DNA from: a virus
Strand: one strand, 5' to 3'
Length of the DNA stretch: 64,000 nt
IMG/VR virus record: IMGVR_UViG_3300021197_001995
Coordinates: 64,001 to 128,000 of that record
The translations under genes and the position numbers were made by a program. The notes beneath the pieces are model-generated. The model saw nothing but the letters and a program-made list of their open reading frames with translations. It was not told where the DNA came from and did no database searches. Shown here in pieces: positions 1 through 64,000 of this stretch; the stretch's first letter is position 1; each line of letters begins with the position of its first letter.

Positions 1-2
1 GT

Positions 3-836
3 CACATTCAAAAATACAATCAACTAACTGAGAAGAGAAATGCCATTGCGACAATCATCGCATCAAGCAAATTAACAATCGAAAGAGCAGACAGTAGTTT
101 GTTTAAAGAGCAGGTGGAACTTCAAGAGCTTAGAGAAAAGAGTTTAGAATATGAAGAAAACAAAGAGTCAATTGAAAATTTGAAACAGCTTCTCAGCACC
201 AGAGAAAGACTGAAGGAAGACATCATCTCTAAAGAAAAAGAAATGGCAAACTGTGAAATAAAAGTAATGCAACTTCACAAGAAGCACGGATCACTAGAAC
301 AGAAGCTGGAACACACTCAGAATAATTTCGAAGAGTATGAAACCCTCAAAGAGGACTTCGCGGCGCATCATTTGTTCATGACGTGTTGTCATCCGAATGG
401 CGTATCCTACGAAATCATCAAAGAAAGGTTGCCGTACATCAACCAAGAGATTGCAAAGATCTTAACCAACATCGTAGAGTTTGAGGTGTTCATCTCCAAC
501 AACGAAGATAAGCTCGACATCTTCATCAAGCATGCAAGTCATGACCCCCGACCACTAGAGATGGGGTCAGGAGCAGAGAAGACGATTGCATCAATGGCCA
601 TCAGACTCGCATTTTTAACCGTGTCAAGTTTACCTAAGTCCGACCTATTTATACTTGATGAGCCCGGCACTGCTCTCGATGAAGAGAACATGGAAGGCTT
701 CGTGCGAATTTTAGACATGGTAAAGGGGTATTTCAAGACAGTACTTCTTATTTCGCACCTAGATAGTTTGAAAGACTGCGTTGATATGCAGATAAACATT
801 GAGAAGAAGGACGGATTCGCACACGTAAATCTCTAG
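3..836 (+). CDS. SbcC/Rad50 (T4 gp46-like) recombination ATPase, C-terminal part; truncated by window start
   Basis: Frame open from position 3; coiled coil, then ABC signature MGSGAE, Walker B ILDEP, D-loop ALD, H-loop LISH. Confidence 0.9.
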   Translation, partial: HIQKYNQLTEKRNAIATIIASSKLTIERADSSLFKEQVELQELREKSLEYEENKESIENLKQLLSTRERLKEDIISKEKEMANCEIKVMQLHKKHGSLEQKLEHTQNNFEEYETLKEDFAAHHLFMTCCHPNGVSYEIIKERLPYINQEIAKILTNIVEFEVFISNNEDKLDIFIKHASHDPRPLEMGSGAEKTIASMAIRLAFLTVSSLPKSDLFILDEPGTALDEENMEGFVRILDMVKGYFKTVLLISHLDSLKDCVDMQINIEKKDGFAHVNL

Positions 837-845
837 GAGGATAAA

Positions 846-1073
846 ATGATGACACAGATTAAAGCGTTCGCAGACAAATACACAGAGAAATTTATCTCAA
901 GAAAATTTTTAGCATGGATTACAGCTACAGGCCTTTGTGCGTACGGGACAGTGACCAGCGATAACTGGACAGCTATAACTCTGGCCTATATTGGAACACA
1001 AGCATTAGTAGACATGGCAGTTCAATGGAAGCATGGACCAAGAGGTGGAAGTGATGGAATGGATCTTATTTAA
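846..1073 (+). CDS. Small two-TM membrane protein, holin-like
   Basis: AGGAGG SD; SRKF followed by two hydrophobic segments. Confidence 0.55.
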   Translation: MMTQIKAFADKYTEKFISRKFLAWITATGLCAYGTVTSDNWTAITLAYIGTQALVDMAVQWKHGPRGGSDGMDLI

Positions 1074-1458
1074 GAATTTTGTTAAGACATCATGGCTTTG
1101 GCTGAAAACCCACTGGCACATTCCATTTATAGTTACGTGGACGCTCATCGTATGGGCCCTCTCTAGGGGCAACGTAAAGGCGGTGACTGAAGTACTGAAG
1201 GCCAAGAAAGAATCATACGAAAAACAGATTGAAGCTTTGAAGTCCGCACACACTGTGGAAATAAAAAAAAGGGAAGAACTTCATTTAAAATACAAGGAAA
1301 CTCTTGATACAATAGAGAGAGAGTTTAAGTTGAAAGAAGAAGAACTTTCTATACTCAAAAAGAAAAAGATTAAGCAGATAATCAAAAGCTCAAAGGATGA
1401 ACCTCATGAAATTAATAAGAAAATTGAAGACCTATTTGGCTTCACTCGCGTTGATTAG
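1054..1458 (+). CDS. N-terminal TM plus coiled-coil protein (i-spanin-like)
   Basis: TM HIPFIVTWTLIVWAL then K/E-rich coiled coil; GAGGTGG SD before ATG 1054. Confidence 0.5.
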   Translation: MEWILFKNFVKTSWLWLKTHWHIPFIVTWTLIVWALSRGNVKAVTEVLKAKKESYEKQIEALKSAHTVEIKKREELHLKYKETLDTIEREFKLKEEELSILKKKKIKQIIKSSKDEPHEINKKIEDLFGFTRVD

Positions 1459-1849
1459 TTTTGCGACCACTGCCACCGCAATGCCAGGAAGCTACACGCA
1501 GATCGAAGAGGGTCAACCCTCTCCCTTCTCTGGATACTGCTTTGACATCACCGCGTCTGCCCACATTATAGCCGACAAAGAACTTAGGGACAAGTGGTGT
1601 AAAGATAAAACGAACAAGTCCTTGGCTATCCAAAAAGCAGAGTTCGATCTCGAAGTTGGCAAGCTGCTAGCAGAGTTCAACTACGAAAGTTCAGTAAATA
1701 AAAAAACGATTGAATCGTTGAGAGAGGAAAACCTAAGATTAGAGACAACAGCTCTTTCAGCTCCAAACAACTATTGGTATGTTTTTATGGGCTCTGGAAT
1801 ACTTATGGGTGTCGTAACAACGGTCTTGGTGGTACAGGTATTAAAATGA
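1406..1849 (+). CDS. Signal peptide, coiled coil and C-terminal TM protein (possible spanin partner)
   Basis: Signal peptide ending ATA, C-terminal hydrophobic helix, overlaps the upstream gene. Confidence 0.45.
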   Translation: MKLIRKLKTYLASLALISFATTATAMPGSYTQIEEGQPSPFSGYCFDITASAHIIADKELRDKWCKDKTNKSLAIQKAEFDLEVGKLLAEFNYESSVNKKTIESLREENLRLETTALSAPNNYWYVFMGSGILMGVVTTVLVVQVLK

Positions 1850-2223
1850 AGAAAAAAGATTTAGACGAAATAGCTAGAATAGAAAAGGCGATAAAGGAGA
1901 GGTACGGCGAAGAAGCAATAATTAATCCAAGATCGTTGTGGGACAAAGAAAAGGAAGAGAGATATCTCAAAGACCTTAAAAGTTTCCATACTCGTAAAGA
2001 GAATGCCAGAGAAAAACTTACAGAAGCATCAGAGGGCTTCACAGTGAATACTAAGAAATCGAAAACCACATCAGGTCGCACGTGCCCCGTTTGCTCCTCT
2101 TATTCCTTTGTGGGTATTGACGACCTTTTCATGACAAAGTTTGAATGCTGCTTTAATTGTTACATACAATACGTAGAAGGCCGAGAAGAACGCTGGAAAT
2201 CGGGCTGGAGACCAAACAACTAA
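1846..2223 (+). CDS. Hypothetical protein with Zn-finger-like CxxC...CCxxC
   Basis: ATGA overlap start; CPVC and CCFNC motifs. Confidence 0.7.
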   Translation: MKKKDLDEIARIEKAIKERYGEEAIINPRSLWDKEKEERYLKDLKSFHTRKENAREKLTEASEGFTVNTKKSKTTSGRTCPVCSSYSFVGIDDLFMTKFECCFNCYIQYVEGREERWKSGWRPNN

Positions 2224-2248
2224 CTATTTACTATTAGCAAACTATTTA
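2223..2248 (+). promoter_or_regulatory. Tandem ACTATTTA boxes, candidate late promoter for the head operon
   Basis: ACTATTTA at 2223-2230 and 2241-2248; the same motif recurs before other virion genes. Confidence 0.6.
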
Positions 2249-2267
2249 TTGCAGAGGATTTTAAACA

Positions 2268-2750
2268 ATGGCAACAACTTTAGAAATTATTGACTGTATC
2301 TCTCAGGTACTATCTAACACTTATGATGGCGCTCTCGACGAAAACGGAGAGCCAATAAAAATCGGACTACGCAGAGAAGAAGGAAACCCACTCGTAGACC
2401 ACAGAGTCATGGACGGCTTCGGAGCAAATGTTTACGGAGATCGCCTGCACATCAAGTACCACGTAGAAATTCCACTTAAAGAAGTTCACTCTAATGGTTT
2501 CGAAGGAGAGATGGAATCGATGGTGGAAAAGGTAAAGTCTTTTATCCAGAAAGAGTACAAGAAGATAAAGAAGAACGCCTTAGCACTGTCAGAGCCAAGT
2601 GAAGTGGACGTCCTTGTGGAATACATTTCTCGCATCCGTTGCAGTGTCAAAGTCCATAAGTGCTACAAGATAGGGGCTATACCCGTCGAGCCAGAAAAAG
2701 AGATTGACCCAGAATTTGAAAAAATGGTTAATCTCGGCGGTCTTAAGTAA
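2268..2750 (+). CDS. Hypothetical protein upstream of terminase
   Basis: GAGG SD, 160 aa ORF. Confidence 0.75.
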   Translation: MATTLEIIDCISQVLSNTYDGALDENGEPIKIGLRREEGNPLVDHRVMDGFGANVYGDRLHIKYHVEIPLKEVHSNGFEGEMESMVEKVKSFIQKEYKKIKKNALALSEPSEVDVLVEYISRIRCSVKVHKCYKIGAIPVEPEKEIDPEFEKMVNLGGLK

Positions 2751-2759
2751 GAGGTTTTA

Positions 2760-4346
2760 GTGGCGATAAAACTCACCAAACAAGAAGTAATGAAGGAGAT
2801 TGTCAGATGCGGCAAGAAACCTGAATATTTTATCCATACGTACGCAAAGATAACCCACCCGATGAGGGGGTTGATCCCATTTCATCTTTACCCCTTCCAG
2901 TCTCAGTTACTTGAAGACTTCGAAGACCACAGATTCAACGTGATCCTAAAAGCGCGCCAGCTGGGAATCTCTACTGTTACCGCGGCCTATGTCGCCTGGA
3001 TGATGATGTTTCATAGGGAGAAGAATGTACTCGTTATCGCGACCAAGTTTAGTACCGCGGCCAACCTAGTTAAAAAGGTTAAGGCCATTATAAAGGCTTT
3101 ACCAGCATGGCTGAGGATTTCAACAGTGGATATAGACAACAGAACCTCTTTCATATTATCAAACGGATCTCAGATTAAAGCTTCTTCTACTTCTGGCGAC
3201 GCCGGCCGTTCAGAGGCTTTGTCTCTTTTGGTTATTGACGAAGCCGCCCACGTGGAAGGGTTGGAAGAATTGTGGATGGGTCTATATCCTACGCTCTCAA
3301 CTGGTGGGCGCTGCATCGCATTGTCAACCCCCAACGGAGTAGGGAACTGGTTCCATAAAACGTATTCAGAATCAGAGAACAGGCTGAACGACTTTTTCCC
3401 CACCAAATTACCATGGGATAAGCACCCTGACCGAGACGTGGAATGGTTTGACAAAGAGACTCGAAACATGTCCCGTCGAGAAATAGCACAAGAGCTTGAG
3501 TGCAACTTCAACATGTCAGGTGAGACTGTATTTTCATCCGACGATCTTGAAAGGTGTTCTTCAGACACGAGAGAGCCGAAACACCGCACAGGCTTTGATA
3601 GAAACTTGTGGATCTGGGAAGAAAAAGACAGCTCAAGCACTTATTTCCTCGCGGCCGACGTAGCTCGCGGCGATGGCAAGGACTACTCGACATGCCATGT
3701 CTTTAACTTGGATACTATGGAGATTGTAGCAGAGTATCAAGGTAAAGTCACCCCGGACATCTTTTCCCGAGTACTTTTTGACATCGGCCAAGAGTACGGT
3801 AATGGTTTACTTGTGGTAGAAAACAACTCAGTAGGTTTCGCAGTGCTTGACAAGCTTAAAGAAATGAGGTATCCTAACTTGTATCACTCAGTTAAGTCAA
3901 CTCATGAGTTTGTGGAGGAATACCAGGCTGATCAAATGTCTAATGCGATCGCAGGATTTTCAACAACTTCAAAAACAAGACCCTTAATCGTAGCGAAACT
4001 GGAAGAATTCATCAGAAATAACCTAATTAAGATAAATTCTGCGCGTTTATTATCAGAAATGAGAACATTTATTTGGAATAACGGCCGCGCCGAAGCGATG
4101 CGATCTTACAATGACGACCTTATTATGGCATGCGCCATGGGTTGTTGGGTAAGAGACACAGCGCTATCCGCGAATCAAAAAGAGAGAGAGTATGCCAAAG
4201 CGTTCATAGGGTCGATAACCAAATCGACTAACGAATTGGATACCAGGATAACAGGAATGATTGGTACTAAAGATTTAAAAATGAAAGAGGACTTCAACAA
4301 ACAACAACAGGCTTTTTCGGAATTCCCTTGGTTGTTTAAAGGATAA
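2760..4346 (+). CDS. terL: Terminase large subunit (T4 gp17-like)
   Basis: LYPFQ, KARQLGIST Walker A, LVIDEAAH Walker B, STPNG, nuclease ADVARG and NDDLIMA. Confidence 0.97.
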   Translation: MAIKLTKQEVMKEIVRCGKKPEYFIHTYAKITHPMRGLIPFHLYPFQSQLLEDFEDHRFNVILKARQLGISTVTAAYVAWMMMFHREKNVLVIATKFSTAANLVKKVKAIIKALPAWLRISTVDIDNRTSFILSNGSQIKASSTSGDAGRSEALSLLVIDEAAHVEGLEELWMGLYPTLSTGGRCIALSTPNGVGNWFHKTYSESENRLNDFFPTKLPWDKHPDRDVEWFDKETRNMSRREIAQELECNFNMSGETVFSSDDLERCSSDTREPKHRTGFDRNLWIWEEKDSSSTYFLAADVARGDGKDYSTCHVFNLDTMEIVAEYQGKVTPDIFSRVLFDIGQEYGNGLLVVENNSVGFAVLDKLKEMRYPNLYHSVKSTHEFVEEYQADQMSNAIAGFSTTSKTRPLIVAKLEEFIRNNLIKINSARLLSEMRTFIWNNGRAEAMRSYNDDLIMACAMGCWVRDTALSANQKEREYAKAFIGSITKSTNELDTRITGMIGTKDLKMKEDFNKQQQAFSEFPWLFKG

Positions 4347-4351
4347 AAACA

Positions 4352-6361
4352 ATGGCTAAAAAAAGTAAAAATAACACAAGAAACCCACAGAGCGTACTTT
4401 TCAGGCGCCTGACTAAATTATTATCAGGGCCCCTGACGCAATATCGCACACAGAACAGTCACAGGCTTAGGCGTATAGACCTAGACAAATACGCAAATAA
4501 ATTCACATCTGCTTCTGGTAGAGATTTTAAAAAAACGGCTTACAATCCGTATGATAATCTACAAGCGCAGTACATGACGTCACAGCAAAGAGCAGAACGC
4601 TACGTAGACTTTGATCAAATGGAATATACACCAGAGATCGCTTCTGCCCTGGACATCTATGCTGACGAAATGACCACATACTCAGCTTTAACGCCGATGA
4701 TGTCAGTTGATTGCGACAACCAAGAGATAAAAGCCATCCTAGAGTCTTTATATACTAACGTTTTAAATGTTGAGCACAACATGTTTTCTTGGTGTAGAAC
4801 AATGTGCAAGTACGGTGACTACTTCTTGTACTTGGACATCGATGACCAAATGGGAGTAACGTCCGTCATCGGCTTGCCAACAAGAGAGGTCGAAAGACTA
4901 GAAGGTGAAGATCAGGGGAACCCAAACTACGTACAATACCAATGGAACTCCGCGGGAATAACCCTAGAGAACTGGCAAGTTGGTCACTTTCGCATCTTAG
5001 GTCAGGACAAATACAACCCTTATGGCACATCTGTTCTTGAGCCTGCTAGAAGGATCTGGCGACAACTGACGTTACTTGAGGACGCTATGATGGCCTATAG
5101 AATTGTAAGGTCACCGGAGAGAAGAGCCTTTTATGTTGATGTAGGTAATATACCTCCGCAGGATGTGGAGCAATACATGCAGAAAGTCATGACCACAATG
5201 AAAAGAAACCAAGTGGTGGACTCTTCTACTGGTCGTGTAGATCTAAGGTACAACCCTCTTTCAGTCGAAGAAGATTACTTCATACCCGTCAGAGGAAACA
5301 GCTCCACAAAGATTGAATCTGTCTCGGGAGGTAAATATACAGGCGACATAGAAGACGTCAAATATCTTAGAGACAAGCTATTCTCTGCACTCAAGGTACC
5401 AACCGCTTACATTTCGTCCGACAAGGATGGTGCAATGGAAGATAAGACTACTTTGGCACAGAAGGACGTCCGCTTCGCGAGAACAATACAGAGGCTCCAA
5501 AGATCGGTGTTATCTGAGATAGAGAAGATTGGAATCATACACCTGTATACACTTGGATACAGGGACGAAGACTTGGTATCATTCTCGTGCACGCTCAATA
5601 ATCCTTCTAAGATTGCCGAGATGCAAGAGTTAGAGTATTGGAAAACTAAGTTTGATATTGTTGGTTCTGCAACTGAAGGTTTCTTTTCAAAGCAGTGGCT
5701 AGCCAAAACTCTTTTCGGAATGTCTGATGAGGATTTTATTCGTAACAGAAGAGAGATGTTCTATGACAAGCGCTTCGAAGCAGCGCTGGAGTCAGCCGGC
5801 GAAGCCGAACAGGCAGAGGTTACTGCGGGTCTCAATGCGGGCCCCGACGTCGGAGGAGAGCTCCCCGGCGACATTGGAGAGCCAGGTGGAGTGGGCACAG
5901 TGGGCGAAGAACCAGAGTTGGGAGCAGGCCCCGAAGAAGCGGCCCCAGACCTAGGAGGCGCGCCCCCCGGAGATACACCCGCGCCAGCCGCGGCTGAAGA
6001 AGGGGGTCTCTTGGCGGCCCCACCTGGTAAAAGAGAAGATGATAAAGGTAGAACAACCACTGCCAAGTCTCACGGGTGGTATGAGCCACGCACAACCAAG
6101 GCCGGAGGAGATAGAAGGAAATCTTCAGGCCCTAGAAAGAAGAACATGTCCCGAGCAGCCTCACCGGAAACAGGTACACCTCGTAAATTGTACCCCGGAT
6201 ACAGTGATCTAACTGGCTTAGCGAAAGGAACGAGTATATATGAATCTGAAGCAACTAATTATAAAGTGGAAGAGAGAAAGATCCTTAAAGAACAGAAAGA
6301 GTTAAACGCTCTTTTCAAAAGCCTAAAAGCAAGGGAGAACAAGAATGAGACTGAAGCATAA
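4352..6361 (+). CDS. Portal protein (T4 gp20-like) with acidic Gly/Pro-rich C-terminal tail
   Basis: LLEDAMMAYRIVRSPERRAFYVDVGN, EEDYFIPVRG, DIEDVKYLRDKLFSALKVP. Confidence 0.96.
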   Translation: MAKKSKNNTRNPQSVLFRRLTKLLSGPLTQYRTQNSHRLRRIDLDKYANKFTSASGRDFKKTAYNPYDNLQAQYMTSQQRAERYVDFDQMEYTPEIASALDIYADEMTTYSALTPMMSVDCDNQEIKAILESLYTNVLNVEHNMFSWCRTMCKYGDYFLYLDIDDQMGVTSVIGLPTREVERLEGEDQGNPNYVQYQWNSAGITLENWQVGHFRILGQDKYNPYGTSVLEPARRIWRQLTLLEDAMMAYRIVRSPERRAFYVDVGNIPPQDVEQYMQKVMTTMKRNQVVDSSTGRVDLRYNPLSVEEDYFIPVRGNSSTKIESVSGGKYTGDIEDVKYLRDKLFSALKVPTAYISSDKDGAMEDKTTLAQKDVRFARTIQRLQRSVLSEIEKIGIIHLYTLGYRDEDLVSFSCTLNNPSKIAEMQELEYWKTKFDIVGSATEGFFSKQWLAKTLFGMSDEDFIRNRREMFYDKRFEAALESAGEAEQAEVTAGLNAGPDVGGELPGDIGEPGGVGTVGEEPELGAGPEEAAPDLGGAPPGDTPAPAAAEEGGLLAAPPGKREDDKGRTTTAKSHGWYEPRTTKAGGDRRKSSGPRKKNMSRAASPETGTPRKLYPGYSDLTGLAKGTSIYESEATNYKVEERKILKEQKELNALFKSLKARENKNETEA

Positions 6362-7175
6362 CAAGAAGAGAAATACAGCGTTTGTTTATGAAGCACTAGT
6401 GAGAGAACTCACAGAGTCTGTTGTCAAAAACAACAAGAACAAACAGAATAAGATCGTTTCCATCATAAAAGAGCATTTCGGCGGAAGCTCGGTTTTAAAA
6501 GAGGAATTGGAGCTTTATAAGTCGATTTACGAAACTCGAGAAATCGAAAAGAATTTAGCTGAAAAGATAATGTATCAAGTAAAAGAAAAGCACGACGGAT
6601 TAGATAAAAAGAAGTTATTCCAGGAACAGAGTGCACTGATCAATAAAATCAACAGAACACTTTCTAGTAAAGTTTATGGTAACTTCGTGCCCAACTACAA
6701 AACAATTGCTTCCGTTTATTCTATTTTCCAAGAGACTCTACCAGTCAAGGACAGAGTTTTACTTGAGGAGAACATTGTGGATCAAATGTCGTCCTCTGTG
6801 GAAGCAAGATCCCAAAATCAGCAACCAATTGACTCGTTGACTTACAAAACGTTCGTCAGTCAATTCAACAGCGAATATACAAGCGCGCTGAACGAGAGCC
6901 AAAAAGACCTACTGGGTAATTACATCTCTTCATTTGTTGATAACGGATTAGGGTTCAAGGTCTATTTGAACGAAGAAATCGGCAGACTTAAAACTTCACT
7001 TACAGACGCAAAGAAGATGAAGAATATTTCCTCTGACGAAGTCCTCATTGAAAAACTGGATCAGGTTTACAATGTGCTGGACGAGACAAAGAATACGGAG
7101 ATCGATACTCGCACTCTTGAGATTGTTTTAAACGCGCAACAATTATTGGAAGATTTAGAAGAAAATGACAATTAA
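6345..7175 (+). CDS. Hypothetical helical head-module protein
   Basis: 276 aa ORF overlapping the portal end; ACTAATTA at 6254. Confidence 0.75.
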   Translation: MRLKHNKKRNTAFVYEALVRELTESVVKNNKNKQNKIVSIIKEHFGGSSVLKEELELYKSIYETREIEKNLAEKIMYQVKEKHDGLDKKKLFQEQSALINKINRTLSSKVYGNFVPNYKTIASVYSIFQETLPVKDRVLLEENIVDQMSSSVEARSQNQQPIDSLTYKTFVSQFNSEYTSALNESQKDLLGNYISSFVDNGLGFKVYLNEEIGRLKTSLTDAKKMKNISSDEVLIEKLDQVYNVLDETKNTEIDTRTLEIVLNAQQLLEDLEENDN

Positions 7176-7707
7176 AGCAAAAATTGAAATGCACCCTAGA
7201 GTGAAGATAAAGGCCCGACGAACCTTGGATGGTAACATCCTTATCTTGGATCACGAAGATATCGACATTGTGTACCTCGAAGAGAAGAGCAAGTGCGTGG
7301 CTTTCCCCAAGGAGAGAATGAGTGACAAGGTGTACGCTGCACAGGATAGGATGTTTTCATTCCTCGCGAGAAAGGGTATAATTACACACTCCAGCATCAA
7401 AGGCGGAAACGTTTATGGATCTATGGAGGCAGAGGTTATGGAGTCTAAGATTCCAGGCATAGATGCGACTCAGGCATTTTTGTACACTTTGAATGAATAC
7501 CTCACAGGGGAGAAGCCATACTTCAAGACTGCAGCCGAATTTGATGATGACCGGTTGAACTCTCTATTGAGACCTTCCGATGAGGACTCAACTGAACTTG
7601 GCGACGTGCCACAATCGGATAGAAAGGGATCGATGCACAAGCAAATCGGACCATACGGCTTTCAATATAACTACTCGCTTATTCGAGAAGATGAAAGTGC
7701 GGACTAA
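7165..7707 (+). CDS. Hypothetical protein
   Basis: 180 aa ORF translationally coupled to both neighbours. Confidence 0.75.
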   Translation: MTIKAKIEMHPRVKIKARRTLDGNILILDHEDIDIVYLEEKSKCVAFPKERMSDKVYAAQDRMFSFLARKGIITHSSIKGGNVYGSMEAEVMESKIPGIDATQAFLYTLNEYLTGEKPYFKTAAEFDDDRLNSLLRPSDEDSTELGDVPQSDRKGSMHKQIGPYGFQYNYSLIREDESAD

Positions 7708-8045
7708 TGAACTTTATTTGGTTTTGTCTTATTTCGTATGGCCTTACGCAACTCCTCGTATACGGAAAGATATTCGACCCAATCCGCCCAAAGTCCGGAA
7801 AGTTAGGGCAATTGCTTAGGTGCCCAATGTGCACTGGCTTTTGGGTAGGTTTATTTTTATGGTTCGTAAAGGACTACACTCAACTAATTACTTTTGACGA
7901 TTCTTTTGTCACAGGTCTCCTATTGGGATCAGCCGGCTCAGCCGCGGCCTATGTAGGGACCATGGTTTTCTGCGACGATGGAATAAAAGTTTACAAACTG
8001 GTCAACATAGAAAGGAGTGAGATAAATGCGAATAACGAGCACTAA
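7707..8045 (+). CDS. Membrane protein with CxxC (DUF1360-like)
   Basis: TM segments and LLRCPMCTGFWVG motif. Confidence 0.7.
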   Translation: MNFIWFCLISYGLTQLLVYGKIFDPIRPKSGKLGQLLRCPMCTGFWVGLFLWFVKDYTQLITFDDSFVTGLLLGSAGSAAAYVGTMVFCDDGIKVYKLVNIERSEINANNEH

Positions 8046-8088
8046 ATGGAGATTACCCCGGGTCCGCCGGTGTTGCAATGGAAAATAG
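8026..8088 (+). CDS. 20 aa basic micro-ORF MRITSTKWRLPRVRRCCNGK
   Basis: AAGGAG SD at 8012-8017, 8 nt before ATG; below the ORF-track size cut-off. Confidence 0.55.
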   Translation: MRITSTKWRLPRVRRCCNGK

Positions 8089-8093
8089 ACGAC

Positions 8094-8108
8094 GCGGGTG
8101 ACCCCCGC
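8094..8108 (+). promoter_or_regulatory. GC-rich RNA hairpin GCGGG-UGACC-CCCGC between the micro-ORF and the protease start
   Basis: Direct complementarity. Confidence 0.5.
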
Positions 8109-8121
8109 TTTGAGGAATAAA

Positions 8122-8730
8122 ATGAAATTACTAAGAGAATATTACGAACTATGTGACGGCGGCGTCTGCCAAGACCTTCTAACAGAAGACGAAAAGAGGC
8201 GAGTGGCGGAAGGAAAGGTTACAATTCTATCCGGAGTTATGCAAATGTCAGAAACTCAAAACGGAAACGGAAGAGTTTATCCGCATGCCATTTTAGAAAG
8301 AGAAGTACAAAGCTACATGAACATGGTGGAATCCAGAAGAGCCCTCGGGGAGCTTGATCATCCAGATACTAGTGTTGTGAACTTGTCCAACGCATCTCAT
8401 TTGGTTACAAAGATTTGGATGGAAGACAACAAGTGCATGGGTAAAATTGAAGTGCTAAACACCCCATCCGGTAGAGTTCTTCAAGAGCTAGTTAATGCCG
8501 GCGTCAAGCTTGGCATCTCTTCTAGAGGTCTAGGCAGTGTGACAGAATCTAACGGAGTTACAATGGTAGAGGAAGACTTCCAGTTGATTTGTTTCGACAT
8601 GGTCTCCGATCCATCAACCCCGGGTGCGTTTATGATGACAGAGGCCAAACAACCATCTAACATCTTTACGCCGGCAGACAAGATCAATCGAGCATTGACG
8701 AGCTTTTTATACAAGTTTGGAGAAAAATGA
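8122..8730 (+). CDS. Prohead core protease (T4 gp21-like)
   Basis: NGNGRVYP, ALGELDHP, ASHL, LGISSRGLGS, FDMVSDPSTPGAF; GAGG SD before ATG 8122. Confidence 0.96.
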   Translation: MKLLREYYELCDGGVCQDLLTEDEKRRVAEGKVTILSGVMQMSETQNGNGRVYPHAILEREVQSYMNMVESRRALGELDHPDTSVVNLSNASHLVTKIWMEDNKCMGKIEVLNTPSGRVLQELVNAGVKLGISSRGLGSVTESNGVTMVEEDFQLICFDMVSDPSTPGAFMMTEAKQPSNIFTPADKINRALTSFLYKFGEK

Positions 8731-9137
8731 AAAAGTCAGAACTGAAAAGCATTATTAAAGAATGCGTAAAGGAAATTTTGTTTGAAGAGGGAGTACTCTC
8801 TAACCTGGTAGCAGAAGTTGCATTTGGAATTACAAAGGCTCAAGGACAACTGTTGGAAAACAAAACAGTAAACCAGCCTACTTCCGAAGCCACACTCACA
8901 AAGAGGAAAGAACAAGAAGAACAAAAAAGAAAGCGTCTCTTAGAGACTAAGAAGAAAATGTTAAACGCAATGGGCGGAGAAAGAATGAGTGGAGTCTTCG
9001 AAGGTACAAATCCGCTTCCCAACACAGGGAACTCGAACGGCCACGGCCCCCTTGCAGGACAGGATCCAACTGACGCAGGAGTTGACATCTCCAGTTTATT
9101 TAGCTTAGCAGGCCACAAGTGGCAGAACCTAAAGTAA
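8727..9137 (+). CDS. Hypothetical prohead core-type protein
   Basis: MKKSELKSIIKECVKE N-terminus; located in the head module. Confidence 0.7.
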   Translation: MKKSELKSIIKECVKEILFEEGVLSNLVAEVAFGITKAQGQLLENKTVNQPTSEATLTKRKEQEEQKRKRLLETKKKMLNAMGGERMSGVFEGTNPLPNTGNSNGHGPLAGQDPTDAGVDISSLFSLAGHKWQNLK

Positions 9138-9156
9138 AGAAAGAAAAGGAATTATA

Positions 9157-9393
9157 ATGGGTAGAAGAACACCAGTACACGTGGAAGTGGTAATACACGA
9201 CCAAAGACAAGTTGAAAGAATGATCAAGAAATTCACTAGAAAGTGCAAGAAATCAGGATTGTTTGATGAGTTAAAAGAAAGAAGATACTTCAAGAAGAAG
9301 TCACTCAAGATGAAAGAGAAGAGAGAAAGAAAGAAAAAGCTTTCTCAGAAGTCTACACAAGACTATAAAGACAAATTTGAGAATTTTAAATAG
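9157..9393 (+). CDS. rpsU: Phage-encoded ribosomal protein bS21
   Basis: VERMIKKFTRKCKKSGLFDELKERRYFKKKS matches the bS21 pattern. Confidence 0.85.
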   Translation: MGRRTPVHVEVVIHDQRQVERMIKKFTRKCKKSGLFDELKERRYFKKKSLKMKEKRERKKKLSQKSTQDYKDKFENFK

Positions 9394-9407
9394 GAGATTA
9401 TTAAAAA

Positions 9408-9815
9408 ATGGCATCAGGATTTAACAACACACCTCCAGCATCGGAGTTTCACAGGCACAGTAGTTGGGGTAGAACCCGTAGACCAAAGAACGTAAATGGC
9501 GCGAGCAGCACAGCACATGCTCTAGACACGACGGCATATTTCACAGAGAACCAGAGGTTCTTGCACGTTGTGTGTGGCACGGCCGCGACAGTTTCAAAGA
9601 TTGAGGTTTATTATCATGGTGCCGGGATATGGTCGGAATTGGTAGAGTCTGTTGATCCGGACGGCAACGGCCAGCACCTAGACACTACCATCGCCGTCGC
9701 TGCTGGCAAAACAAGAATATTTGAAGTTGCCGGAGCAGATAAGGTTAGGATAACCAGAGCCGGCGACAACTCAGACGACACAAAAAAAGTTTGGTTACTT
9801 CTTTCCACCTTCTAA
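9408..9815 (+). CDS. Hypothetical beta-rich protein, possible virion decoration
   Basis: AGGAG SD; 135 aa. Confidence 0.65.
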   Translation: MASGFNNTPPASEFHRHSSWGRTRRPKNVNGASSTAHALDTTAYFTENQRFLHVVCGTAATVSKIEVYYHGAGIWSELVESVDPDGNGQHLDTTIAVAAGKTRIFEVAGADKVRITRAGDNSDDTKKVWLLLSTF

Positions 9816-9919
9816 AGCCTCAAAAATTTTTCCTTCCCTTTAGTTGACCCTAATACTAATTAATAGAGACAAAACTATTTGTTTATACAAAAAAATCACA
9901 ATCGTTAGGAGTCAAAAGA

Positions 9920-11095
9920 ATGTCAAACCTACTTGAAAGAGCCATCATCGATGCAAAAGCCCTCAAGGAAGCCGCCCTCAAGAACGCGGAGCAATTAGTA
10001 GTAGAAAAATACTCAGAAGAAGTAAAGACCGCTATGTCCCGCCTACTGGAGGAAGCCCCAGAGGACGCGATGGGCGATTTCGACGATCTCGGAGCTGAAA
10101 CCGAGATGGGTCTAGAAGACACCGGAGAAGATCTGGGCATGGAGACCGGAGAAGAAGCATCAGAAGAGACTCCACTCGACCCAGACACCGTCATGGGATC
10201 AATCCCCGATGCCTTTTCTGGCGATGACGACGAAATCATAAGCATTAAGCTAGATTCATTGGAAGCTGACTATGAAGATGAGGTCGACGGCCCATTTGCT
10301 TCGGGAGATGAGTTTAATGATGAAGATCTTGGAATCAACATCCTTGATGATGATGAAGAAGACCTTGATTTCGACGACGACATTGAGTTCGACGATGACA
10401 ATGAGGTAGGAGTTGACATTGACATGGACGATGCCCCTACTGCTGACATAACTGCTGACATGATGCAGGAAGTACTCTCCGAGATGGGTCTCGATGAAGA
10501 TGAAATCGATCTTGAAGAGTTAATGGAGAAGGTTCGAGTTGATTTTGAACCACAAAAGTCCGGTTGGGCTGGAACTCCGGAACCTATTATGAAAGAATAT
10601 GAAGCTATGCTACTTGCCAGAGAGCAAGACAGCGAAGTAAAAGAAGAGAACGAGGAACTTCGCAAGAATGTAGCCGCTCTTCAAAAAGAAAACAAGACTT
10701 TAACTTCTGCGGCCACCAAACTGCAGAACCAAAACAAGAAATTTAACACAGCATTTGAAACTATGCAAGAAAAGTTGGAAACCATGAATGTATCTAACGC
10801 AAAGTTGCTGTATATAAACCAGGCCTTAGAGAATGCCTCCTTGAATGAGCGACAAAAAAGAAAAATTGTCGAAGCCATTTCCAAAGCCGAAACAGTACAA
10901 GAAGCAAAGATAGTCTTTGACACTATGAATGAAACTGTTACAACTACTTCAGACGTGAGGAAGAGTGCAACACTGAATGAAATGGTATCGAGACGACCAT
11001 CGCTACTTGTCGCGGCTCGTAATGAGCAACCAAACAAGGACGCCAATCCTTTATTCAATAGAATGCAAAAATTGGCAGGGATAAAGACACAATAA
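9920..11095 (+). CDS. Prohead scaffold protein (gp22-like)
   Basis: Very acidic centre, coiled coil, C-terminal RMQKLAGI; directly before the capsid gene. Confidence 0.8.
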   Translation: MSNLLERAIIDAKALKEAALKNAEQLVVEKYSEEVKTAMSRLLEEAPEDAMGDFDDLGAETEMGLEDTGEDLGMETGEEASEETPLDPDTVMGSIPDAFSGDDDEIISIKLDSLEADYEDEVDGPFASGDEFNDEDLGINILDDDEEDLDFDDDIEFDDDNEVGVDIDMDDAPTADITADMMQEVLSEMGLDEDEIDLEELMEKVRVDFEPQKSGWAGTPEPIMKEYEAMLLAREQDSEVKEENEELRKNVAALQKENKTLTSAATKLQNQNKKFNTAFETMQEKLETMNVSNAKLLYINQALENASLNERQKRKIVEAISKAETVQEAKIVFDTMNETVTTTSDVRKSATLNEMVSRRPSLLVAARNEQPNKDANPLFNRMQKLAGIKTQ

Positions 11096-11123
11096 ATCTT
11101 ATAGAAAAGGAGGTGATTTTATA

Positions 11124-13025
11124 ATGTCTGTTTTACAAAAACTAACAGAGGGCGTTCAGTCTCGCGATATGCAAGCTGAAGGCGCCGCTCTACTAAACAA
11201 ATGGGAAGCTACTGGCTTGCTTGAGGGTCTTAACGAAGGCTCACACAAGCAGGGTATGGCTATGCTTCTCGAAAACCAAGCTAAGGAGCTTCTTCGCGAA
11301 GCTTCAGCTATGGGTGCCGGTGATGTCGAAGGCTTCGCAGCCGTCGCATTTCCAATCGTTCGCCGTGTATTCGGTGGATTGATCGCTAACGATCTCGTCA
11401 GCGTTCAGCCAATGAGCCTGCCATCAGGTCTCATTTTCTTCCTTGATTTTATCAAGAGCCCCGACAAGCGCGGAGGCGACGGTTCGTCGATCTATGGCGG
11501 AAACAAGGTAGGTAAAGAAATTCAAACTGGTGTTGACTTGAGCCCAGCTCATTCTGATGCCGGTGCATCACCGCTTAGCGCTGGTGGTTTCTACGACTTC
11601 AATACTGGTTTTGCTCACGCTACTGGTTCTGTTGTAGACCCGGCCAAGACGGCCACAGTCAACGCGTCAGTCGCCGCGGCCGAGCGAGTAGCGCTTGTTT
11701 CAGATACGCCAGTTACTTTAACTGGTCAGAAGACTATCGCAGATTTCAACGCCAGCACAGCAGCCGGCGAAGCCCTGAGAAAACTAGTTGATTTTGACCC
11801 AGATCTCTTGGCCATTACTGCCACCGCAACGAGAGTTGTACTTTTGGATCTTCCGATCCCATCAGACTTGAACAGAGACGCACTATCTGCTGTCAAGCTC
11901 GAAAGGTCAGCTGACAAGCGCATCGGAGCTTGTCTCGATGCTTCTGACGGTGAAGTAATCGATCGACTTTCTGTCGGTTGCCGACAGATCAGAAGACTAA
12001 CGAAGTTGGTCGACACTACTGGAAACGGTACCGTAGATAAGCTTCGAGTTTGCATCATCAATAACGACGCAGACGTCGCTATTACTGATAATAATGATAG
12101 CGAGGGCCCATCGGTCATCTTAAATACTCATCAGATCGAGATACAAAGCTATCCGAAGGCTGATCAGCTTGAAGCTGTATCCGGCGGCGTTGGTGCAGTT
12201 AATCTTGTCGGTACTGACGGTAGCGGCATACCACTTGAAAGCGCAGCTGACATGGCTGAGATCGACATCAAGGTCGACTCAATCGCAGTCACCGCACAGA
12301 CCAAGAAACTGAAGGCCAAATGGTCTCCAGAACTCGGTCAGGACCTCAACGCATACCACAACTTGGATGCAGAGGTTGAGCTTACTGGTATTCTTTCAGA
12401 GCAGATTGCTTTGGAAATCGACCGTGAGCTTCTCGGTGACCTTGTAAACGGTGCAACTGCTGGTACTCGTTACTGGAGCCGTGCACCTGGTTTATTCGTA
12501 GACTCAAGTGGCGCAGAGGTTGGTGCTTCTTCGGCAGCACCTGACTTCACTGGCACTGTCAGTGAATGGTATGAGACTCTCATTGAAACCATCAATGATG
12601 TTTCAGCCCAGATCCACAGAAAGACACTCCGAGGCGGAGCAAACTTTGTTGTTTGTTCTCCTGAGGTTGCTAACATCTTGGAATTCACCAGTGGTTTCCG
12701 CGCAAGCGTAACTGCTGACCAGGATCGTGGTACCATCGGTGCTGTTAAGTCTGGATCTTTGAGCAAGAAGTTTGACGTTTATGTTGATCCTTACTTTGTT
12801 CGAAACGTGATCCTCGTTGGTCGTAAGGGTAGTTCATTCCTCGAAAGTGGATTTGTCTACGCCCCATACGTACCATTGCAGGTCACACCAACCATTTTCG
12901 GTACGGAAGACTTCGTGCCACGTAAGGGTGTCATGACTCGTTACGCCAAGAAGATGGTTCGACCAGATATGTATGGTCTAGTTGTCGTTCGTGGTCTCCT
13001 CGGTGAGGCAGGAAAGACAGCCTAA
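11124..13025 (+). CDS. Major capsid protein (T4 gp23-like) with large insertion
   Basis: VSVQPMSLPSGLIFFLD, KKLKAKWSPELGQDLNAYH, YAPYVPL, FVPRKGVMTRYA. Confidence 0.97.
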   Translation: MSVLQKLTEGVQSRDMQAEGAALLNKWEATGLLEGLNEGSHKQGMAMLLENQAKELLREASAMGAGDVEGFAAVAFPIVRRVFGGLIANDLVSVQPMSLPSGLIFFLDFIKSPDKRGGDGSSIYGGNKVGKEIQTGVDLSPAHSDAGASPLSAGGFYDFNTGFAHATGSVVDPAKTATVNASVAAAERVALVSDTPVTLTGQKTIADFNASTAAGEALRKLVDFDPDLLAITATATRVVLLDLPIPSDLNRDALSAVKLERSADKRIGACLDASDGEVIDRLSVGCRQIRRLTKLVDTTGNGTVDKLRVCIINNDADVAITDNNDSEGPSVILNTHQIEIQSYPKADQLEAVSGGVGAVNLVGTDGSGIPLESAADMAEIDIKVDSIAVTAQTKKLKAKWSPELGQDLNAYHNLDAEVELTGILSEQIALEIDRELLGDLVNGATAGTRYWSRAPGLFVDSSGAEVGASSAAPDFTGTVSEWYETLIETINDVSAQIHRKTLRGGANFVVCSPEVANILEFTSGFRASVTADQDRGTIGAVKSGSLSKKFDVYVDPYFVRNVILVGRKGSSFLESGFVYAPYVPLQVTPTIFGTEDFVPRKGVMTRYAKKMVRPDMYGLVVVRGLLGEAGKTA

Positions 13026-13053
13026 TAGTTAATTTAATTAACAATTAGAAAAC

Positions 13054-13094
13054 AAAGCCCTCGGTCATTAATTTGGTCGGGGGTTTCGTTTTTT
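13054..13094 (+). terminator. Rho-independent terminator after the capsid gene
   Basis: AAAGCCCTCGGTCA...TGGTCGGGGGTTT stem with T tract. Confidence 0.75.
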
Positions 13095-13188
13095 CTGCGA
13101 CTAATTATTGTACATAGAATGAATCTACCCAGTTTCATGACATGATTATAAATGGTTAAAACCAAAAAAACCAATGGAGGGTTATAAA

Positions 13189-13713
13189 ATGGGTACAAAA
13201 AGAATAGGCCTGGCGAGAGTCGAGGCACTAATGGAGAATTTGAAGAGAGATCTGGCACTAGGTGGATCCACAATTAGCGGCAACCAGAGAAAGTGCGTGA
13301 CATTAACCGACGCGGCTGCTGCGGAAGCTATACGTTCGGCACTGACAGTGGCTGAGTCTGGAACAATATTCGTCGTTCCAGCACTGACTGGCGACACCCA
13401 GACTTTGGACCTGCCAGCGCACAATGCAGCCATGGTTGGCACAACGTATACGTTCACCATGGCCGCTACCGCGGGACAGATACTTACTATCAGCACTCCT
13501 GGCGCCGAAAAGATTGTCGGATGTGTTCCTAAGGGTGATGGTGACAATAACGCGGCCTCAGCTGCCAACGACTCAGTGTCTTTTGCCGCTACAGCAATTA
13601 TTGGCACACATTTTTCACTGACGTGTGTCTCTGCTACAGCAGGCGTCGCATGGCTTCTGCATGATGTTGTAGAGGGTGTTGCGGCCAACACAGGCACTGT
13701 CGTCTTGGCATAA
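13189..13713 (+). CDS. Putative capsid decoration or head-fibre protein
   Basis: GGAGG SD; Ala/Thr/Gly-rich; ACTAATTA box at 13100. Confidence 0.65.
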   Translation: MGTKRIGLARVEALMENLKRDLALGGSTISGNQRKCVTLTDAAAAEAIRSALTVAESGTIFVVPALTGDTQTLDLPAHNAAMVGTTYTFTMAATAGQILTISTPGAEKIVGCVPKGDGDNNAASAANDSVSFAATAIIGTHFSLTCVSATAGVAWLLHDVVEGVAANTGTVVLA

Positions 13714-13743
13714 AAGCGACGCTTAAGATTTAGCAAATCTTCT

Positions 13744-13778
13744 AAACCCCCTTCCAATTCTTGGTTGGGGGTTTTTTT
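13744..13778 (+). terminator. Rho-independent terminator
   Basis: AAACCCCC...GGGGGTTTTTTT. Confidence 0.75.
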
Positions 13779-13819
13779 ATATCCAACCTATTTATAATAT
13801 AACACGAAAGGATACTCCC

Positions 13820-14179
13820 ATGGGTAAGAAATCAAGAAAATTAAGAAGTCCGAAGTATGCAGTCAAGGCTGCTGGCCTACGAAACGCTGTAGCAAGACTT
13901 CGAGGCCAAGTAACAGAAGCAGTAGAGCCAGTAGTGGAGCCAGTAGTGGAGCCAGTAACAGAGATTGCCACGAAAACTGTTGAACCAGCACAAGAGGAGC
14001 CAAAGGAAAACCCTAATGCACTAAAGTTTATTAAAGAAGACAAGGAAATCCAGATTGAGGATCCAGATCTAGCAATTAAAACGCCCCCGGAAGCTAAGAA
14101 AACCTCTACAGCCACCCCAAAGAAAACGACTTCCACGACCCGTAGAAGGCGAACTACCAAAACAAAACAAGACTCCTAG
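13820..14179 (+). CDS. Low-complexity protein with basic ends
   Basis: K/R-rich termini; VEPV x3; CCTATTTA box at 13787. Confidence 0.7.
   Translation: MGKKSRKLRSPKYAVKAAGLRNAVARLRGQVTEAVEPVVEPVVEPVTEIATKTVEPAQEEPKENPNALKFIKEDKEIQIEDPDLAIKTPPEAKKTSTATPKKTTSTTRRRRTTKTKQDS
13922..13957 (+). repeat. 12-bp tandem repeat x3 encoding VEPV
   Basis: gtagagccagta gtggagccagta gtggagccagta. Confidence 0.8.
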
Positions 14180-14239
14180 GCTATTTGTCCATACCACCAA
14201 CTATTTATAATGATAAACTATAACTAGCGAGGGACAATT

Positions 14240-15886
14240 ATGTCTGCACCCACATTGACACCGGCAAGTACGCTATCAACAATTGTCTTGCCATCAGCAG
14301 GAACGATTTCAAAAGTAAACGAAGCGTTACCTTACAAAATCTATTCAGAAGAGTCTTCTCCAATGTACTCCTCAGAGTTTCTTTCGGGAGCCGTAGATCA
14401 AGTCTCTTATGTGTTTAAGAAACTTGGAGGTGATGTTTTAGATCTAGAGATAACAGAAGGAAACGTATACGCAGCTTATGAAGAAGCGGTATTAGAATAC
14501 TCCTACTTAATAAACGTACACCAGGCAACGAATGTATTGTCTGACGCACTAGGGAACACAACTGGATCGTTTGATTCCAAGGGCAACATCGAGCAAGGCG
14601 CTTTATCTTCTTCATTGGGAGGAACACACGTCGCCTTAAAGTATCCTAAATTCGACTACAGCATGACTAGAAGGATAGGTGAGGGCATAGGGTCCGAGAT
14701 TGGTTTAAACGGATCCGTGCAGCACTCTGCTTCCTTTGACGTCCACCCGGGAACGCAAGATTACGACCTTCAGCAAATCATAAGTTCAAGGTTGAATACT
14801 TCAGCCACCGCCGGCTTGACTTTATCCGCAGCACCGGCCAACGGAAAGATCTTAACCTTGATCGATACAGATAACAGAACAGTTGATTTCAAGTTTGACA
14901 CAGATCTAGACTACAGTTCTCCAAACGCATCTCCAGTGGTGATAGGCATCGACGCAGCAAACAACGCCGCAGACGCAGCCAACGCAGAATCTGTTGCAAC
15001 CTTGCTCGCTGCAGCTATTAATAACAACAACCATCTGCAGATAACGGCCGCGGTAGATGGATCCGATGCGAAAAAGGTAAATTTAACACAAAACAAGGGA
15101 GGAGCCGCCGGAAACACATCCATCACGGAAAACTCTGCAGCGATAACGGCAACTAGTTTTACCGACGGCGCTAATGAATTTCCCTATGGTAGCGACATAG
15201 CAGGAAAGCGAATCCTCGTCAAGAAAGTGTTCTACAAGACTCCGCATGCAATGTGGAGGTTCTTCGGCTACTATGGGGGATTAAACGTTGTAGGAAACTT
15301 GCACAACTACGGACAGTTCTCAGATGATTCAACATTCCAGTTAGTACCTGCGTGGCACAACAAGGCTCAGGCCATGGCCTTCGAGGATGCGATCTATACA
15401 AGAATGTCCCACTTCTCTTATGAACTTAAAAACAACAAGATTCGTCTTTATCCTAAACCATATGGTGGTTCCCCTGTAAAAATGTGGGTGGAGTTTTCAA
15501 TCCCAACTGACGTTTGGGACTCTGACGACGAATCAGTGAACGGTGTCAACAATATGAACACCTTGCCGATAGGTAACTTACCTTTCGGAAGCATAAACTC
15601 TATTGGTAAACAGTGGATACGAAGGTTCTCGCTAGCCTTGTGCAAAGAAACGCTCGGCCAAGTCAGATCTAAGTTCGGATCAGTACCGGTACCCGGCCAA
15701 CAGGTCCAGCTTAATGGCACAGCACTACTATCAGAAGCGAAAGATGAACAAAACAAACTAAGGGATGAGCTAAAGCAAACCCTTACAGAATTAACTTATG
15801 TTAAATTGGCAGAACAAGACGCCGGCATGCTCGAAAGCGCGGAGAAAGTCTTGGATAAGGTGCCAAATTACATTTTTGTGGGGTAA
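14240..15886 (+). CDS. Neck/head-tail adaptor (gp13-like) with inserted domain
   Basis: KKLGGDVLDLEIT; C-terminal WIRRFSLALCKETLGQVRSKF...LNGTALLSEA. Confidence 0.8.
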   Translation: MSAPTLTPASTLSTIVLPSAGTISKVNEALPYKIYSEESSPMYSSEFLSGAVDQVSYVFKKLGGDVLDLEITEGNVYAAYEEAVLEYSYLINVHQATNVLSDALGNTTGSFDSKGNIEQGALSSSLGGTHVALKYPKFDYSMTRRIGEGIGSEIGLNGSVQHSASFDVHPGTQDYDLQQIISSRLNTSATAGLTLSAAPANGKILTLIDTDNRTVDFKFDTDLDYSSPNASPVVIGIDAANNAADAANAESVATLLAAAINNNNHLQITAAVDGSDAKKVNLTQNKGGAAGNTSITENSAAITATSFTDGANEFPYGSDIAGKRILVKKVFYKTPHAMWRFFGYYGGLNVVGNLHNYGQFSDDSTFQLVPAWHNKAQAMAFEDAIYTRMSHFSYELKNNKIRLYPKPYGGSPVKMWVEFSIPTDVWDSDDESVNGVNNMNTLPIGNLPFGSINSIGKQWIRRFSLALCKETLGQVRSKFGSVPVPGQQVQLNGTALLSEAKDEQNKLRDELKQTLTELTYVKLAEQDAGMLESAEKVLDKVPNYIFVG

Positions 15887-15892
15887 TTTTTA

Positions 15893-16390
15893 ATGTCAGA
15901 CGATAACAAATGGGAACAACCTGCAGCCCCACCTCCGCCACTCTTTACTGGAAAGAAAGAGAAGGACCTGGTAAAGCAGATCAACGACGAGATTATAGAG
16001 AGAGTCGTCGGGCAGACAATTTTGTACTATCCAATAAGTTTGGAGCACACAAAATTCCACAATACTTACGGCGAAGCAATAGACAAGAACTTTCTGAACC
16101 CAGTTAGGATTTATGCCATGGTAAAATATGTATCCCAAAACACAACCACAACGCCACTAGGTATTGACCGCGTGGAAAAGATTTCAATCTCGTTTCACAA
16201 GCGACGACTGGTAGAGGACCAGGATCTTTTTGTAAGAGAAGGAGACTTCGTTCAGTACGGTGAGAACTTTTACGAGATACTCACCCTAGTAGAGCCAGTG
16301 TGGTTATACGGCCAGGTAGAATCTAAGTTTGAGATCACAGCAGATTGTGTACGAGCCCGAGAAGGCTTGTTTGGAGTTAAGAGCCAATGA
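15893..16390 (+). CDS. Neck/head-closure protein (gp14-like)
   Basis: GQTILYY...YGEA...EGDFVQYGENFYEI; position after gp13-like gene. Confidence 0.75.
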   Translation: MSDDNKWEQPAAPPPPLFTGKKEKDLVKQINDEIIERVVGQTILYYPISLEHTKFHNTYGEAIDKNFLNPVRIYAMVKYVSQNTTTTPLGIDRVEKISISFHKRRLVEDQDLFVREGDFVQYGENFYEILTLVEPVWLYGQVESKFEITADCVRAREGLFGVKSQ

Positions 16391-17208
16391 CAGAGAGCAA
16401 AATACCATACAAAATTTATTTTGAAGCATCCACAATAGAGAACATAGACAAATCAGTGCTAGATTATGTTAAAGGTATGCAACTAAGGTCGACAACTAAT
16501 GAGGGCTTCAAGGAAGTTCCGGTTATGTGGGGCACATCAGAGAGATCCTTTGTATCGAAGGGAGAAAAAAGCATTAGAGATGCCCAAGGCATGCTCAAGC
16601 TTCCAATCATTTCGATAAGAAGAACAGGATTCTCAAAACCACTAGCTAGTAAAGGGGCCTTTCATGGAAACGTACCAGAAAACCCAGATTCACAGGGCGG
16701 ATCTTTGGTGGTTAGTAGAGTAATCAATGCGGAGAAGACAAACAACTTTGCAAAAGCCGATACCAAGAAAATGACAGGGCAAACGAACTATCCTAGAAAA
16801 AACAACAAGATAGTTTACCAGACTGTCTCCGCACCTATGCCTGTCAACGTAGAATTGACTTATGAGATAACAATAAGAACAGAATATCAGCAACAAATGA
16901 ATGAATTGATGTTGCCTTTTGTTACAAAGTCTGGTACAATAAACTATGTTAGACTCGAAAGCAACGGCCACCGCTATGAGGGTTTCTTGCAGGACCAATA
17001 CAGTGCAAAAGACAATATTTCAGACTTCTCAGCTGACGAACGAAAATTCGAAACATCGATCAGCTTGAGAGTGGTGGGATATCTGGTAGGCCAAGGCGAT
17101 AATCGAGAGAAGCCACATTTCTCAGTGAGAGAGAACGCTGTAGAAGTAAAGATCCCCAGAGAAAGCGTAATTGTCAGCGAAGAAGAACTGAAAAAATACG
17201 ACTTATAA
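16387..17208 (+). CDS. Tail terminator/sheath stabiliser (gp15-like)
   Basis: VPVMWG, LPIISIRR, PVNVELTYEITI...QMNELM. Confidence 0.75.
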   Translation: MTESKIPYKIYFEASTIENIDKSVLDYVKGMQLRSTTNEGFKEVPVMWGTSERSFVSKGEKSIRDAQGMLKLPIISIRRTGFSKPLASKGAFHGNVPENPDSQGGSLVVSRVINAEKTNNFAKADTKKMTGQTNYPRKNNKIVYQTVSAPMPVNVELTYEITIRTEYQQQMNELMLPFVTKSGTINYVRLESNGHRYEGFLQDQYSAKDNISDFSADERKFETSISLRVVGYLVGQGDNREKPHFSVRENAVEVKIPRESVIVSEEELKKYDL

Positions 17209-17225
17209 ATTAAACAAAAAAACAC

Positions 17226-17254
17226 TTGAAATTAAATTATTTTGGTGATAGAAT
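17226..17254 (+). promoter_or_regulatory. Sigma70-type promoter
   Basis: TTGAAA-17-TAGAAT with extended TG. Confidence 0.65.
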
Positions 17255-17312
17255 TGTTACACCAAGTACTTATTAGAGGTACAAAACCTGTTAACATAGA
17301 AAGGAAAACAAA

Positions 17313-17666
17313 ATGACAGAAGAAACAACAGAGCAGACCGAAGCAACAGAAAGCGAAACAGTAGAATCAGCAGAGGAAATAAAGTTCCAGGAAGTTGTGG
17401 AAATTCCATGGGAGGAAGTCCAAGAAACGCTGCAATTGAGAATGACTTTGACTCAAGCCGAAGATCAAGTGTCAACATTTCTACTCAGCGCCGAAAAAAG
17501 AAAGACAATGCTTATGTCTCGCCTAGCAGAGCTGGAAAGCTCGCTCTATCAGTCTGCAAACGCACTGAGAGAGGACAAGGAACTCAACCCAGACTGGGCC
17601 TATGAGTTGAAACTCCCAGACGCTCAAGGAGAAAAAGGCTACTTTGTACGCAAAGAGGAACAGTAG
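17313..17666 (+). CDS. Hypothetical acidic coiled-coil protein
   Basis: AAGGA SD; 117 aa. Confidence 0.75.
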   Translation: MTEETTEQTEATESETVESAEEIKFQEVVEIPWEEVQETLQLRMTLTQAEDQVSTFLLSAEKRKTMLMSRLAELESSLYQSANALREDKELNPDWAYELKLPDAQGEKGYFVRKEEQ

Positions 17667-17681
17667 ATACTACTTATAAAT

Positions 17682-17715
17682 GTAAGTCTGGCCGCGGCAA
17701 CGCAGTCAGATTTAC
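17682..17715 (+). promoter_or_regulatory. 5' leader hairpin with GCAA tetraloop
   Basis: GUAAGUCUGGC-C-GCG-GCAA-CGC-A-GUCAGAUUUAC; begins just after the ACTACTTA box. Confidence 0.55.
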
Positions 17716-17757
17716 GTAAGAAATCAAAAAATTCTCTCAAGAAGAAGGAGCAAATTA

Positions 17758-17970
17758 ATGTTTACGACGAGCGACATAGGAATAGCAGCATACTTACAAT
17801 TAAAAGGCCTAAAGCTTAAAGAATGTCGCCGTCTAGACACTGGCAAATTCCACTTTTGTTTTGAAGACCCAGATTCCAGGTCTCAGAGTCTCTCACTCGA
17901 ATTCTTGGATTCTGACTTTTGCAAATTTGACAACATTGTCCGCAACCTCAAGAAAATCCTCTTCTCTTGA
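17758..17970 (+). CDS. DUF5659-like small protein
   Basis: FTTSDIGIAAYLQLKG...FHFCFED pattern; AAGGAG SD. Confidence 0.65.
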   Translation: MFTTSDIGIAAYLQLKGLKLKECRRLDTGKFHFCFEDPDSRSQSLSLEFLDSDFCKFDNIVRNLKKILFS

Positions 17971-18155
17971 AGAAACGAAAAACTATTTAATAGTGTTCGT
18001 TAATTTTTAATCCCATAAGCCTTAGATTCACTTTTCTCACCTCACGCTTTTAGTTTACTGCCATCCCAATTTATCGATTTTTTGCTAATACTTGTTTATT
18101 ATTTATTTATCTAACCGTAGAAATAACAAAACATTTCTTAGGAGGAAATTAAAAC

Positions 18156-21002
18156 ATGGCACGTACAAAAATAAACGTATCAAACCAACTTTCAGTTAAC
18201 GCAAACCTCAAGCCTGATTCAGATGATGGATTCAGCTTGGGTACTACTGCTCACCAATGGTCGGACGCCTTTTTGGCATCTGGAGCAGTTCTAAACTTCA
18301 ACAACGGTGATGTCACTATGACTCACGGTTCAAACTTACTTACCATTTCAGGCGGAACATTCGCCACGGCTGCCTTGACTTCTACCACTATCACGGCTAG
18401 CGGAATCATCAAGACTGATGATTCAACTCAAGCCACCACGGCTCTTGACGGCTCTTTACAGACCGACGGTGGTCTGAGTGTTGTTAAAGACATTATTGCC
18501 GGCAACGATGTGAAATTACTTTCAGACGCAGCTGTTTTTGCAATGGGCGCAGGTAGCGATATTACAATTACTCACGACAACGGAACTGGCGGTACTTTAG
18601 CTTCTGCCGGAGCATTTGTCATCGACGGTGCAGCAGCTGTTACGGTTGATTCCGACGCCGCGCTTGTACTCGGTGGTGCTTCTATCAATGTCGACGCTGA
18701 CGGCGGCACACTAGCTCTCGACGGCACCGGTGGTGTAAGCCTTGGTACTGCGACCAGCGGTGTTGCAGTTACGATCGGCCATGGGACTTCAGAAGTTACC
18801 ATTGGTGACAACTTGACAGTGAGTGGTGACCTAACAGTGAGTGGTACAACAACCACTGTTAACAGCACAGTCACGACACTCGCGGATCCTTTGATAGTCC
18901 TTGCTCAAGGCGCATCTGGGTCACCGGCCAATGACTTAGGTTTAGTCCTTAAGCGTGGTTCTTCAAATAGCATGGGTATTATCTTTGATGAGTCCGATGA
19001 CACTTTCAAGGTTGCTGATATCGGTTCGGAAGATGGTACAACAGCTGGAAACATTTCACAAGTTACGCCTACTAAATTCATGGCCGGCCAGATCTTCATC
19101 GACTCTTCAAGCGATTATATCGACGTCGTGACCGACCTTAAGGTTGTCGCTGCTGCCGATATCGTTCTCGATCCAGGCGGAGCCAATGTTGTTCCTGGTG
19201 GCGATAGTGAAGACTCACTTGGTCGACCAGCTACATCCGCGTCTCACAGCGAAGGGTCTCAGACATTATCCACGAGTGGACTTACTTCATCGCAGTCGAT
19301 TTCCATGAGTGCTTCTGGCAATCATGCAGTTCTTTTCGGATCGAGCCTGAGCGCTCCTTCAGCTAGCTCTGCAGCTTCTGGTTTCACGAGCGCCCTTCAG
19401 GCCGTATCACAAAGTCTCAGTGGCTTTTCCAGTACTTTTAATGGTACCCTGTCTATGGGCTCATACAGTGGCAGTACAATATCTGCAGGATCTATCTTCT
19501 CACTTAACGGAAGCAGCAGCTCATTCTACTTTGTTGTCACCTCGGATTACTCTAGTGGTTCATCAATTTCGGTCTGCGCGATGCCTAACGTTAGTGGCCA
19601 CTCAACCTCAATTGGGTCGATATCAAGCGTAAGCTCTTATAGTAGCTCTGGATTTTCTGGATCTGGCGCCTTATCAGGAGTTTCAACATCTGCCGGCGAA
19701 ACCGTATCGTTTACCTTAAGCGGTGGATCTGCAGTATTCGTATCTGTAGTAGGACCTTCCTCAAGCACCCCTTGGGGTTTTGTTGGTGATCCTAGAGATG
19801 ATGTAAGTACTGCGGGCACGTTCTCCGGAACACCTACCGCCGCCAAAGCCGGTGGTTCAATAACTGCCGCAGCATCAGCTGTCGCTTGGGCAAATCTCTA
19901 CGTTGATGCTATTGATCTTAATGGTCAAGGCATAATATCAGTTGGTGGTGTAGGCGCCGCCGGTCAAGTAGGTATCGATCTAGATGCCGATGGTGATACT
20001 TCAATCCGCGCTTCCGCTGATGACGTAATTACATTCGAAGTAGGTGGTGCTGACTTAGTTGATATCAAAGCAGCAGGTCTTCAGATCACTGATGACAAGA
20101 AGTTGATGTTCGGCGCCGAATCAGGCGGTGACGCATCATTCGAGTATGACGAAGACGGCAATAACGTTCTTCTTTATGCTGGTGCAAGCATGAGATTTAG
20201 CGATGACGTCAAGCTCGAGTTTGGTGCTGCTGGTGATGCTTCAATCGAATATGACGAAGACGGAACTGATCAACTTCGTATTGCTGCTCCTTCTGCGGGC
20301 GTAGTGATTTCTGGTACTACTCCAAAGCTAGTCCTTGGTGACGCCGGCGCGGAAGACACAATGCTTGTATTTGATGGCAACGCACAGGATTTCCGCATTG
20401 GTCTTGATGACGGAACAGATATTCTTGAGCTTGGTGTTGGTGCAGCTCATGGAACAACCACATCACTTAAGTTGGACGCCAGCTTGAATGTTGATGTTGC
20501 CGGTCATGATGGGTCAACAGTAGGTCTGAAGCTTGCCGGCACAATCGTATCGGCAACTGCAGCAGAGCTTAACCACCTCGACGGAATTGCTGATGCAGCC
20601 TATGACCAGACCGCGGACTCTGTTGCTTTCTTTGACGCAACAGATTCCAAGATCAAGTACGAAGGTGCTAACGACTTCGCAACAGCAATCTCCGGCGACG
20701 GCCTTTCTGCTGCAAGTGGTAAGATTAAGATTACTGCTTACGAGCAGCACTTCAACTCTTCGTCCCTCGCGGCTGGTGCTCATACACCTGCACACCATGC
20801 AACGGCATCTCTAAATTTGGAGTCAGCAATTGTCTCAAATTCATTGGAAGTGTACCTTAACGGTATGTTACAAATGAAGTCTGGTTCCATCGCTGACCAC
20901 CCGGGCGACTCTTATGATTATAAAGTCGACGGCGTGCACGTGCAGTTGAGAGATCTTATGGATTCCAATGATGTCCTCGTGGTCAAGTACCTTGCCAAAT
21001 AA
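18156..21002 (+). CDS. Large virion fibre/appendage protein with Ser-rich insert
   Basis: Fibre motifs (GDLTVSGTTTTVNSTVTTLADPLI, DDxKLxFG...GDASxEYDEDG x2), C-terminal VYLNGMLQ...DY domain. Confidence 0.8.
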   Translation: MARTKINVSNQLSVNANLKPDSDDGFSLGTTAHQWSDAFLASGAVLNFNNGDVTMTHGSNLLTISGGTFATAALTSTTITASGIIKTDDSTQATTALDGSLQTDGGLSVVKDIIAGNDVKLLSDAAVFAMGAGSDITITHDNGTGGTLASAGAFVIDGAAAVTVDSDAALVLGGASINVDADGGTLALDGTGGVSLGTATSGVAVTIGHGTSEVTIGDNLTVSGDLTVSGTTTTVNSTVTTLADPLIVLAQGASGSPANDLGLVLKRGSSNSMGIIFDESDDTFKVADIGSEDGTTAGNISQVTPTKFMAGQIFIDSSSDYIDVVTDLKVVAAADIVLDPGGANVVPGGDSEDSLGRPATSASHSEGSQTLSTSGLTSSQSISMSASGNHAVLFGSSLSAPSASSAASGFTSALQAVSQSLSGFSSTFNGTLSMGSYSGSTISAGSIFSLNGSSSSFYFVVTSDYSSGSSISVCAMPNVSGHSTSIGSISSVSSYSSSGFSGSGALSGVSTSAGETVSFTLSGGSAVFVSVVGPSSSTPWGFVGDPRDDVSTAGTFSGTPTAAKAGGSITAAASAVAWANLYVDAIDLNGQGIISVGGVGAAGQVGIDLDADGDTSIRASADDVITFEVGGADLVDIKAAGLQITDDKKLMFGAESGGDASFEYDEDGNNVLLYAGASMRFSDDVKLEFGAAGDASIEYDEDGTDQLRIAAPSAGVVISGTTPKLVLGDAGAEDTMLVFDGNAQDFRIGLDDGTDILELGVGAAHGTTTSLKLDASLNVDVAGHDGSTVGLKLAGTIVSATAAELNHLDGIADAAYDQTADSVAFFDATDSKIKYEGANDFATAISGDGLSAASGKIKITAYEQHFNSSSLAAGAHTPAHHATASLNLESAIVSNSLEVYLNGMLQMKSGSIADHPGDSYDYKVDGVHVQLRDLMDSNDVLVVKYLAK

Positions 21003-21037
21003 TTAAGACCCCACCAAACTAGCTCAAAACCCACCTC

Positions 21038-21066
21038 AGCCCGCCTTTTTGGCGGGCTTTTCTTTT
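21038..21066 (+). terminator. Rho-independent terminator
   Basis: AGCCCGCC-TTTTT-GGCGGGCT followed by T tract. Confidence 0.85.
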
Positions 21067-21147
21067 TCTTCTTTCCTTTAGAAGAAAGAAAAACTATTTA
21101 ATAAGTAAAATAACATTTGTAATACTCTTCAAAAGGAGAAAAATAAC

Positions 21148-24100
21148 ATGGCATCTAGAAAGTTTCGATTTGTTTCCCCTGGCGTGTTCTTGAGAGAAGT
21201 AGATAACTCTCAACTTCCAGGCCAAAGCAACGCTATAGGACCGATCATTATCGGCCGTACCCGTAAAGGACCCGCACTCAGACCTTACAAGGTTAAGTCC
21301 TTGGATGAATTAGAGAGAGTGTTCGGCAAACCAATGCCGGGTAATCAGGGTGAAGACCCTTGGAGAGACGGCACTGGCATCCTTGCAGAGTCGTATGCAC
21401 CATACGCTGCAAAGGCTTACTTGACAGCAGGCCGCGGCACTGACTCGCCCGTGACGATGGTTCGCCTATTGGGTGTTGCAGGAGATGACGCAACTGCATT
21501 GCCTGCAGCAGAACCAGGATGGAAAGCAACACAGGCCCATGGCTTGTTCTTGTTTCAATCGTCCTCGAACACTGCAGTAGGAAACGACCTTCAACTGGCT
21601 GCAGTATTTTATTCAACGGACAGTAACTTTAAAGCATCTCTTAATGGGCAGCACATTAATCCGAATAGTGGATCAGTCAATTCTGCCACAGTTGCAGCCA
21701 CCACCGGCCATGTTCCTGTCATGTTCGATTCGGCAAAGAAACTTACAGTAAAACTGGAAACAACAACCGGTACATCTCGCTCGAAAGAGGTAAAGTTTGC
21801 TTTTGGTGACATAAGAAAAGAATTCAACACGAATCCTGTTTCTACAACTAGTCGAATCTCATCACCAAGCGCCGGATCCATCGCTGATGCATACTGGCTT
21901 GGAGAGACATTTGAAGAAACCTATAACAAATTTGAAAAAGCAACAACTGGCACAGCCAACACTGAGATGGCTGCAGTTATCTTGCCTTTGGACGCAGGTA
22001 TGGCTGACTTCAAGGGATCTAAGCACGAAGCTACCGCAGCTAAAACTGGCTGGGTCTTCGGACAGGACACTTCAGGAGATCACACGGCATACAGCCCTGA
22101 TAACTTGCAAAAGCTTTTCAGAATTGTTTCACTCCACGAAGGCAGAGATTCCTCGAAAGAGATTTTGATCGGTATAGAGGACATTTCAGTACCAAGAGAA
22201 GGTGCCACCAATCGATTCGGCACGTTCTCAGTGGTTGTCAAAAGAATTGGCACTACTAGAGTCGAGGCCATAGAGAGATTTGATAATTGTAACTTGGATC
22301 CAAACTCTCCTGACTTCGTTGCCAAGAAAATCGGTGACCAATATATGTTATGGAGCCCTAGCGAAAAGAGAAACAAGCTTTATGGTGAAAATCCCAACAT
22401 GTCAGAGCAAATTAGAGTTGACATGAACCAGGACATAATAAGCAATGGTGGTCCAATAAACACTGAGCATGTACCATTCGGTTTTTATGGCCCAATCGTT
22501 CCTGCAACAATTTCTGTTAACACTGATGTAACCACCGCAGCTGCAGCCGCAACTGCAACGATAGCTTGTCTAAGTGCCAGCAAAGCAGACTACGACGACA
22601 CAAAAATTACGCTTATTTCTGCAGATGGCACATCGAGAACATACGCAATCTCTAATGGCGGATCCGGGACTGGAACAGTTGTATCCGGCACAATCATAAG
22701 GGTCAATGTGGGCGCCGCATCCTCGGCTGCAGATGTCGCCGCTGAGATTAAAACCGCGATGGAGCATGCCCATGGACACACATCGTCTAAGTTAACTGTC
22801 GAGCGCAATGGCGCAAATCTTACTGTTACGCAGGCCACATCTGGCCACGCAGGGAACACTACTATCGCAGCCCTCACTGGATCGGGTGCAGACGCCGCGG
22901 TACTTACAGTTAACGGCGGAATCACAGAGACCAAGTTCTCTGGAGGGTTGGACTCGGGTACAGACGGAGCACAAGATCTTCAGATTGGGCTTACTAGTTG
23001 GGTCAACGCAACTCTGAACCTGGATAACCACAGACAGGACGCCAACGGAGAAGCACTTACAGTTAATGTTAAGTGGCCAGAGTCTCTGCTGATCAACACT
23101 TCTTCAGCGACTCAGGACTTCTATCAAGGTATCTCGCCTTACAAGTTCACATTCGACGGACTTGCTCCAACAGGCCTAGATAATGGCAGCAAGGTTGGAA
23201 GCAAGGTAAATAAAGGCTATGTAGATTACGTAAGAAGAATGTCAGACTACGGAACAAGTGCACTTGTTTCAAGCCAGGATTCTGGCCTTGCAACAGCCGG
23301 CACTACTGAGCATAGTTTCATCTTTACCTTAGACGAAGTTGTTCTTACACCAACTAGGCTAAAGACGAATTCTAGATACGTCGCCTCGGCAGGCGATGTC
23401 AAGGCAGCATACTATCAGGCGGGCTCACGAACAGGGGCAGGTGTTGCATGGACAGCTGTAGATGATAAAAACAATGAGAAATCATACGCATGGCACATCG
23501 CCAGCGGCTCGGGAGACTACAGGACACTGTTAGATGTCGTCGACGGATTCAACATGCCTTTGGTGGGCGGGTTCGACGGGGTTGACATAACTGAGGCAGA
23601 CCCTTTCAACGCCAACGTTCTTAACAATGGAACTACAGCAGACAGTTATGCTTATGCTTCAGTCGATAGGGCACTGGAACTGATAAAGGACCCAGAAGCA
23701 GTAGAGCACAACTTAGCTCTTATGCCAGGTATCACTGAAGAGTCGCTCACGACTAAGCTTGTAGACGCATGTGAAGCAAGAGCTGACTCTATGGCGATAA
23801 TCGACCTTCCGGACGTATATAAGCCACCATTTGAAGAGAAGTGTGACAACTTTCAATCTAGAATTGTTGCAACACCAGAGAGCGCAGCAAAGGCCTTGAC
23901 TAGTCGCCAGCTTAATTCTTCTTATGGTGCTGCATACTACCCATGGGTCAAGATTAAGGATGAAGAGTCCAACCGAGATGTTTGGGTTCCACCTTCAGTC
24001 GTGGCCCTCGGGGTAATGGCACACACGGAAAGAAACTCAGAGGTCTGGTTTGCTCCGGCCGGTTTTAACCGCGGCGGCTTGAATCAAGGAAACGCAGGAG

Positions 24101-24564
24101 TTCCAGTTCTTCAGGTAACTGAGCAACTTCTCTCGAAGGACCGAGACACCTTGTACCAGGCAAACATAAATCCTATAGCTTCTTTCGTGTCCGAGGGTAT
24201 TGTTATCTTCGGCCAAAAGACTTTGCAGTCATCGCAATCAGCGCTTGATCGCATCAACGTACGAAGACTCTTGATTTTCGTCAAGAAAGAAGTATCTAGA
24301 ATTTCTAGTTCACTATTATTCGAGCAGAACGTTCAGGCAACTTGGGCACGATTTCATGGCCAGGTTAAAAACTTCCTAGACAGTGTCAAGGTCCGTTTTG
24401 GCTTGACCGACTTTAAGGTTCTACTGGACAGCACCACGACCACGCCGGATCTCATTGATCGAAACGTCATGTACGCAAAGATCTTCCTGAAACCAGCTAG
24501 GGCCATTGAGTTTATTGCAGTTGATTTCGTTATAACAAACACCGGTGCCTCTTTCGATGACTAG
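21148..24564 (+). CDS. Contractile tail sheath protein (gp18-like) with insertions
   Basis: FVSPGVFLREVD, YYPWV, WFAPAGFNRG, RINVRRLL, KPARAIEFI. Confidence 0.96.
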   Translation: MASRKFRFVSPGVFLREVDNSQLPGQSNAIGPIIIGRTRKGPALRPYKVKSLDELERVFGKPMPGNQGEDPWRDGTGILAESYAPYAAKAYLTAGRGTDSPVTMVRLLGVAGDDATALPAAEPGWKATQAHGLFLFQSSSNTAVGNDLQLAAVFYSTDSNFKASLNGQHINPNSGSVNSATVAATTGHVPVMFDSAKKLTVKLETTTGTSRSKEVKFAFGDIRKEFNTNPVSTTSRISSPSAGSIADAYWLGETFEETYNKFEKATTGTANTEMAAVILPLDAGMADFKGSKHEATAAKTGWVFGQDTSGDHTAYSPDNLQKLFRIVSLHEGRDSSKEILIGIEDISVPREGATNRFGTFSVVVKRIGTTRVEAIERFDNCNLDPNSPDFVAKKIGDQYMLWSPSEKRNKLYGENPNMSEQIRVDMNQDIISNGGPINTEHVPFGFYGPIVPATISVNTDVTTAAAAATATIACLSASKADYDDTKITLISADGTSRTYAISNGGSGTGTVVSGTIIRVNVGAASSAADVAAEIKTAMEHAHGHTSSKLTVERNGANLTVTQATSGHAGNTTIAALTGSGADAAVLTVNGGITETKFSGGLDSGTDGAQDLQIGLTSWVNATLNLDNHRQDANGEALTVNVKWPESLLINTSSATQDFYQGISPYKFTFDGLAPTGLDNGSKVGSKVNKGYVDYVRRMSDYGTSALVSSQDSGLATAGTTEHSFIFTLDEVVLTPTRLKTNSRYVASAGDVKAAYYQAGSRTGAGVAWTAVDDKNNEKSYAWHIASGSGDYRTLLDVVDGFNMPLVGGFDGVDITEADPFNANVLNNGTTADSYAYASVDRALELIKDPEAVEHNLALMPGITEESLTTKLVDACEARADSMAIIDLPDVYKPPFEEKCDNFQSRIVATPESAAKALTSRQLNSSYGAAYYPWVKIKDEESNRDVWVPPSVVALGVMAHTERNSEVWFAPAGFNRGGLNQGNAGVPVLQVTEQLLSKDRDTLYQANINPIASFVSEGIVIFGQKTLQSSQSALDRINVRRLLIFVKKEVSRISSSLLFEQNVQATWARFHGQVKNFLDSVKVRFGLTDFKVLLDSTTTTPDLIDRNVMYAKIFLKPARAIEFIAVDFVITNTGASFDD

Positions 24565-24608
24565 AAAAAAGAAGCAACGCAACTATATACTATTAGGAGA
24601 CCTTTATA

Positions 24609-25175
24609 ATGTCAGGAAATAATTTTTGGAGCGAAGCAAGAACGGAACCAAAGAGGAAGTTTAGATACCTCCTCTACTTTGCAGGGATGCCACAATTCAT
24701 GGCTAAGACAGTGACGAAGCCATCATTCCAGGTGGGCTCCACTACTCACAGTTTTTTGCAACACAACTTCAACTTCCCAGGTAGAGTAACTTGGCAAGAT
24801 GTCAGCGTTACGATCGTAGATCCGATCCAGCCTGACGCAACCCAGAGTCTTTACAACATACTTAAGAGTTCGGGGTACGTTTTACCAACCGACGTCATGT
24901 CCTCGCCTGAGGGCAAGGCTACGATTACGAAAGCGGGCATGATTGACTCCCTAGGGCCTAACATCAGGATAGACACCATTGGTTCAGGTGGAGCAGACGA
25001 CATAATAGAATCGTGGATTCTTAACAATCCACTAATAACTTCAGTAAATTTTGATTCACTGGATTATTCGTCTGACGATATTCTCAACATTCAGATCGGG
25101 CTCAAGTACGATTGGGCAGAATTAAATAACGACATCTTGTCTGCAGAGGCAGGAACCGCTTGGAATGAAGAGTAA
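24609..25175 (+). CDS. Tail tube protein (gp19-like)
   Basis: EPKRKFRY, PGRVTWQDVSVTIVDP, FDSLDYSSDD; follows the sheath gene. Confidence 0.9.
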   Translation: MSGNNFWSEARTEPKRKFRYLLYFAGMPQFMAKTVTKPSFQVGSTTHSFLQHNFNFPGRVTWQDVSVTIVDPIQPDATQSLYNILKSSGYVLPTDVMSSPEGKATITKAGMIDSLGPNIRIDTIGSGGADDIIESWILNNPLITSVNFDSLDYSSDDILNIQIGLKYDWAELNNDILSAEAGTAWNEE

Positions 25176-25231
25176 TTAAATCTCGTCTTCCAAATTACTA
25201 TTAGGACTATAAAAAAGAAAGAGAGGAAATA

Positions 25232-26113
25232 GTGACTAGAAACTCCAGAAAACTTCAGAGATCCCCACAGCCAGATTACGATCCCAACACAGAACAAGTC
25301 AAAGTGAAAAGCCAAGCGCAAAACAAAAATGCGAACTCGGCTAATCCCTTTGGTATGTCCTTTGTTGTTTCGACGGCAAAAGTTGAACTTCCAACGAAAG
25401 GGCTATTCTATCCAAGAGGCTCAAGTATGCATGGCATCGAAGAGTTAGAAATCAAACACATGACCGCGAAGGAAGAAGACCTCTTATCTACCGTCGGATC
25501 CGGCGCAGATGAAAATGTGTTCAATAACTTAATTTCAGGATTACTAACTGACAAGACAATAGACCCCTCAGAACTGCTGGACGAAGACAAGATGGCGATT
25601 CTACTGAAAGCTCGCGAAACTGGCTATGGAAACGAATACGAATCAACAATCTTTTGTGAAAATTGTAATAGTGAGACCAGTGCTGTTTTTGACTTGTCGA
25701 AGGCCAAAGTCACTTCAATCGCAGAAGAGAATCAATATGATCCCGATGAAGATTGTTTCGTTTTAACCTTGCCCATCTCGGACATTGAAGTAAAAATAAG
25801 AAGGATCACGGAAAAAGATCGAACGGAGATTGACCAGGACAAGGAAAAGAAAGAGAGTTTAAACATAGAGTTTAATCGGACTATCTCTATCTTGAAAAAA
25901 ACTATTATCTCCGCCAACGGAATCGTTGACCAAGCAACTCTATCAAAGCTTTATAATGTGTTGCCTGCAGCCGATGCAAAATTTCTATTAAATTTTGACA
26001 AAGACATAATACCAAAGCTGAGTACAGCACAGAACGTCGAATGTTCTAAGTGCGCGACGGTACTTGAAAGAGAGGCGCCTCTCTCGTGGGCCTTTTTTCG
26101 CACTGACATCTGA
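25232..26113 (+). CDS. Tail/baseplate-hub assembly chaperone (gp26/gp51-like)
   Basis: VELPTKGLFYP, MTAKEEDLL, two CxxC pairs, terminal FF motif; lies between tube and tape measure. Confidence 0.8.
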   Translation: MTRNSRKLQRSPQPDYDPNTEQVKVKSQAQNKNANSANPFGMSFVVSTAKVELPTKGLFYPRGSSMHGIEELEIKHMTAKEEDLLSTVGSGADENVFNNLISGLLTDKTIDPSELLDEDKMAILLKARETGYGNEYESTIFCENCNSETSAVFDLSKAKVTSIAEENQYDPDEDCFVLTLPISDIEVKIRRITEKDRTEIDQDKEKKESLNIEFNRTISILKKTIISANGIVDQATLSKLYNVLPAADAKFLLNFDKDIIPKLSTAQNVECSKCATVLEREAPLSWAFFRTDI

Positions 26114-26261
26114 ATATATTGAAAGAGTCACGTACGAAGAGATTTTTCTCTTAATGAAAGAGAACAATTTTTCTTTCATCGAAGCATATAACCTGCCCGT
26201 CAAGCTTCGCAATTGGTTTGTCGACCGACTAATCAAGTACATTTCCCCAGAGGATGAATAA
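26094..26261 (+). CDS. Probable frameshift-accessed C-terminal extension of the tail chaperone
   Basis: +1 frame ORF FFALTSEY...YNLPVKLRNWF overlapping the CC TTT TTT CG site; no convincing SD or start of its own. Confidence 0.6.
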   Translation, partial: FFALTSEYIERVTYEEIFLLMKENNFSFIEAYNLPVKLRNWFVDRLIKYISPEDE

Positions 26262-26336
26262 AATAAGTTATTGTGCTAATTATTTATGGTATGATTTTAT
26301 ATTTCGACCCGAAGATTGAAGGAGAACGTTAGTGCA

Positions 26337-28424
26337 ATGAATTGGAATACTCTAACCGAGGCCGTGAGGTCACGCCTGACGTCACAGGGTGAAACTGAAA
26401 AAAGTTTCATGGCGAAAACCGAGGGGCAGAGGCAGAAGTTGCTCGCCGGCGTCAATAAGTTGCTGGGCGACGGCGCTAGTAAAAGGACAGAAAACAACGA
26501 ACCTTCGCGTATGGGGCTACCCTCTGCTAAGGACTTAGGTACGTTTACAGACATCGCCACGGCCATGGCCAGAGAAGCGGAGGAAACCGAGAAAGCTCTC
26601 CGCGCAATGAACGCCGCGGGCCAGAACTTTTTTGATGGAAACGCAGCAAAGGGTATTGCTGAGGTAACGAAAGCTTTAAACTTAAAGACGGGACAGATAC
26701 GACTCGGAGCAGAAGCATTTTTTCAGCTAAATGAAAAAGTGAACGCATTCGCATACCTCAGTGAAGAGGCTTTCAACAAAAACGGAAGACTATCTGCTTC
26801 ACTAGCAGAGCAGGCCGGCATCTTAAAACAGCTAGGCTTGAATTACGGAAACTTCGCTGCGAACACGGACACGGCAATCCACTCGCTTCAACTTAACGAA
26901 GAAGGGGTCAAGAAGTTCAACCTAAGTATAAAGACGCTAGCAGACGACCTGAAGATGCTACCAGATGAGGTCTCCAGGAACTTTCAAAAAGTTTCGAAAA
27001 ACCTAATGTATGATGCGGCAACCATACAATCCCAATTTGTTAAATTTCAAGTCCTGGCCCAAAAGACAGGATTAGAAGCAGATCAGATCGCCGGCAGATT
27101 TGGCTCAGGCATGGACACCATCTCCGGAGCATCTGGTGCCGCGGCCAATATCAACGCACTGCTGGGTCGTAACGCATTTTCCGCAACAGAACTTTTAGGA
27201 ATGGAAGAAGCGGACCGAGCAGAGGCTATCAGAGCGGCGATCCAGGGCGACTCTCAGCTGATGGCAGACATCGACGCCGGCGGCGCCCAAGGAAAATTTG
27301 CAATGATCTCGGTTGCTGAGTCCCTTGGTATGGGCAGGGACGAGGCGCGCCGCTTTATCAAGACAGGTGAAAAAGACGACTCTGTTAAATCGAAACTAGA
27401 GAAGGAAATCGGATCTGCCACTGGCGTAAGCAACATCGCTGGTGATGAAAGAATGTCCCGAGTAATTTCGAGCTTCACGACAGGCACATCTGATCTGAAA
27501 AAGGCGTTGGACAAGTTAACCGACACATACGAGAGGGGGCTAGATCCTCAAATGTCATTCGCGGTGCAGAACCGTCGACTGCTTCTTGAAAAAGCCAACC
27601 GCGGCGAATTCGCGGGTACAGAAGCACTGGGCACCTTCGGGCGCCTAGGTTCCATGACGAAAGGTTTATCCGTAGGTCAATTTAATCAAGCACAACGGCT
27701 TCAACCTGGAATAGGAGGCAGCCTGGAACGTTTGGTCAAAAGATCCCAAATGGGACTCTACGACACTTCCTCTAGCGAATTCCAAACAATGATTTCCCAA
27801 TTGACGTCAACAGACGAAAAAGAGAGAGCCACCGGCGCCAGCACTTTGGACGAAATCACTCGTAAGAGTCCCAAGAGGGATGAAGACGCAATTAGAAAAC
27901 AAGGCGGGATAGGCCCCGCGGCAATGAGCGTGATCACACGCGTCTCGAACATGTCAGAATACTCCGGCCGTCGCATGATGTCGGTATTTATGGAAAGATT
28001 CAGAGGCAAGAACCCAACAGAAGAGCAGGCAAAGGCCTTTGCCGAGGAGTACAAGAAATCTGACGAGTTTGCAGAAAGCGAAAAGATAGATTATGAAATG
28101 ACCGCGGTCAACGCGCGCCTCAAGGATACAACAAAAGAAGGTCGCGCCGCGAGCATAGACGATTTTAGCAGCGACTTTGGTGAAGGTTCCAGCCGCTTTA
28201 GCCGCTTAAAAGAATCTGCGCGCTCCAGCTTCCTCAGAGAGTCTGAGAAAAAAAGAAGAAAAGATAATGAATCAAAAAACAATCTTGAAGGGCCCTCCGG
28301 CTCGACGCAAAGAACGACAGACTCTTCTGGGAACACGATCGTGAACTTTTTACTAAATGATACAATTTTGGCTTCTGCTGTAATAAAGGGCACACATAAA
28401 GTACTAGGCAGAACAACAGAATGA
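26337..28424 (+). CDS. Tape measure-like protein
   Basis: Long Ala/Gly-rich helical ORF after the chaperone; GCTAATTA box at 26275. Confidence 0.7.
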   Translation: MNWNTLTEAVRSRLTSQGETEKSFMAKTEGQRQKLLAGVNKLLGDGASKRTENNEPSRMGLPSAKDLGTFTDIATAMAREAEETEKALRAMNAAGQNFFDGNAAKGIAEVTKALNLKTGQIRLGAEAFFQLNEKVNAFAYLSEEAFNKNGRLSASLAEQAGILKQLGLNYGNFAANTDTAIHSLQLNEEGVKKFNLSIKTLADDLKMLPDEVSRNFQKVSKNLMYDAATIQSQFVKFQVLAQKTGLEADQIAGRFGSGMDTISGASGAAANINALLGRNAFSATELLGMEEADRAEAIRAAIQGDSQLMADIDAGGAQGKFAMISVAESLGMGRDEARRFIKTGEKDDSVKSKLEKEIGSATGVSNIAGDERMSRVISSFTTGTSDLKKALDKLTDTYERGLDPQMSFAVQNRRLLLEKANRGEFAGTEALGTFGRLGSMTKGLSVGQFNQAQRLQPGIGGSLERLVKRSQMGLYDTSSSEFQTMISQLTSTDEKERATGASTLDEITRKSPKRDEDAIRKQGGIGPAAMSVITRVSNMSEYSGRRMMSVFMERFRGKNPTEEQAKAFAEEYKKSDEFAESEKIDYEMTAVNARLKDTTKEGRAASIDDFSSDFGEGSSRFSRLKESARSSFLRESEKKRRKDNESKNNLEGPSGSTQRTTDSSGNTIVNFLLNDTILASAVIKGTHKVLGRTTE

Positions 28425-28442
28425 TAAAAGGAGAATTGAGAA

Positions 28443-29075
28443 ATGGCATTTTTTGAAGAAATAGCAAGACAATCAAACCAGATAATAACGTTTACCAGTG
28501 TCGCCACGGGCCAACAAGTCAGTTTTCCTGCTTTTGTGACGCAATTTAGCGATAGCTATAACGTGGCCTGGGGAGGTTCAACGCCTTTTGGCAGGGTCGA
28601 CCCGATAAAGAACTATCAGTCAACAAGCCGTCGGATTAACGCAGCCTTCGACATCCTGGCAAAGGACGAAGATTCTGCAAGACAGAACTTTTTCAACTTT
28701 TCCAAGCTCGTGCAGATGTTGTATCCGGTATACAGCGATCCTGTGGGCCCGAACAACAAATCAAGAACGATTAGGGCAGCACCTATGATGAGAATTAAAT
28801 ATGTTAACTACATACGATCAGAGGTGAGTGAACACGGGCTTCTTGGTTGTTGCGGAGGGTTCAATTTTGAACCAAAGTTTGATTCAGGACATATATTAGC
28901 AGAAGATGGGGAACTGATTCCTTTGGTATATAGCATAAGTTTTGTCTTCGAACCTTTGCACGAGACACCCATAGGCTCTACGGAGCAAGGCCAGTTTCTC
29001 AGTGGCAAGTTTCCATACAACCAAGGAGTATCTGCACCAGAAGGGCGCCAGCCAGCCAGCGACCCAACGAACTAA
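28443..29075 (+). CDS. Baseplate/tail-tube initiator-like protein
   Basis: FPAFVTQFSDSY...W...GRVDPIKNYQSTSRRI pattern. Confidence 0.7.
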   Translation: MAFFEEIARQSNQIITFTSVATGQQVSFPAFVTQFSDSYNVAWGGSTPFGRVDPIKNYQSTSRRINAAFDILAKDEDSARQNFFNFSKLVQMLYPVYSDPVGPNNKSRTIRAAPMMRIKYVNYIRSEVSEHGLLGCCGGFNFEPKFDSGHILAEDGELIPLVYSISFVFEPLHETPIGSTEQGQFLSGKFPYNQGVSAPEGRQPASDPTN

Positions 29076-29090
29076 ACAGGAGGATTTACC

Positions 29091-29444
29091 TTGACAGAAT
29101 GGACAAAAAGTGGTAGAGTATTAAGCAACAATGACAAGATATATCAGAGCTTCATGAAGAAGACAGGAACCAGAAACGTCGATCATTACGGACTGGTGAT
29201 CTTTGGGGATCCCATGCAGGAAGATTTTTTGAGTGAGATTTCAACGTCGGAGCACGTCTACTCAGTTGGGGATAGTCTGAGCAAGATCGCGTTTAAAGAA
29301 TACGGTGACCCAAGGCTTTGGTGGATCTTAGCTTGGTTTAACACCAAGCCAACAGACATGCACATCGACATCGGCGAACGAATTTACGCGCCACACCCGG
29401 TCGAAGAAGCGATACATCAAGCTCTGAAAGAGTTAGACTCATGA
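29091..29444 (+). CDS. LysM-like baseplate wedge protein (gp53-like)
   Basis: GDSLSKIAFKEYGDPRLWWILAWFN. Confidence 0.8.
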   Translation: MTEWTKSGRVLSNNDKIYQSFMKKTGTRNVDHYGLVIFGDPMQEDFLSEISTSEHVYSVGDSLSKIAFKEYGDPRLWWILAWFNTKPTDMHIDIGERIYAPHPVEEAIHQALKELDS

Positions 29445-31747
29445 CCGAACAAATTTCATATTTTCCTCAGGGGTTGTTATTACATCATGTCGCCAATGCT
29501 CCGCCTGTCCCGGCCGATAAAATAAGGTCCGCAACTCAACTGGCGCAGTCTAAAATGGGCATGCAGAAGTATATTAATCTAGCGAAGCTAAAGGGGTCAT
29601 ACATCCCAGAAGCTGTTTTATCGAAGGTTTTAGCCAAAAAAACAGCTGCAGACATGGACAAGCTTTTCATGTCTTTACCTAACCATAAGATCTCATCGCT
29701 AACTCCTGAATTGAGACTTTACAAGAGAGACGGAAATAATATAACGCCATTTTATTTTCCCGTTTCTTCTGATTTTGACTTCGACGGATCCACTCGTGTT
29801 GATCTTTCGAAGCCCTTTAGTGCAAACGGCGCCGCTATCGAGAGTTTTTCAGTAACGTATACCGGAAAAAACCCTTACACGGCCTCGCGGAAGTTTATGG
29901 AGGCTTCTTTGAAAATAAAGGTGGATAACATTTCCGGACTATTCCACATCCCCCGCGGAAACTTGAACACTCAGTTTTCTCCGTTAGCTGATCTTTTCAC
30001 TATCCGTTCAGGCGCGCCCCCGAAGAAGCCCACCGGCGCTTCAAAGGTCCGTCCCCCGTCCGCTCTAGAAGCTGGTAAGCAGTGTAACATAGTCGCGACT
30101 TTAGGGTATGCAAATCACCAGACAGACACTCTAGGCGCTACAGAATTGAGGATGATAAACGAAAATAGGATAGTGATAAACATGTACTATAGATCACATG
30201 ACCTGAACATGAACGCTGACGGTAGCGCTACGGTGTCTGTATCTTACACCGGTTATCTCGCGTCAGCTAAGGGAGATGTTATTCTAGATGCGTTGACGCC
30301 TCATGAGTCTAAAGCTAAATTGATTAAAGAAAAAGTAGGAACGAAAAAGAAGAAAGATAAAAAAGACATAAAGAAAGCGACTGGAAAAGCTGCAGAAGAA
30401 GCAAAGAAGGCAGCAGAGGTAAAAGAAGAGCAAGTCCGAAAGATAAAGATAGATCAGATCACTAAAGGGTTCTTTAAGATGTTTGATAGTCTTTTCAACA
30501 ACAACAAGGTACATACTACTGTATTCATGAATGCATATAGTAAAAAGAAAGTGTTCGAAGAGACAGCAAAAACGGAACAAGACGGAAAAGTTACAACATC
30601 ACCAGAAGGTATTAAGACGAAACACTACGACTTTTTCAACCTTGAATCAAAGGACGTTAAAAACCTGTACACACCACTTCGCGAAAACCTGATGCATTAT
30701 GTGACTTTTGGAGATCTATTAGACTCCTACTTTAAAGTGCTAGGGGACAGCATTCGAAGCACGAAAGATTATTTAACGAAACAATCGAAGGCTAAGAGCA
30801 ACAGCCCCGCCGCCGCGGATATAGCCAGCCAACTTCAAGCGCTTGATGAAGAGTTTTTGCACCTGCAGAGAATAAATGTTTTAACTTGCGACTTCATATA
30901 TGCAATCAAGGGAGAGAACAATAGCAAAGAAACAAAGAAAACTATGAACATAGCAGACATTCCAATCTCAGTAGACACTCTTTATAGCCTGATGTATGAA
31001 AAGTTGGTGCAAGCGCGCAAGCCTTTTCTAGATTTCTCAGAATTTTTGGACGACTTTGTTCCTGCACTATTGGTTAGGTCATTTGGTGAGTTCCCCGGGG
31101 CTGACTTCCTTCGCGACATCACTTTCGTGGTAACTAATTTCACGGCGCCTCCATGTAAGAGAAAGGTAAAAGAAGGCATCCTGCGGCTGGCTAGCTTGCC
31201 AAAGCCAACAGGCGCGGTAACCAAGGGCAACTTAAAGGACGCTTCAGAATACTTTATAATCCATCAAAAAGCGCCCGCTTGGACCAGAGCCCCTGGCTCG
31301 GGAGACAAAGACAAAGACTTAAAGAACGGAATTTTCCACATCAGAGCGTCACAAGACAGAGGGTTTGTAAAATCAATTAATTTTTCAAAAATTTCACAAC
31401 CAGCGAGAGAAACATACATGATGTTTAGAAATGGTCACATGTATGATGAGCTGCGATTTCCTCACAACGCCACAGTAGAAATGTATGGGAACAACATCTT
31501 CATGCCAAACATGCAAGTGTACATAAACCCCGATACGCTAGGTTTCGGCGACCCCCGCGGTATAAATTCTTCCGCGCGCCGCCTAGGATTTGGGGGATAT
31601 TACACTTCCGAATCCGTGACTACAACTTTTTCACAAGGAGAGCTTACCACGACAATGCAGTTGTTCTTCAATTCTTTTCCAGACACAAAGAGTCAACCAA
31701 ACCTTCCAGGCGCAGTTAAGAACTCAATAAAGGATCTGAAGCAATGA
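29441..31747 (+). CDS. Putative baseplate hub-like protein
   Basis: Position; C-terminal ATVEMYGNNIFMP...GGYY beta-rich segment. Confidence 0.55.
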   Translation: MTEQISYFPQGLLLHHVANAPPVPADKIRSATQLAQSKMGMQKYINLAKLKGSYIPEAVLSKVLAKKTAADMDKLFMSLPNHKISSLTPELRLYKRDGNNITPFYFPVSSDFDFDGSTRVDLSKPFSANGAAIESFSVTYTGKNPYTASRKFMEASLKIKVDNISGLFHIPRGNLNTQFSPLADLFTIRSGAPPKKPTGASKVRPPSALEAGKQCNIVATLGYANHQTDTLGATELRMINENRIVINMYYRSHDLNMNADGSATVSVSYTGYLASAKGDVILDALTPHESKAKLIKEKVGTKKKKDKKDIKKATGKAAEEAKKAAEVKEEQVRKIKIDQITKGFFKMFDSLFNNNKVHTTVFMNAYSKKKVFEETAKTEQDGKVTTSPEGIKTKHYDFFNLESKDVKNLYTPLRENLMHYVTFGDLLDSYFKVLGDSIRSTKDYLTKQSKAKSNSPAAADIASQLQALDEEFLHLQRINVLTCDFIYAIKGENNSKETKKTMNIADIPISVDTLYSLMYEKLVQARKPFLDFSEFLDDFVPALLVRSFGEFPGADFLRDITFVVTNFTAPPCKRKVKEGILRLASLPKPTGAVTKGNLKDASEYFIIHQKAPAWTRAPGSGDKDKDLKNGIFHIRASQDRGFVKSINFSKISQPARETYMMFRNGHMYDELRFPHNATVEMYGNNIFMPNMQVYINPDTLGFGDPRGINSSARRLGFGGYYTSESVTTTFSQGELTTTMQLFFNSFPDTKSQPNLPGAVKNSIKDLKQ

Positions 31748-32913
31748 CTGAAGAAAAGTTTTTAGGGGGGTCGACCGTGGATCTCCAACTAGAGTTTTCG
31801 GAAAGAAGAAAATTTCTTGACTTTTTTAGGTCGAAAGGGTATCCTTTGCTTGATACCTTGTACGACAAAAGGTTGTACGGATTTGTGAACCACTTGGGCG
31901 AAGTTGTAATGCCTACTCCGACCCCCAAAAGGTTTGGAACAGACTCTGGATCCGTAACGGGGATTAATTATGTGGTGGATTTGTTTAATAAATTTCGAAA
32001 GATGTATGTCAACACTCCAGCACTAAAATTTCCGACCGCGGTTGCACAGCTCAAGCCGCGCAAAAGTTTTCAGAAGTTTGAGACAAGCTATAATGAGTAT
32101 GAAATACTTTTAGTCAACAAGCTCCTTCCAATCTTGATTGAAAGGATCCCAGACCCTAGTCCCTCCTTGGCAAGGTTCCTCGATGTTCTTGAGGCCTCAA
32201 TTTTCGACCCGGAGATGCAAGGCTACCCGATCACCCGATCAGGTTTTGCGTTGTCTAACCGGTCCACGGCTTATCACACTGGTTTATATGTCGATGTACT
32301 GTCGGGACAAGATACAAACCTAGACCAGCAAAAAGCTAATATTCTGGCCGATCCGGATTTTGAATGTTATGTTAGTATGGCACACGAACACGGATTTCTC
32401 GTCGACGCCAACGCTCCATGGCGACTAGTGGCTGATCTTGACTCGCCGATTGTAAAACGGAACATTATGAATGGAAGAGCCATCTCAGAGTTCAACGCGT
32501 TTTATCGTGATGTGTATACTATAAAGGTGGCGCATGACGATTATTGGTCGCTTAAATCTTTCTGCGCAAAATTTTATGTAGAATTTTACAACCAGAACAA
32601 CCAACCGTTATCATCTATGAGAAAGGATGTTACTACCGATCGTTACCTGGAATTCTTGATGACGTGTCACTTCAAAAACTTGTCGCTAATGTTTAATCTA
32701 GAGGGGAAAGAATCAGTTCTTTTTTCAAAAACTCTGAAAAAAGCACTTGACACAAACAGAATTTATGGGTTAACATCTAATGCTGGCGCCATCGGATTTA
32801 TTGAATCCTTTGTCTCCTCACAAATACTAAAAAAATTGGAAAAAAATGAAAATACTTCAAACGCTGGACATCAACAACAAGTGCCAGGGGATTTACCACT
32901 CTTGCGAATTTAA
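31744..32913 (+). CDS. Hypothetical protein
   Basis: 389 aa ORF with ATGA coupling. Confidence 0.75.
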   Translation: MTEEKFLGGSTVDLQLEFSERRKFLDFFRSKGYPLLDTLYDKRLYGFVNHLGEVVMPTPTPKRFGTDSGSVTGINYVVDLFNKFRKMYVNTPALKFPTAVAQLKPRKSFQKFETSYNEYEILLVNKLLPILIERIPDPSPSLARFLDVLEASIFDPEMQGYPITRSGFALSNRSTAYHTGLYVDVLSGQDTNLDQQKANILADPDFECYVSMAHEHGFLVDANAPWRLVADLDSPIVKRNIMNGRAISEFNAFYRDVYTIKVAHDDYWSLKSFCAKFYVEFYNQNNQPLSSMRKDVTTDRYLEFLMTCHFKNLSLMFNLEGKESVLFSKTLKKALDTNRIYGLTSNAGAIGFIESFVSSQILKKLEKNENTSNAGHQQQVPGDLPLLRI

Positions 32914-33979
32914 ATTCAAAGATTATGAAAATCTACTTTCGCAATACTCCTTGGCGTGGAAACACTCCCCAATTTTAAATGATGAAAACTACAGATACCT
33001 ATTCTTATCATCGAAGAACGAGGATTTGTCTCTGTTTTCACGAACTCAAGATAGTTATGGAGAACTTAAACAGGTACTCGAAGCTCAAAGAAGAGCATCG
33101 CTTACGGCGAAGATAGATCTAGAAGAGAAATGTTTCCTTGACGTATTGCCGACCCATCAACTCTCCAAGTGGTTCGAGTTGCGAGAGGACGCCTTGCAGA
33201 ATCTTTACAACGAGAAGCAACAAGAAGACGACTATGACATTCTACACAAGGCCCACGTCCTAACTTCGGAGATCGCTCATCAGGATTTAATGTTCGAGGG
33301 CAAGAAAGGCAGAGTTCAATACAACATCTTCGGCTCGGCAACAGGAAGACTAACCACCAAGAAAGGTTCAGTACCCATCATGACTCTAAAGAAGGAAGAT
33401 AGGCATAAAATTACCCCTCAGAACGATGCTTTCGTGGAACTAGACTTAAACGCTGCAGAGATACGTACGTTAATGGCTCTATCAGGCCGAGAACAGCCGC
33501 AGGAGGACATTCACGAGTGGGTCGTGGAGAATGTGTTCAATGGAGAGATAGAACGCTCTAAAGCGAAGGTAGAGTTATTTGCATGGCTGTATAACCCTTC
33601 AAGTTCAAAATCCCAATTCGACAAATTTTTTTCTCGGCAAATTTTTCGAGATTTTTTTGCCCCTGGAAACCAGACGCTGAAAACCCCATTTGGTAGAGTC
33701 TTGGCGGTAGACGAAAGAAAAGCGCAAAATTACTTGCTTCAATCGACGACTTCTGATATAGTTATACAAAACGCATACAAGATTATGAAGATGCTAAAGG
33801 GCAAAAGGTCCAAAATAGCGTTTACACTGCACGATTCGATTATTATTGACATGTGCAAAAAAGATGCTATAATGTTAAAAGAAATAAAAAAACAATTCGA
33901 AGAAACGCCATGGGGCCCTTTCCTGAGTACGTGCAATGTAGGGAAAAACTTTGGAAACTTAAAGGAGCTAAAGATTTGA
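32846..33979 (+). CDS. Truncated family A DNA polymerase-like protein
   Basis: ATGRLT, motif A ELDLNAAEIR, motif B KVELFAWLYN, NYLLQST, motif C LHDS. Confidence 0.85.
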   Translation: MKILQTLDINNKCQGIYHSCEFKFKDYENLLSQYSLAWKHSPILNDENYRYLFLSSKNEDLSLFSRTQDSYGELKQVLEAQRRASLTAKIDLEEKCFLDVLPTHQLSKWFELREDALQNLYNEKQQEDDYDILHKAHVLTSEIAHQDLMFEGKKGRVQYNIFGSATGRLTTKKGSVPIMTLKKEDRHKITPQNDAFVELDLNAAEIRTLMALSGREQPQEDIHEWVVENVFNGEIERSKAKVELFAWLYNPSSSKSQFDKFFSRQIFRDFFAPGNQTLKTPFGRVLAVDERKAQNYLLQSTTSDIVIQNAYKIMKMLKGKRSKIAFTLHDSIIIDMCKKDAIMLKEIKKQFEETPWGPFLSTCNVGKNFGNLKELKI

Positions 33980-34833
33980 AAACAATTTTGGGCATAGGTA
34001 CAGCAGGAAGTAATGTTGTGCGCCAACTCGGAGAATATAAAACATACAAGCCGTATACGATTTGCACAGAAAATCAAAAAACTACGAAATACCATTTCAA
34101 TTTACCATCACTCGACGGACCAGAAGAGTATGAAGAAATGAACATGTCAAAGCTAACCAAATGGTTGGGTACAATCGAAAAAAGCTGCACAGTTTTTATC
34201 TGTGGAGCATCTAATTCATCGGGTATTACGTTACGAGCGCTCCACTCTCTGCACCAAAGAGGTGTAAAAATGGAAGTTGTGTATTTTATGCCTGAAACCG
34301 AGGTGTTATCTGAAGAGAAGACCCTGCAAGAACGCGCTTGTCGTGGTATTCTGCAAAATTATGCGCGCAGCGGCTTATTTGAAAAAATCTGTCTCGTATC
34401 CAACCTTCGGTTGGAGGAGATAGCGGGATCAACGAACGTATTTGACTACTATAGCCAAATAAACCATGTGTTTACAAGCACTTACTACATGATGGATGTC
34501 TTTAGGAACACAAAGCCGATTACATCCACATTTAAGCGACCAAAGGAATCTTGCCGGATTACCACTATCGGACTGGGATCATTAGAGAAAGACGATTTAA
34601 TGTTTTTTCCTTGCAATCGAGAGGTAGAAGTGGTATACTATTATGGTATCAACGAAGAAAAGTTAAAGACGGAAGAAAACTTATTCAGAACAATAACCAA
34701 CAAGGTAAAATCAAGAATCACCGATGAAACAAAGGTTTCGTTTGGGATTTATCCAACACAATACGAAGATGACTACATTTACGTGGAATACTTCTCACCA
34801 AAAATTCAACAAATAGTTGTTGACACAGAATAG
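33976..34833 (+). CDS. Divergent tubulin/FtsZ-fold protein
   Basis: TTG start after AAGGAG; ILGIGTAGSNVV T1 loop, degenerate T4 loop CGASNSSG, LVSN, INHVF. Confidence 0.65.
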   Translation: MKTILGIGTAGSNVVRQLGEYKTYKPYTICTENQKTTKYHFNLPSLDGPEEYEEMNMSKLTKWLGTIEKSCTVFICGASNSSGITLRALHSLHQRGVKMEVVYFMPETEVLSEEKTLQERACRGILQNYARSGLFEKICLVSNLRLEEIAGSTNVFDYYSQINHVFTSTYYMMDVFRNTKPITSTFKRPKESCRITTIGLGSLEKDDLMFFPCNREVEVVYYYGINEEKLKTEENLFRTITNKVKSRITDETKVSFGIYPTQYEDDYIYVEYFSPKIQQIVVDTE

Positions 34834-34848
34834 AAAATATAGTATTAT
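34820..34848 (+). promoter_or_regulatory. Sigma70 promoter
   Basis: TTGACA-17-TATTAT. Confidence 0.8.
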
Positions 34849-34928
34849 ATAAACAGTTGGTCAGGATATTTGCTGACCTGCTATAGCCAAACGTGCAAAA
34901 AAGCAACATACCATAGGAGGTAATAACA

Positions 34929-35687
34929 ATGGCAATTAATTTAGACGCTATGAAAGCGAAACTCGATAAACTTAACGGAAAGGGAGACGGAAAGAAGAAT
35001 TTCTGGCGCCCAGAGGACGGAGAAAGCAACATCCGTATCGTTTCCACGAAGGACGGCGACCCGTTCAAGGAAAAGTATTTCCACTATGGCGTGGGAGGTC
35101 AATCCTTCCTTTGTCCGAAGAGAAACTTTGGAGATGACTGTCCAACCTGCAACTTTGCGAACAAGTTGTGGAACGAAGGGACAGAGGATAGCAAGAGACA
35201 AGCAAAGGAGATGTTCGCAAAGCAACGCTTCTTTTCACCGGTTCTTGTCCGGGGGGAAGAGGATCAAGGAATCCGAGTCTGGGGATACGGCAAGATGGCT
35301 TATGAAAAGCTGCTAACGATCGTACTGGATCCGGATTATGGAGATATCACAGACCCAGAAACCGGCAACGACCTCAAGTTGATGTACGGAAAGCTTCCTG
35401 GTGCAAGTTTCCCTCGTACCGATATCCGACCTCGTCCTCGAAAGACTGCACTTTGTGACGATGCCGTCGGTGGAGACGAAAGATGCGCAGAGCTTTTGGA
35501 GACTATTCCAAACTTTGATGAAATCTTTGAACGTAAGACAACCGAAGAGGTTCAATCTATTATGGACCAGTTCCTCTCAGGAGAGTCAGGAAACGCCGAG
35601 GTTCAGAAGTTTGGAACTAACACCTCAACGCCAACTGGACCTACAGATACAGTGGAAGCAGCGTTTAACGACCTGTTGAACGCGTAG
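34929..35687 (+). CDS. Single-stranded DNA-binding protein (gp32-like)
   Basis: FWRP, Zn ligands H/CP/CPTC, GDITDPETGND, acidic tail AFNDLL. Confidence 0.9.
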   Translation: MAINLDAMKAKLDKLNGKGDGKKNFWRPEDGESNIRIVSTKDGDPFKEKYFHYGVGGQSFLCPKRNFGDDCPTCNFANKLWNEGTEDSKRQAKEMFAKQRFFSPVLVRGEEDQGIRVWGYGKMAYEKLLTIVLDPDYGDITDPETGNDLKLMYGKLPGASFPRTDIRPRPRKTALCDDAVGGDERCAELLETIPNFDEIFERKTTEEVQSIMDQFLSGESGNAEVQKFGTNTSTPTGPTDTVEAAFNDLLNA

Positions 35688-35694
35688 GTGAAGA

Positions 35695-36828
35695 ATGGCA
35701 AAAGCTAAAGTTACCAAACTTAAAAAGGGCGCTTTAGATATTGCTTCTATTCGAGGCATTATCAACAAGAAAGCCGGTAGAGAAGTTGCTCACTCACTTC
35801 AGGATAATAATCCAACAGAGGTGAATGAGTGGATTCCTACTGGCTCACGATGGCTTGACGCCATCATTTGCAAGGGCAGACACGCTGGCATCCCTGTGGG
35901 TAAAATCTCAGAGATAGCCGGCCTTCCCGGTACTGGTAAGTCATTCTTGGCTGCCCAGATTGCTGGGAACGCTCAAAAGATGGGTATTGATGTAGTGTAC
36001 TTTGATTCAGAGTCCGCTATTGACCCTTCTTTTATGGAGCGCGCCGGTTGCGACTTAGACAGGCTTATGTATGTCCAAGCAGCATCTGTTGAGTTTGTCT
36101 TGGAAACCATCGAAGAACTACTAGCTACTGGTAACAAGTGGCTTTTCATTTGGGACTCTTTGGCTCTTACGCCCTCGATTTCTGATGTTGAAGGCGACTT
36201 CAATCCGCAGTCTTCTATGGCGGTAAAGCCTAGAATCTTGGCTAAGGGAATGTCTAAGTTGACTATCCCCATCGCTGATGCAAACGCTACTTTTCTAGTC
36301 CTCAATCAGTTGAAGACTAACCTAGGAGCGAGAACGCCAGCCCAAGCCATGACTGAACCATACACGACCCCAGGTGGAAAGGCTATGATTTATGCTTATT
36401 CACTTCGTGTTTGGCTCACCGCAAGAAAAGCCAAAGCTAGTTTCATCGTTGATGACAATGGTTTCCGCATTGGATCTGAAGTAAAGGTAAAGTTAGAGAA
36501 GTCTCGTTTCGGGACTCACGGCCGAACCTGCAACTTCAAGATCCTGTGGGGAGATGATGCTGTTGGTGTCCAAGATGAAGAAAGTTGGTTCGATGCAATC
36601 CAAATCTCTGAAAGACTTGAACAGTCTGGTGCATGGTTTACGCTAATCCACAATGATGGGTCTAAGGAAAAGTTCCAGCGCAAACAATGGGTCACTAAAC
36701 TTGAGAGTGAAAAATTCAGAGAAAGTGTCTTGACTATTATTGAAGAAGATGTTATTATGAAGTTCAAGAATAGAGAAGGCAACGCAGGCGACTTCTACGA
36801 GCCGGATGAAATTCCGACCGAAGAGTAG
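35695..36828 (+). CDS. recA: RecA/UvsX recombinase
   Basis: IPTGS, GLPGTGKS, YFDSE, NQL, TPGGKA. Confidence 0.95.
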   Translation: MAKAKVTKLKKGALDIASIRGIINKKAGREVAHSLQDNNPTEVNEWIPTGSRWLDAIICKGRHAGIPVGKISEIAGLPGTGKSFLAAQIAGNAQKMGIDVVYFDSESAIDPSFMERAGCDLDRLMYVQAASVEFVLETIEELLATGNKWLFIWDSLALTPSISDVEGDFNPQSSMAVKPRILAKGMSKLTIPIADANATFLVLNQLKTNLGARTPAQAMTEPYTTPGGKAMIYAYSLRVWLTARKAKASFIVDDNGFRIGSEVKVKLEKSRFGTHGRTCNFKILWGDDAVGVQDEESWFDAIQISERLEQSGAWFTLIHNDGSKEKFQRKQWVTKLESEKFRESVLTIIEEDVIMKFKNREGNAGDFYEPDEIPTEE

Positions 36829-36837
36829 CCATCACAC

Positions 36838-36865
36838 AGCCCGCCTCTTCTGGCGGGCTTTTTTT
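36838..36865 (+). terminator. Rho-independent terminator
   Basis: AGCCCGCC-TCTTCT-GGCGGGCT-TTTTTT. Confidence 0.85.
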
Positions 36866-36877
36866 ATGGAGAATAGT

Positions 36878-37840
36878 ATGAAGAGAGTAATGATAGTAGA
36901 CGCGTACAACCAGTTCATCCGCGGATACATAGTAGACCCCAGCAAGAACCCAAACGGCTCCCCAATCGGCGGAATCAGGACTTTTATTAACATTTTTAAT
37001 AAGTTGACGAGAGAGATTAAACCGGATCTGTTGGTGTTGGTTTGGGACGGCAAAGGCGGCTCTAAAAAACGGCGCTCAATGAACAAGAACTACAAGGGTG
37101 GGCGCAAACCACCCCGCACTAACTGGACCCAAGTTGGCATGGGTGAAGAGGAGATTCTAGACAATAAGGTATGGCAACAGATGAGAGTGATTGAATACCT
37201 CAATCAGACGCCAGTAATTCAATTTATGGAACCTTTAGTTGAGGCTGATGACGTAATTTCTTACGTCAAGAACACACCAATGTTCGACGAGTGGCAAAAG
37301 GTCATCGTTTCGGCTGATAAAGACTTTATTCAACTTTTGGACGACAAGACGATTTTGCATCGCCCTATCCAGAAAGAGTATCTAAATAAGAATAGTGTGG
37401 TGGATAAATTCGACATTCACCCTACTAATTTCGCACTGGCTCGAGCCATAGTGGGTGACTCCTCGGATAACCTACCAGGAGTACCTAGAGTGGGCCTTCC
37501 GACAGTAGCAAAGAAATTTCCTTTCTTAAAAGAAGAGAAGACACACTACTTAGATAGTATTCTAGAGGAATGCAACAAGCCGGAAAATAAACAAAAAGTG
37601 TATACAAACATTTTAGAATCAAAGGAGTTAATAGAAAACAATTATGATATTATGCAGCTATCTTCGCCAATGCTATCTATACAAGCCAAACAAGGGATCG
37701 ACGATACGTTTGAGCAGTATAAGCCACAGTACAATCAAACGGAAATGAGAAAAAGAATGCTCCAAGATGGAGTACTGACAGTTTCCACCACAGATCTCGA
37801 ACAAAGATTTAATCACATTATCACTTCCTTTTCAGAGTGA
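36878..37840 (+). CDS. 5'-3' exonuclease/flap endonuclease (PolI N-terminal / T4 RNase H-like)
   Basis: IVDAYN, WDG, YKGGR, EADDVI, SADKDFIQL, GDSSDNLPGV. Confidence 0.93.
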   Translation: MKRVMIVDAYNQFIRGYIVDPSKNPNGSPIGGIRTFINIFNKLTREIKPDLLVLVWDGKGGSKKRRSMNKNYKGGRKPPRTNWTQVGMGEEEILDNKVWQQMRVIEYLNQTPVIQFMEPLVEADDVISYVKNTPMFDEWQKVIVSADKDFIQLLDDKTILHRPIQKEYLNKNSVVDKFDIHPTNFALARAIVGDSSDNLPGVPRVGLPTVAKKFPFLKEEKTHYLDSILEECNKPENKQKVYTNILESKELIENNYDIMQLSSPMLSIQAKQGIDDTFEQYKPQYNQTEMRKRMLQDGVLTVSTTDLEQRFNHIITSFSE

Positions 37841-37876
37841 AATCTGTTATTATATACTAGAAGAAAAGGAATAGAG

Positions 37877-39271
37877 ATGGATCAGGAAAAGAACTTTTCA
37901 AAGTTCGGAAAAACATTCCAAGAAGACCTCTGTCATTTAATATTAAATGATAGAAGCTTTGCTGACCAGATGTTTGAGGTTTTAGACCTCGGGTTTCTGG
38001 AGCTTAAGCATTTAAGGGTTTTCATTGGAAAGATAAAGGAGTATAGGAAAAGGTATGGAGTTCACCCCACATCTAACATCATGCATTCCATCATACGGAC
38101 AGGTTTGGATGCAGAGCCCGAATCAGTCAAGGTGCGAATCAGAGAGTACTATGCCCGCGTCCTGGCCAATGGTCAAATACCAGAATCTTCTGACTACATC
38201 AAGGACACTGCTCTCGATTTTTGCAAAAAACAAAAACTCAAAGAAGCATTAATTAAATCAGTTGAGTTAATCAAGTCATCTTCATTTGACGATGTGTCTA
38301 GGGTTATCGATGAAGCTTTAAAGTTGGGATCTGATAACACGTTGGGTTACGACTATTTGGTGGACTTCGAGCAGCGATTCGTCAAAAAAGCCAGGAACCC
38401 AATCTCCACAGGGTGGCGAGACATTGATGACATAGCAAAGGGAGGCTTAGGAAAAGGTGAACTTGGTGTTGTTGTTGCTCCTACTGGTGCTGGTAAGTCA
38501 ATGGTACTTGTCCATCTCGGGGCCCAAGCCCTCAAGCAGGGAAAGAATGTACTCCATTATACTTTGGAACTTGCTGATACTATTGTCGCTGGCCGTTACG
38601 ATTCTGCTATTACTGGCGTGGAACTTAAGAACCTAACAGTATTTAAAGAAAAGATCTACGATGAAATCAAAGAAATTCAGGGAAAACTGATAGTAAAGGA
38701 GTATCCAACTCGTAGTGCTAGTATCCAAACAATAAAAAACCACGTTGAGAAGCTAAAACGACGAGATTTCGCCCCAGACATGATCATCGTTGACTACGGA
38801 GACCTAATTCGGCCAGAAAACGGCGGAAAAGATGAGAAAAGACATCAACTCGAAACTATTTACGAAGAGTTGAGGGGAATCGCCCAAATTTGCGAGTGTC
38901 CACTGTGGACAGCATCGCAAACTAACCGGTCTGGTCTCAACGCAGAAGTGATCACCATGGAATCAATCTCGGAGGCATTTAACAAGTGTTTCGTCGCAGA
39001 TTTTATCTTCACCGTTTCGCGAACAGTTGAAGACAAAAACACAAACACTGGCCGAATTTTTGTTGCAAAGAACAGAAACGGCCCTGATGGACTCGTGTAT
39101 CCTCTATTTATGGATACAAGTAACGTAAAGATAAAGGTTTTGCCAAAAACCGGCGAAACTGTTAATGAAATAATACAAAAATCTTCTGCAACGAGGTTGG
39201 TTAACCTCAAAGAGAAGTACGCGGCATTCAAAAAAGAAGGAGGAAAGAATCAAAATGGAATTGTCAAATAG
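37877..39271 (+). CDS. dnaB: Replicative helicase (DnaB/gp41-like)
   Basis: APTGAGKS, IIVDYGD, TASQTNR, KNRNG. Confidence 0.93.
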   Translation: MDQEKNFSKFGKTFQEDLCHLILNDRSFADQMFEVLDLGFLELKHLRVFIGKIKEYRKRYGVHPTSNIMHSIIRTGLDAEPESVKVRIREYYARVLANGQIPESSDYIKDTALDFCKKQKLKEALIKSVELIKSSSFDDVSRVIDEALKLGSDNTLGYDYLVDFEQRFVKKARNPISTGWRDIDDIAKGGLGKGELGVVVAPTGAGKSMVLVHLGAQALKQGKNVLHYTLELADTIVAGRYDSAITGVELKNLTVFKEKIYDEIKEIQGKLIVKEYPTRSASIQTIKNHVEKLKRRDFAPDMIIVDYGDLIRPENGGKDEKRHQLETIYEELRGIAQICECPLWTASQTNRSGLNAEVITMESISEAFNKCFVADFIFTVSRTVEDKNTNTGRIFVAKNRNGPDGLVYPLFMDTSNVKIKVLPKTGETVNEIIQKSSATRLVNLKEKYAAFKKEGGKNQNGIVK

Positions 39272-41117
39272 AATCTTGTCAGAAATCACAGTACACATGA
39301 AGTACGCCCGGTACCTGGATGATAAAAAGAGAAGGGAAACGTGGGAGGAACTAGTAACTAGGAACATGAACATGCACCTTAAGAAATTTCCCGAGATGGA
39401 ACTTCAGATCGTAAAAGCTTATAAGAAGGTTTTCGAGAAAAAAGTTCTCCCTTCTATGAGATCTATGCAGTTTGGTGGAAAGCCAATTGAAGTAGCACCC
39501 AACAGAATCTTTAACTGCGCATTTATGCCAGCAGACGATTGGCGATGCTTCGGTGAAGCAATGTTTCTTCTGTTGGGGGGGACGGGTGTAGGATATTCCG
39601 TGCAAAAACATCATGTTGAAAAGTTGCCTGAGATTACTCGGCCAAACATGAACAGAACACGTAGATTTCTCGTAAATGATTCCATTGAAGGGTGGGCAGA
39701 CGCAGTGAAAGCACTCGTTCGCTCTTATTTCCAGGGCGGTTCGCACCTTCGTTTTGACTTTACAGATATCCGACCAAAAGGCGCCGCCCTTGTGACTTCA
39801 GGTGGTAAAGCACCAGGTCCTCAGCCACTTCGAGAGTGTCTGGTAAAACTAGAAGGCATGTTGGTTCATAAAGAGAATGGAGACAAGCTATCGCCCATCG
39901 AAGTGCATGACATGATCTGCCACATCGCAGACGCAGTACTCGCAGGCGGCATCAGAAGAGCGGCTTTAATCTCTTTGTTTTCAGCAGACGATGAAGACAT
40001 GATTGCTGCAAAAACAGGAAACTGGTGGGAAACCAACCCACAACGAGGAAGAGCTAATAACTCGGTTGTATTGCTTCGCCACAAGATTGACAAAGAGTAT
40101 TTTATGGGACTTTGGGACAGAGTAAAGGCTTCCGGCGCCGGCGAGCCTGGTTTTTATTTTTCGAATGATAAAGACTGGGGCACTAACCCTTGCTGTGAGA
40201 TTGGTTTACGCCCATACCAATTCTGCAACTTGACAGAAGTAAATGTATCTAATGTGGAATCTCAAGAGGACCTCAACGAGAGAGTCAGGGCTGCAACCTT
40301 TATAGGAACGTTACAAGCTAGCTATACAGATTTCCACTATCTTCGTGATATATGGCGCAGAACGACAGAAAAGGACGCGCTAATAGGTGTATCCATGACT
40401 GGTATTGCCTCTGGCGCTGTTTTGGAGCTTGACATGAAAGAGGCAGCAAAGTGTGTAAAAACAGAAAACGACCGCGTTGCGAAGCTGATTGACATAAGAC
40501 CGGCAGCACGTACAACCTGTGTCAAACCCGCGGGCACCACTAGTCTGACACTCGGTACGTCATCCGGAATTCACGCTTGGCACAATGAGCATTACATTAG
40601 AAGAATAAGGGTTGGAAAAAACGAACCAATCTATTCTTACCTAGAGATGAATCACCAGGAATTAGTCGAAGACGAATATTTCAGCCCCCATACAACGGCC
40701 GTTATCTCCATTCCGCAAAAAGCTCCTGACGGCTCCATCATGAGAACAGAGTCAGCACTACAGTTGCTCAAGAGGGTAAAGCATGTTACTGATGAGTGGG
40801 TGAAGCCAGGCTTCCGCAAGGGACAAAACACTCACAACATTTCAGCAACTGTATCAATAAAAGAAGCAGAGTGGGCAGACGTGGGTGAGTGGATGTGGGA
40901 GAATAGAGCTAGTTACAACGGCCTGTCTGTCCTGCCTTACGACGGAGGGTCCTATACCCAAGCACCCTTTGAAGACTGCTCTAAGGAGACTTATGAAGCA
41001 ATGATGGCATCACTAAGCAGCATTGATCTTACCAGGGTGACTGAATCGGAAGACAACACAAACCTTTCTGGCGAGATTGCCTGCGCCGGCGGCGCCTGCG
41101 AAATAAAATTTGTTTAA
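39255..41117 (+). CDS. nrdJ: Class II (B12-dependent) ribonucleotide reductase
   Basis: FNC, TNPCCEI, CNLTEVN, VKPAGT, C-terminal CAGGAC; no R2 gene nearby. Confidence 0.92.
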   Translation: MELSNRILSEITVHMKYARYLDDKKRRETWEELVTRNMNMHLKKFPEMELQIVKAYKKVFEKKVLPSMRSMQFGGKPIEVAPNRIFNCAFMPADDWRCFGEAMFLLLGGTGVGYSVQKHHVEKLPEITRPNMNRTRRFLVNDSIEGWADAVKALVRSYFQGGSHLRFDFTDIRPKGAALVTSGGKAPGPQPLRECLVKLEGMLVHKENGDKLSPIEVHDMICHIADAVLAGGIRRAALISLFSADDEDMIAAKTGNWWETNPQRGRANNSVVLLRHKIDKEYFMGLWDRVKASGAGEPGFYFSNDKDWGTNPCCEIGLRPYQFCNLTEVNVSNVESQEDLNERVRAATFIGTLQASYTDFHYLRDIWRRTTEKDALIGVSMTGIASGAVLELDMKEAAKCVKTENDRVAKLIDIRPAARTTCVKPAGTTSLTLGTSSGIHAWHNEHYIRRIRVGKNEPIYSYLEMNHQELVEDEYFSPHTTAVISIPQKAPDGSIMRTESALQLLKRVKHVTDEWVKPGFRKGQNTHNISATVSIKEAEWADVGEWMWENRASYNGLSVLPYDGGSYTQAPFEDCSKETYEAMMASLSSIDLTRVTESEDNTNLSGEIACAGGACEIKFV

Positions 41118-41122
41118 AAGTG

Positions 41123-41151
41123 TTGACAAACCAAGTAAAATAGATTATTAT
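41123..41151 (+). promoter_or_regulatory. Sigma70 promoter
   Basis: TTGACA-17-TATTAT. Confidence 0.8.
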
Positions 41152-41179
41152 TATAACACAACTCAGAAAAGGAGAAATA

Positions 41180-41455
41180 ATGAGTATTAACAGTAACCAA
41201 AAGAAATCAACAAAAGAAGAGCACCTCGCGAACTACATCAAGACGTTTGTAGCGCTTGAGGATGCGATGGAACCATTCAAGGAGCAGAGGAAAGATTTGC
41301 GCGAGTCCTACTCTGAGAACGGATGGCTCTCTAAAGAAGACATGCGACTGGCAGTCAAAGCCTATCGACTATACAAGTCAGAGACCGACATGGAGATCTT
41401 GACAGATTATGTAAACAAGTGTCAACGATCTATGGGGAGGTTCCCTGGTGCCTGA
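41180..41455 (+). CDS. dsDNA-binding protein (T4 DsbA/GapR-like)
   Basis: YIKTFVALEDAMEPFKEQRKDLRESY...MRLAVK pattern. Confidence 0.6.
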   Translation: MSINSNQKKSTKEEHLANYIKTFVALEDAMEPFKEQRKDLRESYSENGWLSKEDMRLAVKAYRLYKSETDMEILTDYVNKCQRSMGRFPGA

Positions 41456-41768
41456 TCTATCTTTATTAAAACCGGTCAACAGGCATTTGTTGATCGTCCC
41501 GCACGTGAAGAAAAACGAAACAAGCTCGGGAGTGCTTCTTCCTGAGGATTTCAAGCCCGCGGAAGATAGTTATATAGAAGCAACTGTGATAGACATCGCA
41601 CAGGACTGTGATAAACAGTTCAGACACTTAAGTCATGGTAGTATTGATGACAACAAGATAGTTGTAGACAGAACAATGATTCAGGAGATAAAGATTAAAG
41701 GCAGCACTCATCACATAATTTTAGAAAATTATGTTGTAGGGATTTATCGGAGGTCGGATGCGCGTTGA
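41448..41768 (+). CDS. groS: GroES-like co-chaperonin
   Basis: LKPVNRHLLI, ETSSGVLLP mobile loop, ILENYVVGI. Confidence 0.8.
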   Translation: MPDLSLLKPVNRHLLIVPHVKKNETSSGVLLPEDFKPAEDSYIEATVIDIAQDCDKQFRHLSHGSIDDNKIVVDRTMIQEIKIKGSTHHIILENYVVGIYRRSDAR

Positions 41769-42459
41769 GTTATTCGGAGACGGGATAGGTGCGGTTGAGT
41801 ACATTTCACATATGGGTTCAGATCTCTCGGTTGTTAATGCAGCAAGGGTATCTTTCGGCTCGGAAAAAGAAGAAGTAGATGAAAAGGACATCAAACTTAT
41901 CAACTACCTTATGGACCATAATCATAGCTCTCCTTTTGAGCATTGTGCTGTCACATTTAGGTTCACGGTTCCTCTCTTCATACGTAGCCAACACCATCGC
42001 CACAGGACATGGGCCTATAATGAGATTAGCAGAAGGTATACTTCCGTGGACATCAACTTCTATGAGCCGAAAAAATTCAGACAGCAACACGCTAGTAATA
42101 GGCAGGCTAGCACTGATGACTTGATCAATCCCACGCTTGATTCTTCCTATCTAGACTATGGATATGAGGTCGCCGCCACCGCAGTCAAAACACATAATAC
42201 TAGAAGCGTTTCGTTATATGGTGCACTGATAGCGTCCGGCGTATGCCGCGAGCAAGCCCGCGGCGTACTGCCTCAAAACCTCTACACGCAGTATTACGGA
42301 ACGGTAAACCTTCACAACCTTTTGAAGTTTATTTCCCTGCGCAGCCACCAGGGAGCGCAGTGGGAAATACAGCAGGTAGCTGCAGCCTGTTTATCTATTG
42401 TGAAAGACAAGTTTCCAGAATCAGTGTCTGCCTATAAAAAATACAAGATGGGCACCTGA
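41758..42459 (+). CDS. thyX: Flavin-dependent thymidylate synthase
   Basis: VNAARVSF, HSSPFEH, RHRTWAYNEISRRY, AQWEI. Confidence 0.96.
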   Translation: MRVELFGDGIGAVEYISHMGSDLSVVNAARVSFGSEKEEVDEKDIKLINYLMDHNHSSPFEHCAVTFRFTVPLFIRSQHHRHRTWAYNEISRRYTSVDINFYEPKKFRQQHASNRQASTDDLINPTLDSSYLDYGYEVAATAVKTHNTRSVSLYGALIASGVCREQARGVLPQNLYTQYYGTVNLHNLLKFISLRSHQGAQWEIQQVAAACLSIVKDKFPESVSAYKKYKMGT

Positions 42460-42489
42460 TGAACCTGAACAAGTACTGAGGAGAACACC

Positions 42490-44709
42490 ATGAGACTTAT
42501 CACTATTCTATTACTATTGGCAGGGTGCACAGATGTCGTATCTATGTCACCAGACCAGGGCTTTAGGGCCCTCGCTAGCGACGCTATTGTTCGCGATGTG
42601 CACATATTAGACTGGCAACCACCACCGCCCACCACACCACCACTGACCAGAGAAGAAAGGTGCGCACAGACACCAATGCAGGAGTCACAGGCTTATTGTC
42701 AGTGTTACCCGCAGTGTTGTGATTCTCAAAGGTGGTACTGTCCCCCGAACCCACAACAAACAATTGACGTGATGCAGGTAGTGGTTGAGGTGTGTGACGA
42801 CGATAAAAGCCCTTGCGTTTATGGTCCCGATCCCGATTGTCCACCTCCTGAAATAATCTCTCAGAGTGAATGTTATACCCAGTGGGAATGTCCTCCTGGG
42901 ACAAGTGGGGAATTTATTAGGTGGTTTGAGTGTCAACTTGAGGACGGAACATTGGGGAGGCAACAAATTATCTGCGATAAAGGAAACTTGCAACATCTCC
43001 CTTGTAGACCGTGTGATCCTGAGGTTTGCGACAATTTGGACAACGACTGTGACACCCTTGTAGATGAAGGCTTCTTTCCCTGTGAAACTACGTGCGGAGA
43101 GGGGGTGGGTGTCTGTATAGAAGGGAACGTGGAAGATTGCACTGCTGAATTACCTGGAGAGGAAAGGTGTAACTATGAAGACGACGATTGCGACGGAGAA
43201 GTTGATGAAGGTCAACGTAATGTCTGCAATGAATGCGGCGCCGTGCCATCCGATACGTGTGACGGAGAAGATAACGATTGCGACGGCGCTACAGACGAAG
43301 AGCTAATTCGTGAGTGCGAAACTGCATGCGAACGTGGTCTTGAAGTCTGCGAAGAGGGCAATTGGATATCTTGCACAGCGGTCCAGCCGTCTGCAGAAGA
43401 GTGCGATGGTGCCGACAACGATTGCGACGGACAAATAGATGAGCAGCTTAATTGTCTGTGTGACATCAGCGACGTCGGCAACCTGATGCCTTGTAACGAG
43501 CCTCCCCTGCTGTGCGGCCAGGGCTTTAAAACCTGTGAATGCATAGATCCGGGTTGTCAAGAGATGAGATTAACAGATTGCGCTTCTCTGTGTACATACG
43601 TGCCCCTCCCAGAGCCACCAGTTTGTGATCCCCTTAGGGGCATAGCTTTAGAAAGAGAGGAGTGCAATAATTTTGATGAGGACTGCGATCAGGTGATAGA
43701 CGAAAATCTAGCGCAAGCATGCTATACAGGTCCCCCGGACACTCTCCTAGTGGGCGTATGTCTCCCCGGGGAAGTTTTTTGTCACCAAGGTGCATGGGGA
43801 AACAATCGCGCCAACCAGTTCGAACCCGGATTGTGCACTGGGGAAATAACCCCTAGTGAAGAGATTTGTGACGGCGCCGATAATGATTGTGACGGAATAG
43901 TTGACTACGGAGAGGAAATAAGAGACACAGATATCTTATTCATCGTGGACTGGTCCGGATCCATGGATCAAGAGATAGAGGCCGTTAGAACGGCACTTAA
44001 TCGATTCGCCGCACAGTTTTCAGCAGAACAACAGCTTCAATGGGGCCTGATCGTTGGCCCAAAAGAGTTTAGAGGCACGCAGGATGAAATGCTGGTACTT
44101 GTGTCTGACATTTCCCCTTTTGAAAACTTTCTGAGATCGTTCGCCGCATTAGGTATGGAGGGCATGGACACAGGAAACGAAATGCTCCTAGACGCTATCT
44201 ATTTAGCAGTGAGAAACATTTCAGCTAGAGCCAACGTAGATTTGGCCTCGACAGTGTGGTGGAGAAACACCGGGTCGATACCGCCGAAGGGTATCTTCGA
44301 CATTACGTGGAGAGCAAACACTGACCGCGTCGTGGTTGTATTTTCAGATGAAGAAGAGCAATCTTTCTTGCGAGACATTAACGACCCGGAAGGGCCGGCG
44401 CGCCCTATAGATAGGGGAGTGGTAGCGGAAGCGGTAAGACTCACTCCGAGTTTGAAATTTTATGCATTCGCGCCTGTGCCCATCTTCGGAAACCTGCGCC
44501 AACAGTGGGAAGATCTAACATTAGCGGGTAATGGCACTGTCTTTGAGCTGACAACTAGCCCAGCTAGCATGTACAACGACCTGATGTCGATTATCGACGA
44601 AGCGTGCCTACCTAGGGCTAATTCCCGGGCATCCACTACGAAGAGTAATTATTCGCTCGCTTCCCACTCTCACCATCGGTACGATTATAGACTTGGTCTA
44701 TGCTATTAA
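42490..44709 (+). CDS. Lipoprotein with Cys-rich CDGxDNDCDGxxDE repeats and C-terminal vWA domain
   Basis: Lipobox LLLAGC; six E-x-C-[DN]-xx-D-[NDE]-DCD-xxx-DE-type repeats (43021-43908); MIDAS DWSGS, VFSDEE. Confidence 0.85.
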   Translation: MRLITILLLLAGCTDVVSMSPDQGFRALASDAIVRDVHILDWQPPPPTTPPLTREERCAQTPMQESQAYCQCYPQCCDSQRWYCPPNPQQTIDVMQVVVEVCDDDKSPCVYGPDPDCPPPEIISQSECYTQWECPPGTSGEFIRWFECQLEDGTLGRQQIICDKGNLQHLPCRPCDPEVCDNLDNDCDTLVDEGFFPCETTCGEGVGVCIEGNVEDCTAELPGEERCNYEDDDCDGEVDEGQRNVCNECGAVPSDTCDGEDNDCDGATDEELIRECETACERGLEVCEEGNWISCTAVQPSAEECDGADNDCDGQIDEQLNCLCDISDVGNLMPCNEPPLLCGQGFKTCECIDPGCQEMRLTDCASLCTYVPLPEPPVCDPLRGIALEREECNNFDEDCDQVIDENLAQACYTGPPDTLLVGVCLPGEVFCHQGAWGNNRANQFEPGLCTGEITPSEEICDGADNDCDGIVDYGEEIRDTDILFIVDWSGSMDQEIEAVRTALNRFAAQFSAEQQLQWGLIVGPKEFRGTQDEMLVLVSDISPFENFLRSFAALGMEGMDTGNEMLLDAIYLAVRNISARANVDLASTVWWRNTGSIPPKGIFDITWRANTDRVVVVFSDEEEQSFLRDINDPEGPARPIDRGVVAEAVRLTPSLKFYAFAPVPIFGNLRQQWEDLTLAGNGTVFELTTSPASMYNDLMSIIDEACLPRANSRASTTKSNYSLASHSHHRYDYRLGLCY

Positions 44710-45488
44710 AAAACCTAGTAATAGGAAACAGTGTAGAATCTGCAACGTACGCCTTTCTTAACGGTTATTATTTCTTGCATTCGTCAGGAAACAACCCTCT
44801 GTTTTTCGAGCCAGTGGGTTTTAAATTTTTAGGAAGCGAGAGGAAGGACTACACCTGGAGTAGATTGCAAACTTTTCTAGCTTTCCACGGCCTGTTATTA
44901 AATTATGAGAATATTTCAACTATAAGAATAAGAGATAACGAGGTAAAAGTAGTTTCAGATTCAGGCCTAGTCAGGTATGATTTCGGAATGTGCGAAATTT
45001 TTGATACAACAGGTATTGACCTGGAGAATGAAGTAACGAAGGCTTTGTCCCCTGTGTTCGTAGTTTACGACGACTTTGAGCTTGCGAATTTAGGAGGTAA
45101 ACACTCCTACTTGGAGCCGAAGATTTCGAGAGGGTCACTTGCATGCCAAATACATTACTACACTTCCAGCCGCGTCGACGGAGCCCACTATGTAACAGAT
45201 TGTGTTTCGGTATCAAACCTCACAAGAGAGCAATTATCTGACTTCGAATATTCAGACTCTATGGCCAGATTTGCAGTCGAAAGGCACTTGACTTCTATAG
45301 GAATCCATGGTAATTTTATGGAGTACTACAAAAATGGTAGCCCGAAATACCGAAAACCAAAAGTTGTCCACAAAAAGAGGACGATCAGAAAGGAAGACAT
45401 GTCCGAATACAAAGACTCTGAAAGTGTAAAATTTTTAACTTTGGAATTGGAAGGTATCTTTGATGATTTCTGCACTACAAGGTCGTAA
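44700..45488 (+). CDS. Hypothetical protein
   Basis: 262 aa ORF; Rossmann-like start LVIG. Confidence 0.7.
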   Translation: MLLKNLVIGNSVESATYAFLNGYYFLHSSGNNPLFFEPVGFKFLGSERKDYTWSRLQTFLAFHGLLLNYENISTIRIRDNEVKVVSDSGLVRYDFGMCEIFDTTGIDLENEVTKALSPVFVVYDDFELANLGGKHSYLEPKISRGSLACQIHYYTSSRVDGAHYVTDCVSVSNLTREQLSDFEYSDSMARFAVERHLTSIGIHGNFMEYYKNGSPKYRKPKVVHKKRTIRKEDMSEYKDSESVKFLTLELEGIFDDFCTTRS

Positions 45489-46329
45489 TGTCGCAGGTGT
45501 CATACCTTTGGCTGGCTGGAGTAACACTTTCGATCTACCATGGCCTGATTATCTACAGCCCCTCAGAGAAGGGTTCCTAGCCGTAGAGAGATCCGTATAT
45601 GAATGTGCTTATGCCGGTTGCGACAGTATTTGGATAGTATGCAACGATGACGTAGCTCCACTGGTGAAGCAAAGGATAGGCGATTATGTTATGTCACCCC
45701 GGTACTTCGAAGAGAAAGACTTTGTAAAGAGAAGAGATTATCATGAAAAGTGGATCCCTGTTTATTACACTCCCATTTCCCAGAAAGATAGAGACCGGAG
45801 AGATTCGCTAGGTTGGTCAATATTACACGGAGCGTTAACGTCTTTCATGATCTCAGACAAGATGAGCAGATGGGTAACACCTACAAAATACTTCGTGTCT
45901 TTTCCTTATGGGGTCTACCACCCGGGATTCATAAGGGATCATAGGGATGCCATCCGAGGCCCAAATTCTTTCTTTCTTTCTCACGGCGGGCAGACAGTCA
46001 GAGACAACAAGTACCTGGCGTTTACATTCTTCCCGGAAGATTGGCCGAAGTTTAAGTGGAACATTAAAAATCAGTGCACCGGAGGAGACAAGTCAATACC
46101 GTTCCAAGAAAGGTGGTCGAGTCGTCATTTTTCTCTTGACAAAATCTTCTCACTTAGTGTAATATCAATGGACAAGGTTGAAGAAGTGGAAGAGTACTAC
46201 GACCTTGAATCTTGGCAGTCGTTACAGGAATACTACGCCTCAGAACTCAAGATACCAAGACCCACAAAGGGGTTTATGAAACCATACATCCTTAAAAGCG
46301 AGACAGAAAATGACAACGAAATACTTTGA
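45460..46329 (+). CDS. Nucleotidyltransferase-like (NTP_transferase fold) protein
   Basis: VAGVIPLAG, LQPL, ECAYAGCDSIWIV, SLGWSI. Confidence 0.6.
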   Translation: MMISALQGRNVAGVIPLAGWSNTFDLPWPDYLQPLREGFLAVERSVYECAYAGCDSIWIVCNDDVAPLVKQRIGDYVMSPRYFEEKDFVKRRDYHEKWIPVYYTPISQKDRDRRDSLGWSILHGALTSFMISDKMSRWVTPTKYFVSFPYGVYHPGFIRDHRDAIRGPNSFFLSHGGQTVRDNKYLAFTFFPEDWPKFKWNIKNQCTGGDKSIPFQERWSSRHFSLDKIFSLSVISMDKVEEVEEYYDLESWQSLQEYYASELKIPRPTKGFMKPYILKSETENDNEIL

Positions 46330-46513
46330 AGCAGCATATAACAGAATACCATACGACACAAAGCAAGAAATAGGTTTTCCTGATGCATTTATCTTCTTGA
46401 CAAGAGAGCAAGAAAGGTTTATAATGGAACTGTTCCAAGATGAGAGAGACACAATAAAGAAAGAACTTCTAGAAACAATAGAAGAAATGAAAGGTTTAAT
46501 TAATGAACTCTAG
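46310..46513 (+). CDS. Small hypothetical protein
   Basis: 67 aa, overlaps both neighbours. Confidence 0.6.
   Translation: MTTKYFEAAYNRIPYDTKQEIGFPDAFIFLTREQERFIMELFQDERDTIKKELLETIEEMKGLINEL
46397..46425 (+). promoter_or_regulatory. Perfect sigma70 promoter inside a CDS, upstream of dnaE
   Basis: TTGACA-17-TATAAT. Confidence 0.85.
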
Positions 46514-49500
46514 GAAAGAAAGCTCAATACCATTTGTAGGGCTACACGCACATTCGGTCGCAGGATCGCCATTCGACGCACTTGGATATCCACAAGAGCA
46601 TATGGACTTTGCTTATGAAAACGGCATGGATGCATTGGCATTGACTGATCATGGCAACGCCAACGGCCTAGCTTATCAGGTTTTGCATGCAAAAAAGATG
46701 CAGAAAGAAGGAAAAGAGTTCAAGCCGATCTTCGGCTGTGAAGCATATTTCATCCCCTCCGTCGCAAAGTGGAAGGAAGAATACGAAACTATCAGAAGCG
46801 CCGCAAAGAAAAAGTCCGAGTACGAGGCTGACAATTCTGGCACTACGGTCGAGGATGAAGCATCATCAAAGAAGAAGATCAAGTCGAGCCTCAACAGAAG
46901 AAGGCACTTGATACTTCTAGCCATGAACCAGACCGGTCTGCAAAACATTTTCAAAATGATTTCACAGTCCTACGCTGGTGACAACTTCTATCGATATCCC
47001 CGCGTAGATTATGCTATGCTCAAGAAACATGGCGAAGGTGTCATTGCGGCATCTGCTTGCCTTGGGGGTGTCTATGCTGGAAACTACTGGGAAAACCGAG
47101 ACACTGGGCCTGATGCAATCTTGTCCTCCATGCGAAAGACAACTCAAAAGATGCAGTCCATCTTTGGCGACCGCTGGTACGGAGAGCTTCAATGGAATAA
47201 TGTTCCAGAGCAGCACGACTTGAATCAATATATTATTCAGATGCACCAAGAATTCGGCATCGAGCTTATCTCAACGGCCGACTCCCATTATTACAACGCA
47301 GACGTGTGGAAAGACCGAGAGCTATACAAGCGCCTCGGCTGGCTCGGAAAAGGAAGGCCCGACTATCTGTCAGAAGAGCTGCCCCTATCCGTCGAAGAGG
47401 TAGGGTATGAACTTTACCCGAAGAACGGAGATCAAATGTGGGAATCTTACGTGAAGTATTCCAAGGAGTGTGGAGTCGAATATGATGATAAAATCATAAA
47501 AGACTCTATCACTAGGACACATCAAATAGCTCACGATAGAATCGAGAAATTCCTACCAGATAACAAGGTTAGGCTCCCCGACTTCGTCGTACCAGAGGGT
47601 TCTACTGCTGGCCAAACTCTCGCAGCTTTGTGTGTCGAAGGCCTCCGATCTCTAGGATTACAAAGCAATCAGGATTATGTAGATAGGTTGAAACACGAAG
47701 TTGGCGTTATCGAGGAGCGAGGCTTCTCCAAGTACTTCCTGACGATGAAGTCTATTGCTGACGTAGCTGTGGACAGGCAACTAGTTGGTGCAGGGCGCGG
47801 CTCTGCAGCAGGATCTTTAGTGGCATATGTTCTGAACATTACCCAGGTTGACCCCATCAAGTATGGACTCCAATTCGAGAGGTTTTTGACCAAGGGCGGC
47901 GCGGGATATCCAGACATCGATTATGACGTATCTGACCCGATGGTACTTAAAGAGGTCTTGATTGATCAATGGGGTGACAACTCTGTCGTGCCGATTACAA
48001 ACTGGAACACGCTTCAGTTGCGGTCACTCATCAAGGACATCTCGAAATTCTACGGAATCGAGTTCACGGAGGCGAACAACGTCACTAGTAAAATGGTTTA
48101 TGAGGCGACTCCTCGGGCTAAAGCAAAACACGGAATCACTTCCGGAGTATACGCCCCTACGTTTGAAGAGCTAGTGGAGTACTCCGAGTCTCTTCAAGCG
48201 TTTCTAGAGAAATACCCACACATCAGAACTCACATTGAGAAACTGTATGGCCAGACACGCTCAGCCTCTCGCCATGCTGGTGGTGTTGTTGTAGGTGAGA
48301 ACCTAGATCAGTGGATGCCGCTTATCAACTCAGGAGGAGTTCGACAAACACCTTGGTCCGAGGGTATGAACGTAAGACACCTTGAGCCCATGGGTTTCAT
48401 CAAGTTTGACATTCTTGGCCTCGCTTCACTTCGTATGCTGGAGGGTGCTATCGAGCGTATCCTCAAACGGCATCACGGAATGGAGAACCCTACATTCGCA
48501 GACGTCAAAGACTTCTACAACAAGAATCTACATCCAGAGAAGATTGACCTGGATGACAGAGAGGTTTGGGAGAACGTCTTCCACAAAGGTAAGTGGGCAG
48601 GCATCTTCCAGTTCACAGAGGCAGGTGCTCAATCGTTCTGTAAGAACGCTAAGCCAGATAACATCATTGACTTGTCGGCCATCACATCTATCTATCGACC
48701 AGGCCCACTAGGTGCGGGAGTAGATAGAAAATACATTGGAGCGAAGTCGAACCCCGAGGATGTGGAGTATGTCAACAAGCATGTGAGAGAAGTGACGGAA
48801 GAGACATACGGCTTCCTTATTTTTCAGGAACAGATTGCAATGCTGGCTCACAAACTAGGCAAGGACCTGTCCCTGGATGAAGGTAATAAGCTTAGAAAAC
48901 TACTTACTAAGAAGGGTACTGGTGAAGTCCAGGCTCAGAAAGACAAAATCTTTGACAAGTTCAAGCGCGGATGCTTAGAGAAAGGAATGAAAGATTATGA
49001 AGCTAGAGAACTATGGGAAACATTTGAATACTTTTCCGGCTACGGCTTTAATAAGTCTCACGCTGTATCCTACTGTGTGCTCTCTTATCAGTGTGCTTAT
49101 CTTCTTAACTACTATCCATCAGAATGGCTAGCCGCCTTCTTGGATAAAGAGCCGGAGACAAGAAAAGAAAGAGCAATCGCAACAGCAAAGTCGCTGGGAT
49201 ATAACGTGGAACAACTCAATGTGAACACGTCAGGAGTCGGCTGGGAAATCAGCGATGATGGCAAGACTCTGATTCAGCCCCTGTCCTCTATCAAGGGTCT
49301 GGGCATCAAGGCTATTGAACAAATCATTGAGAACAGGCCGTTCAATACTATTGAGGAGTTCTTGTTCCATGAGAAGATTACTTATTCTAAACTAAACAAG
49401 AAGTCTATCTCGGCTCTGTGTCTTTCCCAGGCGCTAAATACCTTGATGGATGACAGGTTTTCAGGTATGAAGCACTTTTTCAACGCAGTTGCCGAAGACC

Positions 49501-49937
49501 GCCCACGAAAAGAGAAGAAACTTTTAGAAAACATAGAACTATATGAGCCAGAAGGTGACTTCTCGGAGGAGGAGAAGCTAGAATACTTGGTAAATCTTAC
49601 GGGTGTGTTTCCAATCAACGCAGTGGTGACACCCAGGGTTAGACAAAAACTAGACGAACTTTATGTGCCCCCTATCTCAGAATATGATCCCGAACTTGGT
49701 GTGACTTGGTTTATCCCTCGGGAGTGCAAGCTCAAGAAATCAAAGAACGGAAAGAACTTCTATGTTGTGAAGGTAATCGACGACAACAACGAGATGACTG
49801 TGATTCGGTGTTGGGGTGTCGACCCAGAGAGAGACATTGTGCACATCAACAGGCCATACATGGCAAGACTAAATTACAATCAGCAGTGGGGATTCTCCAC
49901 TTTCAGTATGAGAAAAATGTTCAAGTTATTAGCATGA
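46503..49937 (+). CDS. dnaE: DNA polymerase III alpha subunit (family C)
   Basis: PHP domain LHAHS/TDHG/ADSHY, GRGSAAGS, PDIDYD, KFDILGL, GYGFNKSH. Confidence 0.97.
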   Translation: MNSRKESSIPFVGLHAHSVAGSPFDALGYPQEHMDFAYENGMDALALTDHGNANGLAYQVLHAKKMQKEGKEFKPIFGCEAYFIPSVAKWKEEYETIRSAAKKKSEYEADNSGTTVEDEASSKKKIKSSLNRRRHLILLAMNQTGLQNIFKMISQSYAGDNFYRYPRVDYAMLKKHGEGVIAASACLGGVYAGNYWENRDTGPDAILSSMRKTTQKMQSIFGDRWYGELQWNNVPEQHDLNQYIIQMHQEFGIELISTADSHYYNADVWKDRELYKRLGWLGKGRPDYLSEELPLSVEEVGYELYPKNGDQMWESYVKYSKECGVEYDDKIIKDSITRTHQIAHDRIEKFLPDNKVRLPDFVVPEGSTAGQTLAALCVEGLRSLGLQSNQDYVDRLKHEVGVIEERGFSKYFLTMKSIADVAVDRQLVGAGRGSAAGSLVAYVLNITQVDPIKYGLQFERFLTKGGAGYPDIDYDVSDPMVLKEVLIDQWGDNSVVPITNWNTLQLRSLIKDISKFYGIEFTEANNVTSKMVYEATPRAKAKHGITSGVYAPTFEELVEYSESLQAFLEKYPHIRTHIEKLYGQTRSASRHAGGVVVGENLDQWMPLINSGGVRQTPWSEGMNVRHLEPMGFIKFDILGLASLRMLEGAIERILKRHHGMENPTFADVKDFYNKNLHPEKIDLDDREVWENVFHKGKWAGIFQFTEAGAQSFCKNAKPDNIIDLSAITSIYRPGPLGAGVDRKYIGAKSNPEDVEYVNKHVREVTEETYGFLIFQEQIAMLAHKLGKDLSLDEGNKLRKLLTKKGTGEVQAQKDKIFDKFKRGCLEKGMKDYEARELWETFEYFSGYGFNKSHAVSYCVLSYQCAYLLNYYPSEWLAAFLDKEPETRKERAIATAKSLGYNVEQLNVNTSGVGWEISDDGKTLIQPLSSIKGLGIKAIEQIIENRPFNTIEEFLFHEKITYSKLNKKSISALCLSQALNTLMDDRFSGMKHFFNAVAEDRPRKEKKLLENIELYEPEGDFSEEEKLEYLVNLTGVFPINAVVTPRVRQKLDELYVPPISEYDPELGVTWFIPRECKLKKSKNGKNFYVVKVIDDNNEMTVIRCWGVDPERDIVHINRPYMARLNYNQQWGFSTFSMRKMFKLLA

Positions 49938-49947
49938 GGAGGAATAG

Positions 49948-50127
49948 GTGAACAATTACACAATTAAGATACACAATGAAAAAGAAGACCTGTGGAAGGA
50001 GAGAGTGGTAGAAAAACTCACATTTCCAGAGGCAGCCATGGAAGCTTACAATACGCGGAGCAAGTTAGGCTATGCGTGGAAAGTAGTCAGTATTTGTAAA
50101 AACGAAAAGGAGAAGGAAAATGTCTAG
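49948..50127 (+). CDS. 59 aa hypothetical protein (not in ORF track)
   Basis: GAGGAGG SD, GTG start, fills the gap after dnaE. Confidence 0.65.
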   Translation: MNNYTIKIHNEKEDLWKERVVEKLTFPEAAMEAYNTRSKLGYAWKVVSICKNEKEKENV

Positions 50128-50767
50128 ACTAGCAGGTTTATGTGCCAGGATGACCGTTGACCATTACAGGGAGACCTTAATAAACAAGGGGTACAAATTT
50201 TTTGAGAAGGGGGATTATAACCTCAACATTATCGGAGTTAGGAACGATTCCGGAAGCGCTAGCAAGTTCGACGACTTGATTAACGTCTTTTATAAAATTG
50301 ATGGAGAATGGGTAGTAGACACTTATCCTGCCACCACAGAACCAGGAACAAGAATCTTAAACAGACCGATCAATGATAAGGGTACTGCCATTTTGGTACC
50401 GGATCAATATCGCTCAACTTACAAAATCGACATCCACGGAGGAAAGAGAAAATATACTGCATTATGCCAGCGCGCCGGAAAAGTCAAAGTCTGGCGCGAT
50501 GACAACCGCGATTCGACACCGGATTACGTTGGACCCGAAGATGAAGGCATGTACGGGATCAACATTCACAGACAGTTTGGCTCTGACGAGAGAGAATATA
50601 CAGGAGGAGTCTCCGCAGGTTGTCAGGTCTTTCAAAGTTCTGTAGACTTCTATGAATTCATGCATACTTGCAACATCTCCGCGGACAAGTGGAGCAACAA
50701 ATTTACTTACACTCTGATTGAAGAGAAAGACTTAAAAACTAAGGGGGTTAATTATGACATCGTTTGA
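50120..50767 (+). CDS. L,D-transpeptidase-like (YkuD-type) peptidoglycan enzyme, candidate endolysin
   Basis: GINIH...SAGCQVF His/Cys motif; no signal peptide. Confidence 0.6.
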   Translation: MSRLAGLCARMTVDHYRETLINKGYKFFEKGDYNLNIIGVRNDSGSASKFDDLINVFYKIDGEWVVDTYPATTEPGTRILNRPINDKGTAILVPDQYRSTYKIDIHGGKRKYTALCQRAGKVKVWRDDNRDSTPDYVGPEDEGMYGINIHRQFGSDEREYTGGVSAGCQVFQSSVDFYEFMHTCNISADKWSNKFTYTLIEEKDLKTKGVNYDIV

Positions 50768-51215
50768 AAGTGTAAAAGTTTATCGTACCAGGCCAATCGC
50801 TAAGCTGCCACAAAGGGCCCATGGTACTGACGCAGGAATGGATTTCTTCTTCGCGCCGACCGAGGGAGCAGCCACCAGGATCAAGCCGGGCCAGAGTGTA
50901 CTTTTGGAAACCGGAATCAAAATGCAGGTGCCTCCAGGGTGCATGCTTCAGATTATGAATAAATCAGGCATCGCAAGCAAGAAACACTTGATTACTGGTG
51001 CTTGTGTGGTTGACGAAGGTTACGACGGCGAAATTTTTGTTAATCTTCACAACGTAGGTAACGACGTCGAGTACATCGAACTTGGCCAAAAAATAGCCCA
51101 GGGAGTTTTCGTGAGAATTGAAAAACCAACTCTTACTCTCATAGAAGAGGACAGCATCTACGATGGTTCTACTGACCGCGGCGATGGAGCACTCGGATCA
51201 ACAGGAGACACATAA
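50754..51215 (+). CDS. dut: dUTPase
   Basis: AGMD, KSG, VVDEGYDGE, IAQ, RGDGALGSTG. Confidence 0.95.
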   Translation: MTSFESVKVYRTRPIAKLPQRAHGTDAGMDFFFAPTEGAATRIKPGQSVLLETGIKMQVPPGCMLQIMNKSGIASKKHLITGACVVDEGYDGEIFVNLHNVGNDVEYIELGQKIAQGVFVRIEKPTLTLIEEDSIYDGSTDRGDGALGSTGDT

Positions 51216-51463
51216 TGGGATTTGGAAGAAAGATTAAGAGAAAACAGATGTTAGTCGCAAGGAAACAATTTATGAAAAGCTTCAAGTCCAGTATGAGCAA
51301 TTTCAAGAAGCAGATCAAGTGCACGGCCTGCGACCGCCCACCAGAACCGGAAGAGAAGATAGATAATTGGCACATAAATAAAGAGTCAGAAAACATTGAC
51401 TTAATATGTACGACCTGTTATAATGAAGGTGAATCAAAAAAGGAAAGTGATAATGAAAATTAG
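51215..51463 (+). CDS. Small Zn-finger protein
   Basis: CTAC...CTTC. Confidence 0.7.
   Translation: MGFGRKIKRKQMLVARKQFMKSFKSSMSNFKKQIKCTACDRPPEPEEKIDNWHINKESENIDLICTTCYNEGESKKESDNEN
51396..51424 (+). promoter_or_regulatory. Sigma70 promoter inside a CDS
   Basis: TTGACT-17-TATAAT with extended TG. Confidence 0.8.
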
Positions 51464-52481
51464 AGAATCAGTATGTTTCGACGACGTGCTTCTTGAGCCG
51501 CAAAAGAGTGCAATCAACAGCAGGGATGCTATAGATATAAGCACGTCGATAGGCCACCACCGCTTCAGGCTCCCAATAATTTCGTCACCAATGGACACCA
51601 TCACCGAGTCAACGATGGCCCTTTCGATGGCCGCCTCTGGAGGCCTGGGTATCATACATAGATATAACACAATAAAAGACCAAGCAAACATTATTTCAGA
51701 AATGTCTTCTATCCATGAAAACATGGCCTCATCACACATTTCTTCCATTTCCGCCGCTGTCGGCGCCTCTTCTAATTTTATGGAGCGCGCTGCAACATTG
51801 TACGCCGCCGGAGCCAGAATCTTGTGCATCGACGTTGCTCACGGCCATCATTCTCTCGTCGAACGAGCGCTGAAAACCTTGCGGGATTCTTATGGTGATA
51901 ATGTCACTTTGATTGCAGGAAACGTCGCGACTGCAGAGGGGTTTAACGACCTTTCTTTGTGGGGCGCCGACGCAATTAGGGTTGGAATCGGAGGTGGCTC
52001 AATCTGCTCCACTAGGATACAAACAGGCCACGGCGTGCCAACTCTCCAATCGGTGCTAGACTGCAGAACAGTAGACTCAGACGCAAAGATCATCGCCGAC
52101 GGCGGAATCAAGAATGCTGGAGATATAGTCAAGGCCCTCGCCGCAGGTGCAGACTTTGCCATGCTTGGTTCAATGCTAGCGGGGACAAGGGAGACACCCG
52201 GACAACTCATAAACAATCAATACAAAGTATACAGGGGCATGGCCAGCCCAGAAGCTCAGATAGCGTGGAAGGGGGAGGCACGTTCCTTAGAAGGTGTTTC
52301 TACTACGGTACCACTTAAGGGAGACGTCGAAGACGTTTTAGGTAAGATCTCCAAGAACGTAAGGTCCGGCTTGTCATACACTGGAGCCTTAAACCTTTCA
52401 GAGTTCAGGGCCAAAGCCAGGTTTATCAAACAGTCTCCGTCAGCCCTTGTGGAAAGCAGGACTCACATTTTATCCAGATGA
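51453..52481 (+). CDS. IMP dehydrogenase/GMP reductase family protein (no CBS domains)
   Basis: FDDVLL, SPMDT, DVAHGH, GIGGGSICSTR, ADGGI, YRGMAS. Confidence 0.92.
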   Translation: MKIRESVCFDDVLLEPQKSAINSRDAIDISTSIGHHRFRLPIISSPMDTITESTMALSMAASGGLGIIHRYNTIKDQANIISEMSSIHENMASSHISSISAAVGASSNFMERAATLYAAGARILCIDVAHGHHSLVERALKTLRDSYGDNVTLIAGNVATAEGFNDLSLWGADAIRVGIGGGSICSTRIQTGHGVPTLQSVLDCRTVDSDAKIIADGGIKNAGDIVKALAAGADFAMLGSMLAGTRETPGQLINNQYKVYRGMASPEAQIAWKGEARSLEGVSTTVPLKGDVEDVLGKISKNVRSGLSYTGALNLSEFRAKARFIKQSPSALVESRTHILSR

Positions 52482-52807
52482 TAGAAGATTTCAAACCGGT
52501 AACTTTTACTTTCAAGTGTCACGAGAAGGAGTCCGCGGACTTAAAAGTAAGACTAAAATATGACAAGCTTCAGCAGACTGAATTTTTTGTGTCCATTCTA
52601 AAGATGTACATAGACAATGACCCTTTGCTTCTGAGCGTAGTAGAGAGGATAAAAGGAGAGAAGAGCAAGATGGGAAAGAAAAAACTAAAGAACACTAAAA
52701 GAGACTTAGACTTAGGAAGGGAAATTATGAAGAATTTAGGAATTACAGAATCAGACAAACAAAATGTTTTTGACTTGATCGAATCTGACTGGCCGGAACA
52801 TGAATAA
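52478..52807 (+). CDS. Hypothetical protein, possible ribbon-helix-helix DNA binder
   Basis: Strand-helix-helix-like N-terminus. Confidence 0.55.
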   Translation: MIEDFKPVTFTFKCHEKESADLKVRLKYDKLQQTEFFVSILKMYIDNDPLLLSVVERIKGEKSKMGKKKLKNTKRDLDLGREIMKNLGITESDKQNVFDLIESDWPEHE

Positions 52808-53045
52808 ATATGTACTGCCACAATGTGCCAAAAACTGCTTGAAAGCTGAAAAATCCTGCGATAAATCTGATTGCCGGATGTGGGTAAATTACGGAGAGGA
52901 CGTCAATTGTTCCCTGGTTTCAATCTACACTAATGGCGCGATGACTCTCGAAGAGGTAGCCAAGAGAATGGAGTTATCTTTCGTCAGGATCTCGCAGATA
53001 GAAAAGCAGGCAATAAATAAACTTTCAAAAAGGATAAAAATCTGA
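52800..53045 (+). CDS. Cys-rich protein with stand-alone sigma70 region 4 HTH
   Basis: MTLEEVAKRMELSFVRISQIEKQAINKL; five Cys in the N-terminal half. Confidence 0.8.
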   Translation: MNKYVLPQCAKNCLKAEKSCDKSDCRMWVNYGEDVNCSLVSIYTNGAMTLEEVAKRMELSFVRISQIEKQAINKLSKRIKI

Positions 53046-53124
53046 CGTTTATACTGCACCTAAACTATTTATAGTTGTATTATACCAATGGTCACCACTT
53101 TGAACAACAAGGAGATTATATAAA

Positions 53125-53673
53125 ATGAGTGATAAAAAACTGCTAAAAGAAAACACGATTCGCCGCTTCATGAAGCTTGCAAACGTGGAAGCCTTAACGG
53201 ATAATTTCATCCAAACAAACGAGACCGTCGCGCCAGGCGTGGTTCTAAAAGAAGAGGCACCGATGGAAGATGAAATCGGCATGGAAGAAGAACCAGCTGA
53301 GGAAGAGATGGAAATGGAGATGGATGATGACATGGGCGACGAGATGGGCGGCGACATGGACGAGCCTGCTGCAGCCGACATCAGCCTGACAGAAGAAGAA
53401 GCACAACTTCTCATCGATCTTGGAGAGAGACTACAATCTGCTATGAGCGAAGGCTCAGAGGAAGAAGGTCTGGAAGACGACGACGAGGACTTTGATCTCG
53501 AAGACGACGACATGGGATCTGACCTTGATGCAGAGGACGAAGGCCCAGCTGAAGAGGAGCCAGAAGCCCCAGGAATGCGATCCGACGTTTATGAGAACAA
53601 AGAAGCGATTATAGAGGAGGTTCTTAAGAGAGTCACCAAAAGAATCGTATCTAAAAAGATGAATCGCAACTAG
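53125..53673 (+). CDS. Highly acidic putative internal head/core protein
   Basis: ACTATTTA box at 53064; LLKENTIRRFMKLA leader; E/D/M-rich. Confidence 0.7.
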   Translation: MSDKKLLKENTIRRFMKLANVEALTDNFIQTNETVAPGVVLKEEAPMEDEIGMEEEPAEEEMEMEMDDDMGDEMGGDMDEPAAADISLTEEEAQLLIDLGERLQSAMSEGSEEEGLEDDDEDFDLEDDDMGSDLDAEDEGPAEEEPEAPGMRSDVYENKEAIIEEVLKRVTKRIVSKKMNRN

Positions 53674-53707
53674 AAAGTAAGAAGTGAAAGCTCGTTGGTA
53701 ACATATA

Positions 53708-53740
53708 AAGCCCCGCCCTAAAAAGTGGGGTTTTTTATTT
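53708..53740 (+). terminator. Rho-independent terminator
   Basis: AAAGCCCCGC...GTGGGGTTTTTT. Confidence 0.75.
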
Positions 53741-53833
53741 ATCAACTAAAAGAATTAAAATCTGAAAAAAGAGTGGAAAAGACAACAAACTTCTGATAGT
53801 ATAAATAAACATCAAAAAAGAGAGACCACAACA

Positions 53834-54526
53834 ATGATCGAAAGAGTAACATCTCAACCTGAGAAGAAGAAAAAACCTGGAAAGAAGGATAAAGCCAAAG
53901 AGAAAGACGATAATCAAATAGTTATAGTCAACAACATACAACTGCCTCAACACAGTGACCAAGAACTCAGGACTATAAATCTCTACGGTGACATCACTGA
54001 ACAAAAAGGCGCCGACGTGGTGGCCGCTCTATTATATTTAGAAAGTAACTCGCACACAGTAATGCAACAAGACCCCACGGATCCAGAAAGTAAAGACGTT
54101 ATCGTTGCGAGATCTATCTCCATGATAATCTCCACCCATGGCGGCATAGCCTCCGACATGTTTTCCATCTTGGACATTATGGACTTGATAAAACAGCGCA
54201 CATGTGACGTCGAGACCTTCGGCCTAGGCAAGGTAATGTCGGCCGGCGTGCCTATACTTGCTGCCGGCACACCCGGGAGACGTAAAGTCGGCCGAAATTG
54301 CCGCATAATGCTTCACAATGTGATGGCAGGAACAGGAGGGACGATCTTTTCCATGGAAAATGAACTTGACGAGATAAGATGGGTCCAAGACCGATACATC
54401 GAGACTCTTGCGAGCTACACAAAACTTACGCCATCTAAAATAAAAAAGCTTCTAAAGACCCAAAAAGACGTGTACATCTCGGCAGAAGAGGCTATAAAGA
54501 TGGGAATTGCAGATGAGATCATCTAA
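53834..54526 (+). CDS. clpP: ClpP-family protease
   Basis: ISTHGG, catalytic MSAG, IMLH, DVYISAEEAIKMGIADEI. Confidence 0.92.
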   Translation: MIERVTSQPEKKKKPGKKDKAKEKDDNQIVIVNNIQLPQHSDQELRTINLYGDITEQKGADVVAALLYLESNSHTVMQQDPTDPESKDVIVARSISMIISTHGGIASDMFSILDIMDLIKQRTCDVETFGLGKVMSAGVPILAAGTPGRRKVGRNCRIMLHNVMAGTGGTIFSMENELDEIRWVQDRYIETLASYTKLTPSKIKKLLKTQKDVYISAEEAIKMGIADEII

Positions 54527-54546
54527 TTATACAGAGGAGAAGTAAG

Positions 54547-56415
54547 ATGGCATGGCACGAAGAATTTTTATCAGAGAATAACAAGAAATCTACCATATCA
54601 ACCATGGGAGACCTTTTCAGTCTTATCGAAGAGGTCTTCGAGGTAGAGAAGGGTAGACTGTTTAAGTCGAACAAAGACCCAATCGCTCTGCTCAAAGAGC
54701 AATTCCTCAACGAACGAAAGTCTATGACTATGACCTTGGATGCTATTCCTGAAATAGCAGTCACAGAATTAGGCTGGACTGATGTCACAGGCGCCGGCGG
54801 CGACAATCCAGTTAACGGCCCTGAGCGAAAAAAGCTGTTGCAGTTCTTGGAGAACATTCCAGGCGGAGACTTTGTAGAAAAGATTAAGTCACTTTCCAAT
54901 TTCTATGACGATCCTGATGCTGCAATGCAAGAGATGTTTGGCGACGGGGGAAGCACTTCGACCGCACAACAGATAGCGGTAGCTTTATCTTATTTGGTCT
55001 TCTATAAGACGTTGACGAAGGTCATAGCGAATTTTAACGCTGCCTCTGCGGGCTTTAGTTTCGAAGCGTTCCTAGCTGTCTTGATGGAAGGCGAGCAAAT
55101 ACCAGCCAACACTGGGACTATTGCGGACTTTCTTTCTAGGAGTGACGGTACCGCCATGCCTGTAAGTCTGAAGTTGTATCAAGACGGAAACCTGCACGTT
55201 GGAGGTTCTTTCAGAGATCTCGTTGGAGATATAACGAACCCTAAATTTGATAACGATCTTATGCGTTATGTTGCCGTGACGAAAAGGTTCGAAGGCGGCC
55301 AGAAAGAAGGTCAGGACGTCAATGGTTTTTTGAAGTGGTATAGGTTTGACTTTACTTTAGATAACATTTTCGATATACTGTCCAGGTCCTCAAAACACTC
55401 CAGATTATGTATTCAGTTGCCAAGAGGTGGCCAAGCTTTCATAGACGATTTACCAGGCATCGCAGCGCCATCAGCAGAAGAGATGGAAAACAAATACGCC
55501 CTAGCTTTTCAAAAAGAAATGGACGTTATGAACGTGAAATTACCAGAAGAACTGCAAGTTGATGAGTTATTCACGCAACAATTTCTTAAAAATCTAAGTT
55601 GGGCCACGCAACTAAGTGATAAATTTTTTGCACAATTCGACCCTGATGCGAAGTTATCAGACGAACAAAAAGCTTCCCCCGATTACGAACCAAGAGCACC
55701 TTACGTAAAGAGGGGCACCTCTCCCATGTACGGCTCGGGAGCGCCTTTCCTCGCGCTAATAGACGTCGTACTAGGGACTCTAGCCCAAGTTAATGACACG
55801 CTACCTGAGCCTAGGTACAACCTGGAGGACAAGGCTATCACAAACCGTATGAACGGTCTTGCTATCAGTATAGCAAGACGTGCCAAAGCTGCCAACAACG
55901 GTGGTGGCGCCGCTGATAAGATTAGCATACTAAAGCAGTATTCTGCTACGAAAGAGACCTTGCGGCGCAATAAGCGTCTGAACTTAAAGAAGAACTGGTT
56001 CTCACCAGAGGAGTCGGCAAAACAATACAACGCTATGAGTAGAGAGCAGAAGCTGGCAGCCTTAGTGCAGACCCGAGGCTTTCTTTCAACAGAGCAGTTT
56101 GGTCTAACTCAGAACATGGTAGCAGAAATTGACACTTACAGCAACAGCCGCGTTCTTGGACCTAATCAAGATAAAGCATTCTTCGGAGTTATAAACGTTG
56201 GTAGGAAGAACACACAGAAAATGCTAAACAGAGTTACAGGAATCCTTAACGAGTCCTTGTTTGACATTTTTGTGAACGTAAAATCAATACAAGACAACAC
56301 CTATGCTTATATCGCCGGCGGCATGTCGGAAGACGCAAAAGCAGAAGAAGCAATTAAGGCTTCTGGAAATGTTATCTCAAAGACAGAAGAACTTCAATCA
56401 ACAAAAGATAAATAA
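54547..56415 (+). CDS. Large hypothetical protein with PD-(D/E)xK-like segment
   Basis: GFSFEAFL...IADF...VSLKLY; TCTAATTA box at 54522. Confidence 0.6.
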   Translation: MAWHEEFLSENNKKSTISTMGDLFSLIEEVFEVEKGRLFKSNKDPIALLKEQFLNERKSMTMTLDAIPEIAVTELGWTDVTGAGGDNPVNGPERKKLLQFLENIPGGDFVEKIKSLSNFYDDPDAAMQEMFGDGGSTSTAQQIAVALSYLVFYKTLTKVIANFNAASAGFSFEAFLAVLMEGEQIPANTGTIADFLSRSDGTAMPVSLKLYQDGNLHVGGSFRDLVGDITNPKFDNDLMRYVAVTKRFEGGQKEGQDVNGFLKWYRFDFTLDNIFDILSRSSKHSRLCIQLPRGGQAFIDDLPGIAAPSAEEMENKYALAFQKEMDVMNVKLPEELQVDELFTQQFLKNLSWATQLSDKFFAQFDPDAKLSDEQKASPDYEPRAPYVKRGTSPMYGSGAPFLALIDVVLGTLAQVNDTLPEPRYNLEDKAITNRMNGLAISIARRAKAANNGGGAADKISILKQYSATKETLRRNKRLNLKKNWFSPEESAKQYNAMSREQKLAALVQTRGFLSTEQFGLTQNMVAEIDTYSNSRVLGPNQDKAFFGVINVGRKNTQKMLNRVTGILNESLFDIFVNVKSIQDNTYAYIAGGMSEDAKAEEAIKASGNVISKTEELQSTKDK

Positions 56416-56420
56416 ACCCC

Positions 56421-56449
56421 TTGACATTTCAACCGAAATGCATTATAGT
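56421..56449 (+). promoter_or_regulatory. Sigma70 promoter
   Basis: TTGACA-17-TATAGT. Confidence 0.8.
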
Positions 56450-56479
56450 ATATACATACAAACATGAAAGCGAGTCAAA

Positions 56480-58048
56480 ATGACCACACAACTCAGCCAC
56501 GGAACTGAACTCCGCAATAAAGTTCTTGAAGGCGTAAACACTCTGGCGGATTATGTAGCAACAACGCTTGGACCAAAAGGTCAAAACGTACTCATTCACG
56601 AAAAGGGCCGAAGCCCGTTTGTGACTAAAGATGGAGTCACGGTCGCACAGAGTATAAACTTTGAAGACCCGCACGTTAATGCAGGAGCACAGGTTGTAAA
56701 GCAAGTTTCAGCCCAAACAAACGCGGAAGCTGGAGACGGTACCACCACAAGTACCGTATTAGCCAGAGAAATACTTTCTCAAGCGAACAAACACATCGCT
56801 TCAGGGGTATCTCCCATAGAAATCAAAAGAGGCCTAGAACAGTGCATGCTCGAAGCGACAGAGATAGTGAAGGAAATCTCTACACCGATCTCGTCCGTAG
56901 AAGATGTAAAGCACATCGCAACCATCTCGGCAAATAACGACGAAACTATTGGAACGCTTGTCGCCACCGCAGTAGATAAGGTAGGCAAGAACGGCTCCAT
57001 CACAATCGAAGAAGCACGTAGTCATGAAACGAGTTTAGATCTTGTGGAAGGATTTAGATTCTCTGGCGGATATGCAGCCACCGCATTTGTTACGGATGAA
57101 AGAAGGGGTGTTTGCAGATATGAGAACCCAATGTTCTTTATTACTGACTCAAAGGTAGAACAGATAAACCAAATACTGCCGGCATTAGAACTAGCAGCCC
57201 GAGAAGGGCAGCCGTTTGTTATAGTTGCAGATGAAATAGAAGGTCAAGCGCTTGCTGCACTAATTATGAATACCGTTCGAGGTTCTATGAAGGTTGTGGC
57301 AATCAAAGCGCCACACTATGGTGAGCAAAGAAGAGCGATCATGAGTGACCTAGCGGTCTCAACCGGGGCAACATTCTTCCAACAAAAGATGGGGAACAAG
57401 TTGACTGAGGTTTCTTTGAGTGATTTTGGTAAAGCAACCAGTATAGAAATCACAAAGAACATGACGACGGTTGTTGACGGGGAGGGTTCACATGAAGAAA
57501 TCGACCAGACAATTGAAAAGGTTAAGGAAGAAATCAAACAAACTGATGACATCCATGAAGCAGGGCGACTCCAAGATCGTGTTACTCGCCTCTCTTCTGG
57601 TGTTGCTATTATCCGCGTGGGTGCATCATCTCAAGTAGAGATGATAGAAAAGAAGCACCGGATTGAAGATGCGTTAGAAGCCGTCAGATCTGCTCAGAAA
57701 GAAGGAGTGGTCCCTGGAGGTGGAACCACCTTATTGCGTATCGCATCCGCCGTAGCTCCAAACTTCGTAAATGAAGACCAAGCTACAGCGCTCTCAATTT
57801 TCCGCCGGGCCCTCGCGGCACCATTCAGAAAGATGGCAAGCAATGCAGGAATGTCGCCGGAAGTAGCGATGTTGACAGTTCAGGAATGTAAAGAATCCGA
57901 GGGTATTGATTTCTCCACTGGAGACAAGGTTGACCTCTTACAGGCTGGGATTATCGACCCTGCAAAAGTAACCCGCTGCGCCCTTAAGAATGCAGTATCA
58001 GTTTCTTCCACTCTTTTATTAACTAATCATAGTATTGTACAAGGGTAG
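56480..58048 (+). CDS. groL: Chaperonin GroEL
   Basis: TLGPKG, TKDGVTVA, GDGTTT, GVVPGGG, IIDPAKV; lacks the GGM tail. Confidence 0.97.
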   Translation: MTTQLSHGTELRNKVLEGVNTLADYVATTLGPKGQNVLIHEKGRSPFVTKDGVTVAQSINFEDPHVNAGAQVVKQVSAQTNAEAGDGTTTSTVLAREILSQANKHIASGVSPIEIKRGLEQCMLEATEIVKEISTPISSVEDVKHIATISANNDETIGTLVATAVDKVGKNGSITIEEARSHETSLDLVEGFRFSGGYAATAFVTDERRGVCRYENPMFFITDSKVEQINQILPALELAAREGQPFVIVADEIEGQALAALIMNTVRGSMKVVAIKAPHYGEQRRAIMSDLAVSTGATFFQQKMGNKLTEVSLSDFGKATSIEITKNMTTVVDGEGSHEEIDQTIEKVKEEIKQTDDIHEAGRLQDRVTRLSSGVAIIRVGASSQVEMIEKKHRIEDALEAVRSAQKEGVVPGGGTTLLRIASAVAPNFVNEDQATALSIFRRALAAPFRKMASNAGMSPEVAMLTVQECKESEGIDFSTGDKVDLLQAGIIDPAKVTRCALKNAVSVSSTLLLTNHSIVQG

Positions 58049-58082
58049 TTGACTAATTAGTGATAAGCGGGAGGGCTGAATT

Positions 58083-58346
58083 ATGTTTGAACAACAGGAC
58101 ATCATGGAATTATCTAACAAAATAGACAAGGTCTGCAACGGCATAGAAGTGGTGAGAGACAAACAGGAAGAAATGTCGGAAGATGTAGCAAAAATAAAAG
58201 AGGCAGTTTATAATCCAGACAACGGTCTTTACGCTAGGCTGAGGGAACTGGAAACCTGGAAGCAAACATCATCCAGAATGATTTGGACGCTTTTTACGAC
58301 GGTTATTGGTTTAATAGGTGCCTTCGTCCTGAAGAGTATAGGGTGA
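58083..58346 (+). CDS. Coiled coil plus C-terminal TM protein (XhlA/holin-like)
   Basis: RLRELETWK followed by a hydrophobic helix; ACTAATTA at 58052. Confidence 0.55.
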   Translation: MFEQQDIMELSNKIDKVCNGIEVVRDKQEEMSEDVAKIKEAVYNPDNGLYARLRELETWKQTSSRMIWTLFTTVIGLIGAFVLKSIG

Positions 58347-58349
58347 GGC

Positions 58350-58634
58350 ATGCTGGTCGAGCTTAAAAAATTATCCATAACAAACAACGGATACAATAGA
58401 GTTATCTCTTTAGATAGGTTCTATGTGAACTCTAACAGTATTCTGTCCTTATCTGACTATTCCGGCGCTAAAGAATTTCTCCTGAAGGAGAGTCCTGAAA
58501 ACTATTCTAAAAAAGCTTATTCGATCCTGAAGTTTACCGAGGGTGCCAACATCGAAGAGATTATTGTTCTAGGAACAGCGGAAGAGCTATTTAAGGCGAT
58601 TAACGGATCCGGGAAGATGTTGTTAAATGACTGA
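58350..58634 (+). CDS. Hypothetical protein
   Basis: 94 aa coupled ORF. Confidence 0.65.
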   Translation: MLVELKKLSITNNGYNRVISLDRFYVNSNSILSLSDYSGAKEFLLKESPENYSKKAYSILKFTEGANIEEIIVLGTAEELFKAINGSGKMLLND

Positions 58635-58875
58635 TAGAATACTAATTTATGGCAGAAGCAACTGCCCTTTCTGCCTATACGCTCAGGATTTTTGCATAGC
58701 AAATAGCTTAGAGTTTAAGTTCTTGGATTATATACACGACGAAGAATTTCTAGAAGAGTGTAAGGAGTTCTATGATCACCCAACTGTTCCGATTGTTTTA
58801 TCAAACGATTTAGATTCTGGATTGGTCAAAAAAATCGGAGGCTATACTGACCTGTTAGACAGGTCAAATGAGTAA
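58627..58875 (+). CDS. Glutaredoxin
   Basis: CPFC, TVPIV, IGGYTDL. Confidence 0.92.
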   Translation: MTDRILIYGRSNCPFCLYAQDFCIANSLEFKFLDYIHDEEFLEECKEFYDHPTVPIVLSNDLDSGLVKKIGGYTDLLDRSNE

Positions 58876-59200
58876 AGAAACCCCAGTGAAAGTAGAAGTC
58901 CTTAAGACTATCTATGATGCAATGATACCAGCTTATCATCGACTAAACTCATTAACACAAGATGTAACGTCAGGAACTTACCCTTTATCTGATTCCGAGA
59001 GGGCTTCGTTGCTGGACGCAACGGCATGTGCCACCACCCTAAAAGCAATCTTTGAAGAGTACTTATCTCAGGCTCTCGAAAGTTCTGTTGATACACTCTA
59101 CTTGCCCAATGCGGAATTCAAGAGTGTATTAACTATGTCAAAAGTAGTAGAGGCGTCACAAAGAGCGACCTACTCCAACGCAGCAATTTGGTCACACTAA
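58868..59200 (+). CDS. Hypothetical protein
   Basis: 110 aa coupled ORF. Confidence 0.65.
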   Translation: MSKETPVKVEVLKTIYDAMIPAYHRLNSLTQDVTSGTYPLSDSERASLLDATACATTLKAIFEEYLSQALESSVDTLYLPNAEFKSVLTMSKVVEASQRATYSNAAIWSH

Positions 59201-59538
59201 TGTCAGTATATTTTGGCGTCTTTCTTTTTTTCTTGGGTCAAACGCTGGGATGGTTTCAGTTAAACACCCAATATTTATCAGAATGGTGGCAGAATAGGCC
59301 CATCGCAGCCGCATTCATAATGGGTGTGCCAACATCTATATCTTTTTGGTATGCCTGGAGAATTATAGTCGAAGCAACGGGGTCTGTATGGACCGCAAGA
59401 TTCATCGGCTCATCCGCAGGTTTAATACTGTTTCCTATTTTGACATGGTTCCTTCTTGGTGAATCAATGCTAACGACAAAAACCATGATCTGTTTTTCTT
59501 TGGCAGTGTTGATAATTCTAATTCAGCTTTTCTATTAA
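59200..59538 (+). CDS. Four-TM small membrane protein (SMR/DMT-like)
   Basis: Four hydrophobic helices, WFLLGE motif. Confidence 0.65.
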   Translation: MSVYFGVFLFFLGQTLGWFQLNTQYLSEWWQNRPIAAAFIMGVPTSISFWYAWRIIVEATGSVWTARFIGSSAGLILFPILTWFLLGESMLTTKTMICFSLAVLIILIQLFY

Positions 59539-59617
59539 TCTTCGTCTGAAATCAATTAAATCTTAAACCCTTAAGTTACTCCTTGACTATTTATAGTAAA
59601 AAGGTTATAATACTAGT

Positions 59618-61489
59618 ATGAACTTCAACAACACATGGCGAAACTATGTTCGCACACCAATAAAATCTAAAAACGTCATCCTGATGGAGGAGGGCTATAG
59701 GTTAGCTAACTTGTTAGCAGAAAGCAAAAAGAAACTAGCCAAGGGAAAGTTTGAAATAACAAACGAGTTCGGAGTGGTGGATATCCTAGCGACACAACTG
59801 AAAAGTCAGTTCGGGCCCCAGGGTATGTCAAAATACATAATGTTTGCCTGCAAATGTATGGAAGAATTTTATCAAAAATTTACAATCAAAAACCCAGAAG
59901 GTAAACATGTTATGAAAGACGGTTACACTGCGACGACCTTCTTTGACCAAGTGATGGGTTTAGTCACTGACTTCCATAGAAATCAGCAGAGAATCGATGA
60001 GAAAGACATAAACAAGTATACTTTTGATACCCTCACTCAAAAATTGCAAGCCTTACCGCAGTCCGCCGGCGAAAGAAAGAGGTACATGAAAGACAAAGAG
60101 TTGGCGAAAAAAGACTCAGAACTAGTCTACAGCGATAACGGCATTTTTGCTGTGCGGCCGCTCACAACACAGTCTTCGTGCTACTACGGTCAAAACCCCC
60201 GACTAACAAATTGGTGTATCTCGACGAAATCTAAACTAAATTATTTTAAAAGATACACCGAACAAGAAGGTAAAGCGTTTGTTATAGCTTATTTTTCAGG
60301 TATCCCAGAGGGCAACAAAGACCACTTGATTACTTTAGAGTTTGATCAAGACGGCGATTTAACAATGATATGGGATGCTCCAAACAAATCGCAGGATCCG
60401 GATGATATTTACGAAATCGTAGAGAGACACCTCAAGGGCTTGCAAGAAAAGGAATCTGCCGACGCTATAGCGAATTTTAGAGATGAGCCGAAGTCGATGA
60501 CAGATGCAGGATTAGAATCAAAGGCCTTCTCGATAGTAGAAGAAATTCTGAGGGAGTCAAAGGAATGGATACAACACAACCCGCCACCAGATCCTGAGCA
60601 GGCGACAGAGAGGCGCTGCCAAGAAGCAGAACGAATGGCCAACGAAGAGTACGAGTTTGTTAGTCCGCACTGGGAACTGGGAAACCGAGAACCAGGCGAA
60701 CCGCCTTCTGTTATGTTCTACGCGAACCTGGAGGTACTCTGGGACATAGACACACCGGAGTACGAGGATGCCACAGGTAACGTGTTATTGAACAAAGACT
60801 ATCGTTTCTGGAGAGACTTCGAGTCTAAATTTTCAGAGAATTTGCAAAAAATGGGCCCACCATGGTCTGACATGTCCGGAGAGGTAAACTGCTATACTGA
60901 AGATAACTATGCTAAATTGGAGCTTAGATTCGACGGGTACGATTCTTACCATGGAGAAGATGCAGAAGGTTTCGAGGCCTTTTGTGCAGAAGACTGTAGG
61001 GCCCTGGAGAACCGCGGTGCCCAGATGCAAGAGCTTATGGCAGCAATGCTGAACGCAGAGGCGGGCGTAGATAGAAACAGAGACGAAGATGAAGACGACG
61101 ATTTGCTTGAGAACAAATTCTACCAAGGCTTAGAATCACAACTACTCGGAGAAGAAAAAGGCCGTTCAAGACAGAGAGGCATTTATAAGTTCTATTGCAT
61201 GATTGCTTACAGTTTGACAGCTGAGGGAGAAAAGACTCGTGGCCTCGACGACATTTTAGCAGACATGCGCGCGCTACCAAACGTCACAATCGTTACAGTA
61301 GCTATAAGAAACCAGAAGGTAGCCGACGGCCGATACATCGCAGGTTTGGCTATAAAATTCATACCATCAACACCTGGGGACATGAACACTCCAGAAAATG
61401 TAAAAGCCCGAATAGTCAGAGACATTAAGAGGTTAGAGAACGTCCGTTCTTTGTTTAAGCTCTCTTCCGGAATTATAAGATTGGAGTAG
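59618..61489 (+). CDS. Large hypothetical protein, putative virion/internal protein
   Basis: ACTATTTA at 59586; SCYYG...WCIST domain; acidic centre. Confidence 0.7.
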   Translation: MNFNNTWRNYVRTPIKSKNVILMEEGYRLANLLAESKKKLAKGKFEITNEFGVVDILATQLKSQFGPQGMSKYIMFACKCMEEFYQKFTIKNPEGKHVMKDGYTATTFFDQVMGLVTDFHRNQQRIDEKDINKYTFDTLTQKLQALPQSAGERKRYMKDKELAKKDSELVYSDNGIFAVRPLTTQSSCYYGQNPRLTNWCISTKSKLNYFKRYTEQEGKAFVIAYFSGIPEGNKDHLITLEFDQDGDLTMIWDAPNKSQDPDDIYEIVERHLKGLQEKESADAIANFRDEPKSMTDAGLESKAFSIVEEILRESKEWIQHNPPPDPEQATERRCQEAERMANEEYEFVSPHWELGNREPGEPPSVMFYANLEVLWDIDTPEYEDATGNVLLNKDYRFWRDFESKFSENLQKMGPPWSDMSGEVNCYTEDNYAKLELRFDGYDSYHGEDAEGFEAFCAEDCRALENRGAQMQELMAAMLNAEAGVDRNRDEDEDDDLLENKFYQGLESQLLGEEKGRSRQRGIYKFYCMIAYSLTAEGEKTRGLDDILADMRALPNVTIVTVAIRNQKVADGRYIAGLAIKFIPSTPGDMNTPENVKARIVRDIKRLENVRSLFKLSSGIIRLE

Positions 61490-61490
61490 A

Positions 61491-62102
61491 ATGAAAAAAA
61501 CGCCGCAAGAGTTCAAGAGGGAAAATTTAAAAGAACTCTTAGAAAAGACACTCAAAGCTCAGTCACTAAAATTGCAACCACTAGACATAACAGTAAAAGA
61601 ATCTTGTAACAGCGATTTCACCTCTGTTAGTTTGGCCATAAGTGAAACAACTGGTGGGATACAGAGGCGCACAGAGGTAACAGAAGAGAAAGCAAAAGGT
61701 TTCGTCGACGGAATGTTCAAGGCATGCCACGCGCAATATGTTGAAGGTAGCCCTAGCTTGAGGAATCTAAGGCTTGTGGATTACCAAGTCAATCCAAGTT
61801 TCAAAAAATCAACGGCCGCCATCGGGTCTGACGCGTCAACAGAGGTGGTCATTACCGTCGACGTCATCGACCGCGGCAGCTCAGAATTTAGTTGTACATC
61901 CAGATCTATTCTTCACTCAAGTCTTGTCGCGACGCTCAACGCTTTCGAATTTTATATTAACTGCGATGGCGCCTTCGAAAAGTTGAACTTGATAATAGCT
62001 GATGCTAACGCGCGCAATCGAAGTGACATAGCACAGAAGTGCATGTTTGATCTAAGTCGACTAACCGAGGTAAATACTTATGAAAAGAAGAAGAAAAGTT
62101 GA
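61491..62102 (+). CDS. Stand-alone LeuA/CimA allosteric (regulatory) domain-like protein
   Basis: KGFVDGMFKA...LRLVDYQV...GSDASTEVVI...SILHSSLVATLNA. Confidence 0.6.
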   Translation: MKKTPQEFKRENLKELLEKTLKAQSLKLQPLDITVKESCNSDFTSVSLAISETTGGIQRRTEVTEEKAKGFVDGMFKACHAQYVEGSPSLRNLRLVDYQVNPSFKKSTAAIGSDASTEVVITVDVIDRGSSEFSCTSRSILHSSLVATLNAFEFYINCDGAFEKLNLIIADANARNRSDIAQKCMFDLSRLTEVNTYEKKKKS

Positions 62103-62166
62103 CTGGCCCACGGCGCTTGCTGCGGCGCTATTTACAGCAGCTCTGTTTCTTTGGAGAAATAATTAA
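62080..62166 (+). CDS. 28 aa single-TM micro-protein MKRRRKVDWPTALAAALFTAALFLWRNN
   Basis: GAGGT SD; basic N-terminus then hydrophobic helix. Confidence 0.5.
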   Translation: MKRRRKVDWPTALAAALFTAALFLWRNN

Positions 62167-62234
62167 CAAACACAGAAACATCCTGCTGATCTTGTGGCTC
62201 TCCTGCCTAGTTATTGTGGGGGTGCTATCTTATT

Positions 62235-62549
62235 ATGGACCAGTCCACATCGAAAATCAAAGGGCTAGCGATAGGTGATTTAGTCACTCACATTCTCTAT
62301 GGAAAAGAATGGATCGGTGTGATCCTGGAATTCAAAGAAGAGGAAGGTAAGGTCAAGCAGCGTCACGGAGAGAAAGCCCTTGTGCAAATCCAGCCAGGTA
62401 CCAAGTTCGAGGGATTTTTCGATAAGAAGGTTTCAGATGAAAATAGGATGCATGCAAACTTGGGCTTCATTTCTACAAGCTGGCTGTTTAAATTGGAGAT
62501 TAAGAATGGAAGTATTAGACCTTCACGGGACAAGACACCACCAGGTTGA
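62235..62549 (+). CDS. Hypothetical SH3/KOW-like protein
   Basis: IGDLV...WIGVI pattern; CCTAGTTA box at 62206. Confidence 0.6.
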   Translation: MDQSTSKIKGLAIGDLVTHILYGKEWIGVILEFKEEEGKVKQRHGEKALVQIQPGTKFEGFFDKKVSDENRMHANLGFISTSWLFKLEIKNGSIRPSRDKTPPG

Positions 62550-62727
62550 CGAGGCAGTCAGGAAGTTTTTAAACTTCGCGCATCTCCCGTGCCAAATAAT
62601 AACAGGGCACTCTGACGAGATGAAATCCCTCGTAGAAAAAACAGTGAGAGAGTATGGATGGTACACTAGCGAGAAAGATAGCTACAACACTGGTACTCTG
62701 ATTATAACAGAAAGAAAAAGAAAATAG
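62506..62727 (+). CDS. Stand-alone Smr-domain protein
   Basis: GGAG SD; LDLHG, IITGHS, NTGTLII. Confidence 0.8.
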   Translation: MEVLDLHGTRHHQVDEAVRKFLNFAHLPCQIITGHSDEMKSLVEKTVREYGWYTSEKDSYNTGTLIITERKRK

Positions 62728-62730
62728 TTA

Positions 62731-62759
62731 TTGACTTTTCCATGAATCTAAGCTATAAT
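62731..62759 (+). promoter_or_regulatory. Sigma70 promoter
   Basis: TTGACT-17-TATAAT. Confidence 0.85.
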
Positions 62760-62791
62760 TTATAAACAATCACAACATCAAGGAAATCTCC

Positions 62792-63721
62792 GTGAAGCAG
62801 AACTACGGCTATGCCTGTATCAACATGACATTATCCGATGTGCCCAAGTCAAAGCGCATCATGACCAACCGTTCTATGATTAAGAGAACATTTAAAGCTA
62901 AAGGTATCAAGTACGCATCAGAACTTGCGCTTGACAACATCATGGACTTGCTCAAAATTTTGAAGTGGAATGAAAAAAACGACATCAAGTTCTATCGCAT
63001 GTCCTCTGACATCTTCCCGTGGGCCTCAGAGTATGAGTACAGTTCACTTCCGGACATTGGGGAGATTAGAAGGCGCCTCAAGTTGATTGGTGAATACGCC
63101 ACGAGAAACGGCCACAGACTGACGTTTCACCCTGGGCCTTACAATTGCCTTGGCTCACCCCACAAGAACGTCGTAGAGAAGGCATACAAGGACTTAAACA
63201 TGCACTCTCGTATCTTTGACATGATGGGATTCGAACCGAGTCACTACAACAAGATAAACATTCATGTTGGCGGCACTTACGGCGACAAGGAAAAGACGGC
63301 AGCCAGATTCATCGAGAACTTCCACAGACCTGGCGGCCTCGATGAGAATACTAAGAAACGTTTCACGTTAGAAAATGACGACAAAGCTTCAATGTGGAGC
63401 ACAAAGGAGATTTATGAAAAAATTCATCACAAAACTGGAATCCCGATTGTTTTCGATTACCATCACCATAGATTCTGCACCGGAGGACTCACAGAAGGGG
63501 AAGCAGTCAAGCTCGCAGCCAGAACCTGGCCGCCCTGGATCACTCCCGTTGTTCACGTCTCGGAGTCGAAAGCTCTTGAATACGGCGACCCAAAAATTCG
63601 CAAACAAGCTCATTCAGATTTTATCGAAAGACCAGTAGATAATCATGGACAGATGCACGACATCATGTTAGAGTGCAAAAAGAAAGAGCTGGCCCTCTTG
63701 AAGCTACGCAAAGTAAAATAA
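62792..63721 (+). CDS. uvsE: UV damage endonuclease
   Basis: GYACIN, FYRMSSDIFP, HPG, IHVGG, LENDD, FDYHHH, AHSD, MLECKKKE. Confidence 0.95.
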   Translation: MKQNYGYACINMTLSDVPKSKRIMTNRSMIKRTFKAKGIKYASELALDNIMDLLKILKWNEKNDIKFYRMSSDIFPWASEYEYSSLPDIGEIRRRLKLIGEYATRNGHRLTFHPGPYNCLGSPHKNVVEKAYKDLNMHSRIFDMMGFEPSHYNKINIHVGGTYGDKEKTAARFIENFHRPGGLDENTKKRFTLENDDKASMWSTKEIYEKIHHKTGIPIVFDYHHHRFCTGGLTEGEAVKLAARTWPPWITPVVHVSESKALEYGDPKIRKQAHSDFIERPVDNHGQMHDIMLECKKKELALLKLRKVK

Positions 63722-63737
63722 AAACAATAAATAAGTA

Positions 63738-63766
63738 TTGACAAAATTATAGTAAGGTACTATAAT
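63738..63766 (+). promoter_or_regulatory. Perfect sigma70 promoter
   Basis: TTGACA-17-TATAAT. Confidence 0.88.
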
Positions 63767-63811
63767 CATTATAGATAAGCAGTTATCACAAACACAAACA
63801 AAGGAGAAAAA

Positions 63812-64000
63812 ATGACTGTAACAATTATTGACACCATCAACAATCTTGATGTAACCGACGAGACAATCGTCACACTGACATACGAAGACAAGCACGAGGG
63901 TTGGCATTCAACCGGAGACTTGGAGGAGAATGCAGTCCGAGAGACAGACACAGCAGACCGAGTCGCTGATTTAATCACCGATACCCAGCTTGCAGTAAGA
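63812..64000 (+). CDS. Hypothetical protein, truncated by window end
   Basis: AAGGAG SD, ATG 63812, frame open to the end. Confidence 0.7.
   Translation, partial: MTVTIIDTINNLDVTDETIVTLTYEDKHEGWHSTGDLEENAVRETDTADRVADLITDTQLAVR

Follow-up and report, generated by a model that had tools for sequence, protein, structure and literature searches.

The window analyzed here is a 64,000-nt stretch of the virus record IMGVR_UViG_3300021197_001995 in IMG/VR (positions 64,001 to 128,000 of that record). Between positions 7707 and 8730 of the window, a gene for a small membrane protein, a 20-codon micro-ORF, a short RNA hairpin and the gene for a prohead protease follow one another on the plus strand:

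7707-8045, plus strand: gene for a DUF1360-like three-helix membrane protein of 112 aa (Pfam PF07098, 27.1 bits)
7821-7832, plus strand: CPMC codons of the DUF1360-like gene (Cys codons at 7821-7823 and 7830-7832), within a near-invariant C-P-M-C-T-G knuckle
8011-8017, plus strand: Shine-Dalgarno (SD) sequence AAAGGAG of the micro-ORF, 8 nt 5' of its ATG
8026-8088, plus strand: micro-ORF (20 codons and the TAG stop) for a basic peptide whose conserved 13-residue core reads W-x-L-x-x-V-R-R-C-C-x-G-K
8071-8073 and 8074-8076, plus strand: Cys codons TGT and TGC of the micro-ORF
8086-8093, plus strand: TAG (8086-8088) and a fixed-length 5-nt spacer (8089-8093)
8094-8108, plus strand: RNA hairpin with a 5-bp G+C stem (GCGGG at 8094-8098, CCCGC at 8104-8108) and a 5-nt loop (TGACC at 8099-8103)
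8112-8124, plus strand: ribosome-binding site of the protease (GAGGA at 8112-8116, 3 nt past the hairpin) and its ATG (8122-8124)
8122-8730, plus strand: prohead core serine protease, Peptidase_S77, T4 gp21-like (Pfam PF03420, E 1.7e-29; PHROG 207)
8152-8154 and 8167-8169, plus strand: Cys codons of a C-x4-C pair in an N-terminal insertion of the protease

The start of the micro-ORF overlaps the end of the DUF1360-like gene by 20 nt, and the hairpin, 15 nt in total length, starts 17 nt past the second Cys codon. In this genome the micro-ORF and the protease ATG are in one frame (positions 8026 and 8122 each being 1 mod 3), the TAG being the sole intervening stop. A sequence-only reading of this DNA had described the membrane CxxC gene, the micro-ORF, its SD sequence, the hairpin and the shared frame, and every one of these elements was found where it had been placed. 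A second small ORF in another frame (8046-8120, 24 aa) was unsupported, and the wobble pattern fitted the frame of the micro-ORF.

The micro-ORF belongs to a large family. Its core ([KR]W.[LI][QR]PV..CC.G[SK]) was kept in 395 of 418 fetched IMG/VR loci, comprising 297 distinct DNA versions and 77 distinct cores. Over the 13-codon core (200 distinct contexts), the information at codon positions 1, 2 and 3 was 1.43, 1.46 and 0.54 bits respectively, substitutions being concentrated at third codon positions. Moreover, an SD-like 4-mer lies 4-15 nt 5' of an in-frame start in 195 of 200 copies, and the start is ATG in 181. Both Cys sites are TGT or TGC in all of the more than 290 versions. The second Cys is always kept, either as CC.G. 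or, in 32 versions, as C..GC; since it shifts from one position to the other yet is never lost, what is selected would appear to be the thiol chemistry and not the codons. Conservation is confined to the C-terminal 13 residues, while the N-terminus varies in sequence and in length, down to a total of 16 aa, and in one locus (L283) the micro-ORF is present as a tandem duplicate.

No family in Pfam or PHROG matched the peptide. A 44-aa long form used as query found no homologue among the called proteins of a 5.8-billion-sequence database, and neither the micro-peptide nor the DUF1360 protein gave a tblastn match in INPHARED (~50,000 cultured phage records). From the comparison of related sequences, we conclude that the micro-ORF is a genuine protein-coding gene, strongly conserved and missed by annotation. 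That the arrangement is more than chance follows from the comparative evidence, i.e. 297 distinct micro-ORF versions, 181 of them with the hairpin at identical spacing.

For the membrane protein encoded upstream, the PF07098 score is above the cut-off of 21 bits (E 4e-6), with only profile positions 52-74, which form the CxxC helix, being aligned; the genome-wide Pfam scan agreed with the DUF1360 assignment. All of its 306 homologues are unnamed and from marine metagenomes. The CxxC is present in 120 of 120 close homologues among the matches listed and in ~135 of 150 distant ones. In an AF2 model built on a deep alignment, the membrane part had pLDDT >90 with helices at residues 2-19, 36-49 and 63-87, and the membrane topology is predicted from the positive-inside rule only. 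A Foldseek search of the model against PDB gave no match with E <0.6.

Several observations tie the micro-ORF to this gene. The DUF1360-like CxxC gene and the micro-ORF are both present in 105 of the 105 protease-anchored loci that have enough upstream DNA. Moreover, the micro-ORF and the hairpin stay beside the DUF1360-like gene in the ~42 loci where another gene intervenes before the protease. Three in-frame fusions of the DUF1360-like protein to the micro-protein were also found: P0130, which was verified at the DNA level (locus L289) and is caused by a 43-nt deletion, and P0152 and P0209, which are protein-database singletons known at the protein level. Each fusion is a singleton on one contig, and among the 303 DUF1360 tails of the fetched loci there is only one fusion; the fusions may thus be sporadic mutants or assembly errors. 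In the AF2 model of the natural fusion the peptide part had pLDDT of 54-62. The sequence-only reading had proposed a thiol/selenol redox module: the thiol part is plausible in view of the near-invariant CxxC and Cys pair, the consistent co-occurrence and the fusion, while the selenol part is unsupported.

At the other end of the module, 191 of the 214 distinct proteases from loci with the module have the N-terminal Cys pair, the 23 proteases without it forming one clade. The pair is absent from the proteases of cyanophage P-TIM40 and Flavobacterium phage immuto, neither of which carries the module.

The hairpin (GCGGG, 5-nt loop, CCCGC) is located exactly 5 nt past the stop position in 181 of the 297 versions, and the 103 distinct sequences that carry the hairpin can be aligned gap-free, all with a spacer of the same length. 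Its closing pair is GC in 88, GU in eight and AU in seven of these 103 sequences and unpaired in none; G-C/G-U/A-U covariation, for which the sequence-only reading had proposed to look, was observed at this pair. Compensatory inner-pair variants exist (GCAGG/CCTGC and GCCGG/CCGGC), the inner stem pairs otherwise almost never covarying. With 83 sequences, RNAalifold gave a consensus of -8.8 kcal/mol in which the 5-bp hairpin is the sole conserved pairing; the local fold in the window alone is not unusual (z = -1.0). Whether the codon 5' of the spacer is TAG, TAA, TGA or a sense codon makes no difference to the occurrence of the hairpin, and an SD-like 4-mer is found at most 11 nt past the stem in 76 of the 103 hairpin-bearing relatives. 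No repeat of the hairpin was found in the window or in the 159-kb genome, and an Rfam search of 7600-8300 gave no relevant match at E up to 10.

Several known kinds of element were considered for the hairpin and rejected. A rho-independent terminator has the G+C stem in its favor, but a run of at least four T within 9 nt is present in just 14 of 103 sequences, and the window-wide terminator scan does not list the site. An attenuator with alternative pairing was suggested by the MFE fold of the window, but that pairing is not conserved (RNAalifold, 83 sequences). A leader-peptide attenuator was discarded on the replacement of the tandem Cys codons by C..GC in 32 versions, and a repeated regulatory element on the single copy of the hairpin in window and genome. 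The dimensions of the hairpin (15 nt, 5-bp stem, 5-nt loop) raised the possibility of a pair of peptide and hairpin like lambda N/boxB, which is disfavored, since the peptide persists in members that have no hairpin.

The end of the micro-ORF is atypical. Stop usage is TAG 54%, TAA 20% and TGA 25%, as compared with 17%, 60% and 24% respectively for long ORFs, and base +4 after the stop is C in 112 of 153 cases (73%) versus 9% for long ORFs. In 85 of the 297 versions a sense codon replaces the stop at the same position, the frame being open through the hairpin. Three types of ending were found: i) 2 nt before the next ATG; ii) overlapping the ATG; iii) 5 nt before the hairpin. Hairpin-less forms have a TAG-CT-ATG junction, and long forms have ATGA or TAATG overlaps. 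Among short-plus-hairpin versions, the frame offset to the protease ATG is 0, 1 and 2 in 29, 20 and 12 versions respectively, and the frame shared with the protease in the window, whose conservation the sequence-only reading had proposed to test, does not hold across the family. The micro-ORF and the hairpin are conserved features; the frame relationship is not. As for -1/+1 frameshifting, inspection by eye indicated a possible A-AAA slip in Lys-type members and nothing slippery among the Ser-type junctions read.

How the stop, the hairpin and the Cys pair are to be interpreted depends on the weighing of several accounts. In bacterial selenoprotein genes the UGA is followed immediately by the SECIS, a stem-loop of ~40 nt whose apical loop is conserved. 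The proposal of the sequence-only reading, a micro-module for selenocysteine in which the hairpin resembles a SECIS and relatives have TGA at a Cys position, could draw on the GC hairpin with GU near its loop downstream of the Cys codons and on the use of TGA as stop in 25% of relatives. But the hairpin is 15 nt long and lies 3' of the stop codon, not of a Cys codon; TAG, TAA and sense codons are found at the same site, so that all three stops are used; and neither Cys position departs from TGT or TGC in any version. Two IMG/VR scans for TGA in place of a Cys codon, at either position, gave four matches, none of them credible: three are chance, and the fourth, the one match within the family, is the first of two tandem micro-ORF copies, lacks the hairpin and is probably a pseudogene. 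Moreover, ARAGORN identified tRNA-Met, Lys, Gly, Pro and Arg only in the 159-kb phage genome, with no tRNA-Sec and no suppressor tRNA. The selenocysteine account, whose chances we put at virtually nil, is thus already effectively refuted. Strict readthrough, the strong form of the other alternative in the sequence-only reading, in which the TAG would be read through to give an N-terminally extended prohead protease, is scarcely credible. The window and about half of the short-plus-hairpin relatives do share the frame with no other stop between, but the offsets are distributed over all three frames, many versions have intervening in-frame stops and several in-frame cases have further stops, another gene is present between micro-ORF and protease in ~42 loci, and the protease has its own SD and ATG. 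A leaky stop with a short extension is an account that we regard as very unlikely: weak context and a hairpin 5 nt on (a stimulatory structure being expected 5-9 nt downstream) would stimulate low-level readthrough to a C-terminally extended isoform (x-x-R-V-x-P-A...), and the relatives with a sense codon would make the long form only. Consistent with this are the 85 sense-codon versions themselves, many of whose sense codons are one mutation from a stop, the conserved stop-C-T context and the near-lack of covariation at the inner stem pairs, as expected if the hairpin is also under coding constraint. However, 20% of the stops are TAA, which is normally the tightest, the extension past the hairpin is conserved neither in length nor in sequence, the third positions of the Arg and Pro codons in the stem are invariant, which points to constraint at the RNA rather than the protein level, hairpin-less short forms have no usable extension, and the phage encodes no suppressor tRNA.

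A more serious contender, although we consider it unlikely, is a cis-acting leader, in which the nascent peptide in the tunnel, the weak stop context and the hairpin at the ribosome entrance would together slow or stall the ribosome and thereby set translation of the downstream gene (usually the protease), the released peptide having no function. A peptide short enough to lie wholly within the exit tunnel at termination, conservation at the C-terminus, an atypical stop and an invariant spacing are equally expected of such a nascent-peptide regulator. The uORF-like coupling that the sequence-only reading had raised, like a short readthrough extension, may apply in view of the sense codons at the stop position, the unusual stop context and the closeness of the stop to the next start (2 nt or overlapping) in forms lacking the stop-plus-hairpin arrangement. 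Under this account one would understand why only the C-terminal 13 residues are conserved while the N-terminus is free to vary and shorten to 16 aa in total, why the 5-nt spacing is invariant in 103 distinct sequences, why TAG and +4 C are enriched, why the stop lies 2 nt from the next start or overlaps it, and why in 76 of 103 sequences the hairpin lies directly before the next SD; there is, in addition, a partial likeness to the nascent-peptide signal of T4 gene 60, K-Y-K-L-Q-N-N-V-R-R. The family PSSM scored gp60 at 7.9 bits, exactly at residue 14, a score reached by one of 20,000 random background windows and by none of 5,000 shuffles, while true members score 38-59 bits. However, the family invariants (W, P, two Cys and G) differ from the residues common with gp60, the Cys pair is kept despite its changed spacing, something that a tunnel-contact motif does not obviously need, the micro-ORF stays with the DUF1360-like gene when apart from the protease and accompanies it in all 105 loci, 85 of 297 versions do without the canonical stop and have a sense codon instead, and no alternative RNA pairing is conserved. 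The likeness to the T4 gene 60 cassette extends to the T4-type phage context, a basic nascent peptide with an aromatic-K-L-Q...V-R-R motif, and a Gly codon near the end followed by a stop and a compact G+C hairpin; the peptide signal, however, is 0-5 residues from the stop here and ~16-32 in gp60, and the invariants W, P, C, C and G are not shared with gp60. A hop or bypass of the gene 60 type was rejected: the hairpin starts 5 nt after the stop rather than containing it and, by eye, the few Ser-type junctions inspected had no matching landing codon before the next ATG. The peptide likeness is retained as a lead. It is distinctly unlikely, in our estimate, that micro-ORF, weak stop and fixed-distance hairpin form a ribosome-reprogramming cassette, akin in principle to T4 gene 60, which would pause or recode ribosomes and gate prohead protease synthesis, the Cys pair being a sensor (e.g., of thiol or metal state) and not a structural ligand.

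We favor a different explanation as probable, if only just: the micro-protein is a partner of the DUF1360-like protein in a thiol or metal module, and the genes are translationally coupled. From the coding conservation, the co-occurrence, the anatomy and the spacing we infer a physical partnership, supported by the coding signature, the SD-led starts, the 105/105 co-occurrence, the near-invariant CxxC, the fusions and the L283 duplicate, while the low confidence of the peptide part in the AF2 fusion model counts against it. The micro-ORF product is a basic micro-protein of ~16-45 residues with an obligatory Cys pair, which would work with the DUF1360-like protein encoded upstream and most likely docks on the cytoplasmic face of that membrane protein. 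There, the CxxC knuckle where helix 2 begins and the peptide's two thiols would together make up one site, of dithiol or metal (Zn-type) nature. In T4, nucleation of the prohead takes place on the inner membrane with the help of a viral chaperone (PMC9958956), and a role in the membrane-associated initiation of proheads is probable for the module. It may, in addition, interact with the N-terminal Cys pair of the protease, a link supported by the specificity of this pair to proteases of module-bearing phages. DUF1360-like gene, micro-ORF and protease would be translated as a coupled chain, the DUF1360 stop overlapping the micro-ORF start. With the 5-nt spacing, the mRNA channel of a ribosome positioned on the micro-ORF stop would contain the 5' arm of the hairpin; because the spacing would place the arm there, the hairpin is best read as a ribosome-sensed junction element, which may tune coupling, pausing or transcript stability and is neither a SECIS nor a standard terminator.

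Parts of the module resemble known systems. Like the smORF families of phages and microbes (e.g., those of the GMSC catalogue; PMC11364881), the micro-ORF is conserved, shorter than 50 codons and equipped with its own SD and start, and like them it is missed by standard gene callers and carries no functional annotation. Unlike smORFs in general, it has an obligate genomic partner, the DUF1360-like CxxC membrane protein, a fixed place in a T4-type head operon, an invariant Cys pair and, in two thirds of its members, a hairpin of conserved sequence exactly 5 nt from the stop position. The C-terminal vicinal-dithiol tails of flavoprotein disulfide reductases (MerA ...CC.G; insect TrxR ...SCCS; mammalian TrxR ...GCUG) are likewise short and flexible, with two consecutive Cys and a nearby Gly in the vicinity of the C-terminus, and they cooperate with a second Cys pair (CxxC or CxxxxC) elsewhere, as is proposed here by analogy. 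On the other hand, the micro-protein is a separate 20-aa gene product with a small membrane partner that has no flavin or NAD domain; C..GC variants occur, in long forms the pair lies internally, 8-25 residues before the C-terminus, and there is no Sec variant. As in translationally coupled junctions (ATGA or TAATG overlaps, or RNA structure whose opening depends on an upstream ORF, as in RNA phages and ribosomal-protein operons), the stop lies within the ribosome footprint of the next start or SD-side structure; unlike those, the hairpin does not sequester the SD or the start codon, and very divergent phages share almost the same hairpin sequence, beyond the pairing. T4 gp40 is a viral chaperone of membrane-bound portal initiation. 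By positional and functional analogy only, the module, which is located between the portal and protease genes, would be comparable to gp40 as a small phage factor tied to membrane-associated T4-type prohead nucleation (PMC9958956).

The module is an invariant and wholly unannotated part of the head-assembly operon in a large, abundant and uncultured lineage of marine T4-like phages. T4 handles the membrane tie of prohead nucleation with unrelated proteins. If a shared thiol or metal site exists, possibly together with the protease N-terminus, it would represent a new way of tying prohead nucleation or protease control to the membrane. Moreover, the junction is a natural experiment in which the same peptide is followed by a stop and a hairpin, by a stop directly next to the following start, or by a frame that stays open through the hairpin, and it offers a tractable system in which to study the contributions of ribosomes, stop context and small hairpins to the coupling of cistrons. 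More generally, conserved core genes of phages escape gene callers whose lower limit is 30 codons.

In the window, a 20-codon micro-ORF encoding a basic peptide with a Cys pair lies in the head module of an uncultured T4-like phage (159 kb, ~88% complete according to IMG/VR). All elements described by the sequence-only reading, from the Shine-Dalgarno (SD) sequence, ATG, 20 codons, Cys codons and TAG to the hairpin and the protease frame, were found in place:

4352-6361, portal gene (Portal_T4)
Also 5' of the protease, two unknown ORFs
7707-8045, DUF1360-like ORF (CxxC membrane protein, 112 aa), above the Pfam DUF1360 threshold
8011-8017, SD of the micro-ORF (AAAGGAG)
8026-8088 (+), micro-ORF, ATG at 8026 and TAG at 8086-8088, two Cys codons at 8071-8076, then N-G-K
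8094-8108, hairpin GCGGG/TGACC/CCCGC, 5-nt spacer after the TAG
8122-8730 (+), prohead protease (Peptidase_S77), ATG at 8122, in frame with the micro-ORF, the TAG being the sole stop in between
3' of the protease, a scaffold-like acidic protein gene, then a gp23-type capsid protein gene

A 78-aa strongly basic ORF resembling ribosomal protein bS21 (9157-9393 (+)) was also seen in the head operon, with the protease-adjacent ORF on one side of it and the scaffold gene on the other.

Relatives were gathered from IMG/VR via protease- and DUF1360-anchored protein searches and then with a degenerate pattern that matches, at the DNA level, the core of the peptide (the conserved C-terminal part of the micro-protein), giving several hundred loci; the pattern scan returned at least 120 matches, and 119 of the 120 matches listed were true family members. 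In the final census the core was present in 395 of 418 loci (297 distinct DNA versions, 77 distinct 13-residue cores), which bears out conservation of the micro-ORF among relatives. The core consensus is [KR]-W-x-[LI]-[QR]-P-V-[RA]-x-C-C-x-G-[SK], occupying the C-terminal 13 residues, while the N-terminus varied in sequence and length (total size 16 to about 45 aa). The vicinal CC.G. was swapped for C..GC in 32 versions and the Trp for Arg in 15; a second Cys was kept in every version. Information in the core at codon positions 1, 2 and 3 was 1.43, 1.46 and 0.54 bits (200 distinct contexts), the pattern left by purifying selection at the protein level, and the start was SD-led in 195 of 200 copies. 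The comparative evidence thus speaks overwhelmingly against a chance origin of the family. Pfam and PHROG held no model for it, a 5.8-billion-sequence database held no called protein, and ~50,000 cultured phage records held nothing resembling the peptide or its DUF1360 partner. A second small ORF in another frame (8046-8120 (+), 24 codons), whose start shares a TAAATG with the stop of the DUF1360 gene and which ends 1 nt before the protease ATG, is probably non-coding, since the wobble pattern of relatives matches the micro-ORF frame instead.

Among 203 unique contexts, a DUF1360 homologue ended within 150 nt upstream of the micro-ORF in 189 and the protease started within 150 nt downstream in 146; another gene intervened on the protease side in about 42 and on the DUF1360 side in nine. 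Moreover, each of the 105 protease-anchored loci whose upstream sequence spanned 1.5 kb or more had both DUF1360 and the micro-ORF, counting as variants (such as C..GC or Trp to Arg) 20 loci missed by the strict motif. The DUF1360 CxxC, with x-G-F-W after it, was present in 120 of 120 close homologues and, among 150 distant representatives, in about 135. Three apparent DUF1360::micro-protein fusions turned up when 1.84 billion representatives were searched with a profile: i) P0130 (positions 2501-2848 of locus L289, IMGVR_UViG_3300028844_002433), confirmed at the DNA level, where 43 nt present in four close relatives are deleted, so that the two genes are joined in frame and the C-terminal helix of the membrane protein is lost along with the SD, the start codon and the variable N-terminus of the micro-ORF; ii) P0152, in which the DUF1360 protein runs directly into the micro-ORF Met (protein level only); iii) P0209, apparently frameshifted (protein level only). 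As each is a singleton, the fusions offer supportive but weak backing for a partnership.

AF2 modeled the window's DUF1360 protein poorly from a shallow alignment (pLDDT 68); for P0130, the natural fusion, the alignment was deeper, and pLDDT exceeded 90 in three membrane helices but was just 54-62 in the peptide part. Foldseek found no solved-structure relative of the DUF1360 model. Because a basic loop precedes the CxxC, the positive-inside rule would place it at the cytoplasmic end of helix 2, and the basic, signal-less micro-peptide would lie on that side too. The protease carried an N-terminal insertion, L-C-[ED]-G-G-[VI]-C, in 191 of 214 distinct proteases of loci bearing the DUF1360/micro-ORF module (in the window L-C-D-G-G-V-C, with a C-x4-C pair at residues 11-16, 8152-8169 (+)). 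One clade of module-bearing phages has N-L-D-Y-S-D-D-L in its place, and two cultured phages without the module, cyanophage P-TIM40 and Flavobacterium phage immuto, have proteases that lack the insertion. A conserved Cys pair is found in each of the three adjacent genes (DUF1360, micro-ORF, protease).

Judged from the window by itself, local folding did not stand out from chance (z = -1.0); the hairpin has just one copy, both there and in the whole genome. Across relatives, 103 distinct hairpin-bearing junctions aligned gap-free, so the 5-nt spacing is invariant, and the RNAalifold consensus was this 5-bp stem alone (-8.8 kcal/mol), with no alternative pairing kept. Covariation was found in part: the closing pair was G-C in 88, G-U in eight and A-U in seven junctions and unpaired in none, the next pair showed one C-G to G-C flip, and distant members compensated at inner pairs (GCAGG/CCTGC and GCCGG/CCGGC). 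G-U intermediates without A-C mismatches fit a sense-strand RNA structure. Otherwise the first loop base (T) and the three inner G-C pairs never varied, not even where the overlapping frame has its third codon positions; hence the constraint is not coding alone, and looks sequence-specific or dual. A T-run followed in only 14 of 103, arguing that the hairpins are mostly not standard intrinsic terminators. A strong terminator-like hairpin, which unlike this one has the canonical form, was seen immediately 3' of the major capsid gene (13055-13086 (+), 13 pairs, T-run). The SD of the next gene lay within 11 nt of the hairpin in 76 of 103, and in L014 and similar loci with a gene inserted before the protease the hairpin remains beside the micro-ORF. 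Two hairpin subfamilies were observed in the junction alignments A1 and A3 (spacer N-T-G-A-N with loop ending in C; spacer C-T-C-R-N with a G at the end of the loop, whose stem may be closed by a U-G pair or shifted to GGGCG/CGCCC), and they follow the peptide subfamilies.

Three junction types were distinguished: i) core, immediate stop, exactly 5 nt, then the hairpin, as in the window; ii) core, immediate stop, and the next ATG 2 nt on (TAG-CT-ATG), the K-G codons serving also as SD of the next gene; iii) a sense codon at the canonical stop position (85 of 297 versions), the ORF continuing through the hairpin as x-x-R-V-x-P-A and in several examples overlapping the next start (ATGA or TAATG). 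Canonical-position stops were TAG, TAA and TGA in 83, 31 and 39 versions; the proportions in long ORFs of the same loci were 17%, 60% and 24%. The base after the stop was C in 112 of 153, versus 9% background; for E. coli, the weakest termination context is the one with C at +4. Ribosome geometry suggests that, when the stop occupies the A site, the 5-nt spacer would bring the first stem bases within the mRNA channel.

The sequence-only reading had offered two alternatives, a thiol/selenol redox module and readthrough or uORF control. TGA at a Cys position, expected in relatives under the former, was sought at either codon in two IMG/VR scans; of four matches, three were unrelated and the fourth was in L283 (IMGVR_UViG_3300023116_002944, minus strand, ~396-430), where the micro-ORF occurs in two tandem copies. 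The first, which lacks a hairpin, has TGA in place of its second Cys codon; its neighbour is apparently intact up to just past the Cys pair. Being tandem, without hairpin and followed by an apparently intact copy, the first would most simply be read as a pseudogene. A SECIS role was rejected, as the hairpin follows the stop rather than the Cys codons and the phage tRNAs are only Lys-UUU, Gly-UCC, Pro-UGG and Arg-UCU (clustered at 145776-146386 of the genome, G000 C1) and Met-CAU (apart, 1400-1474); no suppressor tRNA, tRNA-Sec or tmRNA was among the tRNA genes of the 159-kb genome. The selenocysteine half of the proposed redox module thus fell, while its thiol half survived and was strengthened.

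Readthrough into an N-extended protease was likewise discarded: the frame is not conserved (offsets 0, 1 and 2 in 29, 20 and 12 of the short versions with hairpin) and genes are sometimes inserted between micro-ORF and protease. A short readthrough extension of the micro-ORF itself, or uORF-like coupling, may still occur. The core also resembles the nascent-peptide signal of T4 gene 60 (K-K-Y-K-L-Q-N-N-V-R-R-S-I-K-S-S in the T4 record): the family PSSM scored 7.9 bits on gp60, exactly at residue 14 (a single one of 20000 random 46-aa windows scored as high, and none of 5000 shuffles), and gp60 residues reported important (Y16, Q19, V22, R24) align with W, Q, V and R of the core. True members, however, reach 38-59 bits, the residues invariant in the family (P, C, C and G) are not shared with gp60, and the geometry is different; the resemblance is a lead, and a basis only for the rival and recoding-type readings.

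Selenocysteine, SECIS and an extended protease thus have no support, while the comparisons confirm the observation itself, in that a thiol-type micro-module is conserved and the hairpin is genuine. In the best-supported model, the micro-protein would be a partner of the DUF1360-like membrane protein, its ORF would be coupled in translation to the head gene that follows, and the hairpin would be a putative ribosome-proximal element at the junction.
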